Positions 1 through 64,000 of a DNA stretch of 64,000 bases are shown here, piece by piece. The position numbers and the translations under genes are program-made. The notes below the pieces were generated by a model, which worked only from the letters and a program-made list of their open reading frames with translations, was not told the origin of the DNA and did not search any database. This DNA comes from Eutreptiella sp. 'Long Island Sound 2002' (lineage: Eukaryota; Protista; Euglenida): assembly GCA_964036045.1 (NCBI GenBank), contig OZ038378.1, positions 170,252,001-170,316,000 of the forward strand. The letters are read 5' to 3'. Position 1 is the stretch's first letter. Each line of letters opens with the position of its first letter.

Positions 1-2984
1 TTCTCCAAGAAGCGGTCGAGGTTGAGGGGGTTGCCGTCGTACATGGGGGGCTTGATGTCCTTCAAGTCTTCCCACACGGCGGCATCCGCGGCCTTAGAGA
101 CCATGAACGCCGGCCGCGAGGTCGACCGAGGTTCCCATCGGCCTCGCCCACGGACTCCCACGGCCGCCACGTCCATCTCCTCCATGGAATCCCTGTGGCT
201 ACGCCGCGGTTCCTCCACGTACGCTGAACCGAAATGTTCACGCCGTACTGCCTCCATGTACGCATCCTCATCACGGCGCCGGCGGCTGCGTTCAGCGGCC
301 TCCCGTCGTACACCACGCGGCGGGCTGATGTCGAACTCCTCCAGGTCCAGGTCCAGGTCCAGGTCCTCACCTTCACCGACATCCCACTCCACGTCTCCTC
401 TGGGGACCTCATCCCTGAGTCCACCATAACGTCCTCCAGCCCTGGGGATTGGCACCGGGGCTGGTGGCGGGCGTCGGGGGCGTACAGGCGTCCGCGGTGG
501 AGCACGGCGGTTGTGGTAGTCCGCGCTGAGCCACTCATCGCGCCATTCCTCACTGCCACTGCCGGGCGGCACGCGCTCGTTGCGGCGGCCCGCGCTGTGG
601 TGAGAGGGGGCGGAGAGAGAGGGGGCACTGGCGCTGGGGCGACTCCTGGGGGCTCCGCCGGGGGCGTGGGGTCTGCCTGGACCTGGTCCGGGTCCCCAGC
701 CGTCGTCCGACGAGCCAGACTCCAGGGGTGGGTGGTCGCTGCCGACCCTCCCACGGGCTTCCAGCGCATCCAGCCTCTCCTGCAGGCCGCTGACGACGTT
801 GGTCAGCGACTTGGTCTCGGCCCTGGCGATGTCCAGGTCCTTCTGCGCGCGCGCGGCGACCCCGGAGATGCGAGCCATCTCGACCTTGCCCGTGTCTACC
901 TCGCACTCAAGGGCAAAGACCCTCCTGCGGAGGTAGACAATCCACCGCCAGGTGGTATCCGGGTCGCTGTTCCCTGGTGGGTCGTCGGGGTCCCCAGGGG
1001 GTCCTCCAGGAGGGCCTCCGCCGGGTCCGCCCGGTCCAGGGGGTCCTCCCCCGCCCGGTGGTCCGCCTCCAGGGGGTCCACTTGGTGGGCGTCCTCCAGG
1101 GGGTCCTGATGGTCCTCCGCCAGGGGGTCCCGGTGGGTCTCCGCCGGGTCGCCTCGGTGGGTCCGAGGATGGGCGCTTCCTCGTGATGCCGAACTCCATG
1201 TCGTCATCCTCGTCCATGTCGCCCCACCTGGGCGTCTCGGTCACGGAGGACTCCGAGCTCCGGTAGGGAGGAGGGGGATCCTCATCCTCACCTTCCATGG
1301 GGACGTCTCCGCCACCTCCGCCCGTCCAAGCCACCACTTGGCGATGTCGACGGCCTCGTTCATCCCCGTCACTGGCGGTGAAGAAGGGGTCACTGTCGTG
1401 GGGGTGCCCACCCGCTGGCCTCCGCGGCCTCTCGGGGGTCTTCCCCTTGCCCTTCCTCCGTCGACGGGCGGTGGTGCTACCGCTCCCACTGCTGCCCGTG
1501 TCCGCCTATTCCAGCTTCATCCTGGAGGAGGCGTCCCCTTCGAAAAGCCTTCGAAGGGTCTCCACCCGCGATCCTCCCGGGGGAGTCTCGTGGCGGAGTT
1601 TGGCCTCTGCCTCCTCCATTGCGGCGGCGGTGGCTGCGGCAGCTCGCGCTTCGGCCTCTTCCCAAGCACGAGCCGCCTCGGCTTCCCGGGCCTGCAGCAG
1701 CTGCGCCTTCTGCGCCTCCAACGCCGCCAGCTCCGCCTCCGTCTTGGCCTTCTCCTCAGCGACCTTCCGTCGCGCGGCCTCGATGGCTTCCTTCTTGGCG
1801 GCATCCTCATGGGCCTTGGCCGTCGCTTCGGCGTGGGCCCTTTCCTCCGCCTCCTTCTTTGCCCTCTCTTGGGCAAGCGCCTCCCCCAGCGCCTTCACCT
1901 CGGCCTCCTTGCAGGCAATGGCCTCCTGCGTCAGGCGGGCTTCCTCGTCGGCTGCCGCCAACTCACCGTTGACCTGGGCAGTCGCTGCCCCGTGGGCGGC
2001 CACGGCCGAGAGTCCGGCCGCAGTGGCCGCCACGGTCTGGGCGTGGATGGCCATGCCATGCGCCCACTGCGCAGCCTCCTCCTGGGCGATGCCGGTGGCG
2101 CCCTCCACGGCAGCGCTGTACTGCCGGGCCCGTTGCCGGGCAACCCGACGGTTGCAGGGCACCCCACAGGCGCGCTCACAGGCGCGCGCCACGTCCCTTT
2201 CGGGAGCGACGCTGCTGCTGGAGCTGGCCTGGTCGGCCGGCATCCTCCCGCGGTGGGCCGACTCCACGTCGCTGCTGGGGCCTGCTGGGGCCTGCCGGGC
2301 CCTCAGGAGCAGCGGACGGGGTTTGGCCTGGGTCTGCTTGGCGACTTGGATGTAGTCGCCAAGGGTGGTGGAGCCGGGGTGGTGTCCACCATTGGGCCGT
2401 TGGGGACTGGGGGCTGGGGTTCCGCCCTTGGCGCCTTGGGCGGCTTCGGCAGCCAGGGACTCCTGGTACTCCCGCCACCTCCGGTCCCTCTTCTTGTCCC
2501 CGGCGGACCGCTTCTCCTTCCCCGGAGACGCGCTGCTGCTGCCCTGCAGCCTGCGCTCGCTCCCCGGTTCCGGGAAGTTCTTCTCGATCACGTCCCACAG
2601 GGAGACGTTGATCGAGGCGCCCGACGGGTAGGCGTTGGGCTCCTCGTCCTCCTCAATCCCGTCGGGACGCAGGCCTTCGCCGGGCCTGTCCGGCCGGGTC
2701 CACGTCCTCCAGCGCCTCTGCTGGTGGCGGTACTCGTACCCCTCCGCCCGCAGCCAGTCCTCCACGGCCTGCAGGCGGTCGGGGGCGATGTCCGTGCGGA
2801 GCTCGAAGCTCCGGGGCATGCCGCCTTCGCACTGGGGGTTGCTGTGGCGGTAGTGCTGGTCCCAAACCAACCCACGCAGCAGGCGTGCTGCATGGGGGTG
2901 GGGCCGCGGCCACGTCCTGCCCGCTTCCTGCCAATTCACCATGGCAGCGGGGGCGTACTTGGTCTTGAAGTCCTTGATGTGCAC
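1..2984 (-). mobile_element. gag: Ty3/Gypsy-like LTR retrotransposon gag region (>=994 codons, runs off the left edge; one in-frame TAG at 1506-1508)
   Basis: ORF 1506..2984 continues in the same frame past a single TAG to position 1. It encodes an Ala/Glu/Lys coiled coil, a Gly/Pro-rich segment and, at the edge, VWEDLKDIKPPMYDGNPLNLDRFLE, which matches the P-x-F/Y-D-G...L-x-x-F-L start of retrotransposon gag capsid domains. pol and the 3' LTR would lie outside the window. Confidence 0.72.
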
Positions 2985-3239
2985 TCGTTCAACTCAACGA
3001 ACTGGTTGTGGTTGTTGAGGAGGGTGCTGCAGCACTGGATTGGAAGTGCGGCTGGTGCTGGTCAGCCGGTGGTTATGGAGGTGGTTGACGCGGCCTTGCT
3101 GGTCGGCCGATGGGACTCCGGGTCGGCCGATGGGGCTGATGCAGGAGTCCTGGTCTGTGCACCTCTTTCACGGTTGCTGCGCGGTCAGGGCGAAGCGCTG
3201 GACGGCGCTGCGGGCTCTGTGACGAACTCGGCGCTGTCG

Positions 3240-3330
3240 CTGAGTGGCGCTGCGAGCCGCTGCGCTGCGCTGCGAGACGCTGCGCTGCGCTGCGAGGTGC
3301 GAGCTGCGCCGCGCTGCTGCGACGCGCTGC
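3240..3330. repeat. Short GCTGC/GCGCTGC tandem repeats upstream of gag
   Basis: gcgctgcgagccgctgcgctgcgctgcgagacgctgcgctgcgctgcgag, read directly. Confidence 0.75.
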
Positions 3331-5613
3331 TCGGGGTTGGTGGCCCCGAGTGGCACGCGAGGGTTGGGTAACCCCGCGGCGGTGAAACGCTTTTGACGCG
3401 TTCCCGTGGGGGGCCGGCCACGGGACGCTGCGGTGGCACGCACAGGTGAGCAGGCAGGCAAGGCACTACGCTCACAAGGGCATCAATACGCCTGTGTCAT
3501 GTGACAAAGCGTTTCAGAATCCTTGCCACTCTGCAAAGAGGGAACGAAAGTATGTACAGCAACACAGCAGGATATGTACACATGGGGTTAAGACTGGACT
3601 GGGGTAAGGGCATCAAGGGACAATAGACACTCAGTCCCGACTCATATCCCAATCCCAGGTCCGACCCTCTCAGTGGCTGATGGGGGCGGGGGCTCAAACA
3701 CAACCCATGCCCTGCTCAGTCCGGACCCTGAAACCCTGCCAATGGGAGAGGTGTCCCGCACAGCCACAGGCGAGTTCCTGGGAACCAATGGGCTCCAAGG
3801 CCAACCGACAGTGGCTCCTTATGCTCCCTTAACGGCAGGTCCCAACTCCTCTCTGAGCCAGAGATATGGCCCCGCCATTATCACCCAGGAGTTGGTAGCT
3901 GAAATTGGGCTGTATCAGCCCAAACTGAAATTAACTCAAAAATCCCCAAAATTGACCCCTCGTCCGGACCCGCCAGAGGTAGGGACGAGGCAACTGACCC
4001 GATGCCCTTCGAGTACAAACTCCCTGGAGCCCTCACCCAACCTGGTTCCCTCTGAGGTCCCGGCATCAGGGCAACACGGATGAGTCAAGTGGGGCCATGA
4101 TGCCAAAATCACCAAAATTGGCGTCATTCCCACGCGTGGCTCGCCCGGCCAAGGTAAGGCCAATGGCTCACAGGGTAGGAGGCAGGACCTAGGACTTATA
4201 TCTGAGTGTACAACTTGGATTTAGGTCCGGGATCCCTATGGGCTTAGAGAAATGGGGCCGCCAATTGACCACACGGAAGGGGGAAATTGGGGTCCCAAAA
4301 TTGGGTCATTTTGGCTGCTTGAAATGAGCCAAAATTCGGTGTGCTCCCAATAGTATATCTCCACGCCGGCTTGGAGATCGGATCCGCCATTCCATACGCG
4401 ATCCACCGGGAGTCCAATGGAGACTCCCATGCTCTTGGCTCTCAAAGATCTCCATGCCACTCGGCGTGGTGACGATCCCAATTGGGTCCACAAATGCAAA
4501 AATGGCAAAATTGCCCATACTCAATTTGGCCTAGCGCCTTAACGAAGGCGGCTCCGCTTCGCCCACGTGGTGTGTGGACCATGGGGACCATTACCCATAA
4601 CACCCATGTCATATATGGTCCATTGGTCCATGCGTCCGGCGTGCACGAGGGTTAGAACATAGTGCACGGCGGGCAGCAAAAGTGGAAATATGCTCAAAAT
4701 GGCCAAAAATGCGCACACTCATGGTTGGGGCAAATGAGGCACATGCCCGACTTGGACCGGAGTGTGCCATAGGATTGATATCAAGTCATATGTGTCCAAC
4801 ATATCTTTGGGGCGTCGCCCAACTCCTCCGGTATTGGGAATGGCAGGGTCGCCAAGTGAGCCCATGATTTGGGATAGTCCCAAATCGCCAACATGGCGGC
4901 CACGGTATGCCAAGCCTAAGAGGAGTTATTCGCCGGGTCCAAGATATGTTGGCTACCGAAGTATGTACCCTCATAACATACTTGGGTCATGATGTCAATT
5001 GAGCGCAACGTTGAGATACACGGTCGCCACTTGACATCATGACGAGCCAAAAATAGCAAAATTGGCAAAAAGACACACAAAGGTGCCTTGAAAGGCGCAC
5101 AAATATATTATAATATCTTCGCCTTGGATTGGGTAATCAACTAATCCTTCTATACACAATGACTTGACACCAATGACCTTCGATCCCACATATGTGCTCC
5201 ACTTGGGGCGCTTTGAAAGGTAACGAGCGCTGCCTTCCAAGTGGGCACATGAAAATATGGAAAATTGCAAAACACACACCTTGCTCCCAACGCATCGCTT
5301 CGGGTTCACCACACAAGCTTCCCTTCACGAAGGTTAGGCTTGCAATTGACCGTAGGGAGTATGGAGAAGGGGCTTGCACAATATGAGGTCCATTGGCGGG
5401 CTTGGCTTGGAGTAATGGACCCGCCAAATGGGCACACAACACAACACATGGCACATACCACATATTGCCCAAAAATGTAGCTCCCACCACGATATGTCAT
5501 GCCCCTCCAAGGGCATATCTTTGTGTCAATCGCTCATAGGAACTCAAGGAGAGTTCCTATGCAACACCAACACTTGCGCGCTACACTCGAAAGTTATCTT
5601 AACGCACGCAATA

Positions 5614-6318
5614 TCATGGCCAATGAGTTGTAACGCAAACTCTACCCTCTTGACCATGATCCATTACACTAGCGCGCACGTGTGGAGACGCAAGGCATAT
5701 AATGCTTCCTAAATTACGTCGGGAGTATTGTGAATACATCCCACGTTTCCTTATCGTCAATACTCGCAAGCAACACGAGATATGACCTTCACAAGTGGCC
5801 TCACGAATCAACTTTGTTTTGCCCATATCTTTAAGACAAATGGAGGGCAGGATAAAAGGGAAGTTGATTCGTGCATACGGAAGCACGTAGGTCCACTCGA
5901 AAGAGGTCAAATCAAGTGCGGGGATGTCGAAGTCGAAAATCCGATTTCGACATCCTGAAAAATTCGGATTAAGGTTGCGAGTATTAATTGTGAAAATTGC
6001 GGAAGCATCCATGCAGTTCCTGGCGACTTTGGAGCCTTCGTGACGGATAGCGTTAAAATTTCCATTATAAACAGTTAAACTGGCGGTTACGGTAAAGTCG
6101 CGAACCAACCGCCAGCAGTCAAAACAGTGAGTATCGGAACGGAAGCGTAAAAATTGACGGAAACAATATGAAAATAAAACCCTGTTGATTCCTGATATTC
6201 TGATACACAAATCTCCGCTGGCGGTGCATCGGTTGCCGATGCGGGGCTTCACGGCACGGAACACGCCGTGCATGGGGTTAGTGGACCGGAGACCGGTTGT
6301 ATGCCGTAACCTGGCCAT
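5614..6318 (-). CDS. 234-aa ORF of unknown nature (possibly TE-derived or spurious)
   Basis: Longest ORF in a non-repetitive, AT-richer stretch; no motif recognised. Confidence 0.2.
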   Translation of the reverse strand: MARLRHTTGLRSTNPMHGVFRAVKPRIGNRCTASGDLCIRISGINRVLFSYCFRQFLRFRSDTHCFDCWRLVRDFTVTASLTVYNGNFNAIRHEGSKVARNCMDASAIFTINTRNLNPNFSGCRNRIFDFDIPALDLTSFEWTYVLPYARINFPFILPSICLKDMGKTKLIREATCEGHISCCLRVLTIRKRGMYSQYSRRNLGSIICLASPHVRASVMDHGQEGRVCVTTHWP

Positions 6319-7050
6319 GGGGTTCTGGGTACCGCTTCACAACAAAGCATGCAAGATCACCAATCCACACACAAACTATCACAGGTGAACCACTTGTTGC
6401 CCTTATTGGGCCTTCATTCATTGCATTCTTGAATTGAATCGTTGGACTTGAACTCATCTAAGAGAGAGCATACACGGCACCGGGAAGGGTAAGGAGGGTA
6501 CCGCTGTCAAGGATACGCAAGGGCTACAAGGGCCTATGTACATAGCTTATAGGGAGGTTGGAGCAGGTGCGCTGGCTGGGTGCAGGCTCGTGCAGGTCAT
6601 TAGCTCCGTGCACGTCGTTGTGGGTGCCCAGGGCCTCACTGCGGCTGCGTCGGGCTGCTCTCGGCTGCTTCTCCTTCCACACACGCCCGACAGTGCGTGG
6701 TTGCCAAGGGGCAACACGTTTTGACTGTCAAAAATTAGAAAAAAAAAGTCGAAAATCAAAAGTTCGGGACGGGTTTTTCTCCAAACTGGTGGACTTCTGG
6801 GGGGAATGGAGGGTACCGCCGTGCTCGGTGGAGCTAGGCGGACACAGCGGTGTGTTCAAAACGCAAAAATAAATTTTGTTTTCGAAAACGTGTACGCAGG
6901 CACCGGACAAGAAAATCAACGGCTCAATCGAAGCAGAATCATCATAGTTTTCATTGTATCAAGTCAAAAAAATTATTGCATCGCATAGTTCAAAGTTAGT
7001 TTTTCATCTGGAGAAAAGACGGCGCACGCGTGATCATTTTGCCGGCGCCT

Positions 7051-7189
7051 GCGAATTCGCAGCGCGAATTCGCCCCGAATTCGCAGTACTAAGAATTTCA
7101 GGCCGAATTCGCAGCGAATTCGCGCTGCGAACGAATTCGCAGCGAATTCGGCGAATTCAAATTGAATTTGCTGCGAATCTGCATCCCTA
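7051..7189. repeat. Cluster of GCGAATTCGC palindromes ending in GCATCCCTA (hAT-like TAGGGATGC terminus on the minus strand)
   Basis: Eight GAATTC cores within ~110 bp; a matching opposite terminus was not found. Confidence 0.8.
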
Positions 7190-7828
7190 CTATGATCCCC
7201 ACTTATCACTGGTGCAACAGCAGCACGCCACGATCCCCTCACCCGGGCCCATGAGTTAGTCACGCCGATCGACCGAAGCGAAGTCCGTCTTCGCGATGCA
7301 AAGCGGCCTCGGCACTGGCCGGGCACGTCCGGGCACAGTCACCCTGAGTCCCCCTGCGTTGAAAGGGGATTGGCAGGGTCCCCACTGCAAAGGGCCCACT
7401 GCCACCGCCTCGCACGCGGTGCCCCTCTTTACCGGCGCCCGCGTACGTTGGTATACGGCGTGAAGCCCGCGGGCAGTGATGTATTAGAAGAGGGGCATCA
7501 ATGGTCAGGTTGCGATGTCTGCATTAGGCTCCGGCTGCACCTGCCCCACAGCTTTCATCGCCCACTGTCCTCGACAGCGCTTCCAGCGCATTCAGTTCTC
7601 TGGCGTGTTCCAGCTCTGTCCCTCCCTGAATGGTTGGGATTGCAATCATCTAGGCTCTATCGGATTAGGCGTACATGCTGGTCAGAGGTCACTTCGTCCC
7701 CAGGCGCTCTGCGAGCTGGCTCCCATTTGGCCTTCCCTGGCTGCGGCTATTTTGTGGTCCTTAGGTTGAAAAACCCAGTGGGTTCAGGCTGCTTGGTTCG
7801 GGGGTCAATTATACACAACCTATAGCAG

Positions 7829-7870
7829 GGGTGGTGGTGGTGGTGGTGGTGGTGGTGGTGGTGGTGGTGG
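7829..7870. repeat. (GGT)n microsatellite
   Basis: About 14 consecutive GGT units. Confidence 0.95.
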
Positions 7871-8191
7871 GTCTGCAGGACTTGCACCTGCACTGGGTTG
7901 GCCGGGAGCATGGCTCGTGACCACCCACCCCACAGTTGACCACCGTGAGTCGTGGAGGGTTGGGACCGGGCACACAAACTTTTCCCTGCCGGCCGAGGCA
8001 GGTTCTGAAAAGCTGTGCGGGTCCCGGTGACAGGGGGCTCAGAGCTCGCTTCTCCCAGTTAAGGCACGTACTCCGGAGGTCTTAACTCCATGTGTGGTTA
8101 CCTTCTCGTGAGATACACGACAAACTGAGTTGTCCCTTGTCACCCCGCTGCCGTGCAGAAAAACTGACCGGCTCGGTGAGGGGGAGCCGCC

Positions 8192-8509
8192 GCATGGCGA
8201 GTCCAGCGACTCCCAAGGGTCGGGGTGCATGTACAGTGCACCTCCGAAAGATACCACCAGCTGGGTCCGATCCGCTGACCCCACGTTTGTACCGCTTACG
8301 CTCTGACCACTGAACTAAACGGGCTTTGTGAGGGGGTGTCGCCGCATTGCAAGTCAGATGACTCCCAGGGGTCGAGTGCACCTTGAGGGAGTGACGCTGC
8401 ATGGCGAGCCCGATGACTCCCAAAGGTCGTGTACACCTCTGATTGTGGCTTGAAATGGCTGGGGGAGGGAGAGCCACTGCATGGCGAGTCTGGCGACTCC
8501 CAAGGGTCG
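8192..8509. repeat. Four dispersed copies of a 31-bp motif GCATGGCGAGYCYRRYGACTCCCAARGGTCG inside the hAT-like element
   Basis: Copies start at ~8192, 8344, 8399 and 8479. Confidence 0.8.
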
Positions 8510-10302
8510 GAGTGCACCTTCAGCGGCTGCCACCAGCTGGGATCGATCCACCAACCCCTCACTTGTACATCTGGTGCCTGGTAACCGGCCCGACCGGAGG
8601 AACAGGGGTCGTTTCCTCCTGTCATGAGGTGGTGGTCGTGTGGCCCTGTCCTCACACCCTGCCCTCACCTGCTCTCGCAGCGGCCTGTGGGCGTTTCAGG
8701 GGTGAGCCACACCCTCGCAACGCACCCAACTGCCACACCCTGCCTGCACCGCGCGGTGCCCGGGTGCTCCTAGTGGGGGCCTCGGTCCCCACCCGTGCCC
8801 CGCCGCCCGGGGGGGGACACGCCCGGCCGCTGCCTGGAGGATAGCAGGGGGGGGGGGGGTCGTGTTCTGCTTGCTGGGAGGTTTGTCGGGGTGCTTGCAT
8901 AAACGGCTGGACTCAGAAGACTTAGAAGAGGGGGAGGGGGGGGGTGTCTGAGGGCAGAAGGGCTGTTTGGCTGGGACCCCAGTCCTCCTGGTGTTCCCCA
9001 AGGCAGATGGCGCCGAAGGCGCTGAAGCCAAATTTTTGTGGTTGTCATTGTTTATTGGTGTGCAATGTCCAGTCAGCCCCAAACCCTGGAGGAGGAGGGG
9101 GGGGTCAGGGGGGGGTATGGTGTACGGCCCTTCTAATACATCACTGCCCACGGGACGCCCCCGCCAGGGGCTTCGCAAGCCTCACTGGTGGAGGGGGGGG
9201 GGGAGCGCAGTGCAGACCGGTAGTGGCAGAGACCGGTGAGCAGGCCCGTCCTCGAGGACCGCGGCAGAACGCCCTTCGGTGCACTGCAGGACACTGGAAC
9301 CTCAAGCTGGTGCTCGCCCACAGGGTGACTGCCGGGTACCGGCCGACTGGCGATCAACCGACCGTCACTGGCACGCAGTCCCGCCATCAACCGCCATCAA
9401 AAACTGTCCCATGCCCTACAAGCCAGCCCTGCGGTGGAGGATCAAGCCCTCCACGGGGGCGTTGCTGCACAGCGCGCGCACAGCCCCCAGTCGTAAGTCA
9501 GTGTTCCCCTGACCACCCCCCGAAAACCACTCATTACCAGCGGAAGGATATGTCCACAGGGCAACAACAGCGGATTCAGAAGGCACTCTGGCATTTTCAG
9601 TGTGCAACGTGGGTTGTTCTGTTCATTATCTGAGTCTTTGGATTGAGTAAGCATCTGTGGGGTCCCGTGGATGGGAACACAGTAGTTACCGCAGTCACCT
9701 TGGCCATCGGCTACTTTCTGCACAGCGTGGGCACAGCACGCGCACGCGCCCCATGACGGACCCCATACCCCCTGCGCAGACTCCAAGAGCACTCCTTACC
9801 AAGTGAATTGGGACTGCAAAGCGGAGCCACTGGTAACCAATCAGAACTCTGCGGGGGCCCGGGCACAAGACCTCTCCCAAGTCCCAGAAAGCCCCAGAGA
9901 CCACGACGGCCGCTGCGGGGCCATGCACTTGGGGCATGAGACGGGGCGCGCGACCCCTGTAATGAGAGAGACGTGGTGCTGGGGGTTGTGGCCCGGCTCG
10001 ACTTCAGGTCAAGGCTATGTTCCCCTGCCCCCCCCCCCCCCCCCGAACACCCCGGGTCAGAGTTAGACATGGAATGATCATGTAGGTGCTGCGGATGGGA
10101 CGGTCCGGCACACGCAGTTGACCGTAGACTAGACTTTCCACTAGCGTCCGCCAAGCTAGACACAACCGCACGGAGCTGGACCCGACTGGGGCATGCATTG
10201 CAGCAGGTTCCTGATGACGTCTGGACGTGGGTGGGGCGAATGCTACTGAGTGGCACAGTGTATAGGGGTGATTCCTAACGAGATCCGGAATCCCTGCAAG
10301 AA

Positions 10303-10343
10303 GTTAGTCAGTTAGTAGTTAGTTAGAAGTTAGAAGTTAGAAG
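10303..10343 (+). repeat. (AGTTAG/AGTTAGA)n short tandem tract, possibly the 3' tail of a decayed retroelement
   Basis: agttagtcagttagtagttagttagaagttagaagttagaag; the tail interpretation is inference. Confidence 0.6.
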
Positions 10344-10879
10344 CATGCCCGCGGTAGACTGTCTCGGGCGGTGGCGTGCTCAACCGAGCAACGCGGGGCA
10401 GGGGTGGGGGCGGGGGCAGGACGGGGAGAAGGGGGGGGCACAGGGGGTTTGGGCTGTGAAGGTACACCAATGCAGATCGCTGGCACGATCCCTTGGTGAA
10501 CAGCCATGCCCCGGAGCCGGGGCTTGCAGGGCCCAAGGGTATGGGTCAGGGGCCCCGAGCCCATCGTTCCGTTGATGCGGCTTCCGCATTGGGGAGCCCG
10601 CGACCAGTCCTTTGAGGAGGAGCTGGGCACACGGCGCAGTCGGGCAAACGGCCGGAGCGACACCCTCAGCCCACGGCAATAGAGGCCCAACGGCCCGCAG
10701 AACGGCCACGGCAAAGGCGGCGACATGCGGCAAAAGGTGCCGCACTTCCGCGTTCACGGGCCAGGCCACACGCCCTCCCGCGCTCTCCTACAGCCCAACT
10801 GGCCCTCGAGGGGCTGCGGTGGCACACAGCCCACTCACACTCCCCTCTGGACTCACCCGCGTCGACGCACGGGCAGATA

Positions 10880-10950
10880 GCGCGGAGTAGGCGTGAGTAG
10901 ACGCGGAGTCGACGCGAGTAGAAGCGGAGTAGACACGAGTAGACGCGGAG
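10880..10950. repeat. Degenerate GAGTAGACGCG(G) tandem repeats
   Basis: About six units of 9-11 bp, read directly. Confidence 0.7.
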
Positions 10951-12068
10951 CAGATCCTGAAGAATCACTATAATGTCACGCCTCCAAACAGAGAACGGCG
11001 GGCGAAATGGAGAAGAGGGTGAATGAAAGGGAGGTGTAAGATCTCCAGTGAGATGCAGCAACCAAGACTGGCACCACTCGACAAATCCGCCTGCAACAAC
11101 CCAAACCAACTCAGTCACCCTGAACCCCCCCTTTATTAGACTTGACCTTGAGAGCGCGGGTCGGGCACGGACTCCATGAGCTGAAAAGCTGTCAGTGGGG
11201 GAAATCAAGAGCAACAGGGAAAGCCACAATGCACATCCACAACCACATCCCCACATCCAGCACAAATAGACTTTTCATGTCAGCGTAGATATACAGTGTG
11301 CATGGAGCCACCCAGCCTAGGGGGCGGGGACCGGGGGGGGGGGGGGGCTGTAAAGTGGCGGCGGCGGCAGCAGCAACAGTGGTGGGCACCCAAATCCATC
11401 GGCAAAGTGCGACCTGCTGCTTGCCAGACTATCCGTCAGCCACTCAGTCACTCACAAAACCCACCAAAAATCTGCCAAGCTTCCTGAGCAATGAAGCACC
11501 AGCAAAATCAAGCAAGGGACTGTAGGACGAACCCCCGAACCACACACTTTGGGACGCAAAGCACACGTGCATGCAGGGTCATGGATCGCCCTGGGACTGT
11601 ACCTCGGCCTCGGGCATCCCGCACTGGAATCGGCTGCATCGAAGCAAACAGGAGCCCTTTCTCGCAAGGGGAAGTCACATCTGCGGGGACGGGCATCCCA
11701 CGCCATCGTTCGGAATACCACACGCAATCCACATCGCAAGCGGAGTCCGTGGACCACCGCTTCCCGGCGCGCCTTCCGTTGGCCATGAGGTAACATTTGG
11801 TAAATGTCGGGTAGCGGTGCGTCAACCATCAGAGCCGTCGACTGGACTCAGGCGAATGCTCTGGGACCAGGCCATTGCTTAGGGACCCTTAGTTACTTAT
11901 CTGTTTGGGGCCCTGGCCGACCCATCCCCCCACCCACATCAGCAAAATTGTCCTCGGGCAAAAAATGAAATTTATTAAAGGGGCCGGAAATTTGAGGCCG
12001 ATTTTAGGGACACGAACTGTTTTTTTTTCCTCTGACCCACCTATCCCCCCTCCGCCGGGGCGGGGGGG

Positions 12069-12130
12069 GGGGGTTGGCACGAGGCCATGGTGCTGGTTTG
12101 TTTGCTGTTGGCGGCGTCTATTGGCCTCTC
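12069..12130 (+). repeat. Dispersed G-run-associated repeat family (other copies ~51075-51125 and ~54869-54935)
   Basis: Shared GGGGTTGGCAC..GGCCATGGT...TGGCGGCG[CT]CTATTGGCC core after a poly-G run in all three places. Confidence 0.7.
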
Positions 12131-12211
12131 CGCCACCCCGCCACGGGGGGGGGGGGGTGTTTTGCGCAATGACCAATACCAATGGCCTGTCTGGAAGCAG
12201 TTGGGCCGTCA

Positions 12212-15200
12212 CTACGTCTGCGGGAAGCATTCCTGCGAACAGAACGGCACGCCGTCCTTGTGGAAGAAGGCCCCGGCGATCTTCAGGTGGCATTTGCCGC
12301 ACCGGAAGCAGTCGGGGTGCCACTTCCTCCCCAGCGCCGTTATCACCCGCCCACTGCTCTTCTTTTCTCCGCACGTGGACCCGTCGGGGGTGAGGACGGT
12401 GCCATCGGCGCGCAGGATGCCGCCGTCAGGGAGCAGCACCGTGCCGTCCATCAACGCGTACGAACCGTCGGGGCGCCGTTTGGCGAACGTGCCATCCGGC
12501 AGCACGAGCCGGCCATCCGGCAGCTTGACAGAGCCGTCGGGCATCAACGTGGTGCCGTCCGGCCGCAGGATCACGCCGTTGGGCAGCTTCTGCGACCCGT
12601 CCGCCATGCGCACCGTCCCGGACGGCAGCGCCCCCGCCCCGAAGCAGGGGAGATTGTACCCCGGGGGCGTGTAGCCCGGAGGGGCGACCGACCCGTCGGG
12701 CAACAGGACCGTCCCGTTGGCCTTCTGCACCGCCCCGTCCGGCCTCAGGATGTCCCCGTTGGGCAGTTTGATGTCCCCGTTGGGCAGCAGGAAGGTGCCG
12801 TCGGACAAGGCGTGGGATCCGTCCGCCATGGGCTCTGCGAAGGTGCCGTCCTGCCGCTTCAGGCGTCCGTCGGGAAGCTTCACAGAGCCGTCGGGCATCT
12901 TCATGGAACCGTCCGGCAGCAGGACCATTCCGTTGGGCAGTTGCAGGGAACCGTCCGGGAGCTGCTTGGCCCCCTCTGGGACCCGATTGCGCCGCGCGAA
13001 GCCCGGCAGGTGATACACCGGGGGTTTGTAGGACGCGGGCATGACGGTGCCGTCCGGGAGGCGGTAGGTGCCGTCCGGCAGCTTCACGGTCCCGTCCGGC
13101 AACAGCAACTCCCCGTTGGCCTTCTTGATCGTGCCGTCTGGCAACAGGGCGGTGCCGTCGGTCAGTTTGTACGACCCGTCCGCTTCAGGGCTGACAAACG
13201 TGCCATCGGGTCGCATCAACCGGCCGTCCGGCAGTTTCATGGACCCGTCGGGCATCGTCATCTTCCCGTCGGGCTGCAGCATCATTCCGTTCGGCAGACA
13301 TTTGACGCCGTTCTCCAGGGTCACCGTGCCTTTGGGCAGATTTGGCTCCCCGAAGCAGGGCAGGTTATAGGTCGGCAGCTTGTGCCCGGGAGGTGCAGTG
13401 GTGCCGTCCGGCAGAATGATCTTCCCGTCCGGCTCGATGATGGACCCGTCGGGGGTCAAGATCTGGCCGCTCCGCAGCCTCATATTTCCGTTGGGGAGCA
13501 GCGTGCTGCCGTCCGACAGGACGTAGCTGCCGTCCGCCAACGGGGAGGCAAAGGTGCCGTCCGGCAGCTGCAATCGTCCATCGGGATACTTCACGCTGCC
13601 ATCCGGCATCAGCAAAGTCCCGTCGGGTCGAAGAACCATCCCATTGGGCAGCCTTTGCGACCCGTCCTCCAGCCTCTTGGCGCCCGGGGGGAGGGTTTTG
13701 CCAAACCCGGGCAGGTCGTACTCCGGCACCGTGTAGCCCGGCCGTGCCAGGGTGCCATCGGGAAGTTGGACCCGGCCATTGGGCAAGATCGTGCTGCCAT
13801 CGGGCGTCAGGATGCTGCCATCGGGCAGCTTGAGGTTGCCATTCGGCATCAGCACTGTGCCGTCCGACAAGACGTGGGTCCCGTCCGGGAGAGCCTTCGC
13901 AAAGCTGCCATCCGGCAACTGCACGCGACCGTCAGGCAACTTCAAGGACCCATCGGGCAGCTCTACGGATCCGTCCGGCATGATGGTCATGCCGTTTGGT
14001 AGCACGATCGATCCATCGGGCTTGCGCACGGAGTTCTCGGGGACCTTGTTTGCCGTGAAGCCTGGGATCTTGTACTCCGGGACTTTGAAGCCAGGGGGCG
14101 CCACTGTGCCATCCTGGAGGCAGACCGTGCCATCCGGCGACTTCATACTGCCGTCAGGGTACAGGATCGCCCCGTTGGGCAGCACCACCGCTCCGTTGGG
14201 CAGCAGCACCGACCCATCAGACAAGGTGTAGGATCCGTCGGCCATCGGAGTCGCAAACGTACCGTCCGGCAACCTCAAGCGACCGTCCGGGAGCTTGACC
14301 GATCCCTCCAGCATGCGAATGGACCCGTCAGGGTTGATGATCATGCCGTTGGGCAGCATCGTGGAGCCATCCCGGAACTTCTCAGAGCCCGGGGGGAGTT
14401 CTGCCTCGTCAAAGCACGGCAAGACGTACTGAGGGATTGGGGTGCCGGGCGGCTTGATGGAGCCATCCGGGAGTCGAACAGAACCGTCCGGCATCTGCAC
14501 AGAGCCGTCGGGGTGCTTGATGCGCCCGTCGGAGTACTTGATGCAGCCGTTGGGCAGCAACACGGTGCCATCGGACAGCATGTACGACCCGTCGGTCATG
14601 GGCTTGGCCCAGGTCCCGTCCGGCAGCTGCACCCTTCCATCCGGATACTTCACAGACCCGTCCGGCAGGAGCATCGTGCCGTCATTCCGGAGGGTCATTC
14701 CATTCGGCAACTTCTTGCTTCCGTCGGGTAGCGTCCCGGTCCCCGGAGGAAGTACGCCAGGCGTCATTCCGGGGACGTTGTACTTGGGCAACTTGTGGCC
14801 CATTTTGGGTTTCCCGTTGGGCATGATCACGGAGCCGTCTGGCAGCTTTATAGTCCCGTCGAGAGTCAAGACATTGCCGTTGGGCAACTTCACGTCACCG
14901 TTGGGGTACAGGACGCTGCCATCGGACAGCGTGTGCGTGCCGTCGGCGTTGGGGGGCGTCACAGATCCATCGGGCCGCAGCAGCTGGCCGCCAGCCATTC
15001 TCATGGAGCCGTCCGGCAGCTTCACCGACCCATCGGGGTACACGTGCATCCCGTTGGGCAGTCTGATGGCGCCATCCGGCAGTCGAACAGAGCCGGGGGG
15101 GAAGCCTGGAATGGGCCGGTTGTCATTCCCGAAGGTCGGCACCACGTAATCCTTGGCAATCGCGGTGCCTCGGGGTATGCGCGTGCCATCCCGCAGTTGC

Positions 15201-18200
15201 ATGCTGCCGTCCGGAGCGATGACGGTCCCGTCGGGCAGCACTGTGTGGCCATCAGGTTTGCGGAGGCTTCCATCGGGCAAGAGCACATCCCCCGAAGGCA
15301 AGGCCGCGCTCTGGTCGCGCTCGCCAAGGACGGCGCACGTCCCGTCCGGCAGCTGGACGTTCCCGTCCCGAAGGTGAACGGACCCATCGGGCAGCTGCGC
15401 AAGCCCGTCCACTCTGACGGTCATGCCATTGGGGAGCTCGTGTGTCCCGTCGGCCTCCGGGACGCTGCCTTCCGGGAGCTTCCACCCACGGAAACCCGGC
15501 ATCTTGTAATGCGGGACGGGGCTGCCGGCAGGTTTCGCAGTCCCGTCCGACGCCCTCATGGATCTGTCGGGCGCCACCACACTGCCATCCGGCAGCAACA
15601 CGCTGCCGCCCAGGAGCCGCACCCGTGCATCGGGCAGCAACAGCGCTCCATTCTTCAACACCACCGCGCCGTCTTCGGCGGGGTCCATGACGGTGCCGTC
15701 CGGAGCCTTGACTCGTCCGTCCGGCGACCGCAGGGACCCATCCGGCAGAATCACTGTCCCGTCGGGTTGTACAATCATCCCGTTGGGGTATTTCTTGGAG
15801 CCGTCCGGCAAGTCCTGTACGCCGGGGACATCCGACGACATGACAATGCCGTTCGGGTAGAGCACCGTCCCGCCGGGCATGGGCACAGTCCCGTCCGCAT
15901 TGGGGGTGGCGAACGTGCCGTCCGGAAGCTGCACACGCCCGTCCGGCAGCTTCACGCAGCCGTTGGGCAGCAGGACAGTGCCGTCCGGCATCTGAAGGTA
16001 TCCGTTGGGGCACAGCACCGTCCCGTCCGGCATGGCCACGGTGCCGTCCGCAGATGGACTGGCAAGGCTGCCATCCGGCAGCCGCACACGCCCGTTCGGC
16101 AGTTTCACAGCGCCATTCGGCAGCAATATGCTTCCGTCGGGCTGCCTGAGTGTGCCGTTGGGCAGTAACACGGATCCGTCAGGCATCGCCACACTGCCGT
16201 CCGCTTTGGGCTCCAGCAATGTGCCGTCCGGCAGCCGCACGCAACCGTCCGGTTGCTTAACGGCTCCGTTGGGCAACTGAATGGAACCGTCGGAGTTGAC
16301 CACCATCCCACGACCCGCAGGCCTCTCCCCAAATCCGGGCACACTCAGCTCCGGCAGTGTAAAGCCTGGCTCCTTCGTAGTCCCATCTCTCAGCCGCACA
16401 GTGCCATCCGGCAGGATGCAGCGCCCATCGGGTCGAAGGATGGTGCCGTCGGGGAGCTGGACGTTGCCGTTCTGGTACAGTACCGTCCCGTCGGGCATCG
16501 GTATACTTCCGTCCGCATTGGGGGTGGCGAACGTGCCATCCGGCAGTTGTAGACGACCATCGGGCAGCTTCACAGCGCCATTGGGCAGCCGAACAGAGCC
16601 GTCCGGTAGCACCACCATCCCATTGGCCAGGCGGGCACTGCCATCGGGCATGGTCTGCCCCCCAGGAGGAAGCTGCTGGCCCGTGGTCCCGCTGGTGATC
16701 GTTCCGTCCAAATACATGATGTCTCCGTTGGGGAAGTGCACGTCGCCGTTGGCAGTGAGCTTGGCCCCTCCCGGAACTGCGTATGAGCCATCCGCCGATT
16801 TCTCAATGACGATGCCGTCCGGAGCGATCATGGTCCCGTCAGGCATCAGGCGGCACCCGTTGGGCAGCGCAATCACGCCGTCCGGCAGCACAACCATCCC
16901 ATTTGGCAGCGTCGTGGTCCCGTCGGGCGCCACCTCCGCGCCCTGCGGCAGCGCCTGCCCAAAAACGGTGGCCTTCTGCGGGTCAAAGCCGGGGATCTGG
17001 TATGCCGGCGCTTCGGCCCCAGGCGGCAGCACCGTCCCGTCCGGCTTCACGATCTGCCCGTCTTTCTTGACGACGGTGCCGTCCGGCAGAAGGATGTCCT
17101 TGTTGGCCGTCACGATCCGCCCGTCGGGCAGCAGCACCGAACCGTCCGTCAGCTGCACACCCCCCGCGGCGTTGGGCTTCAGGACGTTCCTGTCCTTGTC
17201 CACCACGACCCCATCCGCACGCTTCACGCTGCCGTCCGGAAGCAACACGGACCCATCAGGCCGTACAACCATCCCGTTGGGCAACCGCGTGGAGCCGTCC
17301 GCAAGCTGCTCGGAGCCCGCGACGGTGGCGATGCGGCCAGGCAAGCGATTCGTGCGACTGTCGGTGAAGCCGGGGACGTTGAGCTCCGGCAGCTGGAAAT
17401 CCGCTGGCTTGACCGTCCCGTCCCGCAGCTGGATCGTGCCGTCCGGCAAGACGCAGTGCCCGTCGGGCCGCAGGACTGTCCCGTCGGGCAGCCGCATGTT
17501 CCCGTTGGGGTGGAGGACGGTGCCGTCGGGCATGGCGATGTTGCCGTCGGCATCGGGCGTCGCGTACGTGCCGTCGGGCAGCCGCACGCGCCCATCCGGG
17601 AGCTTGACGGCCCCGTTGGGCAACTGAACGGAGCCGTCCGGCATCACCACCATCCCGTTGGCCAAACGCGCGCTGCCGTCGGGGTTGACCTGGGCCCCGG
17701 GCGGCAGCGTCTGCCCGGTTTTGGCCACGGTGATGGAGCCATCCAAATGGATGACATCCCCGTTCGGTAAATGCACTTCCCCGTCCTTGGTCAACCTGCC
17801 CCCTCCGGGCAGGGCGTAGCTGCCGTCTGCGTCAGGCTCAATGATGGTTCCATCAGGCGTGATCATCAGCCCGTCGTCAGGCATGATCTTGGCCCCGTTC
17901 GGCAACGTAATGATGCCGTCCGGCCGCAGGACCATGCCGTTGGGGAGGGTGGTCGTCCCGTCCGGCGCGACGTTAGTGCCTTCGGGCAGGGGTTGGTTGA
18001 AGATCGTCGCGTTGCCGGGGTGGAAGCTGTGGATGTTCATGCTGGACCCATCGGTGAAGATCAGGTCCCCGCTGGGCAGCAGAATCGACCCATCCGACAA
18101 ACGAATGGTGCCATCCCTTTCCTTGATCGCCCCGCTGGTGTCGATGATTCTGCCATCGGGCAACTGGATGGAGCCATCATCCAATCTCGTGCTGCCTGCA

Positions 18201-18327
18201 AGGCTGAGGAGCGGCAGCAGATCAGCGTCTGTGCACGGCACAGTGATATCCATTTGCACCTCGAACTCCGTCCAACGAGGGGTTGACATGGAGTAGAAGC
18301 CGTCAGCTTCCCGAAGTGCCGTCTCCT
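12212..18327 (-). CDS. Exon 2 of a giant P[DN]G-repeat protein with C-terminal LIM domain (~2,138 aa in total)
   Basis: Uninterrupted 2025-aa ORF with an LP[DN]G[ST]-type motif about every 7 residues. The C-terminal CGEKK..ALGRKWHPDCFRCGKC...DGVPFCSQEC is a LIM zinc finger (12215-12373). The frame stays open up to a cccttcccttgtgctccag acceptor (exon starts 18327, phase 1). Confidence 0.93.
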
Positions 18328-18439
18328 CTGGAGCACAAGGGAAGGGATGGCCACGGGAAAGGGGGGCCGCACGTCGTTCGTCAACACATTCACAGCATGC
18401 ACGGTGTCCTGACCCTTGCGGACTGTGGCATGCACATTG

Positions 18440-19100
18440 CGCACCTCATGTGCCTTGCACATCGCATCCGTGAACCTTACACCACATACCCCTGCATCTT
18501 GCACACCATACCCCTGCATCTTGCATCCATACACCTGCACGGTGTATCACACATACTTCACCCATGCACCTTGCAAACTGTACCATGTGCCTTCCGTCTC
18601 ATTCACCAAAGATTGCTATCAAAGGGAACCGCAGCTGTCAACGCCACCGGTACATTTCCCGCGTTTCTTATTTGCACAAGATAGTGCATGGGCAAATGTA
18701 CAAGAATCGACAATTTCGTCATGACAAAATTTTGCATCTTTTTCGGTCCAAAAAGCCCATTTTTTTTGGTTTTTCGGAACTTTCGGCGGGCCAAAATGGG
18801 TCACAAAGAGTTCAAAATACCATACCCATAAATCTTGCATCTATACACATGCACCATGCATACCATACCCACGCGTGCACGCTGTGCGCTGTACCATGTG
18901 CCTAACATGCCCATAAAACTTCCAAACCATACCCGGGTGCTGTGCATATCACACCGATGTACCTTGTATGCTGTACCATGTGCCTTCCGCGCCATAACTA
19001 TATTTCTTGCATACCCCAGGAATATCTGGACCTGTGCACCATGTATGCCGCACCATATGCCTTCCATACCATACCCGGATATCTTTACCATACCAATGTA
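18440..19100. repeat. Intronic repeats (TGTACCATGTGCCT x4; CATACC/CACCATA units) within the 805-nt intron 18328-19132
   Basis: TGTACCATGTGCCT recurs near 18579, 18890, 18972 and (variant) ~19035. Confidence 0.65.
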
Positions 19101-19132
19101 GTATGCAGGCCAGACCCATCCATCTCTCATAC

Positions 19133-19433
19133 CAGAAATCAAATCCGCCGTGATCCCTGTCCCCGTAACCCACTCTGCCCGCAGCTTTCGAAGCGTCAAG
19201 ATCTGCATGTCCCTGCTGAAGGGCTCCAGCGTCCAAAGGGCCCTCATGCCGTCCAGAATGGTATTGTCGCCATGCAACTGTGCTCGGACGTTGACGGACG
19301 TCGCCCACGAGACGCGGAGCGTTTGCGCTGTGCCCGTTTCATTTGTGGCCGTATACGATGCGCCGGCATTGGGCAGATCAGTTTGCGCGATGAAGATCCC
19401 TGAAGGAGGCGACACCTCTAATCGACTGGGCAT
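19133..19433 (-). CDS. Exon 1 of the P[DN]G-repeat/LIM gene (N-terminal beta-sandwich-like domain)
   Basis: MPSRLEVSPP...TADLIS is 100 codons + 1 nt, followed by the donor G|gtatga. Phase 1 matches the 18327 acceptor, and 301+6116 nt = 2139 codons with no stop. Confidence 0.78.
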
Positions 19434-20303
19434 TTTGCGTGGACTGGATCAAGTGGAAATATCCATCATTTGGAATAGAACAAGCGCAGATAAAAAATAC
19501 ATTGTACCTGCGACAAATTCATGGAAGATGTTTTGAAACAAGAAAACACAAGCTGGGGATCGCCTGCATACCAGCCTTGGGCCCCTCGCAGTCCTATCCT
19601 AGACCGAATTTCCCTTGCGAGTTTTACGATTTTGGCATGCCAACAATGCTCAGACTCATCGTGTGCTGGACTGCGTGGGGAACAACGGTCGGGTCTAACA
19701 CGTCACCCACTCCTACGACCTCCAACACAACCTCAGTCACCCAGCTGCCCCCGTCTTTATGCACTCAAATGGACGCCAAGACCACCGTCTCCATGTCTGT
19801 GGACACGGCTGAAGGTACTGGTGATGATGCTCTCCACATGTCTAATCCCTTTGGGGCACACCAGCCAGCCCGTCAGCCGGAGGGGCGAGGGGGCAGCTCT
19901 GAAGGAGATTTCATTCATTTGCTAAACGCACTAGAGTATGGGTACATGAAGGATTGACAAGAGCCTCAGCCATGGATAATAAGGGCAGTACCAATGGCGA
20001 ACCGTCCATTTACAAACAGTGGTATGGAGATCGGCAAAGTATGCCTGAATAGGCCATGCCTGATAGGAGAACTCAGGTACCATCAGAAGAACCTGCCCTT
20101 GGGCAGGGGGTGATTGTTGGACAACGTTTAGCAGAATATCATATCATACATCAACACAACGCATGCATCATAAAACGTAAGACTAATCACTTTTTTTCAA
20201 AAAAAGGCACGTTGCAAAATCTGCCATTATACCAAAGGGGTGGTTATTGTGCAAGTTGGTGGTTTACAACAGGGGGTAGGGTATTAAAATGGCACCTTGA
20301 GGA

Positions 20304-22250
20304 GGGGTGTATTATGATAATATCCCTGTGCTTGGGTTTGGAACAGCATGGGTACAGCCGGTGGCGAATGCCGTTGTTGACCTTTTGGTGTCGGAGGGTG
20401 CGCTAGTGTGCCCAAAAAGTAAACTGACCCCACTAGACTGTATTGACTGGATTGGGAAACAGTTCCGCTTTGGGGAGGCGGTCACTCGCTCCACTAACAA
20501 GTGGGTGGCCTTGCTGGCACGCTGGCTCCTTTTTGGCGTGGGCCATTGCTTGCATAAGGACTTGTTGCGCCTGGTTGGACGCATCTTGTGGGAGTCCCGC
20601 CCCTCTTGGGATCTTCTACCTTTTCTTGCGTCCACATGGGCGCACATACTATGGGGCCCCATCAGGTTGAGTCACACAGTCCTAAAACTACTGCACGCCA
20701 TGGTGACACCCATGGTAATGGCCGCCAGACGGTGGGTGGTACCGGTGCTACGGTCACCTTCCACACGGCACCCCATGTACGTTTTCTTTGATGGAGGCCC
20801 TGATGCGGGCGGCCGGAGAGTGGGCCTCTGGGCACCCGGGCTGGGGGGGTGCTGTGCAGTGATTCCCGATTCCTTTTGCAACCAGCAAATCGTCGAGTTA
20901 CGTGTGTTGGAGTTTGCCGCGAACTTCATTTTAGCGGTGGGCTGGCCGGCGGCATCTGCGGTGGGTGATAATTCAGCGGTTCTACAAATGTTTGCCAATG
21001 CAAAAGCGGGGCTGGGGTTGTCGGCACAGAACCAGGTTCTTCGGAGGCTGGTTTTTGAGTGGTCCACAGCGAGAGTTGAACCCTGCGGATCCCTGCGGCT
21101 GATAGATAACTGCTGTGGGGACGAGGCACCGGTAGAGCTGGCTGCATCCTCCATATACCGGCGCCTGCAGGATTTGGGGTTGAACGCTGTTAGACACGTT
21201 TGGACGCTGGGGTTGCCACGAGCTGAGCCCGTGCGTTTGGCGGCCTGGGGCGGTGATGACTGCTCCTCGGAGGTATTTGGCCTCTAAGGCACGTTGCGGG
21301 GTGAGGTGTACACATGGCGTTGTGAACCCGGTGTGGGGCTTGGGGGCTTAGACGGCCGATCCCGCAAAGCTTCGGTGGACTGCTGCGATGGCTATCCTAG
21401 TGTATGCAAACAAACACAACGGGAGTCTTCGCCAGAACCAGGAGAACCACCAAGGCGGTGCCATTGTTGCGGCGCGCGTGACGTTGTTGGGCCCCTCTAC
21501 CCTGGGCTCGGGGACGCTGCATTACAAGTGATTGTTCAAGTGGCGCCATTGGGGTGGGGCAGCTTTCTAGCGTCGCATTTGTTTGCTCTAGTAACTGCCT
21601 GTTCTCATGGTGCATCCCGTCCGTCTTCCGCTGTATCACCCGGTTCGCCCTGCGGCCCCCTCTCATCTAGGTCGCCGTTGACGACAACATGACTGGGGCC
21701 GGTGGGATCAACAAGGACGGCAGTTGCAGGCCCGGGCGGAGCCGGTACCAGTCCTACGTTCTTGGGCCCGGGTGCTGTCGTCCTACGTTACGGGGCCGCG
21801 GTCATGGGAGCGTGTCGTGGAGGCGGCCTGTGTTCTGTACGCTGTGTGCACGTTGTATCCAAGGGTTTTGGATCTGGTGGGCCCTGTTCGTTGGGGCTTT
21901 TGAGTACCTCTTGGGGACGGGCACCGCCAACCCTGGGGTAGCCATTCAACGCACCACCGTGGGTTTGGCCGAACAAGTATAAGCAATCTACAATGTGGGT
22001 TAGCCCACCATACATTGGGGAATTGCTGATGTTGTCCCCGGGCTGACCGTGGTCCCAGAGTGGAGCAATCAAACTCCGTACAACATCCATCCCGGACCTT
22101 GTGTGTAGTGCAACCGAGGTGCGCGCCACGCCGTGGTGGATGCAGATCCATAGCGCCACCTTAATTAAGGCCTCCCGCACGGCGGATGGAGACACGGTTG
22201 GTGCCCCGGTGTGTTTGCTAGAGACGGAGGCCATGCCATTGGCCTATTAG
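20304..22250 (+). mobile_element. Degenerate tyrosine-recombinase (DIRS/Ngaro/VIPER-like) retrotransposon: RT C-terminus, RNase H, YR remnant
   Basis: ORF 20307..21287 has a decayed YxDD (YYDNIPVLG), KSKLTP..IDWIGK and RNase H motifs (FFDG, NQQIVEL, GDN). Downstream, frameshifted RVVEAA (~21811) and GGW (~22190) resemble YR catalytic boxes. The 5' end is truncated. Confidence 0.62.
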
Positions 22251-22613
22251 CCTCGGGGTGGTTGGCTTGTGCCCGGCGCGGCCGCGGGCATGGCCATGGT
22301 TGTGGATCCGGACTTGGCAACTGCAGCCCTCTTGCGGTGGCTACCGGATGTCTAGGAGGCTTGGTATTTTACCTTGCCCCCGCCGGGACTTGCGCATGTG
22401 CCCCCGTTGGTGCCTCGTGCATCAGTGGCGGAGTGTTGCTAGCATCCGGCAGTTGCCGGGGAGCATCTGTACCGGGCAACCACTACGGTGGTTGAGGACT
22501 CGTACGCCCGACAGACGCGAGTCCGGCGATTTGTAGACACCCCTGAGCACTGCCCGTAGCCGGTTTGGTGTGTCTGTGGACGGCAAAGTTTTTTTCTCTG
22601 GCATGCATTGAAC

Positions 22614-22863
22614 CCCTTCTGGAATGCAGTGACGCATTTGCTTTTGTGCATGCTCTGTTCTCTAAGCAAAACTGAAGCTTGACACACTCAAACTCAAGTT
22701 TTGCACCGTGTATATGCTTCAGTGTCAGTTTGTTATTTTCTTGACATACACAACGGACCCACCCACCCGCCCTGTGCACGTCAATCTCACACATTGAACC
22801 ACAACCCTTCTGGAATGTAGCGACACATTTGCTTTTGTGCATGCTTTGTTCTCTAAGCAAAAC
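22614..22863. repeat. Two ~59-bp direct repeats (22614-22672, 22805-22863)
   Basis: CCCTTCTGGAATG..G.GAC.CATTTGCTTTTGTGCATGCT.TGTTCTCTAAGCAAAAC in both. Confidence 0.85.
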
Positions 22864-24389
22864 CCGGTGCCCAAGGGAGGGAGGAGGGATCGGGGATGCC
22901 AGCCACGATTGTGCAGTGCACAGCCAAAGTCCCAAAAGCAAAGTGCTTCATTTTGGCTGTTGCAAGGGATGTGTGTGTCTTTGGGGCTGCCCTTGTACAT
23001 TCACCTGCCCCTTGGGGGCTGCTGGTGAGGGCGCCACGAGGAGGGGGGGCTGCTGATGGGGGTCCCTTGGGGGAGGGGGGGGGGCTCGGTGGGGTTCACA
23101 TATACCTTGCGATGTCCACTCAATTGTAAGAAATTCTTGCAGAGGCCTGGTTGGGTTCTTCTGCGGATGCCAACATTGCGGTGCTTCAGCCCAAGCGACG
23201 GAGCGTATAGAAGGTTGATCCACCGGGGGTTTGCAAACCGCTTCACAAATGAATTTTTTGTTGAAAACCATAGCCATGCATGGCCTGTACCTTGCAAGGC
23301 AAACATGAAGGCCTGGAATGTAGACTCGGGCCAACTATGGTAGTGAATACCAACGCGCTACCCTCGCCTCATGAGCATCGTCCCCCCGACCCCACCCCCC
23401 CTACCACGCGCCTAGTGAAAGAAGGCGCACGGATCCGGTGGAACTATATGTGACTAGCTTAATCCATAGCATGCCCTCTTGCCTACATTGCAAAAGGATG
23501 ACATTGACCGTTGCTTAATTTCAAACAAAGATGGAAGCAGATCTTTTTTAATACGAACTCGCAAAAATACTTATGGTGTAAAGTGGATGTGGGAAGAAGT
23601 GTGTGGCGGGCCATTACCTCACCCACATCGCTACACTTGCGTGTCCGTCAGCCTTTCGTGAGTTTGTCACACCCATTGCGATGTGGACACATCAAAAGTC
23701 CTTTGGATGCCCCTACATGTATGTAGCTACCAAAAACCCCATTTTGAATCTTCAATGAATGGTTCCAAAAATGATGGTTTTCCAACCTCAGTGACACATA
23801 GTGTTGACTGCGGAGGCCTACACTTGCACAACGGGGGGAAGGATTGTTTTGGGACACACCGCCCCACACAAAATGCAATTCTGCAGAGAAAGGAGTATCA
23901 TGGCATGGATTTTAGGCCTGAGAAATTGGATTGCAATGCCAGATTTTTATGAAAAGTGATTCCCATGTTGTGTTCCGTTGATGTGCAAAATGTATTTCTT
24001 TTCACCTGGGGTTCACTGGGGTCCGCTAGTTGCGGAAGGGGGGGGGGGGCTGTGGGGCGATGGAGCAGATTCAATCGTCACACAAACTGCCACTGGAGAG
24101 CAGGAAACCGAAAACAACTGATCTACTGTACAATCACTGCCTTCAACAAGGCGCTCTTTGATGCTGAATCTCGCATCGCAATGTCGTCCCCCCCTCCTCC
24201 CCCCATGCGGGCCTGCTGCCAACTTGACGTGGGCGGGGGTTCGGGAACGTTCCACGTGCTTCCATCGGTGTTCCAGGGTCCACTGCTCACTTGTGGCCAG
24301 GTGCAGGACTCTTGGGAAATTGGTGCACTGTGTGCACACGCAGCATACCTGACCAGAACGGAAACCCACCCAAGTCCATCATCATGAGA

Positions 24390-24640
24390 ACAATCTCACC
24401 CTTAGGGTGAGGCACACCCAGGCAGTTAGTGGAGCATATTTTCTTCTTCAACTCTTGGAAACACTCCTCCTCCCAGGCAGTGCATCTCCAAGGGTATTCC
24501 TTTTTATGAGGTCGGTTAGAGGCGCTGATGAATAGGTGAAATTATGGATATGGGCCGAAACTGGGGTTCAAATAGTTGCCGACATACAAAACTTTGCATT
24601 GCGTGAACAGCATTCTCTTTGTGCGAATTTCGAATACCCT
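24390..24640 (-). mobile_element. Decayed Ty3/Gypsy pol fragment (RT thumb/connection)
   Basis: Frameshifted translation HNFTYSSAPLTDLIKRN...WEEECFQELKKKICSTNCLGVP is typical of the Gypsy RT-RNase H junction. Confidence 0.7.
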
Positions 24641-25259
24641 TGGGGGTTCAATTCCAAAGGGTCGTCTAGGTCTGTTGCATCCCACAAATATCAGTATGGT
24701 GAAAAGTATTGAGGCCTAGAGTAGCTGAAACCACCACTGGTGCACCTTTTCGCTGGTGCACACGGGGCTCGCATGGCTTGTATGCAGCTCCTGTACACCC
24801 TCCATCATCCCGCAGATCTGTGTCGCCTCACCTATTTCATGTGATGTCCCCCTAATGCGAGTGCACGTACGCGCAAACTTATTTGGAAATAGATGGGCGT
24901 AAGAGGCGCTTCATTGGGAATATCACCTCCCAATTGGTCATCCAAGTGGGGGCACCTTCGTGTCGTGCAAGGACATTTCCATTTATATAGATCCGTGCAC
25001 CTGACGAGCCTTCGCCGTTACTGAGCTCGGCACGAGGACAAGGTTTTGTAGCCGCTCGCCGAAAAATGTGCGACACAATGAGGTGGCAAAGATTACTTTG
25101 CTTTCCGGATACACCTACGTTGTCATTATTTCATTTGTCGTTGCATTATCTGAGATTAAGAGCCGAGGCGAATGTTTTGGTAAACGATGAATGCTTTGTT
25201 GTTGTGGGTGCGCATGCGCCCATTTGCTGCAACAGACCAGTGCACTACCGGAATTGCAA

Positions 25260-25554
25260 GTTGCGCATGTGCCGCCAGCCCACGGGTACCGCACATGCTG
25301 AAGCCTAGGGGCCTGAAGGCCCATTGTATGGTGGTATAGGCCTCCTCAACATGGGCGACAGCCCGGGAGTAGGCAGGAAGCGACAATGGGTCAGCAGATG
25401 GGGGGGCGGGGTGGACAACGGTGAAATCGACAACCGGGGGCCCGCCTTCTTGCCAATGCAGTATCAAGAGATCAGCAGGATGGTCCCACCCAACACCATG
25501 TTCCCCAAGGCGGTGTGGGACACCGCCTTCTTGCCACACACTAATGAGGGCCAT
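25260..25554 (-). mobile_element. Non-LTR retrotransposon restriction-like endonuclease fragment (CRE/SLACS/R2-type)
   Basis: HPADLLILHWQEGGPPVVDFTVVHP...WAFRPLGFSMCG matches the PD..D region of RLE-clade elements; the catalytic Lys region is degenerate. Confidence 0.68.
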
Positions 25555-26391
25555 TTGGTTTGGTACCTACACAGAGGCTTTGAACCCTTGTGGACTTGCA
25601 CGCTTTTCTGAGGCATTATCGTTAAGACGCGGACGAGACGCGAACATCAAATCGAACCACTATTATTAGCGTCTTCAACCCCCAATTCTACAGTAATCTG
25701 CCCACCAGGACCGAAGCCAGGTAAACTTCAGAACAAGCCTCCTCCCAGAAAGCATACTCACCGGGAGCCTGTCTTGCAGGTAACCAGGGGAGGAAGTGGT
25801 ACAAAGCGAGAGCACCAAGACACAAGTGAGCCCAACCCGCCCAAACCCAAAGCGCCTAAGCGTAAGAGATCTATAGAGCATTTCCAGAGCCAGAAGTTAC
25901 CGCGAGTCGAAGGTATGTCATCCCGTGGGCGTTCCACGACACGCTTTGTGGTAAATGATAGCGACTCCTCCGAGGGTAGTGTATATGTACAATCAGAAGA
26001 GGACGAGAACTGCTCCTCACCAACCGCCGTCACTCAAGAGTGGTTAGGCTGCCACTCTGGTGACACAAATCGTCGTGGAAAAAATTCCTGGTGACACAAA
26101 ATTCCAGGAAAATCCTGATGACACAAATCGCCGGCGAAGTACTGCTCTGCAGACGGTAAAACTCAGCCTGCGCCGGCGCGCGCTGCAGAACAGCACTGGT
26201 GGCGGGAACCGAACCCGGGGCTCGGGCGTAGGCGCACCGCCAACTAGGACAAGCCGAGACCGCCCATCCGACCGGAGAGGTAGTATATAGATTTGTCCAT
26301 ATACATTCGAAAATTTTAAAAAAAGCAAAGGCCCCGGGCCAGCCCCGGGGCCTTTGTGGCTGCTTGTGGTGCCTCATGTCCTTGCAACAGG

Positions 26392-28225
26392 TCAATGCAT
26401 GCATACGGATAGGCTAGGTAAGAGGACATGCACATGGGACAAGGTGAGAGTTTTTGAGGGTTTGTGGTGATATGGTACCATAGTGCAACAACCAGGTCTC
26501 CAAAAGTACCCGGGGGGTAACTTGGCGCCACCGGCTCCGATTTTGGTGCTACCTAGGTCAAAAGTTGCGGAAAGGTGTCTACTTTTCGAAAAGCTATAGC
26601 CGGTTGGGTCCGTTTGACCCTCGTTTTGAGCTATTGGGCCGCCATTGGTGGGGGGTCACTCCAAAAATTGAGTTTTTTTACCAGTTTTCAAACACAGGTT
26701 CTTAAAAGTACCCGGGGGGTAACTTGGCGCCACCGGCTCCGATTTTGGTGCTACCTAGGTCAAAAGTTGCGGAAAACACTATACTTTTCAAAAAACTATG
26801 GCTCAAAGGGTCCGTTTGACCAACATTTTGAGTTAGACAACCGACTTGGGTGGGGGGTAACTCCAAAAATTGAGCAACCCTACCCCTACTTTTGGGGAGA
26901 TGGGTGTTGCACTGTGGTACCGCGGATGCCGTGCGCATGGAGGTCAATGCATTTAACAGACGATGGAGACACTCATTCAACTGTGTGCCGGAGTAGTGCT
27001 GCGGAAATAGGCAATCGGGATGGTTGTCAAGCAGTTTTGCTACCTCTGCACGCACCTTGCTGTTGACATGATAGCCGAATGTTTTTTTCCAAAGCGAAAC
27101 ACGTTCCCTTACATTGTCCGGTTCGGACTCATCAAACGTTTGGGTTCTACTGGTTTCCGAGCGTACATGGTTCTTGTCTCCTGTTCCACGAAAACACATT
27201 CCGAATGCCTTGGCAGCGGTGGCCGACCCTTTTTTCTTTTTAGAGATCTCACGGACGACCCGTTGAATGGCATGGAACAAGTCCAGGCACAAGTGTGCAT
27301 CGGGGAAGTATTTTTGCCACACTAAGACCTCTCCACAACATCTATCCGAGTGAACTTCCTCAACGAACATGTTCGGCCGTTGAGATAGCTCTTCAAGAAG
27401 GTCAGATGGGATGGAGGCATCCTCTAGGAATCTCCAAGCCAAAACCATGCCAAGCTCATTCAACACAAAGTATGCACTCTCAAAAAGCTTCTCAAAGTGA
27501 TGGTCTATTTTGACCGTACACTTTTTTGCTATTTTGAATGTGTGGTCAGCTGACAATTTGTGTGCCCCCAGTGACTTGAGGCAAGCATCATAAGGGGCAC
27601 CCCAATCACTGAATGGAAAATAAACATCAGCATGAAAAACAACTTCATTGTATCTCCCCTCGTACAACGAAGCCATTTGCTCTGCCGTGGCACTCATGCT
27701 TACACCCTTAGAGAGGCCAGTTAAAACAAGTCGAAGCACTTGCTTATGCAAGGCACTTCGTTGGAATAATATAAAGGGAAAGGCTCTTTGTAACTTGGGA
27801 GTCAATTGGCTATGAATTTCCCAAGAATGGTACGTTTTACCACAACCTACTAATACGGCCTTAACTTGGTGCCTACATGCATACCCTCGCATAAGAAGAA
27901 TGCAGTTTTCTTCTAAAAGGCATGCAACCCTCCTATGCCACTTGTGAACACGCAAAGGTTGTCCACAGGCAGCACAAAAGAGATGCACTTTGTATTGTGT
28001 CAATGGGTCCCACACAAAAAAGGCAGGACTCCCATTGGCACATGTTGTTACCATTCTTCCCCACAAACTTTGGGTGTTCTTGATCACACCCATTTCGTAA
28101 CTGGTGAAGTAGGGTGGGTCCTTTTTGGATCCACCTTTGGCTCCCCGTACTTCTGGTGACATCCATAGCCATATGTAGAATAGCAGCAATAGTTGCATTT
28201 TCATCATGCCTGAAAAATGATGCAT
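26392..28225 (-). mobile_element. DDE transposase with D-x2-H motif (Mutator-like clan; DUF6729-like family from memory), interrupted near its 3' end by a MITE
   Basis: WDPL..C..C zinc-finger-like N-terminus; LSADHTFK (D1), YFVLNELG, HSDRCC (D2), LDLFHAIQR (D-x2-H) and SGTQLNECLH (E). The ORF-track C-terminus after ..TASAV is read from the MITE and is an artefact. Confidence 0.75.
26481..26914. mobile_element. hAT-like MITE (434 bp) with an internal ~200-bp tandem duplication
   Basis: Imperfect ~25-bp TIR TAGTGCAACAACC.. / ..GGGTGTTGCACTG; 8-bp TSD TGGTACCA (26473-26480) / TGGTACCG (26915-26922). The block AAAAGTACCCGGGGGGTAACTTGGCGCC...GCGGAAA occurs at ~26502 and ~26704. Confidence 0.85.
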
Positions 28226-28351
28226 GATGTGTAGAACTATTTATTTCGACTGATTTAACGTAACGTCAACAGTCGAATGCTACGATTTTCACGGATTTAC
28301 ATACCTGTGATACGCAAGTCAAATACTGATACACAGGCGACCAAATACTGG

Positions 28352-28425
28352 AATACCGCGGCGCCGCGGTATTTACTGTGGTATAATACTGCGGTATTCC
28401 CCGGCGCCGCGGTATTTTGCGGTAT
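28352..28425. repeat. Palindromic ATACCGCGG/CCGCGGTAT cluster with a perfect 22-bp palindrome
   Basis: AATACCGCGGCGCCGCGGTATT at 28352-28373, plus partial copies to ~28425. Confidence 0.85.
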
Positions 28426-30418
28426 GTCACGGTAGCGGCACCCTTCCCTCAAGAGTAACCGACAAACTCACTTGGGTCAAGGGGCTCGAGCGCAGTACCG
28501 TGGTTGTCGCGCGGGCATCGGTGCCAAATTCGCTTCAATTATCGCTTCTCACTTCAAAACGTGCAACGTGGAAATTTGCAGTTGTTTGGAAAGGCATTTT
28601 TCTTGCTTGTGCAGCTTTTAGACCTCACAATGAAGGCCGCACGTCTCGCTCTGATGTCTCATGAAAGACCTTGGATTTTCTACAACAAAAAGACTGGAAA
28701 GTGGGGTGCCTGTGGGTGGGTCCCTTTCTGGAAGGCCAAAAATCAATCCACCAACTACATCCCAGATAACTTCCTCTGCACCAATAACAATGGGGCGTGG
28801 TTGAAGAACCTGTGGCAAATGTCAAAGACCATCGATGAAAAGGTCTGCCATGGCTTACTCATACTGCGCGTTTGGCTGGAGACGGGAATTTGTGTTTTGT
28901 CCTTGGTTTTCTCAGGGTGTCTCTGGCTATCCAGCTGTCGGCAACACCGACTGGCTCAAGGTGCCACTGGACGCCCCCATCAATGCCAAGGTATGCTTCA
29001 GTGCGTGGGCTTGTGCTGCACGCCGAATCTGTCGCACCCGACACGCAAACCGAACACGTTTCCGTCCGGAACCGCAGGATACTTTTCGCGTATCATCTTC
29101 GTAGAAATTGCAGTGAAGCAGCCAAGCGAAAGGACTGCAAGAATCAGGGGAGGCAGCCGTTTGCTGACGACCTCCTCCTGGAACAAGGAACGCTGATGTG
29201 GCAACCAGACGTGGGGATCCACCTGCGATGAGACGTTAAGAGTACTCGGGCGCATGGGGTAGCAGTAGGTGCATCTGGGCAGCTACATAGTACTGACCTT
29301 TGAAAAGTATCCGTACTCCACAGTGCCCTAACACAGAGCAATTTTCGGACACGGAGCCACGCATGTTGGGGGCCGCCTCCGCGCGCATCCGGGGGGGGGC
29401 AACCGGGTCGTGCGGGTGCCTTCGGCTGCCCAATGGCCAGCTCCATGTTTTCGTGGCAAGTTGGACTGGCAGAATACCCAGTTATAATATTTTCTGTCCC
29501 AGTGCTTCCCTCGTACGGTTTCGGTTGTGCGTGAGAGCTGGCACTGGAATAAGTTGAAAGTGCCCACGATCGACAGAAGAGTCTTGCTCATAACCCGCCA
29601 CAACCATTTCTCAAGAAAAGCTGCAAACCGAAGCCAGTGTGCCTCAGATTTTTGTGTGCGTTTTTGATCTTGTACATCGCCAACGCAGACTGAAATCTGC
29701 ACCTAAATTGTTGACGGATTTCCTCCACGTATTTGTTTGCGCGCTGTGTCGTGGTTTTTCGGCTGTTTCGTGAGCGCTGGTGAACGTCACCCGAGAACTG
29801 TTTGCAGTGCACAGTTGTAGAACCGTCCACACTTATCGTCAATCAATGTTGCACCTTTCTGTGGAGCCAGAGGCATTCACAAGCCATAAACTCCTGAAGT
29901 GTGTCGTTGTTTATGGTTGGTTTTTAAAAGCACGCACAACTAGTGTGACAATAACGAACAAAAGTACACAGCGTCTCTTTTGTCTCGTGGCCCATGGTGC
30001 ACAGGAGATTGAACGTGAACCCGATCCCGAACCCGAACCAGTGCTTCAAAATTGCCTAACTGTTTGACGATGAAAAAAATACCTAATGCCTGGGCTTGGA
30101 TCATCACTTGGTGGCGGCCCAAGTGCACACAAGTGTGGCACCAGTGCCCCCCCCCCCCCCCCTGTGCCATTGGTTGGGCTTGGACCTCATTTCTCGACAT
30201 GCAACATTCTTGGAATGGAGGCTGCATGCTGGGGGGGGGGGGGGGCAGGGTTGTACAAACCTAGCTGCACTGCTAGCACGTGTATCTATGAGGCCACCAA
30301 CAATATTTGTATGGAAAGGAACACAAAATAGTCACCTCAAAAACCCCCCATTGCATGTGGGTTTCATATGCTGCAGTGGCCACCACTATCAAATTGACCC
30401 ATGCCGGGGGGATTGTGC

Positions 30419-30615
30419 ATTTCAAACAGGTGTGGGATTTCCCCACACTTTCTGAGGAAAAGGTGCGGAGTTTGTTGGCGACAAAAATTGGTTTTGCACG
30501 TTGGGACATGATTAAATGTGTATTTCAAACAGGTGTGGGATTTCCCCACACTTTCTGAGGAAAAGGTGCGGAGTTTGTTGGCGACAAATTGGTTTTGCAC
30601 ATTGGGACATGATTA
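30419..30615. repeat. Tandem duplication, period ~103 bp
   Basis: TTTCAAACAGGTGTGGGATTTCCCCACAC...TTGGGACATGATTA occurs twice, nearly identical. Confidence 0.92.
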
Positions 30616-31819
30616 GATTAAGACAGCCATTAGGTGGTGATAAATGCCCATGGGTGTAGGCATGAGACCAAGGGTTGATTATGTATAGGATTGCAATGTT
30701 GAAAGTTTTTCATGAAAATCTGTGGATTTCATTGTTGTGCTGAAAAGTTTTATTTTAAATTCATAAATATTTTTTTTTGTTGCCTCCAAATACATCCAAT
30801 GGTTTTATGTGTGTGGTGTTTGTTTGCATTTTGGGTCACGTTTTAGGTACAATATGTGTTTTGTTTTTCATGTTGTTTACTTTTGCACATCCCATTGTAC
30901 AAAATCATTTTGTCAAATAAAACTCATTGACATTTTGGATTTTTGTTCAATTTCTGTACATTTTTTGTTCTTATGCAAAAAAAAAAAATTGTACCGGTGC
31001 TTGATTCATCACAAAGATTTGTGCATTTAAAGTTTCCATTGCAACGGTTTAAATGTTGGAATGTGGTATTGCCAGGCTAGTGGCATTTTAGAAACCAAGA
31101 ATAAGTTACCAACGGAGGGAGCGACCATTTCTACAACTCAAATATGAGAAAAAGGGCCAAAAGGAGATTGTCAATCATTATTAAGCACCAAGCGAGACCA
31201 ATGGACTCCAGAGATGTATGTACTTTTGGCACTATTTAGGGGTCCGGGTCCGGAAGGGGAAGGGGGACAGATTTTTTTGTGACTGGTCACAAAAAAATGT
31301 CAAGTGCTAACCCTAAAAATATTGTGACCAAAAAAGGTGTCTGAGGTAGAATGTCTCTTGTGCCTGCCCGTGCTGCAAATTTACACTGCAAATTTCTTGT
31401 GATTGCTGAAATTTGTACACTGTGTGTATATTTTGTTGTTCCATTAGCAAGCATTGCACTAGCTCAATATTAGACATAGGCGAGAATTGTTGCAGCTTTA
31501 CAGCAATAGGCAACTCAAAGGCATCGGTGTATTGCTCATCAATGGCATTCAAACTTGTGCAATGATAGACGTGGTCGCCATAAAGCCTATCCCATGTTGC
31601 CAATTTGGGGGCGTACAATGGGTCCTTCAAAGTTGTGGCTCTGCAAAGTTGAAAGTTTTGATAACCAAAATGCTCGCTTTTGACTTTGATTGGCAAAAAC
31701 AAGAGAAAAAAAGCAATAAAAGAAGAAAATCAACCTCAAACAATGGATTTAATAGCCAAACCAGACTTATTGGGTTTGTCTTTTGCGGAGCGTTTTTTGA
31801 CTTTTCGTGTCTTTTGCTT

Positions 31820-32900
31820 TGCAAAACTATCTACACCGGGTCCACTTATGTCCATGTCTACACAACATGAATCACCATGGCAAGGCTATGTTTACCGAGA
31901 TCAAGTTGAGCAAGAATCCTCCATGTATGTGACTCCATACATTGGCATTCTTGTTGTTATTTTCTTTTTGGACCTTTCGACATTTATTCGATTTGAGAGT
32001 GCAACCACAAATGTTCTAGTTCACCTTCCGGCCTATGTTGTTTGTGTATACTTCGAACAATATCAATTAAGAATTAGTACATCTCTTCGCATATCGCCAC
32101 TGGCAATGGAAAGACCATGTTGTGGCATGTTTGCATACATTCATGCAGCAACTTTTGTGCATGCTGCTGTACACGGATAAGTTGCCAAGGCTAAAAAAAA
32201 ACGTCTCATGTTGGGTAGCCCATCATCGAGGTACATGTAGGTGGCTTACTACCATCACGGTTTCCAGCTTTTTGCATTCCCATCAACTTGCAAAACATGT
32301 CCATAGTCTATGTCCTCTTTTTCGCATACATACATGCACACCAACCATGTGCCCCGCAAAGCACATGAATCATGGCTATCGCAATGTCCATCATTTCCTT
32401 CGAAACCTAGACTCTTGGTCCTAGTCTGCATTCCATGCACTAGATTACAACATACGGTTCTCTTTCTTTCACATCTAAATGTTTTCATGTGCCTGCTCGG
32501 TGCATTTCGCATCATTCCAACCTTCGGGTTGCATGTCCCATCTCTTCAAACACCATTCCATGTGCAGCAGGAATTACTTTCCAGGTGCACATCTGTATTG
32601 TCGTTGTTGACCTTTATGCTCTTAGCCACTTAGGAAACTTTGCAATGTTTCCGAGTTTCTGATACTGTGGGTTGTTGTCACTACATTCCTCTGCATGTGG
32701 CCTGCATGCAATATGATAAAAAAGCTGCCTACATGCATCATTCAAAATTCATGTTGCACCTATCAAGGAAAAGTTCCTCTTGTGTTGGTCAAGAATGTCA
32801 CTACATGCAATCTTTGAGTGCTAAAACTCGCCGTTGCACACATCTTGCACCTCGGATTAGGTAAACGTACCCCTGTGAGTTACTGTGTGTTTGTGTTGTA
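31820..32900 (-). pseudogene. Possible decayed KDZ (Kyakuja-Dileera-Zisupton)-type transposase
   Basis: Fragments in expected order: HVLQVDGNAK (~32290), HG..GD (~32100), RHGHKWTRC (~31840). Many stops and frameshifts; AT-rich context. Confidence 0.33.
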
Positions 32901-35900
32901 GTAGTGTCTCTGTTCTTGGTGTTGCGTAGATTGTGCTGCTTCATTTTCGGTTTTGTTCGTGAAAGAAGTCCAAAGTGAATGGGGGACGGTTAAAAAAAAA
33001 AAATGTAATGGTGTTTGGTGTGGGGCGCCTTGCTGCTTCCGTATTTCAGCATCAGTTGCTTATATCTTCTTTTGTTAGGTGGGTGTGCTTGTAGTCTTGT
33101 CGTGAAAAAAAACAAATATTAGTTTTTTACCTCTGTAATGGCTTGTGTCAAAGCTTTTTTTTCTTGAAGCCATGTTTTTGTTTATGCTTTCGTTTGTTTT
33201 GCTCATGTAACCGATGCTAGCAGGACATACCTCGGCATTTTTGGCACCAATCCTTTCATGAAATGCTTAGTGCTAATCATGGCGTGTCCTATGACACTTT
33301 GTTCAGTCAATTGTAGACGATGGCGCCAAACGCCCCTGTTGGCGGCTCTGCGAACCCACTATTTGCTCAAGCTTGGCCATGTACACAAGGTTGCGAAAAT
33401 GCCTTTGTGCTACATACATTAAATTGACCTATATGAAAACCAATGCTGCGTAACCGCCGTAATGTGCTAATATCGCAACGCCAAACTCCGAATTTTCAAA
33501 ATATCGCATGCAGTAGACAAATCATCCGTGATATGGATTAATGGTGTACGATTTTTCTTTGGTTCGTGTCCATCGATAATTTTGATCACCCAAATTTTTG
33601 CAATCGTTAGTTGTGTAGGAGTTTGGCACTCAAAGTGTTGCATTGGGAGAGAAAAAAAGTGTGCTGATGCCAAAATGCCACATGTGCCGTAGGTTGAGTG
33701 ATTTTGATCTAACAACCTTTACGAAGTGATTACACGTGCAAAATATCCTGCACCCATCCCAAAAAGATGAAAAACAATTGTCCACCTACAATGCAGGAGA
33801 GTCTCCAAAGTCACAGCACTCCGAAGTGAAATGCCTCCAAAGTCGCGGACCATGTCTTTCCACTTTGGGGTGCAAAAACAACATTCCAAAAAAAACAATG
33901 GCCTCATTCTCTCGGTGTGTTTATTGAAAAACAAAAAATAATACAATCATTTTGATGCCTGAATTTGGCAACTTGTTGAGGACCCGCCTCGTCAGTTTCA
34001 CCAAGAAATGTGTGCAATTTATCGACCCAGCAGCACACATAGAAATGGGAAATAAAAAGAAAAAAAGATACGGATACATGACATTAGCCCTAATTAGAGA
34101 TAGAGCCAACAAACATCACAAACAGCCTTGTACAGTGTCAACCCTAGTGTACTAATGTACACCTTCCAAGTATGTATGCTAAAAAAAAAAATGGACCCAG
34201 GAAAGCAATAGAAAATATACCATTTCCCAGTCTACCAACACCATGCGTGATCAGTTTGAAATTACGTTCCAGAGGATCCCAACCCAAAAATTAAATCCTC
34301 TTTCGAACATATCAATGTTGGACCAAGTCTCACAATAACAAAATTTCACCCTTGAATTACAACACCTCAGCCTTAATGCATGCATACAACCACGGGCTTC
34401 TGCATCATTTCCCATGTATGCCTTCTTGTTTTGATTTCATGGGCTCTACGATGTGGTTCGCAAACACAAGCGAAGAGATCAAAAAGAGGTCAAAATTCAC
34501 AACCTAGCAAGCCTTTCTTGTGTCCGCGATGTTCTTCCAGGACATTAGACATCCCCTTTTCCTCATCATCCTTCAGCATGCAGCCCCCATATGTAAACTG
34601 TTTGCCAAAGAGGTAGGCTACTTCTTCGCATGGAACACACCAACATATGGCTTCATGCCACGACGCACTTCAACAATGTATTGCAAAAAAAGGAAGTTCT
34701 GACCCTTTTCTTGCATTCATCTTGGCTGTCTTGGCAACAACCGTGAGAAACCTCTAATCCAAAAATTGCGGTGCATTTTGGTCTGCATGCCCCACGGCAG
34801 AGTGCTTCGTCGGTACTGCTGTGCATGTTCGTTTTTTCGTAACTATTTTTTCCAATATAGTGGTTTGGTGTGTGCCAATTGACATCCTTTGCAAGGAGCT
34901 CATCACGAAGGGAAAACAGTTGGGGCTGTGGCAACTGCACAGCAGAGCCAAACCAGAAACCAGAAAAGGCAAAACAATATCCTCACCAGCCCCACCATTG
35001 GTCAATGACATCGGCTGGCAGTGAGGTGCGGCGGTTGGGGGTTCTGTGCAAGCAGTTGTCAATTATCTGACAGCTGGCGGCCATTGCAGACTTTCCTAAA
35101 GCAAAAACGGGGGAAACCCCTCTTATCTAAAGAAACCCCTGTGAAAGAAATCCAAATTAACAAACAGGCCGGAGGACAACACAAGAAAACACTGGAGGAT
35201 TCACTGAAATTGCTGATCACTGCACGTCAATCAGGTCCTGAAAAATCTTTTGTCGTCAACCATATATCCACATGGTAGGAACTTTACAATCAGCAACCTG
35301 CCATCTGCCATCGTCCTCAACAAATAATCACCCGATGCTATTCCGTTTGCGTTCAGTGGGTGCTCTCCTGGTGGATCTTCAGGTCGCGACCAAATGGCTC
35401 TGGAGGACTGGGCAGCATTACGTTGAAATCATCACCCTTGGGTGCCCAGGTGTAGTTTTCAGTGAGCTTGTTGCTGGAATTCCTCAGCTGGAAAAAGGTG
35501 AACAGGAAGAATTGAGGGCTCCACCAAGGGCTGGATGTGGCATTCAAGAAACTCTTCTTAGTTGCCACCCAGCTCATCCACCGCTTCTGCACATTCAGCA
35601 CTGTCCAACTGGTGTACTCATTGAACATCAAATGTTCATTGGGAGAGGCCCAAGCAGTGGCGGATGCATCCTTTCGATTCGCTTCAGGCATGGCGTGAAC
35701 TGCAAACAAAACGTGGGGTCCAGAAAGCATCACGTCTATGGCATTCGGATCCAAACCACTTGCAAATTGCAATCCAGCAGCAGCAACCAGAACACAAATA
35801 TTGTGAACAACAATACAACACATGTCATCAGCAAACTGTACCCGGTTTCTATAATGTGAAGTGTAGAGCTGAGGACCTGGTCAGGTGCACAGCCAAATTG

Positions 35901-37084
35901 GGTATGTTCACCACTTACCCAATACATCTTGCTTGCTATTCTTTGACTCACTTGAACCCACTGCCTGGATGAGTTGCACTGCCTGCCCCACAGAAAAACA
36001 AGTCAAGACCACAAATAAAGACCACCACATGAGCTCAGAGGCACAATAGTTTGATATCCCCGCGTTCAGCAGTTCCATCACCTCTTCACCATCACCATAC
36101 GCACCCAACCTGAGCCTAAGCTCATAAAATGTGTAACACCCACCAATTGCGAAACCCATGTTTGTGCAATGCATCCCACGGCAGTCCCAAATCTCAATCT
36201 CCCTCTTCACTCAAAGATAGGTGCAAGCTGGCCCTTTGGTGCTGGTTAACTCGTTCAACATCATAAGTGGAGGCAAACCAGGGACCATGAGGCAAAAACG
36301 AACTCAAACATGAAATGGAGGCAGCATTTGCCTGGAGGAACAGATTGAACTGTACACGTTCCGTTGATAGAATTGATGAGCACCAACCCGTGGGATAATC
36401 TGTGTGGCGGCTCCAGTGCCTTCTTGACATTTGGACGCATGGGCACGGCTGATCGGCATTTCTGACAGCGGTGAGAAATCCAGTGAGATGCTGGAAGGTA
36501 AGGCTCAGGGAAAATTGAAAAGCGCCGGGGGGGGGGGGGGTCTGGAGGCCTGGGAGGCCTGGGAGGGGGGGGCTCCAAGGGCAGGCGGCCATTGGAGCCC
36601 CTTTTTGTGGGACCCCCCTTTTTGTGTGTGGACCCCCCTTTCCCGCGGGGAACACATAGTGAGGAATTAACCTTGCGGCCCTTGGAGCCCCTTTTCCCAA
36701 CCCCCCCCCCAAATTGTTGGGGGCTCCAACCCCCCCCCCCCACCCCCCCCGGGGGCCTTTCGATTTTCCACCAGCCTAACAACCATTGTCAGTCTGGCCA
36801 AGCTAAGCCACGCCTGACCACACCTTGTGGATATTCGTGAAACCTAAGTGCTGTTGAGGCATCTCCGGCATGAAGTTTTCAGCAATCGCCGTACTGTCTC
36901 GTCTGTGTCCAGGCTGGCATAACTCCCCGTCTGTGTCCGGGCTGGCATAAGTACAGGAGTCGTACCATGACAGTCAGACCGTACAGGTTGGCATCATGGA
37001 GGTCGGGGGAGGGGGGGGTGAGACCTACTTAAAGAGTGAGGATTGGAATGGGGTTGAAAATTGATGGTACAGACAGACAGACAG

Positions 37085-37138
37085 AGGTCGGGGGTCGGGG
37101 GGGGGGGGGACCAAATTAGGAGATGAGATTGAAATTTG

Positions 37139-37168
<30 letters not shown>
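37085..37168 (+). mobile_element. Short poly(A)-tailed insertion flanked by 13-bp direct repeats
   Basis: A30 at 37139-37168; GACAGACAGACAG at 37072-37084 and 37169-37181. Confidence 0.45.
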
Positions 37169-37170
<2 letters not shown>

Positions 37171-37328
37171 CAGACAGACAGTTCAGGAAAAAATTGCAAA
37201 TGAGGTAATGCACTCCAGTCAGACAGTATCACTTTTCAAAGCATGAAGGGGGCAGATACAACAAATCTTGAGAAACTTTGTTTGGTGAAGCTCGTTCAGT
37301 CCCTGACGCTCTGTACAACCAATAACTG

Positions 37329-37775
37329 TTAGCCCATTAGCCCTGGTGTATGGAGCATGTTTTTTCGTTGGGGTGTGCGCCTGAGGGATTTTCTGTGCTT
37401 CTCTTTTTCTTTGGAAGCTTCCTCATTGCTTGGGTACAACTGTGTACGTGCAATGGTTCTGTGCGGGCGTTCCGGGATGGGACTGTCTGTTCCAGTTGGA
37501 GATTGTTTTGATGTGGAGTCTCTTCCAATCATATTTGGAGAGGCAGGGGCTCAATCAGAAACGAAACTTGACCTGGCAGGTGTCACTAAGATGTCAGTGC
37601 TTTCTTGACTTTGAGAGCGTTGTTGTGAACGTGCAGGGGAGCGCACGCTTGTGGGCAGCCAGGCACTAATGTTTGAGAACACCGCTGTGAGGTCCCGTGG
37701 TTTTGCAGAAATTTCTGACTGATTCACAGGGGCGGATGCCTCGGGTGAAAGGGCATCAATCAAAGCTCCTAGCAT
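37329..37775 (-). pseudogene. Ser/Pro/Lys-rich reading frame broken by one TGA
   Basis: ORFs 37551..37775 and 37329..37532 are in the same frame, separated only by TGA; no domain recognised. Confidence 0.25.
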
Positions 37776-38289
37776 GTCCGCACTCCGTTGCGAAGAAAAT
37801 AATGGGTTAATGAACGTTAATGGAGGGAGGGGGGGGGATTTGCAGATACTGTCTGCCCCAAGCAGATCTGCTGATTGTAGACACTATCGGCATCTTGTAG
37901 ACGCAAAGTGACAATAATGGGGAAGGCAGGCAAAGGCCCCTAAGAAACAGTCTGCTAATGTTGTTTACTCGTGCACAGGGGTTCAATAGGGGGGGGGAGG
38001 CTTCTTGCCGAGTATCTATGAGAAGCCTATGGTCCTCGTTCAGTGGGACTCCCTGCCTCTTTGGCGATTACTGATGCCTCTTTGATGCTCACTGGGCGGC
38101 AGTGTGAGTTACCATTAAGTCTGGGCACCCTTAACTTCATGCTTGCACCATTTTCACATATCAAGCAGCCCTGCAGCTCAGATCCCTGGCTTCATATTGC
38201 TTGCTAAATCTGTGCGCACAAGCTACGGCTTGTCCTGTTTAGGGGCCGTATGTTTTGTTACATATGCCAAACTTGGTTAAACCTCAAGA

Positions 38290-38400
38290 CACACACTGTG
38301 TCAACAAGGGGTGGGGTGGGGGGTGGGGGGTTCAAATGGTCAGTAAGCTGGACTGGATGTCCCTGCCATAGAAAGCTGTTGTCCTTCAGCCAGTTCCACA
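38290..38400 (+). repeat. Dispersed ~100-bp repeat, second copy at ~41955-42050
   Basis: GGGGG.TTCAA.TGGTC.GTA.GCTG..CTGGATGTCCC.GCCATAG...TTGT.CTTCAGC.AGTT in both. Confidence 0.7.
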
Positions 38401-38770
38401 GCACAGTGTGCAGGTGTTTGGGGGAAGGGATTGAAAGATGGTGCAAATTGGTGTGAGAAAATGAAACGCACTGTCAGAGCGAGAACCGAGAGACCATGAT
38501 CTCATTCAAAAGCTGCTCAAACTGCGAGGTTCATAACACTTGCAGCAAACCAAATGCTCGTGTTTGAGTGCCCTGCTGCTGGGCTCAATAAACGATGTTG
38601 TTGCCTCAACTTACTCCCCCCACAAAACAGAACAGAACCGAGTGGGGGGATGGGGGTGGGGGGGATGGCCCACCCAGACCTGAAGTAAGGACTTGGGCCA
38701 CCAGTGTTGTCAGCGATTGTGTGCAGTGGCCTTGGGCTGTGAGAGTTGCTGAAGAGGCTAAAAGGGACAC

Positions 38771-38771
<1 letters not shown>

Positions 38772-38805
<34 letters not shown>

Positions 38806-39425
38806 CATGCACACACCCACTCCACCCCTGCCGTGTTCCTTCCCCTCTGTTTGTCATGTTGTATGGCATGTCACCAGAGTGATTTTGCAAGGCAGCGGAC
38901 ATTGCTACCCTCGCTAATTTATGGCCGGTTTTGCAGGTATGCTGTGTTGTATGCTGTGTGTGCTGTGCTGTGTGCAGTACTGTTGTGCTGTGTACTGTGT
39001 GCCTGTTGCTGTACTGTTGTGATGCGTATTGTGTTATGTTGTGTTGTTGTACTGTGTACAGTGTGCTATACGGTGTTATAGTTGCGGTTGTTGTGGCTAT
39101 GGCTGTTGCTGTTGCTGTGGTTGTGGTTGTGGCTGTTGCTGTTGCGGTGGCCATGGCTGTGGCTATTTCTGTTGCCGCAGCTGTTGCTGTTGCTGAGGCC
39201 ATTGGTGTTGTTGTGGCTGTTGTTGTTGCAACGGTCTGGCTGTGGCTGCTCCCATGGTTGTGGCTGTTGTTGCAGCTGCTGGTGGTGCCATTGTTGGCTG
39301 TTGCAGTGCTTGTGCTTGTGGTTGTGGACATTGCCGTGGCTGTTCCTGTGGGCATCGTTGTGTTTGTGTGCCTGTCTGTGCATGTGTTTGTGGGTGGGTG
39401 GGTGTCTGTGTGCTGTGTGTGCATG
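38772..39425. repeat. (CA)n microsatellite followed by a degenerate TG/GYT low-complexity tract
   Basis: (CA)~16 at 38772-38804, then tgtgc/gttgct/gtggct repeats that generate the poly-Ala/Val/Thr ORFs. Confidence 0.9.
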
Positions 39426-41381
39426 TGCTTATGTGCACCAATTGCCAATTGCCCCAACTCAGGGGTGATTTCAACGCCTTCGGTTCTTAGACCAGTGCTG
39501 ATTGTGTCCCCCGCACAACAGCATTAGGGAACACCCAGACGCCAAGGATTATGTAGCCAATCTGCCCTCTCAAGGGGTACTTTGGATTTGGTCCCCCGCT
39601 GTGAAGTGTGGGGAGGCCTCAGACTACAAGGGTGATGTGGCCAATTTGCCCACTTGTGCACCACTGCGAATTCTATCGCCTTCGGCAGTGCACCTCGAAG
39701 AGAGGCTGACAGTCAGCCAATCATGGCATCACTGCCATCAATGTGCCGCCTCAAATGATCAGGTTGCACGGCCCACATAAGGCTCCGGCCCACACAGGCT
39801 CCCTCAAGTGAGCGAGCGAGCGAGAGGCAGTTTGGGGCATGCGCAGGGGGGGGCACGCATGGGGCACACGGGGCCACGGCCCACCAATGTTCTTGACCCC
39901 CCCCCCCCGTTTCCCCCCCGTTTTCCCGTGTTACCCCACAGGTTTCCCCGTTTTCCTCTGTTTTCCCCTGTCAGGCCGCACATTTCCTCACCCTTGGCAA
40001 CAAAGGTGGCTTTGGCGCTGGGGGGGGGCAAGCTGAGAAATTGTGTTGCTTGTTTTGTACCATGCTGTTTATGTAGGGAGCGCTGGCTTAAGGAGGTGAG
40101 TCTGGTCCTTGAATGTACGGGGGCCAACTTGGCATTCAACCACTTTCGTCACTAGCATTGCCTGATAGCCCAACTGGTAGGGGGTTTGGAACTTGCTTCC
40201 AACTTGGCAAGGGCAATGGGGATCACGTGAACTGGCCCACTTCACAGGCTCACCTACCAAAACCGCACAGAAAGGGTGCCTTCATGATCATGAGCATCAG
40301 AAGATAAGCCGGCCACAAACACAAAACAAACGGTCTTAGTTTGCTCAGCCTACAATAGGCAAGACACAACCAGGGAATCCCAACTGATTGATGCATTGTT
40401 CCAAAACCCCCTATTCCGCCTAAAAAATATCTTCCCCCGCCCCCCCCCCATTTCCCACCGTTTTCCCCCGTTTGGCCCCATTTTCCCACTCGCCAAAGCC
40501 CAATTGTGGACCACCTCATCTTTGCTCCCTATTGAAAAAATAATCCCTAAATGCCCATGGACATTAAGCAGGCTAGAGAGCCCGCGCACGAAAGCCATCG
40601 TAGACAGCCCAGCAACCTGATGAGGTCCATGTTGGCCATGTGCCTGGTTTCCAAACCCTTAAGCCACATGCACAGCGCCCCGTACACTGCACGAAAAGTG
40701 TGTGTGCACTTGCATAGGGAATCAACCATTTTCGCAACAAACGTGGGCCATTTTGTGGGCCATAGTTCGCTTTTGACGCTAATGATAAATCCCGCTTTTT
40801 CAGATTGCACACAATCACACAACGCCCACAGCGTAGGGTCCCGTTTCTCTTGGAATCCAGCATGATGTGATCACATTATACCTTTGCTTGCACTTTGCCT
40901 TGCGTGCCGTGTAGTGCCGAAACCATGCGTTTGTTGATGAGTGTTTGGCATATGGCAGGCGAGTAGCGCCACCCGGATTCTCGTGTGTCTAGGGATCTGG
41001 ATTTAGTGAAAATTGGCTGTGGCAGTATCAACCAGCAACAATAAATCAGAACAAAGGAGGATGTGACACACTGAGGGATTGTCACCAACCCATCCTTGGG
41101 CTTGCCACCTGGCTGCTGCACCTTCCAATCCGAGAAAGATGTGTTCGGAGTCCACAGATGCAACAATGCAACAACTTGTCTGCCCAAAGACAAAGACGAC
41201 GACTGCAAGGAACTGCACTCCTGACCTGTCACTGCTATGCTGGAGGGGGTTGAACACCTGGGGGCGGGATCCTGCAATTGTGTCTGTGACATACATTCCA
41301 ATCCCACCCACAAACCCCCCCCCCCGGACCCTGAATTTTTTTTGGGGGGGGGGGGGGGGTTGCACTGTGCACATAGTACCC

Positions 41382-41963
41382 CCCCCCCCCGTGCCCAAGA
41401 ACCAGCAATGTTTGACCGCGGAACCAGGGGTTGGTTCTTGCGCACACTTTTTCCCCTAAATTTGACCGCGGAACCAGGGGTTGGTTCTTGCGCACAGCCG
41501 TGGGCAACCCCGTACCGCGGAAAAAAAAATTTCCGGCGCGTTGCGCCGGGACATGCGTGCCCTCTCCTTTCCCACACTTAACCACGTTGACAAATGAACA
41601 CCAAAGGAGTGAATCGCAGCTGACTGGGCTGTAGTGTGCCTTCCAACGTGCATGGGATGATGGGACGCGAGAGGTTGGCAATTAAAGCAGCTGGGTGCCT
41701 CACCAGACGCTCATTGCGTTTGTACTCAATCTGCACTGTCTCAGACTGGGCACCAGGACCCAACACAGTGGCTGGAACAAGAGAGCCATCAGATCGCCGA
41801 TAGAAGACAGACTCACCGGCAGTGTACATGGGAACGTCTATGGTACAGAACAAGGAATGGAAGAGGTGGTGCCACTACCCTGGTAAAAAAAGTGATGCGA
41901 GAATTTGACCGCGGAACCAGGGGTTGGTTCTTGCGCAAGGTGGTTCTTGGGCACGGGGGGGGG
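41382..41963. mobile_element. TIR element (perfect 23-bp TIR) with three identical 34-bp internal repeats, enclosing an SH3/Tudor-like coding fragment
   Basis: CCCCCCCCCGTGCCCAAGAACCA (41382-41404) / its reverse complement (41941-41963). TTTGACCGCGGAACCAGGGGTTGGTTCTTGCGCA at 41411, 41461 and 41904. ORF 41578..41853 (-) reads YTAGESVFYRRSDGSLVPATVL..VQIEY. No TSD seen. Confidence 0.65.
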
Positions 41964-42369
41964 CTTCAATTGGTCGGTAGGCTGAGCTGGATGTCCCCGC
42001 CATAGACACTTCCAGCCATTGTTCTTCAGCAAGTTCACAGCAGTGCGTCCGGGTTTTTGCTAGGCGACTGTCCCGGTGCTTCCGCCAGTGTTCGCTTGTC
42101 CCTACCTTCCATATGTACACTGTCGTACCCAAGTTTGCGGGGCTTTGACTCTACAGGGTCAGTGGCGTGCATGGTGGTCAGGGTCAGTCCCTGGGATACC
42201 TGCTTGACGCTGGCCCCATTCGGCCGGTACTCCTGGGATCTTGGTTCGGGCTCACTGTGCCCTGGTGGTGCTGGTTAGCGCACATTCAACACACAGCCAT
42301 TCAGGGGGGGGGGGGGGGGTTGCTTGGGTGGGTTTGTTGCGCTGATGGTGCCCATGTGGGGCACTGGGT

Positions 42370-43785
42370 TTATGGAGTGGTGCAGTGAGAACACATGGTG
42401 CTGCAGGACAGTGTGGAGGCGTCGTCAGACATGCGTGACGCTGGCGATGTGTGCCTTGATGAGGTGTGGGAGGACGGCATGCTTTCGGTGTCTGCCTGGC
42501 TTGGTCCCTGCTCCCAGTCCATTTCAACCAGCTGCAGTTCTGCCAACAGATTTGCTGCTACACGTGGCGACATGGGTGATGGTGGTTGGGGGGTGCGAAA
42601 TGTATTTCTGCGTTCCAGCGCCTCCCACGGTGTGTGCATGCAGTGCACTGTGCTCGGTGTGGCCAATGAGGTGTGAGGGAGGCGGGCTCGGAGGTTGGAG
42701 AGTGGCGTGTAGGCGACGGTGTGTGGTGTGAATCTCTTCGGGTATTTGGGGTTTCTGGCCGGGGTGCAATCTTCAATGTCCTGTGACGGTGTCGGTCGGC
42801 GAGGGGTTCTGGGGGGGGGTGGGGGGGTGCTGTACTCTTCCGCTGTGTGCCGCAGTGGTGTGAGCTGCGACTCTGGGAGGGGGGGCTCGTCAAGCTCTGG
42901 GGCCTCTTCCTCCAGTAGGTCCGCTAAGGATTGTACATCATCATTGTCTGGTGGCTGTTGTTGCCCTGTTTGCGAGACGGAGACGTGTCCAAAAAGGAGG
43001 GGGGATTTTCGCCGACCGACATCCGCCAGATGATCCGCTCTGGTATTGCCTTTGATTCCTATGTGGGAGGGGATGTGCATCCAGTGGGTGGGGGAGTGTG
43101 CTGATTCAATTAGGTCCAGTACCTGGGTCCACAGGTCCACGTGGCTGACTGGGCCCGCGGATCCTGTCCACTTGTGCCTGCGCCACTTTTGGGCCTTGCC
43201 GTGGACACCGTCTACAACGAGTAAGGAGTCAGGGCAGATCAGGACAGGTTTGTCTGGTGACCGTGCTTGCAGCGCGCGCAGGGCTGCCCTCAGTTCCCCT
43301 CTGTTGTTGGTTTGGGGTTCACTCACTGGAATTGGTTCAGCTGTATCCCTGGAATCCCCAAAGGAGACGCCATACCCTCCCACTCGTCCTACTACCTCAT
43401 GGTCCTCCGATGATCCGTCGGGATATATGACTTCCCACGGGGGGGGGGGGGGTACAAGCTTATGCTGTTTGGACAACAAACTCATGATGTCCTCCGTCTG
43501 GTGTGAAGGGCTGTGGTTGCAGTACTGAGCTTCTTGCGGTTGGAGTACTGTAGCCACTTTGGAGGGCACCTGATGGGGGCCTGCTGTCTCCATATGTGAC
43601 TGATGACAGGTCCAAAGGGAGGGGGGGGGCATTTGCCTGTGGGGCTGGAGGGAGTACTCTTCCAATTGTCTTGGGGCATTCTGCGGTTCAGGTTGTAGGC
43701 ATTCAGTCGGCTGCAGACAAATGACCTCTGTGGAATGCCTAACCTGCAACCCCCAGCATGTGCCACGCTGTTCTGATCGCCCCAT
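42370..43785 (-). mobile_element. Non-LTR retrotransposon 3' region encoding an RNase HI-like domain plus a Ser/Pro/Thr-rich tail
   Basis: IYPDGS (D), TNNRGEL (E), CPDSLLV (D) and HIGIKGNTRADHLA (H..D) at ~43430-42990. Upstream sequence to ~44450 is frameshifted; no intact RT. Confidence 0.8.
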
Positions 43786-44563
43786 GGCTCAATCACCGCA
43801 TGTCCACCAAAGCTCCTGCCTGCAGACTCTGTTCGTGTTGCTGAAACGCGAACACTTTTTTGGTCCCTCCTGGGCACTTCTTGGACTCCTCCTTCTGATC
43901 AGAAATGGTCTTGTCGGCTACTTAACCTGCCCCATGGCTGGGAAACAACAAGTTTCTGCTTGGTTGCTTGGTGATGATGTTTCTCTTTGAGTCCTGCAGG
44001 ATCCAGCAACAACAAATAAGTTGTCCCGAGAGTTCATCTCAGGGCCACAACTTGAATCTTGGACAGCCACCCCTGTGGGGCAGGGAAGGGTCCAGGGTCA
44101 GCAACTTGCGGGCACAGGGCAATTGCTGCTCACGTCCTGGGACCTAGGGCGCATACCACCCACCGCCCTCCCCTGGGGGATTCCAAGTGTTCAAACAAAA
44201 AAAATATTGGAAACTGGTGCAAAACAGTATCTGCAAAACCGACAAGGAACTTCGAAAACAGGGACCGCAGAATCACTGGTCAAAGGCTCAGCCGTAGCAC
44301 AGACTGGCCTTTGCCTGTCCTGCCTCCCAGGGGCGTAACAGATGGAACTCGAGGACAACATCATGGTGATGTACTGTATTGGCACCTGCATGTGTGAGCC
44401 TCTCATGAAGCAATTGGTTGCCTGATGCTGGACATCCCTGATTGACACAATGCTGAGCCGTAATCCATCATCTCATAGAACCCATGACACAGAACAGCGG
44501 CCGCAATGACATGTCCATCACCACGAACCGCAAGCCCCACCAGCACCAGGACCTTGCTAGACA

Positions 44564-45283
44564 TCAATCGTCGTCTTCGTCGATCAGACTTTCCTTTGTG
44601 TATTTACATTTTTCAGAGACCAGGGGGTATTTCGTCGATGGCCAGTAATACCTTTCATACTGCAGCAGTTTTTCTGGTTCCGGCTGCACTTCAAACAATT
44701 GCTCCTCCCCAACAAGCGTCTCACTTGCCAGCTGATACCACTCTGGGGACTGGGAGAGATCAAATGACACGAGGTCCATATCAAAATCCTCAACAAATTG
44801 AAGAGACTGATGAGCACTCCCATTGTTACTGCTGTCATTGCTGCGTTCATCAAACACACGATACTCCTCGAGCACTGCATTCAGACACCATTTCTGGCTT
44901 TTGCGCAGTAATCCAACCAACGTCCCAGTCAGATGCACACCAGTACTGCAAAACACCAAGATGGGATAGTTGCTCGCCCTGAGCATGATTTCTAAGCCCT
45001 CTTTGAACAACTCTTCACAGAATGGCCTCCATGTGACATCGGCCTGCCACAATTTGTACCCAAGGTGGATGAAAGTGATATCATTTTGTTCCATGAATGT
45101 CCGAAGGGCACGCGTTGGCAGTTCTTGAGAAAGGCATACAATGGTGCGGAGCTTCAGTGTCTTCAAAAAGGGCAGATTCACCACATCAGGGGTTTTGCAC
45201 CTCCACAAATTGCACTCCACACAACTAAAATGCCTTGGTGTACAAAAATCAAGAGTCTCTGATTGTAATACTGGAGTGGGCAT
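44564..45283 (-). CDS. Siw14/OCA-family (Y_phosphatase2-like) pseudophosphatase, ~239 aa, intronless
   Basis: P..FS.VE.NLWR...P...NLPFL..LKL.TIV.LS, NYPILVFCSTGVHLTGTLVGLLRK.QKW.L.AVLEEY..F. The P-loop C-x5-R has Leu in place of Arg. Likely ATG at 45283, just after a gtttcgctgcag acceptor. Confidence 0.88.
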   Translation of the reverse strand: MPTPVLQSETLDFCTPRHFSCVECNLWRCKTPDVVNLPFLKTLKLRTIVCLSQELPTRALRTFMEQNDITFIHLGYKLWQADVTWRPFCEELFKEGLEIMLRASNYPILVFCSTGVHLTGTLVGLLRKSQKWCLNAVLEEYRVFDERSNDSSNNGSAHQSLQFVEDFDMDLVSFDLSQSPEWYQLASETLVGEEQLFEVQPEPEKLLQYERYYWPSTKYPLVSEKCKYTKESLIDEDDD

Positions 45284-46781
45284 GTCACCATTCTGCAGCG
45301 AAACAAATAAATGAACTGCACATTGAGGCTCTACACCCAGCAAACTCGTACCCTATCTGCAGGACCTAGGCTTCCTAATTCGTCTGATGTCCCCCAGGAG
45401 ACATTGGAATGCTCTACATGGAACCTCTATTTGTGCGCAAATTGCTTGCGCGAGCATACTTGCGATATCAATGTCCCTGAGTAGCCACTTAATTCTTTCA
45501 ACATGTCACATGGCTGTCTCAAGGACATAATGTTTCGTGGCCATAGAGGACATCGATTTGGGACCACAACTCCGTTTGGGAATACGCAATGATGCAGTGC
45601 TGTTTTTGCCATGTGCCCCAAAGGTGGGTGGATTTCAGGGTGGTTACGGGAAAGTAGAATTGCAGAAATGCCCCCAAGTGCACCCTGCCCCCCAAGTTCC
45701 AAGAGAAGCACTTCTGCTCCATCACCGTCTCGGGAGCGCAATGTAGAACTCACACCCAATGCTCCGCGTCAACACAACATTGTTGACCGGGAGCGTGGGG
45801 TGGAGAACAACCTGGAATGTGAGCATGGCGCGGAAGACGACCTGGAATGTGACTGCAACCGGGAGATGTTCAAGGACATTGCCCACAGTGAGGTGATTCT
45901 AGCATCGCTGGCACACTAGACCAAAAAAGAGGAATGGACAATGGCCCACAGGGGACAAAAGCCAAAATGGGGGCCAAAACGTCCTCCACCCTCCTGAACC
46001 TTCTTTGCACACACCCCATATGGCTGGCACCCCTATATATCCATCACATCTTGCAATAACCAACAGGAAATGCGATTTCTGGCAATGCGCTTCTCCAACA
46101 TGCCCTAGTTTTGGCAATGCGCACCCCTCACCCCCCCCCCTTGCCCCGCAAAAAGTGTTCGTGTAGCGCCATCCTATTTTCTGCCTGAAAAGCCTAAACA
46201 TCAGGCCTATCGGTGCAATGGAGGCACGCATCATTGCATCTGAAAATGACTGAATGTTGAAAATACAAACTGCCCTTGGGTCTGGCAGTGAGAGACCCCC
46301 TTGTTAGCTGTATCATTATCCAGGATGTCAAGCGAAAAGCGGCCCAGTAGATTGCATTGAATGAATAAACCACAACATCAATGGAAATCAAGGGAGAGCT
46401 CTTTCGCACGAAGCTCTCGTTCATCCATCACTGTGGCTTTCCATGTTTTTATGCTAATCCTGCTGTTAGCCAGTGACTGAAATACGCAGATGATCAACGA
46501 ATCAGTTTCCCTTCCATTGCTTGAAGCAGCATGAGTACTCGCTGAATTAGGTCAGATATTGAATGACTCTTCTCAAGGCATGCAGGTCGGAACCATTGCA
46601 GATGAGGTAAGTTGTCGGAGCCTTTCAATCTCTACACTGGCTCTTGCAAGTGCAACTTCCCACAAGTATCTGAGATTGATGTTTGGGGTGGTACTGCCTG
46701 AGAGTACGCCACGAAGCGAGCTTTTGCTATCAGATTATGGAACCTGTCACAGAGGGGGAATCCTCGCACTGCGCGCGCAAT

Positions 46782-47269
46782 GCGCGCTACTGTTAGACTA
46801 TGTTCCCCCCGAAGAGCCCCCAGGCACGCCCCTTGGAAACACCCTAAGAATTTGGCGACCCAAACTGGACTGGAGGGGACCTTGAGGGGGACCTTCCCGG
46901 TTCTTGTGGCAGTGGTGAAGGACCAGGGGCCTTTGGGGGGGGACTTGACTGTGTGTTGGGCGGTGGAGATGGAGGGCAGTGAGGTGGCAAATCTGAACTT
47001 GGGATGGCAAAGGAGATGGACTCCATCTTGCATTGCCGATTCACCACTCTCGATTCATCTTGGTAGTATTCCAAGTGGAGGAGTCTGTCTTCAGCCGTCC
47101 CAACCACCGTGGCACAAGGTCGCAGGCCATTGGAGCGGGTGTAGAACATCCTATCCCCAATACTCAGGGGGAATGTTTGCCCGGCGCGCTACTTTTAGAC
47201 TATGTTCCCCCCGAAGAGCCCCCAAGCAAACCCCTTGGAAACGCCCTTAGAATTAGGTGACCCAAACTG
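46782..47269. repeat. Two ~87-bp direct repeats (46782-46868, 47184-47269), probably retroelement fragments
   Basis: GCGCGCTACT.TTAGACTATGTTCCCCCCGAAGAGCCCC...CCCCTTGGAAAC.CCCT.AGAATT.GG.GACCCAAACTG in both. Confidence 0.85.
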
Positions 47270-47294
47270 CCCCAGCTCAAGAAAGTTGCAAACT

Positions 47295-47445
47295 GGGGTA
47301 CACAGTACCACTCTCGCTCCTTTAAGGGCGATCTTGGTCAACACCTTAGCAAATTGGGAGAATGGGGGGTTAGGATAGCACAACCGCATCCATCTCCAGT
47401 AGAAGCGATAGGCGTTATTGAGGTATCGCGAACAGTAGAGCTGCA
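47295..47445 (-). mobile_element. Retroelement-associated adenine methyltransferase-like fragment
   Basis: W.WM.LCYPNPPFSQFAKVLTKIALKGARVVLCTP resembles the NPP[FY]...KVL.K...E.A..VL..PxW Dam-like domain of DIRS-type elements. Confidence 0.6.
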
Positions 47446-47575
47446 TCATAACATTGGTCCCACAAGTGTGGGTGTCAATACATTCAGTACAATAGTGCTC
47501 CTTACACTCACCACAAACTGCGACGGTGGAGCGTTCTGGCAACACAACACACACACTTCTGCCTCATCCTCTACC

Positions 47576-47887
47576 TCATCTTGCGTGCCACAACCGAGCA
47601 AACCGCTGCTCAATGTGTGCCCTATACCACCCGTGCACGTCATTGTAACATTGTTGGCGGGCTGTCAAAGCGCCATTCTTTCTTCCAATGAATGGCACAA
47701 TGACATGAATCCGGCCCTTATAAGCACCATCATGGCCCCCAACTTCGAAATCAAAGAAATCACCTCGGGTACGAGAAGGTCCATACCCATCCCAAATCAA
47801 AACATCTGCTGATGTCCCGGGGGCCAAGGGGCAAATCCATATAATGTTGCCCAACATATCAACGGCAACAGTCCACCGGTAGGGCAC
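47576..47887 (-). mobile_element. PIF/Harbinger (IS5-like, DDE_Tnp_4) transposase fragment
   Basis: GTSAD....GHDGAYKG...PF....LT.RQQ.YN..HGWYRAHIEQ.FARL; the N-terminus is missing. Confidence 0.75.
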
Positions 47888-49539
47888 GGGTCACAAAAGA
47901 TGCCCGGCGCGCACCCGGCGCGCTAACGTTCCCCCTCAGATCCATGGAGAAAGTGGGCCTGAGAAATGAGGAGGGAAGTATGATGTCCACTAGCAGGCAC
48001 CCTAAAAGTGTATCACCATATAAATCAACCGAGAAAAAGAGTAGATGTGGTAGAAATGGGTAAAAAATGTGTGCAAAAAGGTAGAAATGGGTGAAACAGG
48101 GTGAACATCCAAAAATACCATATCCCCAATGCATCAAAACCTACTCCGAAACGGCAATGATGCCCAAAGTACCACAAAGTATGGGTTTCTACTACGGACG
48201 GACACCCAAATAGTCGCACTGTGCGCGCACTGCATGTGCACTGCGCTTAAGGCGCCCCCAAAGTCAGTGACTCTTCTACTATGTGGGCGCAAGTGCACGG
48301 TCCTCGCACGGTGCGCACCGTTTTGGGGCAATTACACAGCTTTCACCCCCCAATTGGACTCACAGAAAGGTACTAGACAGCAACATTGGCACCAGGGTGA
48401 AATGGGGCACCATCTCAACAACACGGCACCTCACGGGGCAACAGCAAAGCAAAACAATGGGGACAAGTAAATTATCATAATAAAAAACATGCACAGTGCG
48501 AGCACGGTGCGTGCCGCTCCCCTTGTGGGTTCGTCTGCTGTGGGTTCTTCCCCTTTTGGTCCATCCAGCCAGTGCAAAAAAAGCGAACGCCTGGTTTTGT
48601 GCAGCAGTGTGACAGAGCCAAACTCCTTTGCAGAATCAATGGGGCAAGAGAGCCCCCCCAAGAGCGAAAACCAGGAACCAAAAGTAAGACACCGTTGGTG
48701 ATGTGAGGTGCCGTGGCAATGAGGTCCTGGAATTGTAACTGTAACCATAGCAGAGACCTCTTCTGACACCAATGAGGGGAAGGGGGGGCAACGGGACTTA
48801 TTGGTGGCACCCAGCATGAAAATAGCACTTGTGCCCAGACTGACAACACTGTGGGCAGAGGAAGGATCTGTGCGTTTCCCAAAGGACAGCCTCTGATGGG
48901 CTGGAGTCATCAATCGGCAGCATGTGAATTTTGGGCATGAATGGAAAGGCATATGCCATGCGCAAAAAGATTAAGAAAGGAAAAACCAAATTAAAACAGA
49001 GAATCTCGATGAAACAATTCTTTGTCAGCATACACGGGAAATCTGGGGGACTGAACACAGGAGGGATGTAGGAAAATAGGCAGGGTTAGAGCGCTCCCAA
49101 ACTTGGAAATCAGGAAAAGACAGGGGTTAAGATTGAATTGGGGTCAGAGATGTGCGAAGGGGACGAACATAGTAGTGAGGAAAGAGCAAAATATTGGCTG
49201 TTCCCTCACCCAATCACTCCTTCTTCATGTTGATGCAGTGCAAAAATGCAAAAATGACTGCGGAGGCAACATTGGTTCTATCTAGAGAAGGGGAGAGCGC
49301 TGGCCACAAGCTTGCTGTCGGGCAAACAACCACCACCACCAATTAATTATCAACTGCTGTCGCTTGACTGCTAGCAGCTGTCAGCAATCTGCTGTTCTGC
49401 CACTGCAAGCTGACTTCATTGGCTGCCCTGACACTGAAAACTTGTTTCATTTTTAAAGGACAGTTTTGATCTTTGGCCGCAAAAAACAAGCACAGAGACA
49501 CCCATGAATGCAGACGGGGGCAGGAGGGGGGCGGGCAGC

Positions 49540-50550
49540 AAATCAAAAAATAACGTGCTGACACAACCAGTGTATATTCTTTCCCCATCTCACAGCTGAT
49601 GTCCCTGTATGCCAAAAGCATCCAGCAAACAAGCAGAGGGGTGATGGAGGCAAGAGGATATTTGAAATGCGCATGAAATCCATGACAGTGCACAAGCAAT
49701 AGTCGACAAAGCAACTAAATGCGTTGGGTAAACAATAATACATCATTCCTCATAGAAAATACGGGGATCTCTGTAAGATAATCGCATTAAAACGCAAGAA
49801 GGCCTTTGTTGCTGAATTGCTGGGCAGCAAACTGAAAATGACAATAACCAACATTGCCCCCAGCCTCCAACAGCACAACCAAATACTGAGGAATCATCAC
49901 ATTTTGGTGTCCTACACCAAAACAGTACCCAATGAAGTTGACAAATAATGTGTACAGGTGGATTGCGGGGGCTAAACCACCAGCGCAAAAAAGAAAGTCG
50001 GCCCAAAACACCTGTGTACACGCAAGCAGCATTTTTAGGTCACGTGAGACAAGAGGGGGCTCGACTGTAATGGCGCAAGGCCTGGCCAAGGGCTCTCGGG
50101 AATCCTTCCTTCCCCAGACATGGGAAGTCTTGAAAGTATGAAATGCGTCACATTGCAGCCTGCAAGCATGGCATTATGGCTGTGCAGAATGCAGAAAGCA
50201 GAAATTGTAAACGGAGGAAGACACTGGTAATGGATAACCTGGGGTCAGGGTGAACACGATGTTTGGGCCTCCAGCCAACAGTGGTGAGCCATAAACGCAG
50301 AGGACGACCAGTATTCCCAACCCAGCATTGTAGAAATCAAGAACACACACTCTGAGGATTTTCAGAGACCAATGTGGATTAAGAGGGGGAGTAGCCATGT
50401 TGACGAAAGAGTGATATCCCTTCCTTGCACACACCGGTGGGTCGTTTGGCCAGACTGTTGGGTGCCACTGGTGCTGAGTGGTGCTGAGTGCAGAGAGGAT
50501 GTGTTGGATAAGGTGGTGCAGTAGGAGTTTTTGTGCTTCTGGAACACGCA
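49540..50550 (-). pseudogene. Possible second decayed KDZ/CxC-type transposase
   Basis: Frameshifted RDPRIF ... (D)GFHAHF ... GKN fragments; weak. Confidence 0.22.
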
Positions 50551-51952
50551 TGAGCTAAAATGATACATATGCCATGAATCTTCATTGCAGTGAATACTTC
50601 TGCTCACAAGCCACGTCAACGACTGTAACATGTGATGCCTCAGACACACAACCAACAGGAAACAAAAAAAAACCAGCACATCTCAAAAATGGGGTGCAAT
50701 CATTCACAAGCACAACTGTAAGCAGAAAGGGACAAACAGATTGTGCCTATGGCCCGGGCTACATGGGCTTAGCGAGCACTAGGTGGGTCCCCGTGGGTGC
50801 TATTAATTTTCAGCCAACCAAATGCCAACCTGAAAACGGCAAGTCCTCACCGGCAAGGGCCCATAGGGGGGCCGACCGGAGGTGGAGTTCAGACCCGAGA
50901 CCCAGCCATTCGTTAGAGGGTCTGTGTATAACAAAAAAAATTACTCATGCGCTGGGTCTACATGGACCATAGCAGCCGCAATACACAAAAAGTTTTGACC
51001 CCCCCCATTCCCTCAAAAAAAGAGGCACCCGGATACTAGTACGGTGGTGGGGGTGGGGGCATGGGGGGGGGGGGGGGGTTGGCATGTCGCGATGGTGTGT
51101 TCTTGTCTGGCGGTGCCTATTGGCCGATCTGGCTGCCCTTCCCGTGGACCCTTTCCCTCCATGGGCAGTGGTGCCCATCGGCCTCTCCCACCCTGTGTCC
51201 TTCCTCTTCCTCCTTGCCCTATCTTTCCCTCTCTACTTCCCTTTCCCTCCATAGGTGGTGGCACCCATCAGCCTCTCACCACCCTGTGTCCTTCCTCTTG
51301 GGGGGGGGGGGGGGGTGGAGGGGTCAAAATCGAAAAACTCATTCTGGGTACTGGTACTGGTACCGTGGTGGGTGGGAGGGGTCAAAATCGAAAAAAAACT
51401 CATTGGGAGATAATTTTGATTTTGACTCCTAAAATGATGATTTTACAAGGGGTTAAACATCTGATATCACCCATGGGGGTATGTTACGCAAATGACCTCA
51501 AAAGGGGGGGTATATGGCACCCGCGCCTGTGCTTGATCTAACAACCTTTCTTTTAGGTGATTTTCTGCCCATCTTGGGAGGGGGTTCGAATCAACGCAGG
51601 AAAGAATAAAGAAAAAAAGGAAAAACCCCGTACCCGAACCAAGATACCCCCAGATGCTCCAGGTGCTTTCTCACAACTGGATTGATCTCACAACATCGTG
51701 GGCAAAGTGTTGAGAGGGCAGAGGCTGGCGTGTGCGCATATGTGTGAATAGGGTGCCATTCTGATGAGTTTCATGGCTGGCCTTCAACGGACACGTGAAA
51801 ACAGGAGTAAAACAAGGAAATGCCCTATCATCAATGGTGGTTTCCCCAGTGTTCAATATTAATATGGCATACCAGCACAGGTGCACTGTCGCATCTGTTT
51901 GCCCGTGAGCGTTGCCAAAAACCCAGTCACACACCCGAGGCCATAGTGCACA

Positions 51953-52309
51953 TCACTCTGAGCCAGTCACAGCCGCCACTTTGGTGGGCCTCAGATAAAC
52001 ATCCTTCGCAACACACGGCTCAAAGAACACTCCAAGGTCAGTAAACTTGTTTCCCTTGCCAACCATGACTGGCTCCACATGGATGCGGTCCTGACTCAGC
52101 CCAAGCTGGACTAATCTCGCTTTGCAGCAGCGAGCCTGGCGAACTACTTGTGGCAATTGGTCCTCCTTCATACTCTTTGCAAGAATGTCCACGTGAAGAA
52201 GCAAATGCTCCTGCATGAGCACCTTGATGGTTTGAATAGCAGTATGGCCGTCTTGGCTCAGCTCTAGTGCGGCAGGAGGCCTAATACCCTTGAACTTCAC
52301 CTTGCCGAC
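51953..52309 (-). CDS. TPR + OmpA-like protein, exon 5 (terminal): OmpA/MotB-like domain
   Basis: Acceptor ccctaccag|GTC, phase 0. VKF....LELSQDG..AIQTIKVLM.EH.LL.VDI...RQAR.CKARLVQLGLSQDRIHV follows the OmpA-like pattern. Confidence 0.7.
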   Translation of the reverse strand, partial: VGKVKFKGIRPPAALELSQDGHTAIQTIKVLMQEHLLLHVDILAKSMKEDQLPQVVRQARCCKARLVQLGLSQDRIHVEPVMVGKGNKFTDLGVFFEPCVAKDVYLRPTKVAAVTGSE

Positions 52310-54105
52310 CTGGTAGGGCAGAGGCATGGTGGCAAATTTGCGTGGGCAAAAATTCAAATGTTGGGGCTCAAAAGGTCAGGTGTGGACCTGCCACTGTGCC
52401 CCAGCTGCGCCTGTTTTCACACAGCCTTCATTGCCAATCAGTTCCAAGGGACAGTGCTCAGAGTTCTCCATCGATGTTCGAAGTGCGCACTTCCCTCCTA
52501 CCTATCTGGGGCTGTAGAATTGCCTTATTGTTGGCGTGTCTCTCCTCTCTGTCTCTCGTCCCTCCTTGGGCATTGGTTAGGGGGCGTGGAGTACATGCTT
52601 TATCTCGCGTGGTGTCTTGTGTTTCGTGTGGCTGTATTTGCTCATTGGCGGGTCCCACTCAACCATTCACATGTATGAAAGCACCCGGCGTTCAAACATG
52701 AGTGGGGTGGGGTAGTTAGTGGTCAACTGAGCTGGCCCCTGCCACAGGCCATGGCTTCACTTCAGGGTCTTTAGGTTTGAAAAAACCCAGTGGGTACAGT
52801 CAAATGTTGGGAGGTCACAGCACATGTAATCACCCGAGTTGCTGACCAACAAGCAACTTGAATCCAAGATAATAATGAGCGCAGGCTGCCTTTGCTACTT
52901 CTGTGGCAATGTTGGTGCTGACATCCACGACACCCACAAACATCTCAACCATCACAGCAGGCCCAAACGCCAGATACAGAAGCATATCGGCATGCTCAAT
53001 GATGCAATGCCGTTAGCCGTCTGAACCATCTAGTAAGATGGCAATGAAGATGAAGGTGAGATGAAGAGAAAATAGGTTGAAGAAATCTGCACTTCAGGGG
53101 CGTTTTCTTCTCAATTGTATTTATGCCAGGCAAATAAACGGGGGGGGGGGGAGGGACGCATTTAAATGGAAGTGGCGGTTGACCCTCCTCCTTGCAAACT
53201 GAAGTCCAACAATTTTGAGCATTTTCATCAAAAATGGTCCACAAAATACGCAAAACAGTGGCGCCAAAGGCGCTGGAGAAGAAGTTATCAGACGACTTGG
53301 AAGGGGGGGGGGGCTTCTGAAAAAAATTTATTCTATGCATCTATGCAGGGGGGGCGGGTCCAGCTCGGCCCCTTCTCTCGAATCCCCTTCCCTTGTGCTG
53401 ATTCCCTTCCCCAAAAGACGGTAGGAAAATTGTTTGTTTGTTTGGAGGGGAGAAAACTAAATGGACTAAACATCAGAAAACTCTGATTGAGACTGAGGAC
53501 AAACACATGACATGTCCAGCATCAAAGGATTAATACAGCCTCAGCCGCTGCTGCTGCTTGTTGTTACCAATGGGCGTGACGGGGGAGACTCACTTATATG
53601 TCCTAGGACCATACCGTACTAACACCAAACACATTGGAGCGGAAGAGGCTTCCGTGGGAAACAGGGTCCAAAAGAAAAATGTCTCCCTTCGCCCATCGCA
53701 GCTGGGCAGGGCATTCCCAAAACTCCCTGCAACTGGGACAAGTGCACAATGGAAATTGATACAGCGAAAGCAGGGGCAGCAACCCACAGCAGCTCGCAAA
53801 ATTGCAGCCGAAGCTTGCCGGTCCAATGATTCTCCTTCAATTCACTCTACTACTATCATTTCTCTTACTACCGGTTTTGCTCGATCTGTAAGCTAACCTT
53901 TTCACGCTGTCAAGGGAAACATGATGCTTGTTCGATCGTTGTGGTTCTGCTCCCTAAAATCCAGCTCCCTTCGCGTGATCCCATTGCAAGACAAGAACAC
54001 TCCACAAACCACGAATCAAATCGAGGTCCATTATGCTGGGTTCCAGACAAATTGAACACCTTTTCTCCCGCATGCACAAACAAGAGCCAAACTGCCTACA
54101 CATAC

Positions 54106-54477
54106 GTCGCCAAGGGCAGATCGTGCCTTCTCCAGCTGCGATTCAGCAATAGAAATCAGCACCTCCGCAATATTCATCTGGGCACCAGTGTGGCTTGGCT
54201 GAATCTTCAATGCTGCAGCAAAATCTTCCCATGCGCCTTGCAGATTCGCTAACTTCAAGCGCACCTCGCCTCGGCTGTAATGTGCATCTGCACTGTTCAC
54301 GTTTTTCTCGATTGCAGAAGAGTAATCCTCGAGGGCTTTGTATACCTCGCCTTTAACGTAAAAGTAGTAATCCGCGCGGTCATGGTAGGCGGCGCCCGCA
54401 TGGGGATTCAGTGCTATGGCTTGCACGTAATCCTCTGCAGGACTGCCGCATGCCGTGCCATGTCGGTGATTCAGCAC
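54106..54477 (-). CDS. TPR + OmpA-like protein, exon 4 (TPR repeats)
   Basis: AEDYVQAIALNP.AGAAYHDRA..YF...KALEDYSSAIE.N...ADAHYSRG.VRL...GAWEDFAAALKIQP. Acceptor ttactag|GTG and donor GAC|gtatgt, both phase 0. Confidence 0.85.
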
Positions 54478-56219
54478 CTAGTAACAACAGCCCGATTCTT
54501 TGCAGCAGTGACATCAGCGGTAAGAGGGGGTGGGCAAGTGCAAGGTGTGCAACAGTCATTGTTGAGAGGGGGGTGACACCAAATTACTTAAGCTGAATGG
54601 ATCGTGATGTAGAAAAACAGAAACAGCGCAGCAACATAGCAGTGTAGATACTACAGTGCAGCAAAAATGCAAACTGAGAAGAGAGGGGGGGAGGGGTTAG
54701 TGGATGTTTAGGCACCCACCAAGAAGCCCCTCTTCTTATGAACATCCGGGGGGGGGGGGGGTGCTCTCCCAAAAGGCACCCCTGCCCCACCTCTCCCTGA
54801 GGTGATGCTACCACAGCCAAAGCACATGGTCCCGCCTTGGGAGGGGGGTGTGACCTAATGGGAGGGGGGGGGGGTTGGCACAAGGCCATGGTGGTTGGCT
54901 CTGTTAGCCTGTGGCGGCGCCTATTGGCCTCTAGCCCTTGAACCTCCTGCTATGACAAGCAGGCATCCGCACTGCCGCGAGCATCCACCTGCCTGGGAGG
55001 GAATCCAGAATGCAAGTTCTGCCCATGGCGTCCCCCTTTGGGGGGGTAAATTTCGTTTCTTTCCACTATGGTCACTTTGGTCTGGAGGGGGGGGGGGACT
55101 CCTCCTATGGTTGTCAGCCGTTCTAATACATCCTTTGGGGGGGGGGGGGGCTTTTCTGATTTTTTTTGATGGGTTGTGTGCTTTTTCTGCTTTTGTTGTG
55201 AATGTGCTATAGCTGATGCTCATGCTGCTTGGGTTGCTGTGCTGGGTTGCTGCTCCCTGGGTTTGGGCTTTGGGGAAGACAGGGCCTAGGGTGATGCAGA
55301 GATGTAGCTAGGGGTTGTTGGTCTCATTTGCTGCTACTGCTACCCTGTGGACTGCTCCTTCTGCTTTGCTGTCACTGTTGCTAATGCTTTGACTGCGGCT
55401 TCTGCTATGCGTATGTATATATATGTATATGGCTGTGGCTGGCTTGCTTCTTGTGTGGCTTGCCTTTGTTGGATCAGGCTTTTCTCTTCTTCTGCGTTGC
55501 CGTTTCCATGCTGGGGATGGGACCTGAGTTGGGTTGTACTGCCGGTTGTGCTAGCAGTGGTACTGGCAGAGTGTGTTGATGGTGCACTGGTGGTGGTGGA
55601 GGGGCTTCTGCTTCTGCTGCTGCTGCAGCTGGAGCTGTTGCTGCCACCACTAGGCTTCTCCTTCTTGACAAAAAAAAGCTGATAGCATCCTTGTGCTTTG
55701 CCGATTTTTCAATCTTGTTTTCTGTTGTTCACTTTTGCAGTGCTGACGTTCAGCCTTGCCCACATTGGAAATGAGTACACCCACAGCGGCACTGGCTGGG
55801 TGGAGCAAAAAAAACCCAAGGAATACAGTCTGCAGAAAGGGACACGATCATGACAACATTGAAGAGAAAAAACCCTCATCATTATTCATGCAGTCCCAAG
55901 AGATATACATTAAGGGGGGGGTCATAGACTGCAGACCTACACACCCAAGCCATCATTCGAAGAGGAGGGGGGATCCCAGATTTTAAACCTACGCAACCAG
56001 GCTGGGGCACCCCCCCTTACGTGTGAATTCCTTATCAACGATGCCTGGTGTGCAAGTGCGGGCAAAGGCATGTGCCTCTGCATGCCCTTACCTGCACTTG
56101 TAGCCGTGTCCTTGTGTGTTGTGCCTGCCCCTGTTTCTGAACCCTGCTTGTTGCGCCTGTGTGTGCGTCTGTCCTGTGCCTGCGCTGGTGATGTGCATAT
56201 GCTCATGGGCATGCTTCAC

Positions 56220-56390
56220 CATCAGGCATACCCCTCTGAGGCGATGCAACTCTGAGAGGATCTCCTTGTCAAAGCCACCACACCCGAGTGCATGATCAAT
56301 CATGACAATTGCCTCCAAGTACTGACATGCCTTCATGTTGGATTGGACCAGCCGTATCACTTGCGTAGGGCTGCTGGGCAATTCAGCACT
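56220..56390 (-). CDS. TPR + OmpA-like protein, exon 3
   Basis: ctgtttccag|AGT...CTGATG|gtgaag, 57 codons, TPR-like (YLEAIVMIDHAL...ELHRLRGVCLM). Confidence 0.7.
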
Positions 56391-57535
56391 CTGGAAACAG
56401 CAAGACAATCCCATAGAACAGACGCCAGCCCTGGGAGAAAAACAGTTTGACACAGCCACATTACGGGCACATTGTAAACACCCACGCCCAGCCCCATGAT
56501 TTGTGTTCCCTGAACGAAATAAATCAGTTGTGTGTTGTGGTGTGGTGGGTTATGGGGGTGGCGCACATCATCGGCAGCACACACAACGTGACTTAACACA
56601 CGGCACGGCACGACACGACACACCTCTGCGAAACACAAAGCGAAACAATCCACAATACATATGGGTGTGGCCCCTAAAGAGGCATTGCTGAAAAGAGGTA
56701 TGCAGGGATATCAAGAAGATCAGTATGCAGATTGCCTCGAGCTGTATGGGTGATGGTCGCAGGATATGGCCAGGCCTATTTCCTCCACCACCCATGCCCA
56801 AACACCTCTTGCTTTTTTTTGCCCTGTTGGCCTTGTGGGAAGTGGGTACTTACAAGCATAACACAGCATGTTCATAGTTCCTGGTCCTTTTATATTTCTG
56901 CCATGTGAGTTGCCTTGGCTTGTGTTGTCATTTCGAAGTGTTGATGATTTCACAATTTGTATATTCCATGGGCGTATGGATCCGCATGGTGTTTCAATTC
57001 TTGGATTATTTTGGCGTGTAACCATCCATCCAACCGCTTGTAACCAACAAGCTGCCGAGCCATCGTATGACTAGGCGTATGATTTTTGACCGGAGTTCGC
57101 CCCCCCCCCCCCCCCCGGCCTTGTTGTGTTGGTGGGGCACATGGTTTCGTCTGTCCCTCGTCCTCTTTGGAGGTTCAGAAGGGGGGGGGCAAAAGGGAGA
57201 ATGTTATCGTGAGGGTCGATACTCAGCCAGGTCGGCCAAAAGACGACGGAAAAAGGGCGTACAAACAGCCATGGGACTCTGGAGCTGGCGTGCTGCTGAC
57301 CTATGTCTCCCACTTGCATTGCTGGACATGTTTGCAGTACTCTTGTGGGTACAAAACGTTTGCTAGTAAGCTGGTCACGAAGCTGGTTCACAGCCATAAC
57401 AAATCGGTGAAATCTGTCAAAAACCTGTCAAAAACCAGCTCAACATAGCCAGGTGTTCAGCGGTTATGGACACGGTAGGTACTGCAGGGCGTACATGGGT
57501 TATGACAGCAGAAGTCTCCAGAAGTCTGCAATAAC

Positions 57536-57809
57536 CTGTACTGGAGCAACGAATTGCTCTTGCTTCGAAGGTGGCGGTGTCTTCAACGGCGTGGGCCTGG
57601 TTTTAGTCACAACCAAGTCCTGGTCTTGGCGGATTCTTGATTCGAACGCAAGCATTTGTTCGGCAGAATTCGAACTCTCTTCCTTCGAGTTGCTTCCACT
57701 CGACGGCTGCTTCGGTAAAGATCTTTTCCGCCTCAACAAACGCTTTGGGGGTTGCCCTTTGGCTCGTTTCGACACGTTCAACGAGGATGCGTCTGTTGCT
57801 TCGCGTGCC
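57536..57809 (-). CDS. TPR + OmpA-like protein, exon 2 (low complexity, basic)
   Basis: Acceptor cttttcatttcag|G (phase 2), donor CAG|gttatt (phase 0); an extra small exon near 57355-57415 cannot be excluded. Confidence 0.6.
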
Positions 57810-57980
57810 CTGAAATGAAAAGTAAGTAAGACACAGACCCCGACTCTGCAGAAATCTCTCGGCAAACACGTGGGAGACAAGGCACAAGAGCGAACATTAA
57901 GGGTCGAAGTTGTTTTCGTCAGCGCATTTCTTTTATTTTCGAAAGCGCGTTAAGTGGCGGCGGACAGTGGCAGCAGAAAC

Positions 57981-58480
57981 CTCAAGGCTGAAATTGGCGC
58001 CCCTCTCATGTAGTCACCTGACAATGAGCTCATTAGTGGCGTACCAGTCAAGTCGTCAACGGAGACCTGCTTTTCTCGCCAAGCCTCGACGTCCACTTTC
58101 TCAGACGAACGTAGCGGAGCAGATGCTGGGCGAGCTGGACGAGCAAAGCGAAGCTTGTGCTTCGTCTTCATGTCGCCAAATACTCTCAGATTCGAGTGTG
58201 ACACAAGGGATCGTGGGTGTCCGATATTAAGTGGCGCCCCATAGCTGTGACCAAGTTTCACAACCCACGAAGGAAGGCTGGAATTATTCTTCTTCGGAGA
58301 GAGATTGGCCACTGGCTTGGGAGACAAGTCATCAACAGGAGTCAATTCTGGAAAGGCAATCCTTGTACGCGTATGTAAAACTGGATTGTATCTGTGCGCT
58401 CCCTCAGCGGATAAAACTGGAGTGTATTCATAGAGGTTTTCACTCAGTCGGATAGACTCCGGTCTATGCAAACGAGTCAT
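57981..58480 (-). CDS. TPR + OmpA-like protein, exon 1
   Basis: ATG at 58480 and donor AG|gtttct (phase 2) matching the exon 2 acceptor. Exon sum 500+274+171+372+357 nt gives an open 557-aa product. Confidence 0.65.
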
Positions 58481-58730
58481 GCAACAGACACTGGCCGTAT
58501 TCTGCCGAGGAAATGCGATAACATCGCTTTGTTATGTAAACAACAGAGACAATAGCCTGAAAGGATAAATGGAAGGAACAGACCAGATCCACTCAATCCA
58601 ATTTCATTAGCATTCTCAACGGAGGCCGCACTTATTCACATCAAAGACCACAGTGAGATAATTCGTTCAAGTACAGTCTCAAAACGGACAGTTGGCGCAT
58701 GGTAATTTTTGTGAGTTGTGTATTTTGCAG

Positions 58731-61700
58731 AGTTCCAGCGCGACCACCTTCACTTTAACCATGGAATGCACAGCACTCTAAAAGCCAACTATGGGTTGCG
58801 ACAGTTCAAAGAATCGAGGTTTGGATGGATTCGAAAACAATTCTGCTGATCGTTGATTTGTCACCTTTCATTTGAACGCTACTTGGCAGATATTCAAGAA
58901 TCGAAGCGGACTCGGCCAGAGGCGACCTTGGCTGATCAGCGATCGCAAGAGCAGCCAATCATCGGGGCTAGTCAGCCTACTCTTATTGATGGAGCCTCTC
59001 GGTATGTTCGCGTTGCATGTTTACGACGCAGGCCAGATTGACCTCTTTCATTGGCAGTAGATTTGTCTCTTGTTGCCGTAAACACATCCCTATTCGCATG
59101 CTTCACTTGTGCATAGCATGCATGTCTTGTTCTGCTTCGTGCGCATTTGGAAAATGCGCATTTGGAAACGGTTTTCAGACATGCTCACATTTTGCGTATG
59201 ACGCTGCTAAGAACGCAGGACCTCAGAGCTCCTCCGATTGCCAGCGCCGTTCAGCACCCCTTGGTGCTTCTAACATGACAGCGCAACCTCTGTCCGGCAC
59301 TCGTCATCTTGTTGAAGGTGGGGGGTGCCTTGTTCTCGCCAATTTTTGGTGATTTGATCACCACGAAATGGGCGCCAACGACAATCCACGTTTTGCAACC
59401 AGTTGCAACCACCGTTTCTTTCTATTTGTAACACTCCGACCTGTAGTGCACGTAGCGGTGTACCCTCTGCACTTGAACGTTGCGAAGCTGAATTTCACTA
59501 GTTGGGGCAACCGTTGCGGGTGGGTGGCTGTGGTACCTGCGATACTTTTGTGTTTGAAGAGGCAATGAGCGGCATACCAATAGAGCGGACTGAACGAAAC
59601 AGCAACTGCGGCACAGGGTTACTAGGCTGGGCAGTGCCTGAGGCACTGTGTGACTGGGCAACAAAGCAGTGCCTCTGGTACATTGAGGTTGAAGAAAATA
59701 GTAGGTGAGGCACAGTATCACTAGGCAATGGTACTCACTTCTCATTGCACGGCACCGTGTGGTGATTTTCATGAGCCCTCATGGTCACAAGCAACGAACC
59801 ACCTGGAGACCTATCGACCGCAATGCAACGAAGAAGCTGGACCGAGTCCTCCTCCCCGAATACGCTGAGCAAAGTAGAGGAAGGGCAGCTCAGTCGTGGA
59901 GGGGGTGGTTGCGCTCCCAATCCTGTCGTCATTGACAGTGAAGATGATTTCCCTGGCCCCGAGAGTTATACAGATCGGCATGTGAAAGAGACCGAATTGT
60001 TGAAGGAAGTGATCCACAGGACATCCCGGTGTGCCAAAGAACACTCTGTTGTGTGGGGTCGGATGTGCCATTCAACGTGCGGAATGCAGACACCCATCCT
60101 CTGTTTGGTGTTTCGGGTCGCTTTGCAATGTTCTTTCCTCTGTTTTAATTTCACGTGTACGAGAGAGCTTGCGTGTGTCAGCGATCGCGATGTTGCGATG
60201 GGGTGTCCGGCCAGAACGTACACACCAATCCTGTTTGCGCGGGTTACAGCAAATTTATTGATATCGGCCAGACTCCATTGGAAGCCACCACGCCAGAGCA
60301 ACCATCTCACATGCATGCGATGCCCGCCAGGTATGTGCTTGCACAATGTGTTGGGCAACTCAGCAACAACGCGACATTCCCATGAACTCCGCTACATTCG
60401 CATCACAGTCCGTTACATCCCTGTTGTAGTCCGTAATTTTGCCTTGCAGTCTGTTGCATTCCCACGTTATATTCCAGGTTGACAGATGGGTCCCAAGATA
60501 TCCTACTTCTTGGGTTACCAACCGCGGACGAAGGCAATTCCGTGGATTCCCTAAGCCAACCATTGGTAAATGACCCTGATGCGATGGTGTGTGACACGTG
60601 CTCTGTGGTTGTCAGTGGTCAGAAAAGGTTTGAAGTTGCCGAGGTTGTAGAAGAGATAAGGGCACGGTTCCAGCCGGTTGCAATGAATGCAGCGAGCAAG
60701 CCGGAAATGCTGATGGCATTTGCATGGCATGGCGTGCATTTGCATGCCGTGTGCTCGTAGAGCCCGTGCATTATCAACATTCCGTCAACATTGCGTCAAG
60801 GCGCAAGAGGGCACATAGAGCCGCATAGAGGGTGCACAGTGGACGCATAGAGGGCGCACTGTGGGCGGAGAGAGGGCGCATACGGGCCGCATGAAGGGCA
60901 CATCAAGGGCGCATATCAAGGGGGTGCATCATGGACACATGGTGGGTGCACAGTGAGGCTTTTTCTTTGAGTGTTGTTGAGCGTGCGTACAGCCAGTTTG
61001 CGCCCACCTCCCAAATCCTGGCCCCCGAGATGAGAGGTTTGTTGGAATCTGAGACCAAGGCAGCACACTACGGCCCATGAGGCCCACCAAGGCATGCGCT
61101 TTTAGTTGGCCCGGGAGAAAGATGGTTGGAAGTGGCTCGATCAGTTTTGGAGGGGGCCTGTAGGGTGAATGACGGGGTCCTGGTTTCGGATGTGGATTCC
61201 GGCCGTGCTGGGCAGACCAGATCTTTCCTGTGAGAATGACCGTTTTTGATCGATTCTCTGCTCGAGCGTGAGGACGACATAGTATGAGCCTCATTGCATT
61301 TTTGTTGTCCTGGTATCTCTTTTGAATCCCCCACCTTCTTTCAATGGTCTACTCGAATGAATGGCCGGTGCAGGGGAATCTCTGCCAGGTTTGCTCAGGA
61401 CACCGTCAAATTGCACCCCTCGTCGTTTGCAGAATGAAGTTTTCAACTACGTCAGCGCGAAATCCTATATGAGCCAGATTGCCGATGTCGGGGAGTTGGT
61501 GCAGGTTCTACCGATGGCAGAACCAAAAGCTCTTGCGCCATAGTTGCCGGCATATGTTTGCCTGTCATTGTGCATGTTTGCGCCCAATTGCCAGGTCTAC
61601 AAGCGAGACACATCATATGCTGAGTCCCTGTTCAGGCCAGCCCCGTAATCGGAATTAGGGGTCTGCTATTTTCATTTGTCCCAATTTGCTCCAGTTGAAT

Positions 61701-64000
61701 GCAAACGTTGCAAGAGGACTCCGATGCGAAGCGCACGTAAAACGCCATAAAACCCAGTACATTTTACCTTTGACCTACTCCAAATCTTGACCCCCCTGTG
61801 ACCTCGTTGCAAATTATGCACGGCTGCGGTCTAAAGTATGTACTACCAGCACGTAACCTATATGAGCTTCAGGCGAACACAGCTCTTTTTCGTTTACCCA
61901 TACAAATCCCCCAAAGTGGGCATTTTTGAACCGACAGCTTCAAGTTGACAAACATCACATTTCTCTGCCCCCCAAACAGGGATTCTTTGTTGACCTGAGA
62001 CGTGCCAAGATGATCGAGAAAATGATTTGCAGTCGTTTTTGATTCTGTAGGAATCGGGCCCGTGTGTTTACAGCGCGCATTTCTTTGCGTGGCACACCAG
62101 GTGTACCTTGGCAACATGGGATGTAACAAGTGTATTGAATGGTGGTTTTGCTACCCAGGATGAATGGTTTTGGTTTGCACCAGGTGGTTGGCATTGGTCT
62201 CTCAAAAAGGATTGCAAGGCGTCACTGTACAACATTCCAGAGATGGCTGCGAGAGAACCATCGCATCTGCCCCGCTGATCCAATCTGTGTCAGAATGATT
62301 GTTGTCCTCATGCGGTGCGCAGAGGTGTCAATCGATGATGACTGAAGGTGGTGCACAGGATTGCAATGTTTCTGCCCCAATCAATCAGCCATTATCTTTC
62401 TACACTTTGCACCAAATGAAGTGTAATGAACCATTGCTCTTGGTGTCAGGCATTGGGTTTTAGTACTTTCCGGATTCAGAGCCATGCATCAAGCTTGAAG
62501 GTGTTTTCCTGTACAATGTTTGCGTGCGGCTGTGGCACCAAGTGGGGCAGTATTAGATCCAACCCTCCTGTACAATGTTTGCGTGTGGCTGTCACACCAA
62601 GTGGGGCAGTATTAGATCCCAAACTCCTCAAGTGCACTGTTGATGAGCCCAGACAGCATTTAAGCAGCATTTAGTTGCTGAGTGCAGGTAGTGGAGTTTT
62701 TAGGGGGTATGTGTGGCGCAGTTTCCATGCTTGACCACAGTGTGATACAAGTGCCTGTTGGTGGAATACACCCAGGCTGTATTGGGTGAGCATCTTGGTG
62801 TCTGTATTGGCACACTTGATGAAGTAAGAACATTCAAAAAGGTAGGCTGGTTGAGTCCGCCCAAGCGCTGAAACTCCAAACACATGCCTTTGGAGCATGG
62901 AATCCTGTATTGGGCCTGGTTCCAGGACAGGAGGGTTTTGTTCTTGTCAAACTTCAAGACAGTTGGTGTCCAACAAGGGTGCGGGAAAACAACACACCCA
63001 CAGCTCCTGTGCTCATGGAATGTGGCATCTTTTCAAATGTTATGCGAAAATCATGTTATATTATGCGAAAATATGGAACTGGGAAAATGTCATAGAATAA
63101 CATAGTACTTGTTTTGATTCAATAGGACCCAACAAGTAATGGGTACTGGTATTACAAAAAAAAACCACTTCCAAGATTTAAGGTTCTGGGCGGGCATTGA
63201 AAAGTGAATGTGTGTGAGGTTTTGAGAGGAGACAGCTTTGTCTATGGGCCGCCGCCCCTACACCGGCCAATCTATTTTAGGAGGCAACAAGGAAGTGCAG
63301 AGAAAATAAGCTTGTAACACGGAAGTTTGAAACAATCAAACTCAGGTTTCGCAGAGTCTGTTCTTTTGTACGTAGTTTGTTATTTTGTTAAAACATGGCA
63401 GCGGGTTTCACGTGTTCCCGTCGATTTACTTGCATGGACTATTTCTTGGGTGATACACATGCGCGGTGCTCTCTTTCAAGGCTGCTATTCAACGGAATGG
63501 GGACAACTTTCAGCACAGCAGGAAGAGTTTGCAGCCCTAGTGAAGTTTTCAGACACCCTAGAGGACCTGTTGGAGGCGACAACATGCCACTGTGCGCTGC
63601 AGAGGATGTGGCCGGTACCGAGCTCCTAGGGGCCGGGTCGACTCCGCAGCTGGGCAGTCTGCTGCAGATTGCCCAGCTTGTGAAACAGGTTTAGGCTTCG
63701 GGGGCTACGCTGGAGATGATCACGAAGAAGTTGGATGAGGTCCGCGTAAAGGAGGGTGCCGAGGATGACAAAGCAGAATGCGAAAAGATATCCGCGTTGC
63801 TGTCTAAGCCATAGTGGGTGATCAAGGCTCCGGAGGTTTTGCATAGCACTCTGATGGGGGTCCCATTTATCACAGTGGAGGTCCAATGCACCAGGAAATG
63901 GACTACGGCGAAGCAGGGCTCAATCGCGGTACCCGAAGGGGTTTTGGGCGATGTTCCATCCTGCAGGGCGCCCCGGCAAATTTGCAGGAAAAGTCTGTCT
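58731..64000 (+). pseudogene. Decayed multi-exon gene, divergent from the TPR gene
   Basis: Protein-like blocks with GT/AG borders at ~58731-59001, 59491-59703, 59790-60050, 60480-60720, 61361-61540, 62200-62340 and 63480-64000. In-frame TGA (~58847) and TAGs (63692, 63812); no family recognised. Confidence 0.35.
62508..62632. repeat. Tandem duplication, period 60 bp
   Basis: CCTGTACAATGTTTGCGTG.GGCTGT..CACCAAGTGGGGCAGTATTAGATCC occurs twice. Confidence 0.9.

Follow-up and report, generated by a model that had tools for sequence, protein, structure and literature searches.

Among described systems, the nearest solved structure to the protein reported below is the G-box, or TCP domain, of the centriolar CPAP/SAS-4 proteins (PDB 4BXP/4BXR/4LD1), a single sheet of 17 strands, about 75 x 23 Å, that forms head-to-tail fibrils and has been proposed to act as a molecular ruler (PMC3824074). 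PDG or PNG turns link its consecutive antiparallel strands, and among its ligands is a Pro-rich peptide of STIL (PMC3776556). Tandem arrays of LIM domains occur in paxillin, FHL and PINCH, short-period strand-turn repeats in the beta-helical spikes of phages and of T6SS (PF21930; PDB 3PQH), and a local hairpin-meander geometry in OspA, MORN repeats and Rhs/YD repeats.

Here, I show that the window, a stretch of 64,000 nucleotides from the euglenid Eutreptiella sp., carries a real gene for a protein of 2,138 residues comprising some 200 seven-residue strand-and-turn units (Table 1). In the favoured reading, which I give a probability of roughly 60%, it is a real gene, probably still functional, and a shortened paralogue within a euglenid family of very large intracellular scaffolds, the heptad ribbon of which acts as a spacer or tether.

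The product is obtained by joining exon 1 and exon 2 in frame, with a single terminal stop (own script); exon 2 is a single open frame in continuity with exon 1, and the frame is unbroken over 2,025 codons from 12212 to 18289 on the reverse strand. Searches were run with each exon separately, the joined product serving only for the frame check and for motif counts. The GT-AG junction 19133/18327, proposed in an earlier note on this DNA, is supported because a paralogue on C3 of the same genome (paralogue A) is contiguous exactly there (W19438-19135 = A7155-7458; W18330-18026 = A7458-7804; W being the window copy) and because its spliced mRNA of 9 kb is present in a public transcriptome. The second C3 paralogue (B) carries at the same site a homologous but longer intron, so that the in-frame join, an intron-less and an intron-bearing relative all speak for the gene model. 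The mRNA in question (JGI transcript L035, 9,018 nt) matches paralogue A at 99.4-100% identity, encodes 3,053 aa and has the 2,343-nt GT-AG intron of that paralogue spliced out. It begins 36 nt upstream of the equivalent ATG, and homology between paralogue A and the window copy begins 5 nt upstream of the ATG. Intron 1 of the window copy contains a 22-bp tandem repeat at 18485-18539.

Table 1. Features of the giant heptad-repeat gene, in positions of the window
Feature	Position	Strand	Remarks
Exon 1	19133..19433	-	ATG at 19433; 100 codons + 1 nt (301 nt); encodes the start of the orphan N-terminal domain
Intron 1	18328..19132	-	GT...AG, 805 nt
Exon 2	12212..18327	-	6,116 nt with the stop codon (12212-12214); remaining N-terminal domain, entire heptad array, LIM remnant
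Orphan N-terminal domain, second part	18179..18327	-	to about aa 150; aligned with the paralogues
Less regular PDG-heptad array	15509..18178	-	aa 151-1040, ~890 aa; three linker motifs; 51-aa and ~213-aa sub-repeats; DUF6799 stretches
Nine regular modules of 117-122 aa	12377..15508	-	aa 1041-2084; last one shortened by the deletion
Module starts	15508, 15148, 14782, 14428, 14074, 13720, 13369, 13015, 12658	-	
In-frame deletion junction	12376..12378	-	1,212 bp (404 codons) relative to paralogues A and B; W12377 = A17287, W12378 = A18498
LIM remnant	12215..12376	-	C-x17-H-x2-C-x2-C-x2-C-x16-C-x3-C; 7/8 zinc ligands

The protein contains 204 [DN]G dipeptides, where its composition would predict about 37; 142 of the 204 lie in a P[DN]G, and 154 of the 203 successive spacings are exactly seven residues. 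The x-x-L-P-[DN]-G-[ST] repeat about every seven residues, noticed earlier in the translation, is thus borne out, with the consensus [ST]-[VI]-x-L-P-[DN]-G. Each regular module is made of six heptads, the nine-residue 'TFAxPxADG', six further heptads and the linker PPGxxxPxYxLP[GC]F, a plan counted here as 13 heptads plus a Pro-rich linker. At the nucleotide level the array consists of old units that have drifted apart, the 21-nt runs being short and of 60-85% match, and these units differ from the true 21-bp satellites of the genome. The opposite strand of the array also holds long open reading frames.

Judging by its profile match, the heptad repeat is already catalogued as Pfam DUF6799 (PF20606), an uncharacterised family: the match reaches 391.6 bits (E 5.7e-120; gathering cut-off 26.8 bits) over 19 separate stretches. 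DUF6799 counts thousands of members in bacteria and eukaryotes, including algae, Paulinella, a snail and other euglenids. Eukaryotic arrays are fused to LIM, PDZ, C2, EF-hand, SH3 and Dpy-30 domains, while the bacterial proteins carry SLH, Big and Listeria-Bacteroides repeat domains. What the euglenid proteins add to DUF6799 at large is a fixed module of 13 heptads (~118 aa), the Pro-rich linker, an orphan N-terminal domain and the LIM array. DUF6799 is not mentioned in the literature searched, which included the text of the E. longa spatial proteome, nor does that literature hold a paper on a protein of such architecture. The earlier view that the architecture was undescribed therefore holds for the overall plan, for which the databases and literature searched contain no characterised family, but not for the repeat itself. 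I take the other Pfam cross-matches (DUF5999, T2SSN, SGL and others) to reflect the lattice of DG heptads and not to be domains.

An AlphaFold2 model of aa 1388-1766 (window 13331-14467) has a pLDDT of 78 overall, 80-90 in the modules and ~40-65 in the linkers, with a low pTM of 0.49 as regards the arrangement of the modules. Its strands, as assigned by DSSP, are two residues long, one per heptad, in a pattern EE----- that stays in register with the repeat; an ordered array of short strands is therefore predicted rather than disorder, as the earlier note had anticipated. The likeness to the CPAP G-box that it had also drawn is true in part. Foldseek with the array model ranks the G-box first (E 2.8e-9, probability 1.0), yet at a TM of 0.09-0.15 (0.07-0.16 across the comparisons), and VIA aligns the two at Z 2.9-3.6 with an rmsd of 7-18 Å. 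In sequence, 4BXQ (CPAP G-box) is the sole non-LIM PDB match with E < 0.01 (phmmer E 3.4e-5; profile search E 7e-4). The Tcp10_C profile (PF07202) gives 29.7 bits, below its cut-off of 36, and no stretch passes alone. The repeat period of the G-box is nine ([FY]PDGxxxxx) and not seven, so the HMMER alignment needs a two-residue gap per heptad. The G-box is, moreover, one domain of 17 strands, whereas the array would have ~200 strands in modules and lacks the coiled coil and tubulin-binding regions. It remains the nearest solved structure, though only locally, and no match above Z 4.3 came from whole-PDB structural searches, whether dependent on Foldseek or independent of it. OspA, MORN and Rhs/YD repeats, single-layer hairpin sheets like the G-box, are among the nearest Foldseek matches; their units (~20-23 aa) and strands are longer, and no sequence relationship to the heptads was detected.

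The N-terminal domain has relatives only at home. With residues 1-165 as query, neither the ESM Atlas nor a word-indexed protein search matched anything except the copies of the same genome; Pfam had no match (E up to 10) for the 165-aa domain of paralogue A and one chance-level match (E 0.27) for exon 1 of the window copy. AlphaFold2 with the four-copy alignment gives a pLDDT of 36.6. A beta-sandwich at this end, as once suggested, is accordingly not confirmed by Pfam or by AlphaFold2. The orphan domain shares 73-84% identity with the three other genomic copies, the product of exon 1 alone being 82% identical to the N-termini of the C3 paralogues and 73% to that of the third copy, an intron-rich gene on C9.

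The family was defined from these paralogues together with transcripts of Chasmostoma nieuportense and E. mutabilis. As aligned, its plan is an orphan N-terminal domain of ~150 aa, DUF6799-type heptads in modules of ~118 aa, and five or six C-terminal LIM domains. Paralogues A and B are 89-90% identical to the window copy, ~3,050 aa long, and have five LIM domains each; the Chasmostoma transcript encodes a module and six LIMs and shares their C-terminus, and the LIM array of E. mutabilis is 77% identical. The same module is found in a Eutreptiella relative and in a metagenomic relative that ends in a PDZ domain, and the ~118-aa module with a PPGxxxPxYxLPGF linker recurs in P0039, P0001 and P0178. 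The window copy has the conserved N-terminal domain and nine regular modules; in place of five or six complete LIMs it has a remnant of the last one. Several apparent paralogues (C23, C17, C15, C27, C11, C1:180.36M and C18:44.12M) proved to be 21-bp satellites in which several frames are open, and were not counted as family members. A search of the genome with the PF20606 profile was insensitive, matching nothing, not even the window copy.

That remnant is a genuine match to the LIM profile (PF00412, positions 3-54 of 58), scoring 33.7 bits when the whole protein is searched and 41.3 bits with the C-terminal 62 aa, against a cut-off of 22.9 bits; its closest solved relatives are a paxillin LIM (E 7e-11) and ABLIM3. 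The eight-ligand pattern C-x2-C-x16-23-H-x2-C-x2-C-x2-C-x16-21-C-x2-3-(C/H/D) does not fit it: the first knuckle has one Cys (STCGEKK) where the paralogues have HTCASCGEK, the other seven ligands being present. The last LIM is intact in the paralogues, in Chasmostoma and in E. mutabilis. Unlike paxillin, PINCH or ABLIM, the window copy has one LIM and is devoid of LD motifs and of PDZ or actin-binding domains. The LIM anchor of the earlier note is real as a domain match but is a remnant in this copy: the deletion, besides removing ~1.3 modules and LIM1-4, cut away the beginning of LIM5 and with it one Cys, whereas the paralogues keep five LIMs.

Such a loss would also be expected if the window copy were a decaying duplicate, unexpressed or functionless, with an open frame merely not yet broken. 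Besides the 404 C-terminal codons, a second loss near the N-terminus removed ~1.1 kb of coding sequence and the intervening intron present in A and B (W18026/18035 joins A7804 to A11245), and no transcript or peptide specific to the window copy was found, although the collection scans were blank for the positive control as well. An exact 30-mer across the deletion junction had no match in metagenome contigs, nor did a control 22-mer shared with the paralogue-A transcript. Decay is nevertheless unlikely, for both deletions are in frame and 6.4 kb of frame have stayed intact at a dS of 0.28 from the paralogue. Over 1,652-1,834 codons, the comparison with paralogue A gives dN 0.055 and a dN/dS ratio of 0.20; on the branch of the window copy alone, with changes polarised by the C9 copy over 507 codons, 30 are synonymous and 9 non-synonymous. 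Purifying selection thus continues to act on the repeat array, and the window copy is best seen as a derived, shortened paralogue that is probably still functional. The same synonymous excess bears on the idea that there is no gene at all, only a translated 21-bp satellite open by chance. The genome does have many such satellites that are open in several frames and match the query, and the opposite-strand frames noted above go in that direction; with diverged DNA units, heptads specific to their position within the module, a spliced paralogue mRNA and orthologous transcripts in other euglenids, the idea is effectively refuted.

Two further readings accept the gene and differ as to the shape or the place of the protein. 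Three chains might intertwine into a triple-stranded beta-helical fibre, as in the membrane-piercing spikes of phages and T6SS. The summed score for PF21930, a beta-helical trimerisation domain from a spike protein of phage phi92, is 47.9 bits and so above the cut-off of 27; in VIA, half-modules (residues 25-72 of the model) align with helices of the phi92 spike, the PhiTE baseplate and VgrG at Z 2.3-3.5, and an obligate trimer would be invisible to a monomer prediction. Against this, not one PF21930 stretch passes alone, the Z scores are at noise level (3.5 over 48 residues at best), and the AlphaFold2 monomer pairs strands within the chain at a pLDDT of 80-90. The position-specific heptads and the Pro-rich linkers that break the array every 118 aa also speak against one continuous helix, and I regard a trimeric spike as quite improbable. 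Far less credit is due to an extracellular or surface fibre of adhesin type, a role for which the SLH, Big and Listeria-Bacteroides repeat domains of the bacterial DUF6799 proteins, typical of cell surfaces, would be the precedent. LIM zinc fingers require a reducing compartment, and the eukaryotic partners of DUF6799 (LIM, PDZ, C2, EF-hand, SH3 and Dpy-30) are cytosolic domains. Since these partners are joined by an N-terminus with no hydrophobic, signal-peptide-like stretch by eye, I infer an intracellular location.

For the intracellular scaffold, a mechanism can be outlined. Each heptad would contribute a beta-strand of very few residues and an L-P-D/N-G-S/T turn, in keeping with the model; thirteen such units, paired with one another in the same chain, would make up a narrow antiparallel ribbon, one module, and the Pro-rich linkers (PPGxxxPxYxLPGF) would string the modules like beads. 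At 4.4-4.8 Å each, ~200 strands would span roughly 90-100 nm, and with both ends of the protein docked the whole could work as an extended spacer or tether. Of the C-terminal docking end, the window copy would retain one LIM, itself one ligand short, and this copy may therefore be a variant that anchors less strongly, or no longer, at its LIM end. The protein may have a role in the pellicle or the cytoskeleton.

A wider proposal is speculative, and I would not expect it to hold in full. The PDG heptad could be a minimal, unrecognised building block for intracellular beta-ribbon rods of great length, akin to the G-box but with shorter strands, with euglenids using LIM-tipped, orphan-headed versions of 100-150 nm as rulers or elastic tethers in their periodic cytoskeleton (pellicle strips, microtubule corset or flagellar apparatus); the window copy would then be an anchoring-modulating variant. 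Should the fold prediction prove right, no hairpin repeat known to build an ordered protein would have a shorter period than the DUF6799 heptads, and the euglenid proteins would be the longest such arrays, with ~200-290 strands per chain. This would in turn provide a structure and a first functional handle for the thousands of unstudied proteins in that Pfam family, and carry the 'single-sheet ruler' idea beyond the centriolar G-box, for which it was proposed. A giant LIM-tipped protein conserved from Chasmostoma to Euglena is a candidate for the long linkers of the pellicle and cytoskeleton that have yet to be identified. Along another line, the four genomic copies offer a case of intron gain or loss and of in-frame domain deletion among young paralogues.

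Judging from sequence comparison, the large open frame on the minus strand (12212-18289, 2,025 unbroken codons) belongs to a gene, and the splice junction placed at 19133/18327 in the earlier note is supported: paralogue A, one of two close copies on contig C3, is uninterrupted exactly at the site of intron 1 (W19438-19135 corresponds to A7155-7458 and W18330-18026 to A7458-7804, W being the window copy). Once the exons are joined, the frame is maintained for 2,138 codons and the only stop is the terminal one; the joined product served solely for this check and for motif counts, searches being run per exon or on the contiguous paralogue. Introns vary among these young paralogues: at the same site paralogue B has a homologous, longer intron, A has none, and the third copy, on contig C9, is split ~5 codons downstream. 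Intron 1 of the window copy contains a 22-bp tandem repeat (18485-18539, 2.5 copies, 91% match) and abundant motifs resembling GGTATG and GCA(C/T)ATGG.

Features of the heptad-repeat gene and its surroundings
Feature	Position	Strand	Details
Exon 1	19433-19133	-	301 nt; ATG at 19433; 3' end ...TCTG/gtatgag
Intron 1	18328-19132	-	805 nt; contiguous at same point in paralogue A
Exon 2	18327-12212	-	6.1 kb; acceptor ...ctccag/AGGAG leading into large frame
DUF6729 ORF	26705-28225	-	match E 1e-8
RNase H ORF	42373-43785	-	match E 6e-23

The recurrence of P[DN]G about every seven residues, claimed previously for the 2,138-aa product, is borne out by counts: 204 [DN]G dipeptides occur (~37 expected from composition), 142 of them preceded by proline, and of the 203 intervals from one dipeptide to the next, 154 measure exactly seven residues, the heptad consensus being [S/T]-[V/I]-x-L-P-[D/N]-G. 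The array is more than a plain heptad lattice, as it contains higher-order modules. Over aa 1041-2084 there are nine of them (117-122 aa each), consisting of six heptads, a 9-residue TFAxPxADG, six further heptads and the linker PPGxxxPxYxLP[G/C]F. Heptad sequence depends on position within the module: the second always reads LPNGM, and LPDGR falls at the fifth or sixth. Ahead of the modules lie ~890 aa in which the array is less regular. Comparison of the DNA picks up only short 21-nt runs, matching at 60-85%, a sign that the repeats are old. The long ORFs opposite the array arise as a by-product of its GC-rich repeat.

Profile comparison firmly assigns the repeat to Pfam DUF6799 (PF20606; 391.6 bits, E 5.7e-120, 19 stretches). 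Of the earlier suggestion that the protein is undescribed, what stands is that no mention of DUF6799 or of such repeats was found in the literature searched; the repeat itself is already in Pfam. When 1.84 billion representatives were scanned in full with HMMER, 2,727 proteins reached E <=1e-3. Euglenid arrays are fused to LIM, while P0001, a metagenomic relative with the same module as the window protein (45% identical), is fused to PDZ; other eukaryotic fusions involve C2, EF-hand (Chlorokybus), SH3 and Dpy-30 (a snail), and bacterial ones SLH, Big and Listeria-Bacteroides repeats. In a Eutreptiella gymnastica protein (P0178, A0A7S1IPC8), the same 118-aa modules are followed by ~ten copies of A(L/I)DxADGxxDGK(F/Y)xG, a motif matching no Pfam family.

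Three modules (aa 1388-1766) were modelled with AlphaFold2 from a 32-row alignment combining modules, paralogues and relatives taken from databases (mean pLDDT 78.3, pTM 0.49; modules 80-90, linkers ~40-65). DSSP assigns each heptad one two-residue strand, at positions 2-3 and in strict register; this predicts an ordered beta array rather than disorder, as had been anticipated. The proposed likeness to the CPAP TCP/G-box holds in part. This domain (4BXR) is the first-ranking Foldseek match (E 2.8e-9, probability 1.0), above designed propellers, Rhs, OspA and MORN proteins, and the CPAP G-box provides the sole non-LIM PDB sequence matches to the window protein at E below 0.01 (E 3.4e-5). Against it, Foldseek TM-scores are low (0.07-0.16), Tcp10_C scores 29.7, below its cut-off of 36, and the G-box unit has nine residues versus seven, since the alignment adds two residues in every heptad. 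VIA-align gives Z <=3.6 on the Foldseek matches and Z <=4.3 across 48,161 PDB representatives. A trimeric beta-helix is weakly suggested by PF21930, which sums to 47.9 bits on the window protein, and by a VIA alignment with the phi92 spike (Z 3.5 across 48 residues), yet no single PF21930 stretch passes.

The CPAP G-box is a single sheet of 17 strands (~75 x 23 A) which forms head-to-tail fibrils and for which a ruler role has been proposed (PMC3824074). By analogy, were the array a G-box-like ribbon, each module of 13 strands would measure ~5.5-6 nm, and all ~200 strands of the window protein together ~90-100 nm. A module may be single-layered or folded into two layers. A Biomphalaria glabrata protein (P0185, LOC106080154) combines a Dpy-30 motif and DUF6799 heptads with a Tcp10_C match just short of the threshold (35.4 vs 36), a hint of a continuum between the heptad and G-box repeat families and of an axonemal association for some members.

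Set beside its paralogues, the window copy is a derived, shortened family member. Five complete LIM domains (186 bits) form the C-terminal end of both A and B; in the phagotrophic euglenid Chasmostoma nieuportense, a transcript carries one heptad module followed by six LIMs and the same C-terminus, and the LIM array of a Euglena mutabilis transcript is 77% identical. Eutreptiella stood at only ~56% identity, so that by this measure the sequence sits nearer to Euglena. A17288-18499 is missing from the window copy, an in-frame loss of 1,212 bp (404 codons) that took out ~1.3 modules, LIM1-4 and, from the first zinc knuckle of the last LIM, one Cys. The LIM domain noticed earlier is thus a remnant (C-x17-H-x2-C-x2-C-x2-C-x16-C-x3-C, 7/8 zinc ligands), which is still recognised as LIM (41.3 bits over profile positions 3-54 of 58) and is closest to paxillin and ABLIM3. 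Near the N-terminus, ~1.1 kb of coding sequence and its enclosed intron, both kept in A and B, are also missing, which is why the array lies in a single 6.1-kb exon.

Within the 2.28-Gb genome from which the window comes, a search located A at 157.73 Mb and B at 160.75 Mb on C3, as well as the intron-rich C9 copy, whose many exons extend over ~64 kb. At least one close paralogue is transcribed and spliced, since a 9,018-nt transcriptome contig (L035; JGI 3300017334, Ga0186375_100028) matches A at 99.4-100% identity without A's own 2,343-nt GT-AG intron; it encodes a 3,053-aa protein. Its 5' end has three non-genomic bases (TTC) before a genome-matching G, which might be the tail of a spliced leader, and its frame shifts and repeat-number difference from the genome, in low-complexity stretches, are probably assembly errors. 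No transcript of the window copy itself turned up; two collection scans for one were blank, as was the positive control, and so have no bearing on expression. Selection supports a functional window copy: against A, dN is 0.055 and dS 0.28 (ratio 0.20; 1,652-1,834 well-aligned codons), and when the C9 copy is taken as the outgroup, the window branch alone carries 30 synonymous against 9 non-synonymous single-base changes in 507 codons.

Members of the family would most likely serve as long intracellular tethers or spacers, in which a modular beta-ribbon rod would connect two docking ends, one formed by an orphan head and the other by the LIM array, and the window copy would represent a variant whose LIM end is crippled. 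A cytosolic reading is suggested by the partner domains of relatives and by an N-terminus in which nothing resembling a signal was seen by eye, and the pellicle location raised in the earlier note, or a flagellar one, is speculative. The ~150-aa head is 73-84% identical across the four genomic copies; the 165-aa head domain of A gave no Pfam or Atlas match and no homologue outside these copies, and its model (pLDDT 36.6) is unusable, giving no support to the beta-sandwich named in the earlier note.

Other apparent paralogues, at C23:31.63M (L020), C17:21.37M (L021), C1:180.36M (L022), C15:28.5M (L023), C11:18.18M (L025), C27:3.66M (L026) and C18:44.12M (L027), were rejected as multi-kilobase 21-bp satellites. 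Such satellites are open in several frames, some in all six (e.g. repeated DGGWRVT or RPDGQKV), and in six-frame searches any DG-heptad protein will pick them up as false paralogues. The RNase H and DUF6729 ORFs near the window gene are transposon-like, remains of transposable elements flanking the gene region.
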